Under the pieces are notes generated by a model. That model saw only the letters and a list, made by a program, of their open reading frames with translations, searched no databases and had not been told where the DNA came from. Shown here piece by piece: positions 1 to 64,000 of a DNA stretch of 64,000 bases; positions within the stretch are counted from its first letter, which is position 1; each line of letters begins with the position of its first letter. A program made the translations under genes and the position numbers. This DNA comes from Piromyces finnis finn (taxonomy: Eukaryota; Fungi; Neocallimastigomycota), in contig MCFH01000021.1 of the NCBI GenBank assembly GCA_002104945.1, positions 62,001 to 126,000 of the forward strand, written 5' to 3'.

Positions 1-409
1 TTACTTTTTTAAAATAAAATAAAATGAAAAAAAAAAAACTTTTTTGTTTAAATTAAATTTTATAAGGCTTATATTATTTTACATTTTTGAATAAAATTTA
101 TTGACCTTTTTTTTTTTTTGTTAATTAATGTGTTATATGCATATGTAGATATGAATTAAGATTAAATACTTTTTTTTTTTTTTTTAATCTTTCTATTATA
201 TAAATTATTATTAAATAAATAGCTATTAGAAATAATAAATTAAAATATATATTATAAATTTTTAAAAGAATAAAATAATAATTCTTTTAATTTAAATGAT
301 AATTAAAATAGTGGATTATTTAATGGTGAATTAAATTATATAAAAAGAAATGAATATTGAAAAAAAAAGTAATCACTAGTATTAGATATTTTCCTTTAAT
401 TCTTTCGTC

Positions 410-440
<31 letters not shown>

Positions 441-596
441 ACATTATATGAATTATTTTAATTTTTTTCCTTGTTTTAAACTAATTTATACAATATCAAT
501 ACGATATGTGAATTTCTTTTTGTAATTAATGATTTTTAATGTAATAATTAAATGAAAATGTAATTTTAATGCTATTTTTTTTTTTTAAATATTTCA

Positions 597-2819
597 TTAA
601 ATTAATGAATTAATGATAGATTGTCCTATTTGAGGCTGTTGCTGTGGAGGAGATTGTGCATTTTTAAGTTCTGAATTACTTACACTGCTACTACGATGTC
701 TATTACCATTAACAATAGCAATCTGACTCTTTAAACGTTTTTGAGCAACACTATCTGCAAAACGAACTTGTAATGGATGATCAGAATTTGGCAACATTGT
801 ATTATTATAAGTATCAATGACACTTTGTGCAGCAGCTCTAGTACTGAATCTTGCAAAACCAACACCACGACTAACACCATCTTCGTTTCTTAAAATACGA
901 TGAGAGAGAACTTTATGTGGTTTAAAAAGATTCAAAAGTTGTTTTTCATCCACATCAATTGGTAGATTAGAAATATAGATATTCATTGAAGTACTATCTT
1001 CTAAGTTCTTTAAACGACTACTATAGGATTCTTGAGATGATGGTGTACCAGAGCGAGCAAACGAGACATAATATTTTAATTTATTTAATGCATCAATAGC
1101 TTTTCTTGCTTGTTCTTCAGTTTCATACATAACAAATCCAAAACCTTTGCATTCATTAGTGCGAATATCTACCATAGCCTTTGCCGAAACGATTGTACCA
1201 TATTGTTTACACATTTGGTATAATGAATCATCTGTAGTAGTAGATGATAAATTACGAATATAGATATTTGTAGAAGGTTGAATTGGTCCATTATTAGAAG
1301 TTGCTGATGGAGTAGGTGATGATAGACTTGGCATACAAGAGTTTGAACGAGATATATTATTCATAATATTATCTTTTGGTAAATCATCTGTTATATTTTT
1401 ATTTATAATCATACTGTTATTTGTACTTAGAATATCATCTTTTTTCATAGTATAAACATCTAAAACGTCGTCTCTTTTTGAAGAAAGACTACGATTAATA
1501 CCACTCATACTACTTATGTTTGAAGTTTGACTGTTAGACTTATTAATAAATGAATTTTGAAGTTTAAATGTATTATGAATTTGATAGAGTAAAGATTTAG
1601 CACTTAACCACCAATTTGAAGCATTAGAAAGTGTAATCGGTTTACCCATTTGAATTTCATTCCGCATATCACTACATATTCCAATATGTAAATTAAATGT
1701 ATAAAGAATATATTCTAAATTTCCTGTTTCAGAATAATTAATACTATCATCTCCAAAATCTTGGAAAACAAAAATTGTTTGTAATCTAGATTTCATCTTT
1801 TTTATTATTGAATCTGTATGGTAATACCATCCTTTTAAATATAGCTGTTGATTAGCTAAAATTATTAAATCATCAGTTAATTCACTTTTAACATTATTTT
1901 GGGTGATAAAACTATTTATTTCATTAAATTTTTGTTTAGAAGTGTAAATTAAAAGATCTAAATCATTTTTTAAATAATATAATTCATTTCCTAAATTGTT
2001 ATGTGGACTTGCTGGAGGAGTTGGGAAACTAGTACTTGATATTGGCATTGAATTACCACGAGTAATTTCGGAATAATAGTTATTATTATTTGATGAAGTA
2101 GATGGATGATGGTATTGAAATGATGGTAAAATATTGAAATCTCTTTCACGAGAATATATTGGTAAATTAAAGTTATAAGAGGTCTGTGAATTACTTCCAG
2201 ATAGAGTTGAAGTTTGCTGATTATTTAAAAATAAGGAATTGGATGTATTACCACTGTGGTTTGTATTTCCTTCAGAGATATTATGATTTAAATCTAATAA
2301 TGGATTGTTTATATTAGATTGGAATAAAGCTGGACTCTTTGCGTTGATTCCAATACTCATTTTTGAATTACCATTATTATCAGGGGTATTATTTAAACCC
2401 ATAATGGAATTTGTTGATGAGGCTACTGAAGCATTATCTAAAATGTTTCCATTATTATTTGAATTATCAAATGAAGAAATCGGATTATAATTTTGAGTTA
2501 AATGATTGTTCCATTTAGTCATTGGTACCCAATGATTATTATCATTTTCTTTCATTAAGAAACTTGATGAGGCTGATATTGCATCTTTTCTAATAGCATC
2601 ACTTCTGGATATGGCATCACTCCTAGTAATATTACCTACTACGTTTACAGAAGATGATCTTGTAATATTTTTATCAATTCCATTAAATAATTTAATCTCC
2701 TCACTTGGTAATCCATTAACACTTGATGAAGCGTTAATTGAATTAAATTTCGAGGCTAAATTTTTGTTGTTGTCATTCATTGACGATGATTTAAAATATG
2801 TATAAGTATTCAAAGTCAT
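597..2819 (-). CDS. RNA-binding protein with long low-complexity N-terminus and two C-terminal RRMs (RBMS/MSSP/Spo5-like), single exon
   Basis: 740-aa ORF. RRM1 TNIYIRNL...KGFGFVMY and RRM2 NIYISNLP...SRGVGFARF...PLQVRFADS have the RBMS1-3/MSSP tandem-RRM pattern. Confidence 0.85.
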   Translation of the reverse strand: MTLNTYTYFKSSSMNDNNKNLASKFNSINASSSVNGLPSEEIKLFNGIDKNITRSSSVNVVGNITRSDAISRSDAIRKDAISASSSFLMKENDNNHWVPMTKWNNHLTQNYNPISSFDNSNNNGNILDNASVASSTNSIMGLNNTPDNNGNSKMSIGINAKSPALFQSNINNPLLDLNHNISEGNTNHSGNTSNSLFLNNQQTSTLSGSNSQTSYNFNLPIYSRERDFNILPSFQYHHPSTSSNNNNYYSEITRGNSMPISSTSFPTPPASPHNNLGNELYYLKNDLDLLIYTSKQKFNEINSFITQNNVKSELTDDLIILANQQLYLKGWYYHTDSIIKKMKSRLQTIFVFQDFGDDSINYSETGNLEYILYTFNLHIGICSDMRNEIQMGKPITLSNASNWWLSAKSLLYQIHNTFKLQNSFINKSNSQTSNISSMSGINRSLSSKRDDVLDVYTMKKDDILSTNNSMIINKNITDDLPKDNIMNNISRSNSCMPSLSSPTPSATSNNGPIQPSTNIYIRNLSSTTTDDSLYQMCKQYGTIVSAKAMVDIRTNECKGFGFVMYETEEQARKAIDALNKLKYYVSFARSGTPSSQESYSSRLKNLEDSTSMNIYISNLPIDVDEKQLLNLFKPHKVLSHRILRNEDGVSRGVGFARFSTRAAAQSVIDTYNNTMLPNSDHPLQVRFADSVAQKRLKSQIAIVNGNRHRSSSVSNSELKNAQSPPQQQPQIGQSIINSLI

Positions 2820-5109
2820 GATTAATAATTCTTATTAATATAGTTATGGTTGGTTATATAATTGGTTATATATATGCTTTAATATATAATTATGTATACA
2901 AATAGTAATAATAATATATTTTTTTATTTTAGATTGCGATATTTAAAAATATTAATATAATAATTCATTTAATTCAATTATACCTTTTATATTATATATA
3001 TATTTTTTATTTTTTTTTAAATTTTTATTTATGAAAAGTATTGTTATTTTAAAGATATCGCTATTTATATAATAAACATAAAATATATATAAAATCTAAT
3101 GTAATTTTAATGACGTTTTTTTTATCTAAATATAATTTTAATATTTGCGCAATATATGTAATAAGTAAATATTGAATAAAACAGTATATTTATTAAAATG
3201 CTAAATTAATATTACTTTAATGAATATTATATTCTTGAATAAAATATGGTAATAATAAAGTGATTGTTGTTTATATAATAATTATTTAAATGAATATTTA
3301 AGATATATTTATAGGATAAGAATAAAAGATAATTGAAGTTTTTAATGATTTAAATATTTATGCTTCTATTTAATATATCCAACAACAGCTAATGATTGAG
3401 ATATACATATAAAAGAATATATTTTCTTTAATAAAAGTTGAAATTAATTTTTGTTTTTAAAATCACTCTTTAACATTAATAAACAAAGGATTTTAAATAT
3501 ATTCAAAAGCTTAATTTCAAATTAAGATTTAAATTAATTCAAACTTTAATTTTTCAATAATATAATATTTAATTATTGATTCTGTTTTTTAAATATAATT
3601 AATTAAAAAAAAATTGAATAAATTATCGAAATATTCAATAATTGAAAATATACTTAAAAAAAAAGATTTTAAAATTTAAATTAACTTAAATTCAATGTAG
3701 TTAATTGTTTTTTTTCTTAATATTATTTTTTTTATTTTCTAAATAAAACTATAATATTAATATTAAACAATAACAACAACAATAATAAATAATAAATAAA
3801 ATATAAGGTAAATAATATTAATTTTTAAGTATGCAATTAATTATTATCACTATTATATTTTTATTATTATTAGGGTCCTTTTTTTTACTCAAAAAACTTA
3901 CTACAAAAAAAAAAAAAAAAGATATATATATAATGCGAAGAAATATTTAAAAATTAAAAAATATTATTTGATAGAAATTAATTTATCTTTTATATATTAC
4001 TTTATATTTCAATATATTAGAATTATATATTAAATTTAATTTTAATAATAAACCATAATTATTAATGTTTCTATTTTTTTACAAATAACAATAGAACTAA
4101 AAAATAATATTAAATAATATGGAATAAATTACAAATATATAAGGATATAATTTAATATATTTAAGGAACATTATATATAATGTAATTTTTCAGAATATTA
4201 TATTTTAGGAATTAAAAAAAAGTATAAATATATATATTAAGTAATATTAACAATATATTACAATATATTATACATTTTTATACATGTTTTATTTAATTAA
4301 TCTAATATGTAATTTACATCTTTATTACAAAATTATATTCATTGTATTTGTTATATATAAAACTATATTAATGTAGTATAAAATTAATTAAATAGATTAA
4401 AAAAGTCATTTTTATAATAATTAAACTCTATTAATATAGAAAATAGATTTTTTATTATTTATATTAACTTTATATCAACAAAAAAAATGGATTATAAATA
4501 TAACCAATAATATGCTCTTTTTAAAAAGCCACTATGTATAGATTTATATATCTTAAATAATATTTACCATTTCAATATATAACTATATAAATACATTATA
4601 TATTATAATATATTTATTAATAAATTCACAATATATACAATTAATTAGATCTTTTTAATGTTAATTATAAATCTTTTAATGTATATATTTATAAATAAGT
4701 TTGATAGTTTTAAAAATAAATTTATATGTAATGTTTTAAGTAATGTATATTTTATAATTAATGCTGAAATGTAAAAATTTAACAAAACAAAAAATATATG
4801 TTATTTATGATTTTTCTTTTTATTTTTTTATGCTATTTATTATAATTATTTTTAATAAGATAGTAATATAAGAATTAATACAATATATTTTAATTATAAA
4901 AATAACACATGAATAGTTTTTTTATAATATAAATATAATTTTGATATTTTTATTATATTTACCGAATTATAAATATATAAAATAGTTTAAATGCAATAAA
5001 ATTAATATTAGATATTAAATTAGTGATGCATAATTTTACAAAAAAAGGATTTATTCAAAAAGGTAATTGAATTAAATGAGCTGAAAGAAATATATATAGT
5101 ATAGTAATG

Positions 5110-8100
5110 TTATTTTTTTTTGGAAATAATTCTGTCTCTCATGACATTTCCCTATATGTGGACAATATTGAATTATAAATTAGTGCATGTATATTATAAA
5201 TGATAATTTGAAAGTTGTTAATATTTAATTATTATTATTTTTGATTTTTTCTTTTCTTTTCTTTAGAGAAAAATTAAAATAAATAAAAATCATAATAATA
5301 TTAATTATTAACATTTTAAAATTTAAAAAAATATATTACTTTTTCATCCTTAATTAGAACTCTCCCACTTGGATATTGTGTAACCTGGATACCGTTAGAA
5401 TATACTGTTTTAGTTACACCATTCTGTTCAATTCTCTGACGATATTCTTTTGTTGTGATTTCCTTTAGAAATAAAAATAATGATTAGTAACAAATGGAAT
5501 AATTTAAAAATTTAAAGTATAAAAAATATTGACATATTAACACAAATCTTTACTTTTGATCCGTCAGAAAATTCAACTATTTTACTTCCGTTACTATTAA
5601 TTTTTTGTTTAGTGCCATCAGGGAAAAGACTAACTTCCTAAAAATTTATGATAATTTTTAAAATGTTCATTGTTAATATATCTTATGTTTTATAATTTAA
5701 TTTATTTGTAAAATTATTTATATTAATATTAGTAGGAATAAATTTTCATTATTTCTTTTATTTTTACCTCTCCATTACTGTATAAATATTTGATTGTATT
5801 ATCCGGGAATACTATTTCATTAGTTCCATCTGGATATTTAGTTTCTACTTGACCGTTACCAAATTTAAAGACTTCCATTCCATCACTATAAGAAGTCTGA
5901 GTAGTTTGAGTAGATGAATAAAAATAAACCGTCTTATCTCTCATCATCTTTTATAAGATATAATATATTATTATAATTATTAATATATAAATAACAAAAT
6001 AAATATATATATATAATATAACTTATTTTTAAGAGTTAATTAACCTCTTTAATATCCCCATTTGTAAATCTTATAACAGAATAATCTTCACTATAGATTT
6101 CTTTGGTTGTGCCATTACGATATAAAATAATTTCAATATCATTAGGATATACTCTTTTACGTTTACCATCACCTAATTCCCATTCCTATATACAAATAAA
6201 ATATTTATAAATTGGAATATATTATTTTATTATTTTATGTTTAATAATATAATAATATATTATAAATGATATTCTTTAAATATTATACTTCTAGTGGATT
6301 TGGCATTTCCAATTTTTTTTCAAGAGCTTCTAAAATTTCATTTTCTTCTATAACTTCATGTTTTTTGTACTCAATCCTTTTATTATATTATCAATAACAA
6401 TAAAATTTATTTTATATATAAATTTTAATTACAATTATTTTCAATTAAATATATTCTTTAATACTACTTATAATAATATTTGAAATTACTCTTCTGTATC
6501 AGATTCATTCACATCATAATTAGATTCGTTCCAATGATTAACAGATCCAAATGACACTCTTTTGTTTTGCTTTTCAAAGATATCTATATTACATAGTAAA
6601 TTTATTGTTAACATAGTTATTATTATATATATTATAATAAAAAACTTATTAATTCATATTATTATTAATGATAAATACTTTCATGGTTAGTATTATTTTC
6701 AGGAAAGTCATAATTATTAATAACATTATTATTAATTTCATGGTGATAAACATCATTTTCTGTCAAGACATAGTTATCATTAGTAATATTATAAACTTCA
6801 TTATCATCTTGGATTGCTTCAAATTGATTATTAATACTGGTTTGGTTTTCGTAAGCATGATTTAATTTGCCGTTGTTTTCATTTCTATTATTATAATTTT
6901 TCATTTGCTGATTCTTATTATAGTTCCAGTATTCATATTTTAAACTACTATTACTATATGCTGAGTTGTAACTATTATGGTAATTTGCAGTATCTTTATT
7001 ATTACTATAACTATTGTAACTATTTTTTTTATTGTAATAATGAGGACTCTGCTCATGTATTAAAGAAGATGATCTTTGTTTTACATCTATATTAGAGGGT
7101 GAATGAATATTATAATCCTTAGTATTAGAATAGTTAGATCCATAAGATTCATTATTATTTTCTTTATTACATTGATTTTGATTAGTTTTTAAAGAATAAT
7201 CAAAATTATCTATTCTATTTTCATTGTGAGCACTGATAATATCCACAATCTTAAATTCCGGTTGTAATTGAGACTGAGTAGGCCTATTATCTTTGTTTTT
7301 TATGTTAAGATTCAAATTAGAATTAGAGTTATTGTAGTTACTGTTATGATATGATTGATTATATTCCTTATTTCCGTTGCAATTTATTTTGGAATAGTTA
7401 GTATCATCATTAGCGTAATTAACAATTTCATTCATTTTTTCACTATTTGAAAAACGATTAGTTCCATAACTTGAGCGATTACTACATGTCGGACCAGTTA
7501 TATCGTTCGTAATATCATTAGAAAGTTTAGTATATGAATATGTTGATGAATCTCTCTGATCATTTTTATTACTTTTGTTTTTTTCCTTTTTGCTAGAACC
7601 ATATAAATCTTTACGAATAGGCGATAATGATCTAATGGTTTTTTTGATATTTCTATTAAGCTTACGTATTGGACTTTCACTTCCTGTAGATTTATGAAAG
7701 AAAGAAATAGCCTTACTTATACTGTTATTATGCTTATGGAATGATTTCCCATTAGTATCATTCATAGGTTTTTCATCACTAGTAATGAAATTATTATAAA
7801 GTTTTGGAGTATCTGGTTGATTATCAAAATGTTCGTCATTATTATTCTGATAATGTTCAGAGGAATTATTAAAAGGAATCATAACATTATTCTTATTTTT
7901 ATCATAAGGTGGTTCTATTTCATCTTCTCCTTCGCTACGATAATTACTAATAATTGGTGATGGATAACTTGTACTCATATTGATATTTCTATTATCTATA
8001 AAACTATACTGTTGACTTGAATTAATATTGTTTATGGAATGACTATTAGAGTTACGTTTATAATTATAATTATTTAATTGAGAATCACTAAATTCACTAA

Positions 8101-8463
8101 ATTAATTTCATATTATATATGTTTATTTATTGATATTAAAAATTTTATATTAATGATTAACAAATTCACAATATTTTTTTATATATAAAAATATAATTAA
8201 TGTATACCTTTCTCTTTTATTTGAATTATCATAGTTAATAGGTTCATGGAATGATAATCGATGAATTTTATGATTTTCATTAAATAATTTCTATAATATA
8301 TATAAGTTAATATGGAAATGGTTGAAATTATTCAATATATTAATAAATTATACCTGATTATTTATAGATAAAGTGGGTATAGAAGATTCAGTACTCATTT
8401 CACTATTTTCACTATATTCTTCTTCTTCTCCTTCTTCTTTACTATTATTATTACTATTATCAC

Positions 8464-8536
<73 letters not shown>

Positions 8537-11352
8537 GTTATTGATATTGTTATTGTCATTAGCATTAGTTTTTGTATTAGAATATATATTTATGCTCGAA
8601 TTAATATTAATATTAGTATTAGCGCTATTATTAGTTATAGAATTATTATTATCATTAATATTATTAATTAACATGGTGTTTTTTATAGTATCTCCATTTG
8701 AATTATTTAAATTATTGGTATTAATATTAAAATTAGAAGTATTATTATCCAAATTTTTTAATATCATTGTATCTGAATCTTTATTATTAGTAGAACTAAT
8801 TTCTGAATTTTTTGGATTGATCTTAAATTGAAGAATGGATGAATTTTTATTAATAATAATTTTGCTATCTTCTTTATTCTGAAAGAATGGAATTTTTGCA
8901 TATGTTGATTTTTTCGGACTTTTTCTATTATGAGTAGCAGTGACACAGGTATTTCTTAGTAATTGTTTCATCTCATCTTTTAACTTATCAATTTCCTTGA
9001 TATATTCTTCTTTTTCTGATTTTGTTTTTTTTTCAATAGTTTTTATTTTTTCTTTAAGCTCTTTATTTTCTTTTAGTAAACTATCCATATCTACATTGGT
9101 ATTACTATATAAAACATAGTTAATATAAAGTTAAATCGTAGTAGAAAATTATTATAAATGAAATTGTAATAAAATCAAAAATTATTTATACTTTAATTCA
9201 AGTTTATTAGATTTATTTTTTTTAATATTTTCTATTTCAAGTTGTAATTCCTCGTTTTTTTGTTTTAAATAATTAATATTCATCATTTCATTCCTTTTTA
9301 GTTCGTCAAATGAATTCTAATTTTATTATATAAAATATAGAAAATTATTAACCAATTAATAAGAATTTAAGTTAAAAATTTTTATTATTTATATTTAAGT
9401 TATAGAAGAAATTTACTTTTTCTTGTATTAATCTTTGATTTAATGTTGTAGTCTCATTTTGAAGCTTTTCTAGTCTTATATTTGCTTCTTTATATTTTTG
9501 AATTTCTTCTTTAAGTTCCTTTTATATATTTAATAAATTAATATAAATTAATAACTCATAAAAATAAAAAATTATATAATTAATAGATATTATTCATAAG
9601 AGTTAATTCTACCTTTTCTAGATCAGTATATTCATAATTATCTTTTAGAAAGTATAATAATATTAACATTAAATTTTTATTTCATTAAATATATAAATAA
9701 TGTTATAATATACAATAAATAGAAATAATATTTTTAAAAAAAGACTTACCATATTTAATATTATCATTTTCAATATTAATCATATAATTATTAAAAGAAT
9801 TGTCATCTTTAATTAAGTTAGTAATATTTTTTGATTTTTGCTCATTATATTGAGTTTTGGTAGAGTTTGGTGAATTTTTTTTGCACATATAATCATCAGA
9901 ATCATTACTATGGATAATATTAATATGATTATCCTTTGCATTTACTTTTGAACATTTATTATCATTTAAACAATTATTTTTATTTATATTAATATTTTCG
10001 TTATTATTAATAGAAGAATTACTTATATTGCTAATAGTATTGTTCTCATTCGAATTTTTATTAACTTTTGGACTAAATTGCATTTCATGATTAACTTGTG
10101 ACTCTAATAGCTGATACTCATTTAGTTCCTCATTTTTATGATTACACAACATTTTCCAATGATATTTATTGAGTTGTTTAAGAGGTTTCAAAATTTGTTC
10201 ATTTAATTTATTATCCTTAGATATAAGTTTTTTTTCTTCTAGATCAATTTCTTTAGGGGGAGAAGGAGGAGGAGGAGGATCTATATAAGATTTTGTTTTT
10301 TTTTTAATATTATTTTGATTAACTAGATTTGAAGGATTTTCATTTGTAAAAATTTTGGTACTTTTATTTTTTTCAAATAGCTCTTTTATTTCTGAGACTT
10401 TTGATTTTGTAATTTGCATTATTTCTTTATTGTCATTATAATTTGTATAATATTGCTTACACGGACTACCATTTATTTTATTGTAATTTTGATTCTTACT
10501 TATAATTGATTTTGTATTTTCAATATTATCATTATTAATATTATTAATATTACAACAATTTCTACCATTGTTAGATAAATAACAATCAAAATTTTTATAT
10601 AGATCTTTGTCGTTGAATTCACTTTTATTATCATAGTCGTTAACTAGTGTTGATATACTTGAATACGATTTTGGAATATTTCCTGTATTCTTGGTGTTTT
10701 GTCTTTTATCATTATTACTATTATAATTCATTGGATTACGATCTTCATCTTGATATGATAAAGTTGAAGAAATTCTTGAATGAATAGAGTAATTATTAGC
10801 ATCAGAATTAGTAATTTTTGTTGGTATTTCTGATATATTATTATCATTATTTATATTATTGTCGACTTCTTGAATAGAATTATTGTAATTTGACTCAGTA
10901 TCATCTAGATTATAATAATTCATTGATTTTTGAATATCATTTAAATTTTCTTCATGAATAGACATAATATTATAATTATAAAATGAATTAGTACTTTTAT
11001 TTTGCATTATATTGGTTTTTTTATTGTTATTATTATCAATATCAACTTCAACATCATTATTAACATCATCATCATAATATGTGGAATTATTACTACCATT
11101 TTCTGTGGAATTCTTACATTTATAATCATTACTATCATATAAAGGTGTGTTAATATTAGGTAAATTCAAATTTCCATTTATTTTTCTACTGATAATTGGA
11201 TTTTCAAGGTTTTCTTCCTTGTTATTCTTTATGTTTCCATTTTTATCACTACCTTGTTTTTTATCAGTCTGTATTTTTTCTTGTTCTTCTTTTAAACGTA
11301 ATTCAATTAACTCTTCAAAACTTAATGTATTAGGTTTTAAAGGAATTTCCAT
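5110..11352 (-). CDS. SAS4: Centriole protein SAS-4/CPAP (CENPJ) with C-terminal TCP10/G-box domain; multi-exon
   Basis: Spliced C-terminal exons read KTVYFYSSTQTTQTSYSDGMEVFKFGNGQVETKYPDGTNEIVFPDNTIKYLYSNGE...KEYRQRIEQNGVTKTVYSNGIQVTQYPSGRVLIKDEKGNVMRDRIISKKK* (TCP10_C). Coiled-coil and Asn-rich exons (ORFs 9703-11352, 8348-9088, 6665-7978) join through GT-AG introns at the junctions I checked. Confidence 0.85.
8466..8535. repeat. (TAT/AAT)n microsatellite encoding a poly-Asn tract in SAS-4
   Basis: Run of tat triplets, read as N repeats in ORF 8348-9088. Confidence 0.9.
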
Positions 11353-12336
11353 TTTTTAAATGTATTTTTTTAAAGTATAATATTATTATTCTTTGATTCT
11401 TTTATTGTTTCTATGTTAAATTTTTATATTTTATTGTTCTATTATAACCTCGTAAAATATACATACATATTATACACTATTAAAAAATTAAAGAAAAAAA
11501 AAAAATAAAAATTTAAAAATGAAATTTTAAAAATTTAATAAATTATAAATCCTATTAAAGTAAATTAATTTTTTTTTCAATTAATTAAAAAAAATTCATT
11601 TAATTAATTAATAATAATATAAAAAGTACAAAAATTTAATGTAACATTTAAAAAACAAGTTAATAATATTAATAAAAACGTTAAAATAAATATAATATAC
11701 AATATACTATATTTTAAATAATAACATAAAAATGACTTTGAATATTAATAGTATAGCTTAATAGGAAATAAAAAATTGAACTGTCTAATTTAATATATTT
11801 AAAATTTCTTCAGTATTGCCAAAAAAGGTAAAAATTAAATTAATTTTTTTTTTATTAAAATAAAATTTTGTTATACCAAATATTATTTTTTTTTAAATTA
11901 GAAAAAATATTTATATCATGGTTTTATATGTAATAAAAACGAGTATTTTTTTTATACATTAAAATAAAATTTAAAATAAAATTGTAACATTTTAAAATTT
12001 TTAAATAAAAAGATAAATTTAAAAATTTGAATAATTGATATATTGATATTTTTACTATTATATATTTATTATATATAATATAGTTAGAGAATATTTAGAT
12101 TTTAAAAACGTAACATTTATATTCTCTTAATTATTATATTTTTTAATATTTATTAATATTATTCAGAATTTTTTCTTGTATTATTTTTTTTAAAGTATAT
12201 ACATAAAAATTTCAAATTTTAATCTTAAGCTTATTACTTTTTTTTAAATTAATTAAAAAAGATCTATATTATGAGTAATGCTTTAAAATTTGTAATTTTA
12301 ATTGTTTTATTTTAAACATTTTTTTTTATTAAATTA

Positions 12337-15159
<2,823 letters not shown>

Positions 15160-16375
15160 CACTTTCGGCTGTCTTTTAAATAGTCTAAAAATTTTGGATT
15201 AATTTGAAATTTGATAAAATGGGAAAATAAAAGAGGTATGATGAAGAAAAATAAAAAATAAAAACGAAAATGGAAAAATAAAAGAAATTAAAAATAAAAT
15301 AATATAGGAAAAAAAAAGGAATATGTAATGTATTATTAAAAGAATTGGAATATATTATATTAATATTCTTTTTTGTTATTATCGTTTTGCTTTAATTTTT
15401 AGTTTTCTTTAACTATTCTGATATAATTAAAAGATATAATAATTTATTATATATTATATTATTGAATAAATATTCTAATATTATTATATTATTTTTTAAA
15501 TAAATAGTATGAATATCTTATAATAGATATATAAGTATGAAGAAATATTTTTTTCTTTTTTTTCTTTTCTTTTTTTTTTTTTTTTGTATATAATAAATTA
15601 TTATTGTTGTATAAAGTATTCTAATAGTTATTAATAGATTTTTAATATTGCGTTTATATTGAATAAGTTAATAAATAAATATGTTTTTAAATGAATATAG
15701 ATGTCATTTTCTTTATAATATTGTATCCTTAAAAGGTATTTGAAAAAAAATAAATAAAAATAAACAAAAATAAAGTAGGATGAAATTGGAAAACAAATAT
15801 TTAAAATAATTTTATATATTTATAAATAATAATTATTAAAACATACATGTAGTAAAATTGATAATTTAACCTTCTTTTAAAAAGAATGCAAGTTTTGAAA
15901 ATAATTAAATTAATGTGCAGTTATTTCTTAATAAAAATTAAATTTATTAAATCAAAATTGTTTTTTTTTTTTTAAAAAAAACATAAAATTATGGATGACA
16001 TTTTCAGTTTAATAAATATTTTTTTAAAGTACCTGCTATTAAAGTTTATTTATTATAATTAGAAATTTATAAATATTTTAATAAAGATATATAAAACAAT
16101 AATAATGATAATAAAAATAAGTAGCTATATTTAAGAAATTATAAATCCTACTATAACCGACAATTATATAATGAAAAATATAAAATTGATATTTTAATTA
16201 AAAATGAAAAGAAAAAAAGTTTTTAAAAATTAAACTTTAAATTAATTGCTTATAATTTTTTAATTATTTTATATTTTTTTTTAACATGTTAAATTAAATG
16301 AATTGATTATTGTTATAGATTAATATATTTATTTGATACTATTTACAGTTATTATCAAATAAAATTTATTATCCC

Positions 16376-19793
<3,418 letters not shown>

Positions 19794-20310
19794 TTTTAAT
19801 ATAATATATGTATATAAAACCAAAAAAAAAAAGTATATAATAAATAATAAATTTTTGTATATTAGATAATAAAATGAATATTAGGAATGGATTTTAAATA
19901 TAAATATAGAAAAAAATACATTAATAAAAATTAGTTATTCTTTCAATATTAATATTATTTATAACCATATAATTTGTAGCCCATAAATAAAACTATAAAG
20001 AAAAAAAGCGATGTATAGTATAATTAATTAATTAATTAAAATAATGCTTTGAAAGGAATACTAAAACTTAAAATAATACTAAATTTTTCTTTAATATTAG
20101 CATAAATTTATTATTGATTGAAACATAAGTATTCAAATATCAAAAAATTTTTTAATAATGATTTTATTAATATTTAAAATTTTTTATAGATTTTATTATT
20201 CGGTTTTTATTGGATAATTAATAATTATATTAAAATTAAATTTATTCTATACTAATTATAGTGTGTATATTATTAGAAATGAATTTCAAAGAAATAGCAA
20301 TAATAATTGC

Positions 20311-20346
<36 letters not shown>

Positions 20347-20510
20347 CTTTTTGGTATTTAATTCAAATTAAAAAAAGTATAAAAAAATATGGATAAATGA
20401 ATAAAAAATTTAATTTTAAAATTTTATTAATATGCTAACTTGGTTATTTTAATAAAACTTCAATAATATTTAATTAAAAATTTAAATATTTTTTTTTTTT
20501 TTTTTTTTTT

Positions 20511-21430
20511 TTAAATATTTATTGTACTGGTAATGACTTTTTTGTAGCTTAATTATAATGGAAAGAAATTATAATTTAATAATCCATCCTAAATGATTTT
20601 ATATAAAATAAAATAAAATAAATTAATTATAAACTATTATATAGTATTATTAAATAATTATAAATTATAATATTAAATACATACTTTGCGAAAACAATCT
20701 TTTTAGAATTTCTATAGTTTTTAATTCCACGATATACAATTATTATTATTATGAGTATTAGAAATAAGCCCAAAAGAAAAAAAACCCAAAAATCTTTAAA
20801 AAACTTTATTATTGTTTCTGATAAAGTTAATTTTGAATTTACAGTAACACATATTTTTGCTTGTGTATCACAAATATTACTAAGACACTCACTATTGTTA
20901 TTACAAGGTTCATGATTCATCAGAAGACATTTTACAGAATAATTTAAATTTGTATCATCTTTGCTTAATGTGCAAACATAGGCAGGTTTACTCTCATTAA
21001 TTTCGCATATATACTGATCTTTATTACATTTACCAGAAAAACATTTAGATTGAGAACAATCTTGATATTTACAATCTTCAAATATACCCCAATTTTCATT
21101 GTCATATCCATTTTCATCAGAAATACTTCCAAGTTTATCTACATTTATTTTTGTTTTAGATTGTGTTTGTTCATTTATTTCTGTAATTTTATTTTTGATT
21201 GATAAATTGCAAGAATTCATTGTAAGATTGTGTATATCATAGGAATCAGTTTTATAATATGGCCAACGATAAAAATATTCATAATTAAATTCACCGAGAG
21301 ATAGTTTAAGACAGTTATCAGCTTCATGACAAAACATATAAATATTACAATACCCAACATTTGTATGTTGTGGAATATAACAACCATTACTGTAATCAGG
21401 GCAATCATTATTTATATAACATCTTTCTCT
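20511..21430 (-). CDS. Cys-rich single-pass membrane protein (Dickkopf-like Cys pattern); 5' exon not resolved
   Basis: Frame reads RCYINNDCPDYSNGC...CKYQDCSQSKCFSGKC...CLLMNHEPCNNNSECLSNIC, then TM helix FWVFFLLGLFLILIIIIIV and a basic tail; short last exon NYKKVITSTINI*. Confidence 0.7.
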
Positions 21431-22947
21431 ATTTTATTGTTATAAAATTAATTATATATAATATATGAATAATATGAATAAATTAAAATAAATAAATAAA
21501 TAAACAAATAAATAAACAAATAAATAAACAAATAAATAAAAGAATAATATTATTTAAATTTATATTTAGTAATTCTTTTAATTTAAATTTTAATAATTTT
21601 TATTATTCTCATTAATGTTATCATTACTAATATTTTCATAGCTTATATGTAAAATAATTATATATGTTTTTTTACCATATTACAATAAATAAAAAAGTTG
21701 AAATATTACTTAATTTTTGAAAATTTTATTCAATAAAACTATTTATGGAATCACTTACACTGATAATTTCTCAAAAAAATCTATTGTATAATTAGTAATT
21801 GATAAGCCTCTCTCACCAATTACAAATTTTATTAAAATAAACCATAGATTTGATATAAATATATAATTCATTTCTATTTTTAATTAATATATTATTGTTT
21901 ATCGTTTATTGAAAATTGAACGTTGAATAATTTTTTTTTTTAATTTATCGAATAATATTTGAAGTTATTGTATGAAATTTTGGAATTTGAATTTCGAATT
22001 AGACTAACTAGATGCTAGATGTTAATATTTATTTCAACAAACCAATTTTTTTTTTTTTTTTTTATGATAATCTATTTTCTAATAATTTTTTTATAAATAT
22101 TCATTTATATATAAAATAAATTTAATTTGAAAATGAATTTCTAATTAATCTCATTTCTAATATTATTTATTATTTCAAATACCTTTTTTTTATTTTTATT
22201 TTTTATATTATAAAAGAAAAAGTTTTTTTTAAAAAAAACATATATTAACAATATTTCAATTTAATTATAATATAATATTTATAATATATTAGCAATATAT
22301 TATTAGTTTAATATCTAAATAAAAATAAATTAAAATTAATGATTTAAAATTTCTGCAGAAAAAAAATTTTCATTAATCAAGGTAGTTGTTGGTTGCACAA
22401 GCAATCATTAATCTTTTAATAGTAAGGAATTTGATGTTTATTTATATTTTTATTATATTTTTATTATAGTTAATAAAAAAAAAAAGAGATATACTTGTAT
22501 TATTTTTAGTTAAAAATAATATGAATGAAATAAAATATAAAAAAATATAAAATATAATAAAAGAATATAAATATAAAGTAAATATATATTATATTCATTT
22601 TTACTATATATACTGTGATTATAACTTTTACTATATATGTAAAATAATATATTTTAATACTTTTCATTAAATTATTTCTGTATATTAAATTAATGTGAAT
22701 GAATGTTTATGAAAATGAATACTATTTTGAATATTACTACTAAATATCCAATTATAATTAATAAATATGAAGTGGAGATGAAAAAATAGTTTTGATATTT
22801 TAATATTTTAATTTAAAAATTATCTATTATTATGAATTGAATATTAATTATAATTATTTACATTTTTTTATATTAATATTTGTTTATATTATTTTTCTTT
22901 TCTCCATTATTAAATAATAAAATGTTTTATAGATTTAGTTAATGTAA

Positions 22948-23025
22948 TTATGCTATTGTTCCATACGGAAAACTGCGTCTTTTCATGAGGTCAACTTCAT
23001 ATTCTAATATATTATTTTCAAGACC

Positions 23026-23059
<34 letters not shown>

Positions 23060-24859
23060 GAATTAAATGAATATATAATTATATAACTATATAATGATTT
23101 TGTTGTATTAAACTAGTTTATTTTAATGCTTACCAACGAATATTGATTTACTATCAGGTGAAAAAGTAATACCTGATATATGTTGATCAATTCCTTGTGG
23201 TGATACGCGAACTGTTTGTATTTGATTATAGGTTCTGGCATCTACTATATTTACATATGATACATGCTTTATATATATATATAATATATATATTATTTAA
23301 ATTAAGTATATATTACTATTATTATGAATTTATTACTGAGACTGAATATTAATAAAATTAACATACTTCACTAAACATTAAAAGGTCAACAACTCCTGAT
23401 GGTGAGTACTTTGCACATCTACAAGCTCCCTTTACTTGAGAATACTATTTTTGTTAAGTTTTATAATAATTATATTATTACAGTCAATTAATAAATATTA
23501 TGTATAACAATGATTTATATTATTATATTATATGAACAATAATTTACTTGTGTCGATGTAATCTTTGCCAATTTTTCGCTACTTCTAACATCCCATACAC
23601 TAATAACACCATCTTGACTAGCAACTGCAAAATTTTCTGAATTTTGATTCCATGTACACGAAAAGCCTGCATCATTTGATGCTAAATAAAATAACAACAA
23701 TAATAAGGTTTTAATATTTTTATAATACAAAAATCATTATAAAATATTTCTTTTATATAATAGTTTAAGTAATTTAGATATACCTTTTAATGTAGATATT
23801 TTTTTATATGTTCCTGAATTTGATATATCATATAGAAAAACTTGATTTGAATCACCAACAGCTACCATTTTTCTTCCATCTGGACTTACAGATGCTGTTA
23901 ATATAAAATATATTATGTAAAAAAAAAAAATTTTTTTTTTGGGAGATTATTAAGAAAATAAATTAATATAATTGTTAATTTTTTTTTATATATCAAATTA
24001 TAGGAATAATAGGTATATTAATATACCATAATTAACAGCTGTAGGTAAAGAAATAAATTCTACTCTTTGTAATCCTGGCAATGTGAAAATTTTTATAGTT
24101 TCATCATTATTACATATATAAAGACGTGAACCATATGGATGATGGGATATACATAAAGCATTATTAATTGATCCTCCAACTACAGTTTGAGCATACCATT
24201 GACTGTTAAGTTGTTTAACCATCAATTGACTTCTTTGTCCGCCAACAGCTAAAAATCCATCTCTTTAATATTATAAATATTATATTAATATAAAATGATA
24301 TTAGTTTAATATAATTTAATACTTATATATTGAAATATACGAGCATGTTATTGATGTAGGTGAAAAATTAAGATCTTTTAATATTGGTGAAGCCTATGAA
24401 AAATGTTAATATATTTTTTTTTAAAATTTTTTTTATTGATATATAAATATGTATTTGTTTTAAAGAAATATTTATTTTTTTATTTTTACTTTTTTGTTTT
24501 CAGTGTTGTATGAAATAACATTATTTTGATTAACACAAATAAACTCTTTTCTATTATTTGGGCATACTAATAAATCTCTTAATTGCCTATAATTATTAAA
24601 TAATATTTGATATCATATAAATAATAATAATTATAATAATAATAATAACACTATTATTAGTAAGGCATATTTAGAAATAATATTTATATTATTACTTTAC
24701 CAATGCTGAATAGTTGAACGTTGATTATGACGTTTAGGAAATGACTGTAAAAACTCTGATTCTTCACTTTATCATTTAATATAAAGAATTATTAGTAATT
24801 ATCTTAAATTTTAATATTATATTTTTATCTTACCGATTACTGTTTGTAATTTTTATCAT
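22948..24859 (-). CDS. WD40-repeat protein, DUF2415 family
   Basis: Spliced motifs RSTIQHWQLRDLL, FLAVGGQRSQL, GGSINNAL, ICNNDETIK, FSCTWNQNSENFAVASQDG..SVWDVR, GACRCAKYSP, ISGITFSPDS; ends RRSFPYGTIA*. Confidence 0.8.
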
Positions 24860-26789
24860 TATTATATAAACAAGGTGTTGTTATACTAAATTTATTTTAA
24901 TATTTTTTATTTTATTTTTTTTTTAATTTCTTACTTAATTTTAATTAAATAATTTATTTATATCATACATACTTTAATTGTTATGCTATAATATTACAAA
25001 TATATATATATATAAAATAATATATTTTGAATTTTTAAATTATATTAAATAATCATTATTTTTATTATATATAGAAGATAATATTTTAATATTGAATATA
25101 TGAGAAGTGAAAAATTATAATGCATATAATGTATATATAAAGAAATAAGTGCTGTTAATATATATATATTCTTTCTATTAATAATATACAATTATTAAGA
25201 ATGTAATATTAAAAATATTAAAATTTTAAACTTGAAATTTCTTGATTTTGATAATTTTAAATTGTCAAATTAATAAAAGATAAAATATACATTTAATTTT
25301 TTATTATCTATTTCTTTTTATATATATATATATTTATTTTTAAATGATTTAATTATAGATTTAAAGAAACAACGATTCAATTAATTATAATATAATAATT
25401 TGAATATATTATTATGCTTTCATTATTCTTTTTTTTTTTTTTTATTTTTTTTATTTTTTTAATGTTTAAAGAATAATTAATACCACATTTCTTTCTTTTT
25501 TTCATTTTTCATTTTTTTTTTTTTAATTGGGAATAAAATAATATTATTTCTTTTATGGTCTTTAATCATTTATTTTTTTTAACAATATATATTTCTGCCT
25601 TTTTAAGTATGTATATACATATATTCATAAATTATAGATATTTAAATTGCAATTGTAATTGATTTATACTTTTATAATAAATTTCTGTTGCCTTTATTAT
25701 TAAAATATACAATATTGACTAGTTTTTTTCTTATTTTATTTTTATTTTTTAATAATTTTAATATTTAGTATTATTTATTTAATTTTTCTTCATTAAATTT
25801 ATTTATATTTTAGTTTTTATAATTAATAACATTAAAGAGAAAACATAAAAAGAAGAGTTTTTAAAGAAAAAGAATGTTAAATTACTAAAATAATAATATA
25901 ACACAAAAGGAAAATAAAAATTATATTAATTATTTTATTATTTAATTCTTAATTTTAAAGTTTTTTTTAATTATTTTGTTTTATGTATAATTTATTTATT
26001 TAATATTGCTGAATTTTTTAATTTAAATTTTAAATTTTAATTAATAAAAAAAATAAATAAAACTTTATATTATAATAATCATTACCAAAAATACTTGGTA
26101 AATAAAAGAAAAGAGAAAGAATAATAATCAACTAATTTATTTACAAATAATAATTAATAAACAATTAAATAATATTAATAATATTTAATAATAACAAAAT
26201 ATTTATTCAATTTAAAATTAGTACTCAAAATAAAATATATATACTAAGAACAATTCTAACGAAATTTATATAACAATGTATATAATAATTACAATAAAAG
26301 AATTTATATAATTTATATATAAAAAGGAAAAAATAATATTAAATTTATCAAAAATAAATTAATAAATAGATAAATATATAAAATTTTGTTAATAATTTAA
26401 ATTAAAATATTTTTTTTTTTTTTTTGTTTTTAAAGAATTTTAAAATTATAATCAAAAAAATAAATAATAAATATTAAAAAAGACTATATATATAATAGCT
26501 AAATTTTTATAAGGTATTATTTATGTTTTTATTTTTATTTTATTTATCAATATAAAAAGGAATTTAGGTGAAATTGATTTTAACATTTTCATCTTTATTG
26601 TTTAAAATAATAATAAAAAAAATTATTACATAAGATATATAAAATGAAATTACATTTCATAAAATTTTAAATTCAAGTAATTTTTATTTATAATAAAAAG
26701 TTAAATTTTATTGATGTTAAATCAACATTATAATTTATTGTTTAATGCTATTAAAATTGTCTATTACATATTTGTTATTGTTAAAATAG

Positions 26790-29521
26790 GAGGCTGATAG
26801 TTCATTTATAATTTTTAAATCAGGTATACATAATAAAAATAAAAATCAACAATAATCTTTTCTTTTTGTAAATAGTTTAAATGTTTAAATAAATAAATAA
26901 AATGAAACATTAAAACCATTGTATAATGATAACAATAAAATTATCTAATATAGATAAGGGACAATTCAAATTAAATATTGAAGAGAAGATAATGTCAAAT
27001 AAGTCTCAGACAGATTTTGAAAAATCCGAAAAAAATAATAATCTATTATTTGAATGGAGTGAAATTCTTGATATTGACACTTCAAAAATATTTGAAGATA
27101 CTGTTAGAAATATTATAATTGATAAATTTGATATAAAATCTGATGAAAATTTATTATCTTCACCTGATTTAATAAAATTACAATATTGGAGAAACATCAT
27201 ATATGATTTAGAAGAGAAAATGCAAAATACACCAAAACTACAATCTGTTATAAAAGTAATTATAATATTAATATTACCAATGAGAATAATAATAATAAAG
27301 GATGAAGAAAAAAAATATTAAAAATTAATAATTTAATTTTAAAATCTCTTATATATGTATAAAGTTAATTATTGATTCTGGCTATGAAAATGAATTAGCT
27401 CAATCATTATCATCTGGACAGTATAAAGAATCTTTTAGCAATTCATTAGTTGATTCAATTATTAAATTAAGTAATATTAATGAAGAATTACTACCAAAAT
27501 ATATTCATTCATTCTTGGTAATATATGATTTAAATATGTATAAAATATAAATATAATATCAAATATTTTTATATAAAAATTGCCATCTTTTATTTAAATT
27601 CTTTAAATATATTTTAATATAGGAATTGTGTTCTCAAAATGTTGTTAGCTATGTTTATTCACAAACCTTTTTAGTTAGATTAATAAATGATCCAACCATT
27701 GAAGAAAAAAAGAAATATTTAATTAGATATTTATCATTAAAATTGGATGAATATATAGATAGTATTGATTCTACTAAAAAGTAAAGTTTATATATAAATA
27801 ATTAACTTCTAATCAATCAATTTATAGAAAATTAAATAAAGTTATATATTTGTAATATATTTTTTTTATTTAGATATAGTAATATATTTAGCGAATCTTT
27901 AGTAAGTTCTATTCAAAAGATGAATTCAGATTTTATTGTATCAATAAGAAATATGAGATCAGAACAAGAAGTAGTATCATTAGATATTTCTAGAGTATGT
28001 TATATTTAAAGCATATAAAATACAAATATTATAAAATATTGTTTTCATATTTTTATCATATTAGTAATATTTATAATATTTCAAATATATCAAAAGGTTT
28101 ATAATTATTATAAAAATCAAAGGGATAATCCTAGTATTGAGTTTTTAAGACATCCGAATATTTACAGTAAATAAGTCATAAGTTCTATATTTTTTAAATT
28201 CAATAAATTACTGAATAAAAATAACATCAAATATTTATTTTTATATAAAGAACTTTTATTAAAAGAAATTTTTACGAATAATGACCAACCACAAAGTAAA
28301 AAAGATGTTTATACTTGGTTATTAGCTTATGCTACAAGTGTTAATGATAGCGATGATAATATGGTATATTGATTAAAATTATCTAAATTATATGCTTCAT
28401 AATGAAGATAAAGAATTAATGATGAATTACTTACATAAAATAAAGGAAAAAGATAAGAGTATTAAAGAAACTATAAATGAAATTAATCATTTGAGTGCAA
28501 CACTTAAGAAAATCACGCCAAATACTGATTTAAAAGAATATTTTATGGATTTACTTAAAGCAACCGAGTAATAATCATAGAATTTAAAATTAAAATAATG
28601 TGAACTTTGAAAAATATTTTATTTATATTTTTATTATTACAAATGTATTTTTTTTTTATATTAGAATACCTATTACTTCAATGGCATTGATATCTTGGAT
28701 TGAAAATACAATGGATGATCCAAATTATTCGGATTTGTATAATCAGATTAATGTTAGACCATTAACTTTTGATTTATTAAATGAAGCTGCTATACGTCAA
28801 CCTCTTCAACGTGACGCAATTTTTAATATATATAAGAAGTCTTTTGAAAAACAACAATATGTGGGCGTTATTTCTGAAGCAGTTGTAAGTATAAACTATA
28901 CATATGTAATTATTATTATTATCAAATGATATATGACGAGTAAATGTTGGTTGCTAAACAAAATGTTTTATTTTAAAATTTAGATGGAACTGAAGAAAAG
29001 AATTTTAGCTGAATTTATTTTTCTTATGAAAACCGATTTCGTTATTCCTGTACTAAATTATATGGTTGAAGCTGCTTCAAGAATAGATGAATCTTTATCT
29101 GTTTATTTTGTCCAAAATGTATATTTTAAATTTTAAATTGCTTATTTAATTAAATTTCCAAAAATATATAATATTTAATCATAATTAATTAATGAATTAA
29201 TATAAATTATTTCATAATAATAAATAATTACCATAAATTAGTTAATATCAATGATTGAAATATATCCAAGGGATATTGCATCTCTAATAGTAAAAATTAT
29301 ATCTAAATTATCAATTAAAGCATTTAAGTCATCAGATAATAATGAGCTTTCTCAATTTTTAGGTAATTTTTGTATGGGAAGATTTCAATAATATATAGAA
29401 ATGGTAATGATTACTAACTTTATAACTTATTTTTAATATTATAGAAAAAATTTTATTATTAGATTTAAGAAGTGAAGAAAAAGAAAAAATAAAAAGGATG
29501 CTTGAGGATTTAAGTTCTTAA
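26790..29521 (+). CDS. NELFCD: Negative elongation factor C/D (TH1-like); start codon upstream not resolved
   Basis: Colinear similarity to remembered human NELFCD: LQYWRNIIYDL ~ HTTWRDLFYKL; LIIDSGYENEL ~ LISDAGYQGEI; YTWLLAYATSV ~ YIHILAYAASV; IPITSMALISWI ~ FPVVAMGVLKWV; ELKKRILAEFIFLMKTDFVIPVLNY ~ ELKKTLLDRMVHLLSRGYVLPVVSY. Confidence 0.85.
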
Positions 29522-30068
29522 TATAAATTTATCGTAATAAACGTTAATATTATATCTTTTATGTTATAAAGGAATCTGGATATGCGCGGAAATATAAATT
29601 ATAATGGAATAATTATAAGTTTGATAGTGAAGTTAAATTTCAAATATCAAATTTTTTTATTTGACTTTTTTTTTTATTTATTTATTTATTTATTTATGTA
29701 TTTATTACTCTTAAACTGTATATTTCTTATTATCATTCTTATTTTTATTATGAATTTATAAATTGTTAGAATGAAAAATGTAGTTATTTATAAATTAAAT
29801 CTATTATGAAATAAACTATTGTATTACAATGTTTAAGACAGTATATATATGTTTTAATTCTTCAATTTATAGTTTTTTTAAATAATTTAAAATTTTAATT
29901 CATCTAATATTTGTAAACTTTAATTAATTTTTAAATAAAGTTTGTATTATGAATATATGAATAAATTTATTCTTTATTAAATTCAAATAAATTAATAAAT
30001 AAAAAGAAAAAAAATATATATAAAAAAAAATAAGAAATTGTAACATATTTATATATTTAAATATAGTA

Positions 30069-30722
30069 ATGTGGGCGTTATATAATTCTTATCATTATGA
30101 ATCTTTGGATAGAAGAAAAAATAAAGAAAAAGAAGCTGAAATTAAAATTAACCAACATGAAAAAAAAGGAAATATTAACTCAAGTTCAATAAAGAATCAA
30201 GATTTCAGTAATATTTTTTGTCAAGGAAATCGGGTTTCAAGGTAATTATTATTTTAAATAATTAGTATAACCAGTAAACAGAATATTTATAATCTAATAA
30301 TTAATAATCAAATATACATTTTTTATAATAATTTTAATATTCACCAGACCGAAGGATCCGAAAGAAGAAATTAGTTCAGACGATATAAAAAAATTTAAGA
30401 GAATAACGTAATAATATTTATTGTATTATTATGTATTAGTACTGTATGAATATGAATTATCAACATTGAATGATATGTATACTAAAAAAATGTATTATAT
30501 ATTAATAATAAATTTAAAGTCCTCTTTTTCATCAGCTTTGGGAGGTATATTTAATAGAATATTATAAAAAGGGAAATTTTTATTATATATTTATTTATAT
30601 TTATATATTTATAGAAATCAGTAGAAGAAGCAAGACTAAGGGGAAAACATGATAAAAACATTAGTAAATTATATAATGAATCTTACGATATGCAATTTAG
30701 GTAAAGTAACATATATTAATTA

Positions 30723-30753
<31 letters not shown>

Positions 30754-31725
30754 TTAACTAACTTTAAATATTTTATAATATAAAAATTATATTATAAAGG
30801 GAATTTCCTGATGAATATATATCAAAAAACAACCCTTATAAGCCAAAATTGTTCGAGGAACTAGGTTCTAGTGACTTATCATGGTAAATATGATAAAAAT
30901 ATTGATCTTAAATACCATTATAGAAATAAATAATAGTAAAACATTATATATTATTATTATTATTATTATTAAAGGATGACAAAGATATCGCTAAATGATC
31001 TTCACCCGAACTTAACTTTAGAGCAACAGTATTATCATTTGAAGGATATGGTAATGTATATATAATTAAATAATTATTAATTATTATTGTGGTGAAAGTG
31101 TATTAATATTTAGAAATTGGTAACTATAGGAAATGTATTATATGATTAATTTATGGAGAACAAAATGGGTATGTATATAATATTATAATAAATAATAACT
31201 ATATAATAGAATTTAATATAGTAATATATTAATATGAATACAAATATTTCATATTATTTGGGGATTAAGAACGAAGTAAATATATCATTTTATATAATAG
31301 TATAGAAAAAATGGGAAAAAAGAATAGCTAATTATTAATATTTGTAAAATATCTAAAATATTAGATAAGATCAGAACAAGATTATTGGTATGAATTAAAA
31401 GATAATACATTTTGGATAGAAGCTAGAAGGAACAGACAAAATGCGAAAGATCCAGGTTATTATATATATTTAATTCTTTTCCATAATTATCAACAATGAT
31501 ATTCAATGTATTAACACAAATAAAACTAAATAATAAATAGGAGCAAGAGAATATTTTATTAATAAAATTAAAGAATTTTATTATGATCAAAAATTACATT
31601 ATAATAAATATAAAAATATTGAGAATATTGAAGACTCAGTAGAATCTGGTGATTTATTAAATGAGTATTCATTTATTCCTCTAACAAAGAAAATCAATAA
31701 AGTAACAAATTCTCAAGTTAAATGA
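30069..31725 (+). CDS. Hypothetical protein, 9 small exons, Trp/Tyr-rich core, no family recognised
   Basis: Exons join in phase through GT-AG introns from MWALYNSYHYESL to ...KVTNSQVK*, with no internal stop. Confidence 0.65.
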
Positions 31726-32252
31726 TTCTTGGAAAATAATAATAATAAATAAATAATAAACTTGATTTTTACTATTATAAAAAACATTATAATGTAGAAT
31801 GACTTAAAATAATTATTAATTCTATTCCATTCTATTTAAAATATAATAACTGATACTATTATAAAATAAAATTTTTATTACTATTATTAAAATTTTAAAA
31901 TTTATAATTAAAATAAAATAAAAAATTAAAATTAATTGATATAAATAATTAATATATGGGAATTATATATTGATTGGTTCATAATTATTTTTTATATATA
32001 TAAAATGTATAATTGTATTTATATAAATAAAAAAAACAATTTTTTATTACAAAAAAAAAAAAAAATTGAAAATTAGTAAATTTTTGTTAAGTGGGTTTTT
32101 TAGAAAAGAATTTTATTTTTATTTTTTGTTAGGTGTTACAAATTCAATAATAAAGAAATATTTAATATTAAGGGAAAGAATATTAAACAAATATAGTTTA
32201 TAATTATCATCAGGAATTATTTAAAATTAAAATAATAATATAAAATATAAAA

Positions 32253-34918
32253 ATGGCCAAATCAAAAAAAAACACTAAACAAGAATTAAATGAAGAAGAA
32301 ATAGTTGATGAAATGGAATATGAAAATGATGAATATAATGAAGACGAATACAATGAAAATGAATTAGAAGGTGATGAAAATGAAGAAGAAGAAGAAGAAG
32401 AAGAAGAAAATGAATCTAAAAAACCACGTTTAGACAATCAACCACAAAAAAGTAACTTTTAGTTTTATTTTTAATAATTTATTACTTTTTTTCTTTTTTG
32501 TTAGAGTGTATAATTTTACAAAAGAATATATTAATATTATATATAAAGCAATTTATATAAATAATTATTTAAAATCTAAAAATCTAGAATATTTATATTT
32601 TTTTTATTTAAAAATATAATGAATTAATGAAAAAGAGAATATTAATATATTATTATTATTGTATTAATATAGACCAATTAACTCCAGAACAAAAGGCAGC
32701 AAATCGTCAAGCTCAAAAGCAATTAAAAAATGAAAGAAAAGCTCAAAATCCTTCATATGAAATTATTTATGAAGCCAAGGAAATTTGGGAAACTTTAAGA
32801 TTAAAGCGTAACACTAAAGATGAAAGAAAAGAACTTATGAATAAATTAATGAACATTATTCGCGGAAAAGTTCAAGAAGTAAATAATTATTAACAAAAAA
32901 AATAATTCTATAATAATTTACAATATTTTTATCTTAAATTTATAATCATTAATAATAATTAATTTTCTATGTAAAAATATTATTTATATACTTTAATACT
33001 AAAAAATATTAAAATGAATATGAAATTTTAAAGATTATTTTCAAGCATGATGCTTCACGTATTATTCAATGTGCAATTAAATATGGTAATCAATCACAAA
33101 GATCTGAAATTGCTAAAGAATTAAAAGGAAGATATGTTGAATTATCAAAATCCGTGTATGGTAGATTTATTATTAGTAGAGTTTTAGCTTACTGGTAAAT
33201 TAAATAAATACATAAATATGATTTATATTTAAAACATATTACTTAAAATCAATTTTAAAATGCAATTAATTCCTTTTATATAGTACTGATGAAAGAGCCT
33301 CAGTAATTGCAGAATTTTATGGTAAAGTTTTAAAGTTAATTAAACATAAGGAAGCCTCATTAATTATTGAAGAAGCATATTCTCAATATGCTAACGCTAC
33401 CCAAAGAACAGCATTAATTGAAGAATTTTATGGTCCAGAATTCGCTATCTTCAAGGTATAGAAAGATTCAATTTTTATAAGCAATTATAAATAATATATT
33501 GATTTTTTTTTATTTATTTAAATGAAAAATAATAATAGACTAAAGAAAATAGAAGTATTGAACAATTAATGGAACAACCAATTAAAAAAGAAAGTATTTT
33601 AAAGCATTTACAACATACTCTTTCATCAATTCTTGGTAAAGGTGGATGGGATATTACTGCTCACACTATTGTTCACCGCGCTTTAATGGAATATTTCCAA
33701 TATGCCGATGAACGTAACATTCAAAATATGATTGAATTTGTTAAAGATCATATTGTTCATATCCTTCACACTAGAGAAGGTGCCTATGTTGCTAGAAAAG
33801 CTATCTTATATGCTACCCCAAAAGAACGTAAATATATTATTAAAACTTTCAAATCTTATGTTGCTAAAATTGCATGTGAACAATATGGTCACACTGTTCT
33901 TTTAACCATTTTTGATTGTGTTGATGATACAACTTTAATTCAAAAATCAATTATTTCTGAAATAACTAAAAAGGTTAAGCCAACTACTACTATTGCTGGT
34001 ACCGAAGAAGATGCTGAAAATGTTGGTTTAATTAATATTATTACTGATCGTTGGGGTAGTCGTGTTGCCTTATATTTACTTTCTCATCGTAAAGGTAAAT
34101 ACTTCTCACCATCTGATATTAAACTTTTAGAAGAAGGTGATGCTATTCGTTCTAAAACTAGTAAGAAAGATCCTGAAGTTAGAAGAAAGGAATTATTAAA
34201 TGCTTTCTCTCCACAAATGATTGAAATTTGTACAAAATATGCTGAGCAATTAATGAAAGATCGTGTTTCCTCACATGTTGTATTTGAAACCCTTAAATGT
34301 GCCGAAGGTGAAAAAGATGAATTAATTGAAGCCATTGCTTCTGTTGTTCAAGGTACTATCGAAGAATATAAAGAAAATAATACTCAAAAAAAGGAAGAAG
34401 ATGAATACTTTAACGCCATTAAAAAATTAGCTGCTGAAAAGGCTGAAGCTAAATATGTCGAAACCGAAAATGAGCATCCATTAGTTAGTCGTACTTCTAA
34501 TCAACTTATTAAGAATATTATAATGTTAAGCCAAAGTGAAGATGAAGAAAACCAAAAAATTGGAAAGGCATTTACAAAGGCTTTCTATACTAATATTAAA
34601 GATAATTTAGTTTACTGGGTAAAATACTGTGCCAAGGATGCTGTCCATACTAGTGGTATTGCTTATGCCTTATTAGCATTATTAGAAAATGCTGATAAAT
34701 CTACTGTTAAAGAAATTAAATCTTCATTAAAGTCAATTATTTCTAAGCTTAAGATAAATAAAGAAAATAAGCAAAGTGAAAATGAAAATCAAAATAATAA
34801 GAAAAGAAAGAGAAATGGTGGAGGAAAAGCTCAAAAACCAAAGATAGATAAATCAAAATTAGATGGTGGTGAATATTTAACTGGTATCGAGAAGTTGGTC
34901 AAAACATTAAAAAACTAA
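32253..34918 (+). CDS. PUF6: Pumilio-like ribosome-biogenesis RNA-binding protein Puf6/PUM3 (CPL domain)
   Basis: Acidic N-terminus; KHDASRIIQCAIKYG, EEFYGPEF, HTREGAYVA...YATPKERKYIIKTFK, DCVDDT, KKDPEVRRKELL motifs. Confidence 0.92.
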
Positions 34919-35481
34919 TTCCAATTTTAAAATAATCATTAAAAATAATTTCTGAGGAAATTTTATTTTTTTTTTATCTCCATTATTAAAGTTATCATAT
35001 TTAATTTATTCTTTATTTTTTAATCACTTTAATTTTCAATCACAAAAAATATGAAAGATAAATAAAGACATTTTATATTTATTTAATTTAAATTAATTTT
35101 TTTTTTTATTCTTTTTATTATAAATAATAGATTGTATTTTTATTCTTTCAAATATAAAATAAAAACATTTATAAATATTATTACTTATTTAATAAAGTTA
35201 AATATTGCAATTCAAAATAATAATATATTAAATGTTATAATTATTATAAAGTATTTTGTATTAATAATCTTATTAAAAAAAAAAAAAAAAAAAAAAAGAT
35301 ACATTGAAACATTAATAATTAATACTTTATATATTAAAAAAAAGGAAAAAAAAAATAGGTATTATTAATTTATTTTCGTAAATTTATTGAATAAAGTTTA
35401 AAGATTTGAATATTAATTTTTTATTTTTAAATATTAAAAAGTTTTTTTATTAAATAATAAAAATTGTTAATAATTAATAAT

Positions 35482-35532
<51 letters not shown>

Positions 35533-35572
35533 GAACTAAAAGGAAGAAAAAGGAATATAAAGTATAATAAAA

Positions 35573-36374
35573 ATGAATTATTCAAGAAGTTTATCAAAAG
35601 AAATTAAAACAGCTGGTAGAGCACCATGGTAATAATTAAAATTTATATATAGATGTAAAATCCATTTATAAATTTAGTAATAAAATAATAAAATATATAA
35701 ATTATTTCATAACAATTAGGTATAATTTTGAAGGTGAAAATCTTCCAATTTATATTATCGGTATTACTGGTGGTAGTGCTTCAGGAAAGACAACTGTTGC
35801 TGAAAGAATTACTCAAAAACTTGGTATAATATTATATTTAATATATTATATATGAAATACTTTTTATTAGAAGTGAATTAATACTTATTATTTTTTCATT
35901 ATTTTTATATATTATATTATATATTATATTATTACATTGTTATAATTACTGTATTATTACAATAATTATTATTATCTTAAATCCTTTATATGAAATTTCT
36001 TTTATGTAAAGATGTACCATGGGTATATATTTAAAAATTTTTAATAATAATAATAATAATAATAATGATAATAAAATATTAATAAATAAAGAAAGAAATT
36101 AAAAAAAGAAGGAATGAAAGAAAAAATAACATTAAAATGTTTTTTCTTTATTTATTTCATAATAGGTTGTATTACTTTCAATGGATTCATTTTACAAAGT
36201 TTTAAATCCAGAACAACATGCTTTGGCAGAATCAAAGTAAATTTCATTAAATAATATATATGTAACATTATATAGTACTAAAATGATTGTAAAAAATAAT
36301 AATAATAAATTAATTATTTGATAAAAAGTAATTACAATTTCGATCATCCAGGTTTGTATTCTTATTTTTATTCC

Positions 36375-36435
<61 letters not shown>

Positions 36436-38643
36436 GTAATAGTATAAATTAATTTTAACATTTTTTTTAATAAATATATATTTAATTAAATATATTATTT
36501 AAAAGATTCATTTGACATTGACCTTCTTATTGAAACCTTAAAAAATCTGAAAAAAGGGTAACTATTAAAAACGAAAATATTAAATATAAAGTCCTAGCAT
36601 AGAATTAATATCCAAATATAAATTAATAATTAAAGAATTGCAGTAGATGTTCCAATTTATGATTTTAAAACTCACTCAAGGTATTTAGATTAAAAGATTA
36701 TGTATTTTACCTTAAAATAAATATTATATGTAATATATATTAATAAAACTTAATATATATTAAAAAAAAAAAAAGGGTGGAGGAAACAAGACATGTTTAC
36801 GGTGCAAATGTTGTTGTATTTGAAGGTATTATATACCTAAATAAATTGTCTTTCAATTGATTATTTTTCCTTTTTCTAACAAGTAATAAATATACAGGAA
36901 TTTTTGCATTGTATTTTGAAAAAGTTAGAAAATTAATGGATTTAATGTTATTCATTGATACAGTATGTATTTATTATTATTATTGTTAAACAAAAATTTT
37001 ATTTAACATTTTTTATATAATTTTTAATATTGAATGATTTAAATAAAGGATTCAGATATAAGATTAGCAAGAAGAAGTAAGTTAAAAAATATAAAAAAGT
37101 CTTTAAATGATAATCAATAATAATAATTATATACAAATTATCTTTTAAAAAAGTGAAAAGAGATATTGCAGAAAGAGGAAGAGATATTGATGGTGTTTTA
37201 AAACAATATACAAGATTTGTTAAACCATCTTTTGAAGATTATATTCAACCAAGTAAAAAATATGCTGATGGTAAAAGTTATTAAGTAATTTATTTCTTAT
37301 TAATATCTTTATATTAACTTGACCTTAAATATTTTAAATTTATATAATAAATAGTAATTATACCAAGAGGTGCTGAGAATACAGGTATATTAAAATTTAA
37401 TATATTTGAATGCATATAATAATTTATATATAGAATATTAATTCTTATTAATATATTTATATAAAAAGTTGCTCTTGACATTATTGTGACACATATTAAA
37501 AAAGAATTAGAGGAACATGACATTAAATTTAGAAGTCATATTGCCAACTTTGAAGTAGATAATGATGAATTAATTAATTCTAAACTTCCTAAACCAGAGA
37601 TTAATGAAATAATAAAGGTAATTATTTTCTTTAAATATAAAATTATTTTATTTAGTATTATTATTAAGATATAAATAAATGATTTTAATTTTTCATATAA
37701 TATTATTGATACAAAGAAATCTATTGAACAACTAAATAATGAAGAAACAAAGAATAATAAGAAAATAATTACAAAAATATTTGATACACTAACAGAACAA
37801 GTTGCTGAACAGTATATTTTAAACAATTTTATTAATAATATATCAATAAAGAAAGCTATTGATCTTTAATTATCATTTAATTTGTTTTATATATTATAAT
37901 TAATCAGAGGACTACAATATTTACCAGAAGAATTTATAGATTTATATAATAATAATCCACAAGAATATGTGAAGAAGGTATTTATTTTTTAATATTACGA
38001 AATCTATATAAAACAATTAACTATTATTTTTAAATATTTAATAATTTAGATTTGTACTATTTGTATTTCGAACCTTGGCAAAACAATGGAATCAAATATT
38101 AATCAAATATTAATTCCTATTTCATTAAGAAGTAGTTATAAATCAACTGAAAATATATTGATTCAATCAGCTATAGATCAAAATGAACCTCAAGTAAAAA
38201 CTTATTTAATATAAAAGAATATTATAATATTAAAAACTTCATCTAAATCTTAATATATATATATATATAAACATTATACAGCTATTTGAATGTGAATTAA
38301 AATCAAGCATTAAGGGAAAACATGTTATTTTAGTAGATGCTGTAATTTCAACCGGTTCTGTAGCTATTATGGCAATAAAGGTTTTACTTGATCATAATGT
38401 TAAAGAAGTAAATTTATTTTTTTTTTTATTATAATAATAATAATAATATTTTCTAAAAATGATGGTATTTACTCATTAAACTTTTTATATTATTAGGAAA
38501 ATATTACATTTTTATCTTTACTGTCATCACCAAAAGGTCTTTATATGATATCAAAGACATTCCCAAAAGTCAAATTAATAACATTACATATAGACCCAAT
38601 TTATGAAGATTGTCCAAACCCTTTTAAAATCATCGATTTTTAA
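35573..38643 (+). CDS. URK1: Uridine-cytidine kinase with C-terminal UPRT-like domain (Urk1/UCKL1 type), 18 exons
   Basis: P-loop [50 protein letters not shown]-loop-like [24 protein letters not shown]. Confidence 0.9.
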
Positions 38644-38850
38644 TTATATATAATATATATTAAAAATAAATTATTGAAATATTAAACATATAATAAAATT
38701 AAAAAAAAAATATGGAAATTAAATTTTCCATATTTCAGAATAATGAATAATTTTTTAAAAAAAAATAAATATAAATATTTTTCAAATTATTAATAACCAA
38801 AATAAAACAATTAAATAAATTTTTACATTAATTTTTCTTATATATATAAT

Positions 38851-38988
38851 AGTTGTCGCATTTTCCCCAACGCTATTTTCATTTTTTGAAAATAGCGTAA
38901 AGTATGGAAAATTCAATTTCTATTGCATAATTCCCTTCAATAATAGTTCACTAAAAAGAACCGTATTGTACACTAAATTTTATGCGTA
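38851..38988 (-). ncRNA. Box H/ACA snoRNA (hairpin-H-hairpin-ACA); predicted guide for the SSU rRNA U equivalent to human 18S U1692
   Basis: Minus strand: hairpin 1 (GCATAA/TTATGC lower stem; CAATA/TATTG plus GTTC/GAAC upper stem), H box ATAGAA (38923-38918), hairpin 2 (ATTTTCC/GGAAAAT plus 12-bp ACGCTATTTTCA/TGAAAATAGCGT), ACA at 38856-38854 followed by 3 nt. Pocket strands GTGTA and AAGGG. Confidence 0.8.
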
Positions 38989-39132
38989 TTTTCTTTTTAT
39001 TTTATTTATTTAATATTTATATTTACAATTAATATTTTATTTATTAATTTATATATAAATATCTTTTCATTGTGAAAATTTAATTTTGACATTAGATTTA
39101 CATTTCTTATATATTTTAGTTAAGCACATATG

Positions 39133-39165
39133 ATTGGTTTAATATGTATTATTATTTCTGATTGG
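39133..39165 (-). promoter_or_regulatory. Two CCAAT boxes upstream of the snoRNA
   Basis: ATTGG on + at 39133-39137 and 39161-39165 (minus strand ACCAATCA and CCCAATCAG), 145-175 bp upstream of the predicted 5' end. Confidence 0.4.
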
Positions 39166-40146
39166 GTATTAAACATTATGATATACATTATATTGAATAA
39201 TGACTATATGTTGAATTTCAATAAATCTATGATTATATATTAAAAGAAATTTGAGATTTTTTAATATAAAATTTTCAAATAAAATATTCTTCAATTAAAT
39301 ACAAACTTTAAAATTTTAAATTATCTAGTTTAATATCATTCATATTTTTAAATATTAAATAATGCTCTTTTTATTAATTTCTGTAGTACTATTTAATTAT
39401 TGTTTTGCTCAATTATTAGATAATAGTTATTTAAAATGAATTGTATATATATGCATATTTTTATTAACATTATAATAAAAATTTAATATTACATTTCATA
39501 ATAGTATATGATTAATAATAAATCTTAAAATTTATTATTAATAAAATAATAATATTAAAGTTTAATTCAAAATAAACTCTTTTTTATATTTATTATATTT
39601 TTATAATTTTTCTTACAATTTATTTTATTATTTAAAATAAATAAATTTTGAAAAACTTTAATTTATATTAAAATAAATTTTAATATTTAATTTTAAAACT
39701 ATCCAATTTTTAATTTTAATTTTTATTTCAAATTTTAATTTATAATAAATTTCCATTTTTCAAAAGTGAAATTTGGAGAGAAGTTTTAATAATAAAAAAA
39801 TAATTAATTCTTAAACAATTGGAAAAAAAATCCAAGTGTTATTAAAATATTTTTAATATTATGCATTGTTAAAATAATAAATAATAATTATAAATATATA
39901 AGTATTTATATTTTTTTCATAAAAATTTTGAAATTAATTATTAATAATCAATTCAAATATGTGAAGAAATTGTCTTTACAAAAAATAGAATTATAAAACC
40001 TCGAAAAAAAAAAAAAAAAAACATATAGTCACTAAAAAATAAAAATTAAAAAGAAAAAAAAAAGATACATAATTATTTAATAACAATTATAAAAACTGTA
40101 TTAAAATATAATATATTTAAAAACTAATATAGAATAAAAAAGGAAG

Positions 40147-43100
40147 ATGACGGAAGCTATATATGATTATACTTTTGAAAGTATAAATAAATGTAGAGAT
40201 TTTGTGAAATTTCTACAAAAACGACAACAAATTGAAATTGAATATTCAAAAGCTTTGGGTAAAATATTTTAATAATTTTACTGTAATTTAAAAAATGGTT
40301 TTTCATATATATAAAAATTATATTTGACCAGTTATATCCTAATCATAGGGATATGCACATAAAATAAAATTATTTATAATTAAGAATACTATAATTGGTT
40401 TTGATAAAATAATAAAAATAAAAATATTATTCATAAAAATATTATAAAAATTATATCATTTATATGAAATATGAAATGTATTTCATATTAATACATACTA
40501 TAAATTAGAAAAACAAAATAAAGTATAAAAAGAAATTTACATATTTATTTATTGTTATTCAAAATTAATGAATGTATTTAGAATATCAATCTTTATATTA
40601 CCTTAAATAACTCATAAATATAAATATACAATTTTGTTTAATAGTAAGGCTATGTCAAAGTGTTCAACAAAGATATGGTAATGGAGATGTAGAAGATAAT
40701 AAAACTGATACTCAAAAAATTTTAGAAAATAAGTAAATATATTTTTTAATAAACATTTTTATTTTTATTAAATATTCTATAATAATTAATGATATTATAA
40801 TATACTTTTTTTTAATTATAGTTCATTATGGAGAGGGTTTCAAAGTCTTGTAAAGATTACAGAACAAATTGCCCAAAGTCATGTAATAATAATGTTTATA
40901 ATAGCATTAACAAATCAAAAATATTATAGTTCAAAATATTCTAAATTTTTACTACAATTATAATATAGAAAAAATTTTCATTTTCACTGAAAATGTCAGT
41001 AACAGATCCATTTGTTGAAAATATTACAAGAATGGAAGCACAAAGACAATCAGAACTTATGGAAAGTGATGAGCAGACAAAAAAACTTCAGGAAGCATAC
41101 ACTGAACTCAAAAAAGCAAAACAAGCATATCAAGAAAATAATAATGCTCTAAATGATTTAATGAATTTTAAAGTAAAAGCAATATCAACAAATAATTTTA
41201 AGGAAAAAGATGAAGAAAAGGTTTAACTTGAGTATATATGGATATATAGAATAATTACTCTTTAATATTAATATTACATACTATTAAAATAATTATAAAC
41301 TAGTGGAAAGCCAAATATGATCAAGCAGTTGAAAAAACTAATTATTCAAATGAATGTGTAAAATATTGTGAAGAAGTGTGTAAAAACGCTCAAGAACACT
41401 ACTATCATTCATTACTTCCAGCCCTTCGGGAGGTTAAATTAACAATATAAAGATTTTTTTTTACTTCTTTATAAAAACGAACTAACTAAAGTTTAAATTG
41501 ATATATATTTTAATTTTTAATTTTTATTTATATTATTATCTATTAAATAATAATATATATTATAATTAGAATATTAGAGAGGAAGAAGAAGAAAGAAGTG
41601 CAACTGTAAAAAAGGCAATGCAAAAAGCAACATACTTAGAGCATTGTCATGTCCAAGATTATATAAATGAATTGAACAGTATGAGTACTAGATTAAATGA
41701 AATTGATATCGAAGATGATATTGAAAACTTTGTTGATAATTGTGTATAATTATAGAATATATAATCAACAATTTTCATTAATGAGATTTAATTTTAACTT
41801 CTAAAATTTATTTCTTACTTTTCTTTTTTTTTTAAACATTTTAAAGATATGTGATGATAAGGAAAAAGCATCAAATGTATCAGTTAGAAGTTTACTCGAT
41901 CCGCAAATGACAGGAAGAATGTTTGTTCAAAGAGGTTATTTTTCAATCATTTATTTTATATAGCCTATGATAAAATATTTTAATTACTAAAAAAAAAAAT
42001 AAATTTAAAATAAATTTATATATAAATTATTTATAAAAATTATACTATTAAAAAAAAGGTGATGAAACTGGACAATGGAAATCAAAGTATTTTGTATTAA
42101 TGAAAAAATTCAATAGATTATATTGTTTTGATAATGAAGATGTAAAAATATTTAATATTTATAAATATAATATAAATTTAAATTTAATATATAACTTACC
42201 CTTTACTATATTTACATATTAAAAATAAAAAAAAAGTCTGAAAAACAAAGAGATATTATTGATCTAAATTCATCATCGATTCATACATTAGATTATAGCT
42301 ATTTCTTAAAAAAAAATTGTTTTCAGATTATTACTACTTTTCCTAATCCATTAATTTTATCAAATCAAAATGAAAACCAGTTATTGAATACCGATATCTC
42401 AAAAAATAAAACACCATATCAAGTTCTTATTTATTATTTTACTTTAGATAATGTTAGTGAATTTAATGAATGGGTTTATCAACTGACAGATACTGCTCAT
42501 TGTTGTACAAGATGCCAAAATACTAAAAGCATGTTAAAGAAATATAGCATAAATTGTAATAATCAAATGTTTAATGAATTGGGTATGAATAATATAACAC
42601 AAACAACTGAAGAATCAGAATTTGGTCAAGTTTTAAATCTTAAAAATGCAAAGGAAAAAAAAAATAGTATATCAATTGAATCAGCTTTTTATCCTTCAAT
42701 GAAAGTTATGAAAACATTAAAAGAGAATTGTTCAGATGACGATAGTCAAAATCAAAATTTCTTAAATTGTAATCCGAATTTCCAATTCCAAATTCGTCGT
42801 AATCTCTGTGTTTCAATTTTAGAAGCAAGAGATTTAATAACTACAGACAAACGTAAAAATATTGAACCTTATGTTGTTGTTCTTCTAAATGATATTAAAA
42901 AGGCAAAAACTTCAGTGAAAACAGGATCAGAACCTTTCTGGAGAGAAGAATTTAAATTTAAGTAAATATTTATTTTCTAATTATATAAATTCTTCAATAA
43001 AATAAATAATAAATAATATGCATGTTTTATTTATTATGTATTATTTCATATAATATTCTATTAAATTAATTAGTAATATACCACTTTGTGCTAAAAGAAT

Positions 43101-45975
43101 TCAAATAATTATTATTAACCATCAAAAACTTCAAAAAGATACTGAAATTGGTAATAAATAATATGAAGAATAAATAATGTAAGTAATATAAATTAATATA
43201 TTACCTTTAAAATATTGAAAAGGTTTTGCCGTAATTCCATTCAAAGGTTTAATAAATAAACAAAAAACTGAAAAATGGTATGATGTCCATTCACTTTTAT
43301 ATAATACTAATCAAGTTAATGGATATTATGGAAGTATTAGAATTGCAACACAACTGAATGTGAATATTAAAATATATAATCAATTCTATTTTAATTATAT
43401 TTAAAATAAAGAAAATAATATATATATATATATTAATAACTTTTTTAGAATAAATATTTATTACCATTATATGAATATCAAGATCTTTTAAAAGTATGAT
43501 ATATGAAATATTAAAATAATATATAGGATAAAAATAATAAAAAGAAAATAATAACATTTTAAATATTCACATAAATATAAATTAGATAATATTGGAACCA
43601 TCATTAACTTGTATTAGAATATTAGGCCAATCAATACAACAACGTGAAGATTTTTCAAAATGCTTCCTAGATATAATGATTGAATGCCATAAAGAATTGG
43701 AAGGAATTAAGACATTAACAAAATGTGAGATTGATACAACAGGTAAATTAATATAATGAAACATATTAATTAAAAAAATAATAATATATAATAATAACTA
43801 ATATTATTTTATACTATTTTCGTAATATAATTATTATTAAAAAAATAAAGAGGATCAAAATATTATATTTAGGTATTAATGATAAAATTCATTTTTTAAA
43901 AAAATTTTTATTGAAACAAAGTATCATTTATTTAATGTATAATATATTATCAAAAATTAAAAATATATACAGAGGAAATTCAATGGCAACAAAAACAATA
44001 GATCAATATATGAAAATGGTTGGACATCAATATTTAGAAAATACCATAGGTCGTATTATAAATCAAATATATCTATCAAAGGATTCATGTGAAGTTGATC
44101 CAACAAAAGTAGAAAAAAATGATGACATTAAAAAGCATTGGAAAAGATTATTAACATATGTTTGTGCTATATGGGATGCTATTAAAAAGAGTCAAGATGA
44201 TTGTCCAAAGTAGTTTTTCCAAATACATTTATTTATATATTAATTATTTTTATTAATTACTATTTAATATATTAATTAGGAAATTAAAATATGTTTTTTC
44301 TCAAATCAAATATCAAACTATATTGAAGTTTGCTAATTCAAATGTTCAATATTCAGCTATTAGGTTATTATATATATATCAATGCCTATACTAATATTAT
44401 ATATATAAATTATTTTATTGTTTTTTAACATTATTTTAATTCTTACAATTTTTAGTGGATTTATATTTTTAAGATTCTTTTGTCCTGCTATTTTATCTGT
44501 AAATATCTAATTAATAATATTTAGTTACTTCAATAAGCCATTTTCTGGTAATTCATAAATATTAATTTTTATATATTTTCCTTATAAAAAGCCAAAGCTT
44601 TTTGGATTACAATATGAACATCCGGATCCAGTAACTGCTCGTACTCTCACCTTAATTGCAAAAATTATTCAGAATTTAGCTAATCTATCAGAATTTGAAA
44701 AGAAAGAACCACATATGGCATATTGTAATTCATTCATAAATAAACATATGCATGAAATGAGAGAATTTATTAATAATATATCTGTAAGTAAATAAATGTA
44801 TAATTGTCATATTTAACCTATTAAATTAATAATATTATTGTTATACTTATATTATGGTTTTTTAATAAATAAATATATTTTATATATATAATAAGAACTA
44901 CGGTGCAGAATATGATGAAGATATTGAAGAAGAAATAACAGAAATAATTGATATACAAGAAGAATTAGAAACAATGTATTGCTACTTTCATGATAACATA
45001 GAAATATTGAAAAAACCAGAAAATATCAAAGAACCAAAGATTGAACAAATTATATCAATCGTGGAAAGCATCGATAATGTTCACTTTCAATATATTCAAA
45101 GGTTCTTTGAGAGTTCTGGTAACGAAAATAACTATTACGTTGATGAATTACTAAATGATGAATATAAAATCGAACAGGAATTATATAAAGCTAAAATAGA
45201 AAAAGAAGTATTATCAAGTCCTACAGAATCTTCAAAAGAAGATAAAATTCTAACAATATCAAGTAGAAAAGGAAGTCGTAAAGAAAATAGACATAGTTTT
45301 AATGTTTTAAAATCATCAGAAAAATTGAATGAAGGTAATGATTATATAAATCATTCTAAATCTCTATATGTTGGTCATAAAAAATCACTTTCAGATGAAC
45401 AAAATGGTCATGAACAATCACTTATTGATATTGTAAAAGCAATTACCAATTCTATGTATAATTCAAGAAATATTATTTATTTAAAAGATGACGATAGTAA
45501 TTGGTCAGAATTAGGTAAATCAGTAGATAATGAACCTAATAGAAAATATGATGATGATGATGATATGGAAAACTTATCAGAATATGATGATTTGGACTTT
45601 GGCGCAACGTCCGATCTTAATCTTTCCTCTAGTAAAAATGAAAAGGAAAGAAGATCATCAACCAAAGAAAGAAAAAAAAGTTCTTCACCAAAATATGAAG
45701 AAGAAGAAATAATCAATGTCAAAGAAAATACAATTAGTCGAACAACTACAGATTATTTAAATTATTACAATATAAATGAAGAAGAGGAAAAAAATGAAAG
45801 CGAAGAATCTCGAAAAGAATTAAAAAATGCTTTTGATAAAATTATAAATTCAGATGCACATTTTTCACTATCTCCCACTAGAAATACTAGATCATTAGCT
45901 ATAGGTAAAGCAGCTTCATTAAGAAGAAAACTAAGTAACTTCCATTTTGTTGGTTCATCATCAAATAATCAATAA
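40147..45975 (+). CDS. F-BAR (FCH) - PH - C2 - RasGAP protein, multi-exon
   Basis: N-term FLQKRQQIEIEYSKAL...SLWRGFQSLVKITEQIAQSH (F-BAR); GQWKSKYFVLM..LYCFDNE..FNEWVYQL (PH); LCVSILEARDL..EPYVVV..PFWREEFKF (C2); IIFRGNSMATK and FLRFFCPAILS-PKLFGL (RasGAP). Confidence 0.88.
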
Positions 45976-46353
45976 AACTATATAATGATCATATAATATC
46001 ATTTAAATTATATTTATGATATATATAAATTCATTATTATAATAAAATAATAATAAATTTATATTTTAAATTTTATAATAATTATTATTATAATTATAAA
46101 TTAATTTTTTTCCCATATGATTTTGAAAAAATGTATTTTTAATAAATATTAAAAAAATAAATAAATAAAATTTTATAAAAAGATAAAAACTAATTCTCAA
46201 AAAATTATTTATTAATATATATATATTATTATTATTATAAATATTATATATTATAAATTAATATCATAAGCATAATAATAAATGACTATAAGTGGTATTT
46301 TAAATAATAATTTATTACTTTTATTTTATAACATTGATTTTTCTATTATGACA

Positions 46354-47312
46354 TTAATTACTCTTTTCATTTTTATTCAAGGAATCTAATGAATTTGTTA
46401 TAACTTTAGTTTTTTGCTTTGGTATAACCAATTTCTCTTCTAATACCTCCTTCATAATCTTAATTTCATCAATTAGTCGTAATATATATAAACATCTTTT
46501 TTTAGCTTTTTCAAGATTATACTATTTTAATTAAATATGTAAAATTAAATATGTAAAATAATTTAAAATTGTTAACTATTTATATTATAAAAAAATATTA
46601 TTGTAATTATTATAATAATAAAATCATAGTTCTTACTTGTAAAATATGAATGCCAAACATTGTAATGATTACCTTTATAGTATATTTATCAGGAATAGTA
46701 AATAATTATTATTATTTTATTATAAGGAAAATATATTTGGGTTTTATTATTTACTATATATTATATCTATAATTATAATTATTAAGTTTACCAATTCTAG
46801 TAATCCATCCATATTAAAATCACCAACATATATATCGTAAAGAGGAAAAGCAAATTCTCTTTGCCATATCATTTCAAAGCAATTTTGTTTACTTGAATTT
46901 CCTTCCTCCTCATCTTCTTTTTTATTATCATTATCATCATCTTCCTCTTCTTCTATATTTATATTTTCTTTATAAACTAATAAATCTTGAGAATATGATC
47001 CAATTAATATTTCATTTCTTCCATCAAAATCAACATCCATACTTGTGCAGCATAATAACGTATTATACTTATCACTTTCTGGTAATTTTATTTTTTTCTT
47101 AATTAATAAATTTGTAATATTGTTATTTTCATTTGATGGAGATGATGACACAGTTTTAACTTCTTGTTCTATTGTTTCAAGTGATTTAATAACATATGCA
47201 ATTCCTATTCCACATGTAACAACTAAATTTAATTCATTCTTTTTATTATTACTATTACTATTACTATTACTATTAGTAATATTAATATTATTGATATTTG
47301 AATTATTATTAA

Positions 47313-47350
<38 letters not shown>

Positions 47351-48870
47351 GTAATAGTAGTAGTAGTAGTAGTAGTTGCTGTTGTACTGTTTGCATTTGA
47401 GTTTTGTTCATTGTTTATGTGAATCTCATCATGGTTTCCTTTTTTCAGTATAGTATGTTTAGATTGATTTAAAGCTTCAACAGTCCAAGTGGTATATAAA
47501 TGCATTGATGATATTGGACTAAATAAATTTAATTTGTAATGCTTTTCATTCTGAATATCTTAATAATGTTTTTAAATTATTCATTATTATTTCAATAATA
47601 TTAATCTAATTCAAATATTTAATATATATACCTATTCTCCTTGAAAATAGAATCGGTGCTATTCCTATATGGAGAATTCCATCTGCGTTACCAGCAACAA
47701 TGTATCTTTTATCATTAAAATATTCAACTTGTAATTCCAATGTACTTTTTTTAAGTTTTATATTTAATATATGGTTATATTTATTTAATTTGAAAATGTC
47801 AATGTTAATAATTTTTTGTATTATAATTATAACTTTAATATTGAATATTAATTACATTTGATTTGTATTTTTTAACATCGGTGAAAATGCGTCAATTGGT
47901 ACTTCAAAAACTCTCCCACTAGATTCACTCTATCGTTATTTTTTTAATGGAATTTATTAATACTAATTTTAACTTCTTTATATCAAGATATATTATTATT
48001 TATGTTTCCCTATTGTATATACCTTGTAAAATGCACGAATTTTTTTATCGCCTCCACACAATAAAAAAAGCATTCTATCTTTTCCATTTATATATGCTCT
48101 TATAAAAATAAATATACGTAAATGCTTATTCTTAATAGCTTTATAAATTAAGATAACTATGTAATTTTTAATTTCATATATACCTAGCATGCGCTAATTT
48201 ATATGGAATAAAGCTTATGGGCATTGATTGACGTAAACCAAGTTTTGATAATGATAATTCTGGTTTATCCATTTCCCATGGTGTTTCATATATACTAAAT
48301 GAATAATTTTCTATTATTTCTTTATCAGCAGTATGCAATGTCTTTCATTAAATGAATTTCATATAATAAAATAAATATTAATGATAACATGAATATCTAT
48401 AAAAATATAAAATTATTATATATCATTTTATAGTTTTTATCTACTTGACAAAAGGTTACACCAAATACAATAAAATATTTCTTTTCATAATTGCCTTGAC
48501 TAAAAGAGCCACCACCTAAACTACTATAAATACTACTGTTACTACTACTATTATTATTACTTATAGAACCATTATTTGTCATGATTGCAGTAGAATTAGA
48601 ATTGGGATTCTTTTCTTCTTTACTGTGTGTTTGAAAAAGGTCAAACGATATAACTTCCTGATGATCTAATAATCCTGGTAATTTAGTTTCTAGTATTTTC
48701 CAATTTGCTTGTCGTGTGGCTGCTAAGCATGTTAACTTTCCATTTGAAGAACAAGTAAAAATTAATGGATGATTTTTATTGATAGTCACCACTGAAGCAG
48801 ATGAGTATATATTAGTTCGAGCAGAGATTCTTGTAAATTCTAACTCATCAAAAAGCTCCGAAGAAAACAT
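46354..48870 (-). CDS. KPTN: Kaptin (KICSTOR subunit) with FG-GAP-like C-terminus
   Basis: FTRISARTNIY ~ human FTRFSSQSNVY; MDVDFDGRNEILIGSYSQDLLVYK ~ [51 protein letters not shown] ~ [27 protein letters not shown] (remembered sequence). Confidence 0.85.
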
Positions 48871-49469
48871 AATAAAAAAATTTTTTTTAAATTATTTTCT
48901 AATGTATCTTGATTAATTATAATTTGAAATTAGAAATAATAAAATAGTGATGTGGATTATATAATATATGAATTGAAAATATATAAATATTTTAAAAAAA
49001 AGTATTAAATTTATATTTTCAGTTTATGTTAATATTAGAAATAGGTTTTTCTAAAAAATATATTTATTTATATATATTATATGTAAATCGTGTTAATTAT
49101 AATAATTATATTTTTTATATTTAATTTTATATTTAATTCATATTATTAATCTTTAAATCTTTATAATAAATTATTTATTTTTCTTTTAAAATATGGATTA
49201 ATTAATTAATTTCTGTAAATTCCTTTTTAATTTGAAATAAATTTAGGAAAAGTAAAGCAGTATGAAAATTGGTGGATATCTTCATTTATTGGCTAGTATT
49301 TATGTTTTATAAAATTTTATTTTATAATTATTTTAATTTTTTTTTTTTTATTTTTATTTTTAAATTTCTTGAAATTCATTAAATTTTTATTTTTTTAAAA
49401 TTGGAATTTCATGGGAAAATTAACAAATTTTCTTTTTTTTTAAAATATAAATATACAAAACGTTAAATA
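48871..49469. promoter_or_regulatory. Divergent promoter region shared by KPTN and NUF2, with two ATTGG (CCAAT) motifs
   Basis: Head-to-head starts 600 bp apart; ATTGG at 49268-49272 and 49288-49292. Confidence 0.35.
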
Positions 49470-51605
49470 ATGGCTGAGTTTAAACAATTATTAAAAGTTC
49501 CAGAAATTATTCAAGCTCTAAATAAAATAAATATTGATATTAAAGATGAAGATATAATAAAGCCTTCACCCGAAAGAGTTTTTTATATTTATGAATGTAT
49601 GGTTAATTATACTTTAGGTATTCGATACTCAGACTTAACGCAACCAAATTTTGAAATTGAAAGAAAATTAGAATACCCTGAATTATTAAAAGATTCACTT
49701 CCATTAGTATCATTTTATGAACTTATGTAAGAAATTTATATTAACTATAATCCAATTGAAAAAATAAAAAATTAAAGAATTTCTAAAATTGTATATTTTA
49801 TTCATAGTTCAAAAATATTAAAAAATGTTGGAATTGAAACTTTTTCATTTACTGATTTGGTTAATCCAGAACCAAATCAGCTTAGACGTAATCTAAGTGC
49901 TTTTGTTCAATTTATATATTTTGAACAAAAACATACTGCAACTATTTACGAATTTAAAAATAAAACTGTAAGTTTTTAATTTCTGGAAATAAATAATATA
50001 TATATAATAAGTCTGTTATAAATTGATTTTTAATTTTAAAATTAATAATTAGATAACTTTTTTTTTTTCAAATTAATTAAAAATTTCAGGACGAATATGA
50101 TAATATACTGAATGAAAAACAAGCAAGAATAGAAGAATTAAAACAAAAAATTGAACAAGTTAGGTAAATAAAGAAATTTAAAACTATATATCAAAAAAAA
50201 TTTTTAATCTATTTAAATATAATTTCTATAAATTGAAAATTTGTCCTAATTTATTTTTATTAATTATGTTATAATTATTACAATAGATTAGAAAGAGAAA
50301 AAGATGAAGTAGAAGCTCAAAAGATTAAAGAAATTAATAATAAACTAACTAATCAAAATCGTGAATTAAAATCGAATCATGATGTTACAGCAAATAATAT
50401 TGCAAAATTAAAATCTCAAAAAGAAAGTTTAGAAGAAAAAATTGTAATTATATTTTTATATGATTTCATATTTCATAAATTTAATTAAATTAAAGTTTTA
50501 AATTATTATTATTATTATTATTATTATTTATCAAGACAAACACACAATTGATGATTAATAATAATCAAGAAGAAAGTACACGTTTGAGATCCCTTTTAGT
50601 TCATAATCCAGAAGAATTCAAAAAAGTAATGTTTTTTTATATATATATCCTGATATATCCTTATACTTAAAATGCTCTCTATATATATATTATTAATTTC
50701 AATACTAAAATTTTATATTTTACTTTAAAATAAACTTTTAAAAATTTAAAATCTAGTTAATAGAAAATCTCAATAATTCATTAAATGATAAAAGACATCA
50801 AATTTCCACTACAGATAAAAGAATACAGGAATTACAATCAAATATGCATAAAATGCAGGCATTAAAAGAAATAATAAGTGAATGTATAAAATCTATTCAG
50901 GAATGTCAAGAAAATTTTGATGAATTTAAAACATATCAAAAGAAAGCTTCAGAAGAAGGTGAAAAGGTAGAGAAGGTTGATAGTGACGTTAGAAACTTAA
51001 CAATGGAAAATGAGGTATATAAAAATAGAAATAGTAATAATAATTATCAGGATAACTATAGTATAAAGATAGAATATATTATGAATTTTTTTTTAATATC
51101 ATATATATATATTTAAACAAAAATAAAACAGCAATTAGATCAAAGATATAGAAATATAGAAGAAATGGAGCAAAGAGTGATAAAAAAGAAAAATGAAAAT
51201 ATAAAGAATCTAGAAATAAAAATGAACCAATTACGTGAAAAATATTATAAAGTTAGAGATGATTATTTAATTAAAATGGTTGATTTAGATAAACACCGAA
51301 AATCTGTACAAGAAACAGAAAATAAGGTAATTTATTATTTTATAAAATTCCTTTATTACAGACAACTTATCATTAAATTATTATAAATTTAAAATGAATT
51401 ATGTAAAATATTTTTATTCATTATTTATTATTTATTTTTATTTTTATATTCTTTCATTTTTTTAACACTTAATATATAGACAATCACTTTAAAAGAACAA
51501 ATTAAATCAGATATGGCTACAATGAATTCAGCATATAATAAATTGAAATCTCAAGTTGATTGTTATCTTACTGAAGTACAAGCTTCATTAAGAGAAAATA
51601 TTTAA
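49470..51605 (+). CDS. NUF2: Kinetochore Ndc80-complex subunit Nuf2
   Basis: CH-domain motifs EDIIKPSPERVFYIY, FSFTDLVNPEPNQLRRNLSAFVQF, followed by long coiled-coil exons; ends ...ASLRENI*. Confidence 0.9.
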
Positions 51606-51954
51606 TTATAACAATATATCCATTTAATAAGCAAACAAAAACACAATACCACATTACATTATACCTTTATTAAAAATTATTTATTAATAATTATTTAAAA
51701 TAAATCAGTAATAATATAGAGAATAATATATATTTATTTATTTATCTATCTATCTAATTTTTTATCTTTTTATTTATAGTTATCTTTTTATTTATAGTAT
51801 TTATTTGATAGTTATGCTTATTTTTTTTTTTTTTTTGTTTGTTTGTTTGTTTTGCTTTGTTTTACTTTATTTTACTTTATTTTGTTTTCCTTTTTTTACT
51901 TTTTAAAAAAAAATTTTAAATAATTCCATATCATTTATATCATTTATTTTTTAA

Positions 51955-51957
<3 letters not shown>

Positions 51958-52021
<64 letters not shown>
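51958..52021. repeat. (TTA)n microsatellite
   Basis: About 21 consecutive triplets in the NUF2-BSP intergenic region. Confidence 0.9.
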
Positions 52022-52023
<2 letters not shown>

Positions 52024-52177
52024 AATAATATTTTTCAGTTTTAAATATATTAATTTTGTAATTTTTTTTTTATGAAGTTATTATATTCTTAATTTTTTAT
52101 TCATACTTATTAATATTTTTATATTTAAGAAAGAAAGAAAAAAAAAAGTAGAAATTTATTTCTATCTTTTATGAGAC

Positions 52178-53149
52178 TTATTTATCTTGTAAAGAAATTT
52201 GGTAATATATAAATAAATCTTCAACATTATGACTAGTAATGTTTTTAAACGCTTGATTGGTAAATCTATATCTACATTGTTTATTTAAAGCAGAAATGAA
52301 TGTCATATCTTTAAACTCTTCAGTATTTGTAACATTATTTTGAATCCAATTTAAGAAGAAACCAGTACCATCATAACCAACATCCCATGGAATGTTTTTA
52401 GAATCATTACATTCATCAATTGGGACAATATTTTCAACCCAATGTTTAGCTGGATAACCAACCATTAATCTAACGGCATCTGCAATACCTTCAATAAGAT
52501 TACCTGATAATCCATCACAACTAAATTGCCAAACATGAACTAATTCATGAGAAAGAACACCTCTTACCTCATAACGAAGTTCATTCATAGCTTCCTGTTC
52601 AAGAGTAACATTTGGTATATCTTTTTTGGAAACAATGGTTGTAACTACAGTTGTTGTAATAACTGTAGTTTCGGTAACTCCATCAGGATTTTTTAGGATT
52701 ATTTTAGTAACAGTAGCTGTGGAATCACTTTGACTACTATCATTATTATTTTTACGAATAGAATGGAAATTCTTGGCACGATGCTTATAATAATCAAAAA
52801 TGTAACCAATTGAAAGATGAATTTCAGCTGTATAATTATCAAAATCATTAGTAGTGTATGCTACACCATCCATATCCCTTACAACATATGTTATTTGTTT
52901 TATTTTTTTTACGTTATCATTACTTCTTGAATTTTCTTGATTTGGGTACAAAGTTTCAAAAACCTTATTAGAAAGTCCTATAAATTCATCTAATGGATCA
53001 TTAAATAATTCAAAAAAAACTGGTAAAAAGTTTAAAGCTTTTTCTGAAGTTCCATTATTATCATTATCAGTTCTATATTCAAATATATAATGAATATTAT
53101 TATCGTATTTATCGGAATTTAATTTATATTTATAATTAACAGAAGTCAT
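52178..53149 (-). CDS. BSP (basic secretory protein) family putative zinc peptidase, intronless
   Basis: DGVAYT, EIHLS, GVLSHELVHVWQ (HExxH), LIEGIADAVRL, WDVGYDGTGFFLNWI. Confidence 0.85.
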   Translation of the reverse strand: MTSVNYKYKLNSDKYDNNIHYIFEYRTDNDNNGTSEKALNFLPVFFELFNDPLDEFIGLSNKVFETLYPNQENSRSNDNVKKIKQITYVVRDMDGVAYTTNDFDNYTAEIHLSIGYIFDYYKHRAKNFHSIRKNNNDSSQSDSTATVTKIILKNPDGVTETTVITTTVVTTIVSKKDIPNVTLEQEAMNELRYEVRGVLSHELVHVWQFSCDGLSGNLIEGIADAVRLMVGYPAKHWVENIVPIDECNDSKNIPWDVGYDGTGFFLNWIQNNVTNTEEFKDMTFISALNKQCRYRFTNQAFKNITSHNVEDLFIYYQISLQDK

Positions 53150-53280
53150 TTTAAAATTACAATTTCAATTTAAAATATCATTTAAATTATAATATTTTGT
53201 AAACATAAAAATCTTTTTCAATAACATAACCCATTTAATAATTTAATAAAATTATGATTTATAAAATAATTTTTTATTTT

Positions 53281-53568
53281 TATTAGTTAAAATATTTTAT
53301 TAAAAATATAGTTTAATTTTATTATTAATATTAATAGATTATGGTAATTACAAAGAATTAATTAAATGAGAAATTGAATAAATTTATACTATAAAATGTG
53401 GCTAGTTATAAAACTAAAAACTATTGCTAATAAATGTTCTTAGAACATGTGAATTACTAATACACTACTAATTATTATTAATACATTTACTAATACATTA
53501 TTAATTATTTTAAACAGAAAATAAAATTATTTTAACACATATTTAATTTATTCTAAGATATTCTAACA
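53281..53568 (-). repeat. 3' LTR (288 bp core; 291 bp if the shared TTT at 53278-53280 is included)
   Basis: Base-for-base identical to 58265-58552 by manual comparison; begins TGTTAG on the element strand. Confidence 0.97.
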
Positions 53569-55790
53569 TTCCCCCTCAGACCAGAATGTTTTCTTGTTAA
53601 AAATTTGGTCTGTAAATTTTGTCATTTTCGGTCCATTGAAATTTTTGGTAAGTGGGTCGGCCAGCATTTTTTCTGAATTAATATATTCTAACTTTACTTT
53701 TTTATTTTTAATATTGTCCTTATTGAAAAAGAATTTTATTTCTATATGTTTTAATTTGTTATTAAGTTCCCCGTTTTCAATGATAGTTTTGCTTGCTAAA
53801 TTATCTGTATGAATTGTAATTGGTTTTTTGTAATTGAACAATTCTTTTAAAATATTCTTTATCCATAATACTTTTTTAGTACATTCAGCCATTGCTATAT
53901 TCAGCTTCGGCAGTAGATGTAGCAACTACAGATTGCTTTTTAGATTACCAGCATATAGGATCATTGTTCATAAGAATTATGTATCCGGAAGTAGATTTTC
54001 TATCTTTAGGGTCACCTCCAAAGTCTGCATCAGTATATGCTACAATTTCCCCCTGTCCTTTATATTCAATTTTATAACTTTTAGTATAATTTAAATATTT
54101 TAATATATTTAATACCTTTTTCCAGTCAGCTTTAGTTGGATGTTCTGAATTCCTTGCTACTTTATTGACTGCGAATGTTATGTCAGGTTTAGTGCATCTG
54201 GATAAATAGATTAAAGATCCGACAGCGCTTTTATATACTGTTTTGTCAAAATTTTCTTCTTCATATTTTGTTGAATAATCATCAGTACATGGAGTCTTTG
54301 CTTTTCGGATATTTTTAACTTTGAATTTTTTTAATATATCTTTAATGAATTGAATTTGATTAATAGAATATTTAAAATTGTTGCGTTCAATACTTATTCC
54401 TAGAATATACTCAGCAGGACTGCATTTTGAAATTTTAAATTTTTTCTTTATTTTGTTTATTATTTCTTGAACATTTTTATTTATTCCTGTTATTAATAAG
54501 TCATCTACATAAACACCTATAATGCAAACTAATTTATCCCCCATCATTTTCTTAAAAATACACGGTTCAGAAATTAATTGATTGAATTGGTTATTTTTAA
54601 GGAAATTACTAAATAAAAGATTCCATTGGCGACCAGATTGTTTGAGACCATAGAGAGCTCTATTAAGAAGCCAATAACCACGTCCGTAGTTAACGTCTCC
54701 TAGAGGGATAGAAACATATATTTCTTTGTCAAGTGGTGCATTAAGATAAGCGGCTTTAATATCAAGTTGCATAATGGGCCAATTAGATTTTGCAGTTATA
54801 GCTATAATAAACTTTAAACTATCAATGTTTAAAGTAGGAGAAAAAGTGAGTTCAAAATCTATATCTTTTCTTTGGGTAAAACCTCTTGCAACAAGTCGAG
54901 CTTTATATTTATTAATATTACCATATTGATCCCTTTTAATGGTAAAAATCCATTTGGTAGAAATAGCTGATTTTCCAGTAGGGAGTTTTTTAACAAAGGT
55001 CATAATATTATTGTCATAAAAATTTTTGATTTCTGAATTGATAGCAATGAGCCAAGATTCACGTTCTTTACAATTGATCGCTTGTTTGAAAGATAAAGGT
55101 GTATCAGTTGCAAGGTTTTGATTAGATGGTTCAATATAGTCTAATGAGATTTTATTTTTCTTGTTATCATTAAAAAATATAGGACTGCCTGGTCTTTTAA
55201 TTGACTCATTAAAAGAAGGTTTTAATTTTTTATTAAAATTAGAAGATAAAATGCATCCACGTCGTTTTACTGAATCATTAAATGAGGATTTTAATTTTTT
55301 ATTGTTGAAAGAATTAGTATTATTTAATTTATGTTTTAAAGGATTAATATTCGAGTTATTAAATACTAAATCATTTGTTTTGTTAATATTATTATTAGAT
55401 ATTAAATTTTTATTTATAGTGGAATTATTTGAATTATCAATATCTGATATATTTGATGACTGAATGTAATCGTCATCACTGGAAACACTAAGAGATTTAA
55501 AACTTGAAGCAATTTCATTAATAATATTATCAGTATTTCTATTTAATTTATCTTCTTCATTATTATTAGACATATTTGAATTATTCACATTATTATTATT
55601 TGTGTCATTTATTTCATTGTATATAATGCCTGATTTATCCTTATTATTTGATTCTTCATTTGTATTAATTATCGAGGATTCAAATATATAATTATCATTA
55701 TTAAAAATGTTAGTTGGAAGTTTTACATTGTTTTTGTTGACAGATAAACTAGAAGGGGTTTCTTCATCAAATATATAATAAATAGTATTG
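53563..55790 (-). pseudogene. pol RT/RNase H with a premature stop (W*SKKQ, 53945-53947) and a frameshift after AEAEY (about 53896)
   Basis: RT motifs KARLVARGF, QLDIKAAYLN, LYGLKQSGRQW, YVDDLL. RNase H continues SKKQSVVATSTAEAEY, then shifts frame to AMAECTKK...KHIEIK...MLADPLTK. Confidence 0.9.
53569..53578 (-). other. Polypurine tract of the copia element
   Basis: Minus strand TGAGGGGGAA abuts TGT of the 3' LTR. Confidence 0.9.
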
Positions 55791-56185
55791 TTAATATTTA
55801 ATTAATATATAGGTAATACATGGACTGTATTCAATTTGCAGTTTACTCAAATTGAATCAAAAGTGTATTTAATTAGTTTTAGTTTAGTTTTATTATTTTA
55901 TTATTTAATTAAATTAGTATTAAATTAGTTTTGTTTATTTTATATTGAATATATGTATAATTAAATAGAATAGTATATTAAAATATAATTTACGAAAAAT
56001 ATAAATGCATGTAAAATTTCTTGATTAAAACGATGTAATTGTTATTGACTATTATTTAGTTAATAACTAAATAAAATTAATAAAAGAGATATTTTTAAAT
56101 AGATTTTGTTTTTCTTGTTTCTTTTTATTTATTTCGTGTTTTATGTTTTATTGTAAAATTTTATAATCTGTTTTTTTATAAACTT

Positions 56186-58228
56186 TTACATATAGTTAAA
56201 ACGTTCAGCAATTCCATTATTCTGAGGATTATATGGAGGAGAAAAAGTTTTGATAATACCACTTTCTTTACAGTAATTAAGAATTTTCTTATTATTATAT
56301 TCAGTACCCTGATCAGAATGAAATGTTTTAATTTTATACTTAAATTGATTTGTTAAATATGTAAAAAAGTTAATAATTGTCCTAGGAATTTCCGACTTTC
56401 CTTCAAGTAGAAAAATCCAACTTTTTCTAGTAAACTCATCAATAAAGGTTAATACATATGTTTTACCAGTAAATGATTTTTGGATTGGACCAATTACATC
56501 TGAATGTATTACTTCTAAAATTTCAGTAGCTTTTGGAGTTTCTGAGTTATGGGGTTTACGGTTTAATTTTGCTATTTTACAGTCATTACATTCAACTTCT
56601 TTAATATTGTGTAATTTTAAGTATCTGTTTAAATTATCATGGTAGAAGTGTCCAAGCCTTTTATGCCATAATAGTCTTGAATGTTCATTAAGTTTAAATT
56701 TATTTTCATAAGATATTGTGTCAATGTAAGTATCAGTTTTTATTTTATTATATATAGGTATGAGTATGATATTATTTTTATCTGCCATAAATGTTCCTAT
56801 ATTGACAGTTTTATTCTTTTCATTTTTTATTTTTAGGTTAAGATATACATTTTCTTTCTTTGGCTTCATATTACAAATTATACCATTTTGTGAAAGCTTT
56901 ATACCACTTAATAAAATTTTACTAACTTGTTTTGAGTATAAGACGTTTTCAAGTATTATATTATATCCGTTTATACAGCCTTTATATGTACCAATACCAC
57001 TGAATTCACATAATGAGTTATTTGCACATTTTAATGTTATTTTTTCTTCTCGAAAATTAGTAAGTATTTCTTTATTGTTGGTGATGTGCTCTGATGCACC
57101 AGTATCAAATGTCCATATAGTCTTATTATCATATTCATTTTTATTTATATTTAAAATTAATTGATCTTGATATTCATTATTATCAGTGTGAGTGTTATCT
57201 TCAATTATTTCAATACTATTAGCTTCATGATCATATATTGTTTTTAGTTCATCAAAAGAGAGTTCGGTGTCAGAATACTGATCATTATATTCCATATTTG
57301 AAATAGATTTATATCTATATTTACTATTTTTCTTTTTGTTATTTTTATCAAACTTCCTTTTGTTATTATTATTATTATTTTCAGTTATCTTATTTTTATT
57401 TTCTTTATTTATATTAGTTAGTTGATTATATTTGCATTCTTTGGTAGAATGACCATTAACTTCGCACATATGGCAAAATTTTGGTTTATAATTTTTATTC
57501 TTATTTTTAGATATATAAGAAATATCCTTCTCGCTTCTATTAATGAAGTCGATGTCCATTAGATCATCATTTGCATTGATACTTCTGTTATAATCAATAC
57601 TGCTATTAAGATAAATGAGAAAGTTTATTTTATTTATTGCTTGGTTCAGAAAATCTTCGACAGTTTCAGTACCATCAGGATGAATATAGTTTCTGAGGGT
57701 TTTAGGGAATGATAAGTATAAAACTCTAATCTTTTCCCAATCTCCAAGATTTGCATTACTTCTTGACATAATATCAAAAATCTCTTTAATTTGATTTATT
57801 ACATCTTTGCATTCGGAAAGATCCGTAGCCTTTAAAGAGTACATCTTCTTCATCCAATATTGAATATCAGCAGATTTCTTTTTGCCATACATAGATTTCA
57901 GCTTTTTCATAATATCATAAGCTGATGATAATCTCTTGATATAATCTAGCACTTCCTTTGAAACGTTGGTGCTAATGATCGTGCAAGCTAGTGCATCCAT
58001 TGCTTCTGCTTCATCGATCTCTTCTTCCATTTCTTTTATAGCCTGTTTGTTTTGGATGGTATTCCCTTTTTCAGTTTCAAGCTTTTTCTTAAGTTCTTCA
58101 ATTTTATTAGTTTTAACATAACTTAAGATTTTCTTGGATTTGAGAATGTTGTTGATAAGGAATTCCCATTCTTCAAAATTATCTTTGTTAAGACGTTCTT
58201 CAGGTTGGAGTTTTAATTCTTGAGACAT
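56186..58228 (-). CDS. copia gag-protease-integrase ORF, truncated just after the catalytic Glu
   Basis: 680-aa ORF; LTFIDEFTR, FHSDQGTEY, PQNNGIAERFNY then stop. Confidence 0.9.
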   Translation of the reverse strand: MSQELKLQPEERLNKDNFEEWEFLINNILKSKKILSYVKTNKIEELKKKLETEKGNTIQNKQAIKEMEEEIDEAEAMDALACTIISTNVSKEVLDYIKRLSSAYDIMKKLKSMYGKKKSADIQYWMKKMYSLKATDLSECKDVINQIKEIFDIMSRSNANLGDWEKIRVLYLSFPKTLRNYIHPDGTETVEDFLNQAINKINFLIYLNSSIDYNRSINANDDLMDIDFINRSEKDISYISKNKNKNYKPKFCHMCEVNGHSTKECKYNQLTNINKENKNKITENNNNNNKRKFDKNNKKKNSKYRYKSISNMEYNDQYSDTELSFDELKTIYDHEANSIEIIEDNTHTDNNEYQDQLILNINKNEYDNKTIWTFDTGASEHITNNKEILTNFREEKITLKCANNSLCEFSGIGTYKGCINGYNIILENVLYSKQVSKILLSGIKLSQNGIICNMKPKKENVYLNLKIKNEKNKTVNIGTFMADKNNIILIPIYNKIKTDTYIDTISYENKFKLNEHSRLLWHKRLGHFYHDNLNRYLKLHNIKEVECNDCKIAKLNRKPHNSETPKATEILEVIHSDVIGPIQKSFTGKTYVLTFIDEFTRKSWIFLLEGKSEIPRTIINFFTYLTNQFKYKIKTFHSDQGTEYNNKKILNYCKESGIIKTFSPPYNPQNNGIAERFNYM

Positions 58229-58247
58229 GTCGTAAATAAAGAGGAAT

Positions 58248-58261
58248 TGAGACTCTTAATC
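58248..58261 (-). other. Primer-binding site complementary to the tRNA-Lys(CUU) anticodon arm
   Basis: Plus strand TGAGACTCTTAATC equals tRNA-Lys(CUU) positions about 27-40 (CTT anticodon), next to the 5' LTR. Confidence 0.75.
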
Positions 58262-58264
58262 TTT

Positions 58265-58552
58265 TATTAGTTAAAATATTTTATTAAAAATATAGTTTAA
58301 TTTTATTATTAATATTAATAGATTATGGTAATTACAAAGAATTAATTAAATGAGAAATTGAATAAATTTATACTATAAAATGTGGCTAGTTATAAAACTA
58401 AAAACTATTGCTAATAAATGTTCTTAGAACATGTGAATTACTAATACACTACTAATTATTATTAATACATTTACTAATACATTATTAATTATTTTAAACA
58501 GAAAATAAAATTATTTTAACACATATTTAATTTATTCTAAGATATTCTAACA
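58265..58552 (-). repeat. 5' LTR (288 bp core)
   Basis: Identical to 53281-53568. Confidence 0.97.
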
Positions 58553-58610
58553 TTTATTTATTTATTTATTTATTTATTTATTTGTTTGTTTGTTTGTTTG
58601 TTTGTTTGCT
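58553..58610. repeat. Compound (TTTA)n(TTTG)n microsatellite at the element insertion site
   Basis: Tetranucleotide runs start directly at the LTR boundary. Confidence 0.9.
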
Positions 58611-61600
58611 TGAATTAAAAATTAATAAAAATATTAATTTGTACATACGTTGTAGTCAATGTAATTGCTAGAAACAAATTTATATTTGCTTTTGTTATTT
58701 CACATCCTTTCATTTAGAATTTTTGATAAAAATTATAAAAATAAATAAGAATGATTTTAAAATTAATTTATTATTAAATGTTACAAGATAAAATCATTAA
58801 TATTATTTACTATATATAATAATAGTTAATAAGTAAGCTTTTAGTTGCTGAAATAAATTATCAACATCGTTAATAGTATTAATTTAAACAATTTATACAC
58901 ATACACACATACAATTTTTAATAATAAATTAATGTTAATATAATAAACGTTCTTTGTATTAAAATAGTTTTTTTTTTAATAAGCTGAAAAAAACAAAATT
59001 TTGTTTATATTCTAACCTAATCTATTTTTCTGTAATGCAATATTTTCTTTTTACTTAATGAAGCTTCTTTTTAAAAGAAATTAATTAAAAAAAATATATT
59101 AAGAAAATAAATAAAATAAATTGATATGCCTGTTTTTTTTTTTCTTTAGAATTTTATATTAACAAAGATGTTATATGTAACGAAACAAATCAACAAAACA
59201 ATGACACAGTAATAAATAATTAATGATAGTAATGACAAGTAGATTTATTTTTCAACATATTAATGAATATTGATAAGTGTTTGATATATATTTATAGTAA
59301 AACAGAGTATTATAGTTAATCTTTAACATTTATAAATATTTACTCATGATCTTGAATTATAATATCTAAATATGTAGATAAAATATTTAATAATAATGCA
59401 TCTATTAATTAAGCATATTTAAAAAAAAAACAAACAAACCCAAATTAATTATAAAATTATCATGCTATTAAATATTTCTTATTTTTATTTTATTATTTAT
59501 ATAAGTAAAATGATATATTATTTGTATAGTTATTTTTAAAAATACAAATGCATTTTTAAATATAAAGTTATACATATTTTATTATTATGATGATTTAAAA
59601 AATTTTTAATTTATCCATTTAAAGATTAATATTTTAAATTTTATAAAGTTTTCTTTTTTAATGTATAGCTAATTATGTATATGTATAAATATTTTGAAAG
59701 CTATATTTTTTCCAATTAATATTTATATATTTGTGAATCAAAATTGTTAATCTTTTAATTTGATTATTATCAAAAATTCTATTATAAATAAATAGTTATT
59801 AAATTGTATTTTAATGATATATGTAATGATAATCCATTAATTAAAAATGAATTTAAGATATAATACTATTTATAATAATTAAATGATTATAGAAACTATG
59901 TAATAAAAAATTCATTTTAGTTATTCCATAATTCCATACTCAAATTAATATATATTTTAATAAATAATTTTGAATAATATTAAAAAGTAAAAAGTTCAAA
60001 ACTTTCTTTTTCTTGTAATATGTAAAAATTAATTTTTTTAAAAAATATATTAATTAATTTTTTTATAAATTTAATTAATATTAATATAATTAAACTTTTT
60101 CATTTAATTTTATATAGATTCATAAATAATATGAATTTTAAATAATTAACTAGAATATGATATATATATAATATTCGTTATAATAATACTTTTAATTATA
60201 ATTAAATATTAATTATGGTACACATATTATTACATATAGATTAAATGCATTTTTGATAGTACAAAAAATCTTGAGTATACTTTTTTTTTTTTTTTGTTTT
60301 TTATTGCCTAGAATAGGGAATATAGAACCAAAATATAAAAAATAAAATTTTTAAATAAAAGATTTAATATGATATGATATTAGATATACAATTTTACTCA
60401 TATCTATAACCTTTTGCTTTTTTAATCATTATTTAAATATTATAAATATATATAATTTTTTAATATTCAACTAAAATTACTATATATATAATATTATTTA
60501 AAAATAAAAAAATTAAACATTTTAGATGGATTTGTATATTATTATGGATACATCGAAATATTACAAACTTTGATAAAGTCTATTTATTTATAATAAATAT
60601 AATATATATAACATTATTTTCGAGTATTTTTTTTTAATTTATAAATGAGGATAAAAAAAATAAAATAATAATTCTTCAGTCATAAAATTATTATTTACAT
60701 TATTAAAAAGCAATATAAATAAAAATCAAATATTATTTTAAAATAATATTTCAAAAATAATTATAATTTTGATATCTTACTACTACACTTTTTTTTTTTG
60801 AAAAAAAAAATATAATTAAAAAATTTTAATTATGATTTATATATTTAATTTAAATTTTAATAATTAAATTTGCAATATAGCAATATATATTTTATATTAC
60901 TTTCATATATTATATTTTTAATTAAATTTTTTAATTAATGAATTTTTTTTATATACAAAAAAAAAGAAAAAAAAAAAAAGTTAAGAATTAATAGTTTAAT
61001 GTTTTATAATTAGTAGAAAGTAAATTATAATATTTTTTCTTAAGTTTTTATATAATTTTCTTATTATTTTTAAAATATAAAGGTCGAGTAAATATTGCTA
61101 AAAGTTTTTCATTGTGAAATTACTAAATAAAAAATAATATTTCGTATATGAATATCTACAATATCTACACATTGAACAATTCATTTTTAATTGGAAATAT
61201 ATAATAAAAAGAACATTTCATATATTATAATTATAATTGCAACAAATCATTTAAATAAAAAAGAAGGATAAACACAACAATTATTATTATTCGTTTATTA
61301 AATAATTACTCAGCAAAATTAAAATCAATAATAAAAAATATAAATATATATATTTTTAACAGTGTAAAAAGTCATTTATTATTTGCTATATATACGTAAA
61401 ATTTATTCATTTGCTATATATTAAGGCTAAATGGAATAATTGCTGGAAACATTTTAAAATTTTGAATTAAATTTAAAAGTAAATATTTTATTTTTTATTT
61501 TTATTCAATATAATTAATTAAAATTTTTCAAAGTATATTTAACAACTCTTTTTTTATAGTAATAATATACATATTATATATTTAATTAAAATTCATTAAA

Positions 61601-61702
61601 TATATTAAAACAAATTTATCATAATAATAATTTACAGTAATATTCAAACATCTATATTACAAAAACAAATAAAGCAAATTATTAATATTAATATATATAA
61701 AA

Positions 61703-64000
61703 ATGTTGAAAAAATCTACACCCTCAAAATCTTCTGAATTAGATAGAGTATACATTGTTGCTGGAATTGGTAAATATTTAATAATTTATTTTTTAATTTT
61801 TATAATTAATAATAATTAAGAAAGTATTTATTCATTATTTTTTGCTATATTGAAAATATTAATAAATATTTTTATATTATTATTATTTATTAAGATTTTG
61901 GTACAACATGTTCGGGTTTTGCTTTTGCAAATAAAAAGGATTCAGATAAGACTACTACACCCATTTTAAATGATTATATTAATTGGTAAATTAATTAGTA
62001 TATTTAATACTTATTCGAAATATATTGTTATTATTAATTGATATTTAATTTTGTTTAAATATGTTATTTATTAAATAATTTCAAAAATTTATTCCTTCAA
62101 ATAATGCATAATATAATTTTATAGGAGAGACCAGCCATTTGCTTTCCCAAAAACATCAACTTCAATTCTTTATGATCATGAGGGTAATATTAAGAAATGG
62201 GGCTGGTCGGCTGATAAATATAAAACAAGTCATGCCGGGGATTATTACGTTAAAAATATTAAACTATATTTAGATGAAGATCTTCTTCCAACTCTTCCAA
62301 ACCCAAGAACATTTTTACCACCAGGAAAAATTGTTGTCGATGTCATAGCTGACTATTTAAAAAAATTATTAGAAGTTTTGATGGATGAATTACGTGAAAA
62401 GTATGGTAATGATGTTGGTATTGAAAATGTATTATTTTGTCTTACTGTACCAGCAATGTGGAGTGACCGTGCTAAACATTCAATGCGTGTTGCAGCTGAA
62501 AAAGCTGGAATGGTTCAAAGTCGTTATTCTCAACGTCTTATTCTTGTTTTAGAACCCGAAGCTGCAGCATATTATATTATGAATTATTCTCCAAGAAAAA
62601 TAGGTTTAGAACCAAATGATCGACTTATGGTTGTTGATGCTGGTGGTGGTACAGCTGATTTAATTGTTCATCGTTTAAAACGTTCAGGTAATTTAGAAGA
62701 GGTTTGTCGTGGTAGTGGTGAAAGTTGTGGATCCACTTTTGTTGATGAAGAGATGTATACATGGTTAAAAAATAAATTAGGTCCTGTTTGGAAAAGAATG
62801 GAAGCTGATAATATTTCTTTAGCAGAATATTTTAATGAACCATGGCAAAAAATTAAGTTAAGTTTTAGAGGTGATATGGATGACGTTTCATTTGACATCC
62901 CAGCGAAACTATCTAAAGCGTATATGACTAATGAGGATCGTGCTCGTTTAAATGGAGGCGATGAAATTATAATTACAGAAAATGATATACGTAACTTTTT
63001 CCATAATTCAGTAGTAAAAATTAAGAAACTTATTCGTGATTTGTTAGATGAATGTGGTGGCAAAATTGAAAAATGTATTTTAGTTGGTGGTTTTGGTAGT
63101 TCTCAATATTTATTAAATTGTATTAAAAAAGATTTTGGTTCATGTTTTAACCAAATTTTAAGAACTGAGGAACCAGGTTCTGCTATTTTAAAAGGTGCTG
63201 TCCTTTGTGGTCTTGATCCATTCTTTATTCAAGCTCGTCGTTGTGCTCTTTCATACGGAATTGAAGCTATTGCTAAAGTATCATCATGGAAATTGGGTAT
63301 TATTCCAGGAAAGAAGAAGAAGCCTGGACTTTTCATTCAAATTGCAGAAAAGGGAGAGCTTATTGAAGCTTCACAGGTAATAATATATATATATATATAA
63401 ATGAGATATAGCTATATATATTGATAATAAGCAAGCATTCAAAATTTGATTTACTAATATTTTTTTTACCTTATGAATTATATATTATTGATTATAATAG
63501 TATAAAGAAAAGGGTATTTTTAGACCAGCTAAACCAAATCAAACCATTTTACCTATTAAGATTTATTCAATTAATGAAAGAAAAGCCGAATTTAAACGTG
63601 TACATAAAGATGGTTTTTCATATCATGGAAAAATTAGTGTGAGCATGCCTGATGTAGGAAGAGGTATCGATCGTCCAGTTATGGTTAGAATGTACCTAGG
63701 TCAACCGGATATTAAAGTTGTTGCTATTAATGTAAATACTGGTGAAGAATATTCTACTACCTTTAATCCATTTGCCAGTTTAGAAGATATGCAAAATAGT
63801 GGTAGTTCTCAATACAATTACAGTAAATTATCACACACGTATATTTGTATATTATTTTTTTTTAAAAGAAAGTAATAATATTAATTTAGTTTTTTTTCTT
63901 TTTACAAATCGTTTCTTCTTTATTTCTATTGAAAATATATTTACTAATTAATAGCAAGTGTTGATACTATGAATAAAAGTTTAATATCCCGCGCATCACA
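61703..64000 (+). CDS. HSPA12-type atypical Hsp70 (actin-like ATPase fold), runs off the window
   Basis: VAGIDFGTTCSGFAF, PKTSTSILYD, FCLTVPAMW, LEPEAAA, VVDAGGGTAD, CGSTFVD, ILVGGFGSSQYL; no canonical Hsp70 substrate-binding domain or EEVD seen within the window. Confidence 0.88.

Follow-up and report, generated by a model that had tools for sequence, protein, structure and literature searches.

What is the conserved, comparatively GC-rich block on the minus strand of an AT-rich spacer in Piromyces finnis, and which RNAs might it act on? The block lies within the window, the whole 64,000-nt stretch of contig MCFH01000021.1 that was analysed. The original prediction read it as a box H/ACA snoRNA that guides the 18S rRNA pseudouridine equivalent to human Psi1692. 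Comparative and structural analyses suggest that the block is an independently located box H/ACA snoRNA gene of about 139 nt. It is found in at least two genera of the Neocallimastigomycota, and it might guide the modification of two sites, 18S U1633 and 28S U2887. From the sequence comparisons described below, a probability of roughly 0.8 is assigned to this reading. The parts of the element are given here in window coordinates, from the 5' to the 3' end of the RNA.

38851..38989, minus strand: predicted H/ACA snoRNA, whole (hairpin 1, hinge, hairpin 2 and tail), marked by the GC island and by conservation
38980..38985, minus strand: lower stem 1, 5' strand GCAUAA; pairs with 38925-38930 (6 bp); invariant in 4/4 homologues and present in the Anaeromyces minimum-energy fold
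38969..38973, minus strand: pocket 1, 5' guide strand GUGUA; pairs with 18S UACAC 1635-1639; invariant in 4/4
38938..38968, minus strand: hairpin 1 upper stem-loop, CAAUA/UAUUG and GUUC/GAAC with an 8-9 nt loop; recovered by RNAalifold, with wobble-compatible changes
38933..38937, minus strand: pocket 1, 3' guide strand AAGGG (AAGGA in Anaeromyces); pairs with 18S CCCUU 1628-1632
38925..38930, minus strand: lower stem 1, 3' strand UUAUGC; partner of 38980-38985
38918..38923, minus strand: H box ATAGAA (ANANNA), in the hinge
38906..38912, minus strand: lower stem 2, 5' strand AUUUUCC; pairs with 38860-38866 (7 bp); one wobble-compatible change in Piromyces sp. E2
38899..38905, minus strand: pocket 2, 5' guide strand AUACUUU; pairs with 28S AAAGUGU 2889-2895; extendable into CC at 38906-38907; invariant in 4/4
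38870..38898, minus strand: hairpin 2 upper stem-loop of 10-11 bp; one compensatory pair and one broken pair, both in Piromyces sp. E2
38867..38869, minus strand: pocket 2, 3' guide strand UGG; pairs with 28S CCA 2884-2886; invariant
38860..38866, minus strand: lower stem 2, 3' strand GGAAAAU; partner of 38906-38912
38854..38856, minus strand: ACA box; invariant; 13 nt past upper stem 2 and followed by the 3-nt tail ACU at 38851-38853

The 139-nt element has a GC content of 29.5%, compared with 7% and 12% in the adjoining spacer and 19% in the whole window. Its 5' end was placed where conservation starts, and its 3' end three nucleotides after ACA. The succession of hairpin, H box ATAGAA, hairpin and ACA was found on the minus strand as originally described, with all of its coordinates correct. 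The H box, the ACA and the 14-nt spacing (38937-38924) from the pair that closes upper stem 1 to the H box also stood. The tail of exactly 3 nt is a choice of end point: the 3' end of the RNA is predicted from a sequence comparison of three species, in which ACA is invariant and conservation falls off directly past it.

The two flanking genes encode a uridine kinase/UPRT and an F-BAR/PH/C2/RasGAP protein; these identities come from unspliced ORF fragments and from the Pfam annotation of the genes called at the syntenic positions in the relatives. Both genes are on the plus strand. The element is thus antisense to both, as had been proposed, and intronic in neither. The uridine kinase/UPRT fragments end at about 38643, some 210 nt before the snoRNA block, and the F-BAR/RasGAP gene starts at 40147, about 1.2 kb beyond it. 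A Puf6-like ORF is located at 33569-34915 of the window, and its product matches a Piromyces finnis protein at 100% identity. The order Puf6, uridine kinase/UPRT, snoRNA (minus strand) and F-BAR/RasGAP is common to Piromyces sp. E2 (locus L008) and Anaeromyces robustus (locus L009). BLAST identified one copy in the equivalent spacer of Piromyces sp. E2 (L008:19058-19199, minus strand) and two tandem copies in A. robustus, about 265 nt apart (L009:17984-18122 and L009:17719-17857, minus strand). In the P. finnis genome (56.46 Mb, 232 contigs), the sole BLAST match was the locus itself; by this search the gene appears to be single-copy. The homologue set therefore consists of four sequences from three species.

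Further homologues were sought in other data. A metagenome pattern scan gave one match, which was GC-rich and unrelated, and a GTDB contig pattern scan gave zero matches. Two Puf6 protein searches for syntenic loci returned long contigs only from Piromyces sp. E2 and A. robustus; in an ENA rumen contig, Puf6 lies at the contig end and the downstream flank is absent. The uridine kinase/UPRT exons are too short to serve as anchors for locus searches.

Between species, identity is 81-89% within the snoRNA but 38-60% across 130-150 nt on each side. The only spacer blocks that can be aligned between the two genera are the snoRNA and the start of the F-BAR gene. Within the RNA, the two Anaeromyces copies share 96% identity with each other, compared with 77% and 57% in their flanks. 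The tandem duplication therefore appears not to be very recent, with both copies apparently under constraint. Upstream of the RNA, some similarity to the Anaeromyces and E2 loci continues for about 80 nt (38990-39066) and includes a TATATATA-like block. The distance of this block from the RNA varies from about 45 to 80 nt by species, and it may reflect chance in such AT-rich DNA rather than a promoter.

The variation among the four sequences follows the expected anatomy of a guide RNA. The H box reads ATAGAA, ATAAAA or ATATAA across the three species, so that the fourth position (N) alone differs. ACA is preceded by G, A or U and followed by three bases that differ among the homologues. By comparison, GUGUA, AAGG, AUACUUU and UGG are unchanged in 4/4 homologues. 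The variable positions are found in the apical loops, the distal part of pocket 1 and the hinge. The original prediction had looked to related genomes for conservation of boxes and guide strands and for covariation. The boxes and guide strands are conserved in two genera, apart from the change of AAGGG to AAGGA in Anaeromyces; the covariation among four sequences from three species falls short of significance, being matched or exceeded in 131 of 500 shuffles.

Among the 33 base pairs, 27 are invariant, four vary with pairing retained, and the remaining two are each disrupted in a single sequence. The four retained pairs comprise one compensatory change (U-A to C-G, in E2) and three one-sided changes to or from wobble; one-sided changes number four in all, three of them wobble-compatible. 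In upper stem 2 of E2, a C-G pair has changed on both sides to an A.A mismatch. In the canonical fold 98% of the cells are paired, compared with 37-54% when the partners are slid. Lower stem 1 was counted on a hand-placed alignment, in which a 2-nt gap misplaced by MAFFT at the Anaeromyces 5' end was corrected, and it was left out of the covariation and sliding test.

Folding analysis showed that the 138-nt RNA is 5.2 standard deviations better than dinucleotide shuffles (z = -5.2). Both Anaeromyces copies are predicted to adopt the canonical H/ACA fold at minimum energy, and the canonical upper stem 1 and the entire hairpin 2 are also present in the RNAalifold consensus. When the P. finnis and E2 sequences are folded singly, the minimum-energy prediction gives hairpin 1 another structure, rich in G-U pairs, in which AAGGG is buried. 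The Anaeromyces substitutions disrupt this alternative.

These data bear on the simplest doubt, that hairpins and brief A-rich motifs arising by chance in an AT-rich spacer have been taken for a functional RNA. ANANNA and ACA are indeed very frequent in DNA of 19% GC, and the covariation is statistically weak. The decisive point against chance is the sharply bounded, conserved and GC-richer island in three species, which is syntenic in two genera; the fold z-score and the complementarity of both pockets to rRNA point the same way. A chance origin is hardly credible.

The strand of the element could be assigned from its base pairs. Several G-U pairs of the minus strand become A-C mismatches if read on the plus strand; the snoRNA strand is therefore minus. 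A covariance model of this family (R1) scored 162-166 bits on the minus strand, whereas on the plus strand its single match at E<=1 had 17 bits, over one Anaeromyces copy. The strand also bears on the suggestion that the block is a conserved cis element, either a plus-strand structure in the 3'-UTR of the UPRT mRNA or a block that serves the F-BAR/RasGAP gene as a promoter or in its regulation. Its position, some 210 nt past the UPRT stop codon and about 1.2 kb ahead of where the F-BAR gene starts, would suit such a role, and the plus strand also folds well (z = -4.6). However, the A-C mismatches and the R1 scores disfavour the plus strand, and the box arrangement is absent from it. In addition, the invariant sites are the A residues of the H box, the ACA and the pocket strands, while the loops vary, and both pockets are complementary to rRNA. 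A cis element is therefore considered very improbable. The reading as an H/ACA snoRNA proposed originally is in turn supported by the invariance of boxes and guides, the sharp limits of conservation, synteny and the strand-specific G-U pairs.

Targets were searched in the P. finnis rDNA unit, comprising the 18S (1804 nt), 5.8S and 28S (3540 nt) rRNAs. The 8.5-kb rDNA repeat of P. finnis also carries a 5S gene in its intergenic spacer, encoded on the other strand from 18S-5.8S-28S (L007:6914-7032, minus; G000:C153). The best rRNA match of pocket 1 is 18S CCCUU-UG-UACAC, with 5+5 Watson-Crick base pairs and U1633 unpaired. The sequence CCCUUUGUACAC is present exactly once in the rDNA unit, at 18S 1628-1639, which defines U1633 as the predicted target. 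This uridine ranks first among rRNA sites for both the Piromyces and the Anaeromyces pocket 1 guides. In the Anaeromyces guide, the fifth pair of the 3' arm is lost (G to A) and a U-A pair is gained in the 5' arm; the pairing becomes 4+6, again 10 Watson-Crick pairs, with an additional C now opposite 18S G1627.

By universal sequence, we take U1633 to be the U directly 5' of E. coli G1392, i.e. U1391. On this basis, U1633 of the P. finnis 18S rRNA, in helix 28, is the counterpart of E. coli U1391 and human Psi1692. In PMC10164566, human Psi1692 is equated with bacterial U1391 and placed in helix 28, where it forms a pair with G1206 and touches a structural K+ ion. The proposed equivalence of the predicted pocket 1 target to human Psi1692 is thus upheld, with the same nucleotide ranking first in two genera; the site lies in helix 28, the neck helix (PMC10164566), and not beside helix 44 as had been suggested. 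The guide named for the human site, U70/SNORA70, agrees with the snoRNABase assignment (PMC9610020). A different assignment is given in PMC7760958, with SNORA64 for 18S U1692 and SNORA70 for 28S U4975. This is the reverse of the snoRNABase assignment in PMC9610020, and the two names in PMC7760958 are probably swapped.

The pairing of pocket 1 is minimal in length (10 bp), and its significance depends on the score. About 1% of random guides reach a bipartite match of 10 Watson-Crick base pairs anywhere in the rRNAs. With a laxer score that tolerates G-U pairs, about 10% of AU-rich random guides equal pocket 1, and with G-U allowed about 10-38% of random guides attain 10 bp somewhere in rRNA. 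The runner-up is 18S U712 (CCUU-UA-UGCACU), with 4+6 pairs including one G-U; its score in P. finnis is 9.5, close to the 10 of U1633. When the Anaeromyces guide is used instead, U712 falls to 4+5 pairs and a score of 8.5, while U1633 stays at 10.

Pocket 2, to which the original prediction had assigned no target, was scanned against rRNA and snRNA as it had proposed, and a match was found at 28S U2887. All nucleotides of the pocket pair with 28S CCA-UG-AAAGUGU around this uridine, as 3+7 pairs including one G-U. The pairing is extendable to 3+9 if the top of the lower stem opens. Random guides match as well at a rate of 0.011-0.015; the 3' arm has 3 bp only. By its offset from the A loop, whose marker UUGUUCAC is at 28S 3063 in P. 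finnis, U2887 presumably corresponds to yeast 25S U2744, with Um2921 as the yeast reference position. The equivalent of yeast 25S Psi2735 was also considered as the pocket 2 target; it was set aside on the A-loop offset, which places the site 9 nt away, at the U2744 equivalent. This site is not known to carry a Psi in yeast or human.

It might be argued that the RNA is a true H/ACA RNA but that one or both rRNA matches are coincidental, so that its role would lie at U712, on another RNA, or in an orphan or chaperone-type function. The near-equal score of U712 in P. finnis, the ease with which random guides reach 10 bp once G-U pairs are allowed, and a pocket 2 site not known as a Psi in yeast or human all lend this some weight. 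On the other side, the Anaeromyces guide lowers U712 while U1633 keeps 10 Watson-Crick pairs. Each pocket independently has one clear best rRNA site, with U-G left unpaired at the right distance from its box, and the snRNAs U1, U2, U4, U5 and U6 provide no target. The equivalent of U1633 is moreover a documented Psi in another eukaryote (PMC10164566, PMC9610020). Coincidental targeting is judged unlikely, though less so than the other alternatives.

The family was then compared with known systems. The original prediction had proposed an Rfam scan as a check, and no Rfam family recognises the element. At gathering thresholds, a scan of the whole window with 4227 families returned nothing, and a permissive scan of 38750-39100 (E<=10) returned matches at chance level only (plasmodium_snoR31, E=1.8; a miRNA, E=6.1). 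The P. finnis RNA nevertheless shares with the box H/ACA snoRNAs (yeast snR, human SNORA) the layout of hairpin, hinge, hairpin and tail, with an ANANNA hinge and ACA near the 3' end. It also shares the size (about 139 nt), the two pockets, the bipartite rRNA complementarity, and the unpaired U-N at 14-15 nt before each box. It differs from the class in matching no Rfam family and in being extremely AU-rich, and from intronic H/ACA genes in its independent location, antisense to both neighbours.

The SNORA70 model (RF00156, gathering score 40 bits) gave no match in 38750-39100 at E<=10 and none genome-wide at E<=1. The P. finnis RNA thus differs from human U70/SNORA70 at the level of the family model, both at the locus and across the genome. 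We know of no 28S target listed for SNORA70 like that predicted for pocket 2. What the two RNAs share is the predicted target, the U just before G in CCCUUUGUACAC, in helix 28 (PMC9610020, PMC10164566). By family-model search, an orthologue of SNORA70 and a convergent guide cannot be told apart.

H/ACA RNAs act by an established mechanism, in which hairpins with internal pockets pair with a target RNA within an RNP and direct pseudouridylation. By analogy, the P. finnis RNA would be transcribed, fold as two hairpins that both contain an internal pocket for pseudouridylation, and assemble with Cbf5/dyskerin, Nop10, Nhp2 and Gar1; the P. finnis genome carries a gene of the dyskerin type (DKCLD). 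Pairing with the pre-rRNA would leave a single uridine free in each pocket, at the pocket top and 14-15 nt before the H or ACA box, and this uridine might be isomerised to pseudouridine. Pocket 1 would select 18S U1633 in helix 28 and pocket 2 would select 28S U2887. The RNA is very probably a genuine, previously uncatalogued H/ACA guide with two predicted rRNA targets. That both modifications are real, at the neck uridine of helix 28 and at 28S U2887, and are made by a guide of no detectable kinship to SNORA70, is a more tentative proposal, to which we give somewhat less than an even chance. If it were true, the RNA might be an ancient opisthokont guide that has diverged past recognition, or an independent re-invention.

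The snoRNAs of the Neocallimastigomycota are largely unannotated, and this locus adds a well-supported H/ACA gene with two target predictions. S. cerevisiae is not known to have a Psi at the position equivalent to human 18S Psi1692. If confirmed, the 18S modification would bear on the question of whether 'animal-type' rRNA modifications like this one go back to the ancestor of the fungi and disappeared in budding yeast; the 28S site would be a candidate lineage-specific pseudouridine. The predicted 18S site is the neck-helix uridine that is modified in humans, where the K+ contact occurs (PMC10164566). The phylum is absent from a survey of the fungal snoRNAome (PMC5824354), and the practical value of the locus is mainly in annotation and in the R1 model as a seed covariance model for the clade.

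Finally, a Cajal-body-type (scaRNA-like) H/ACA RNA, which would guide pseudouridylation of snRNAs, was considered. In the apical part of hairpin 2 (38876-38882), the 3' side of the loop reads UGAG in E2 and Anaeromyces, which resembles a CAB box; P. finnis, however, has UGAA there. The P. finnis U1, U2, U4, U5 and U6 snRNAs were scanned and gave no acceptable bipartite target comparable to the rRNA sites (best score 6.5). A scaRNA-like role is thus more improbable still than a cis element, and the rRNA-guiding H/ACA snoRNA remains the preferred reading. As for the snRNA genes themselves, the U2 snRNA of P. finnis is encoded by three identical genes arranged in tandem with a spacing of 923 bp (G000:C146:599794-601833).
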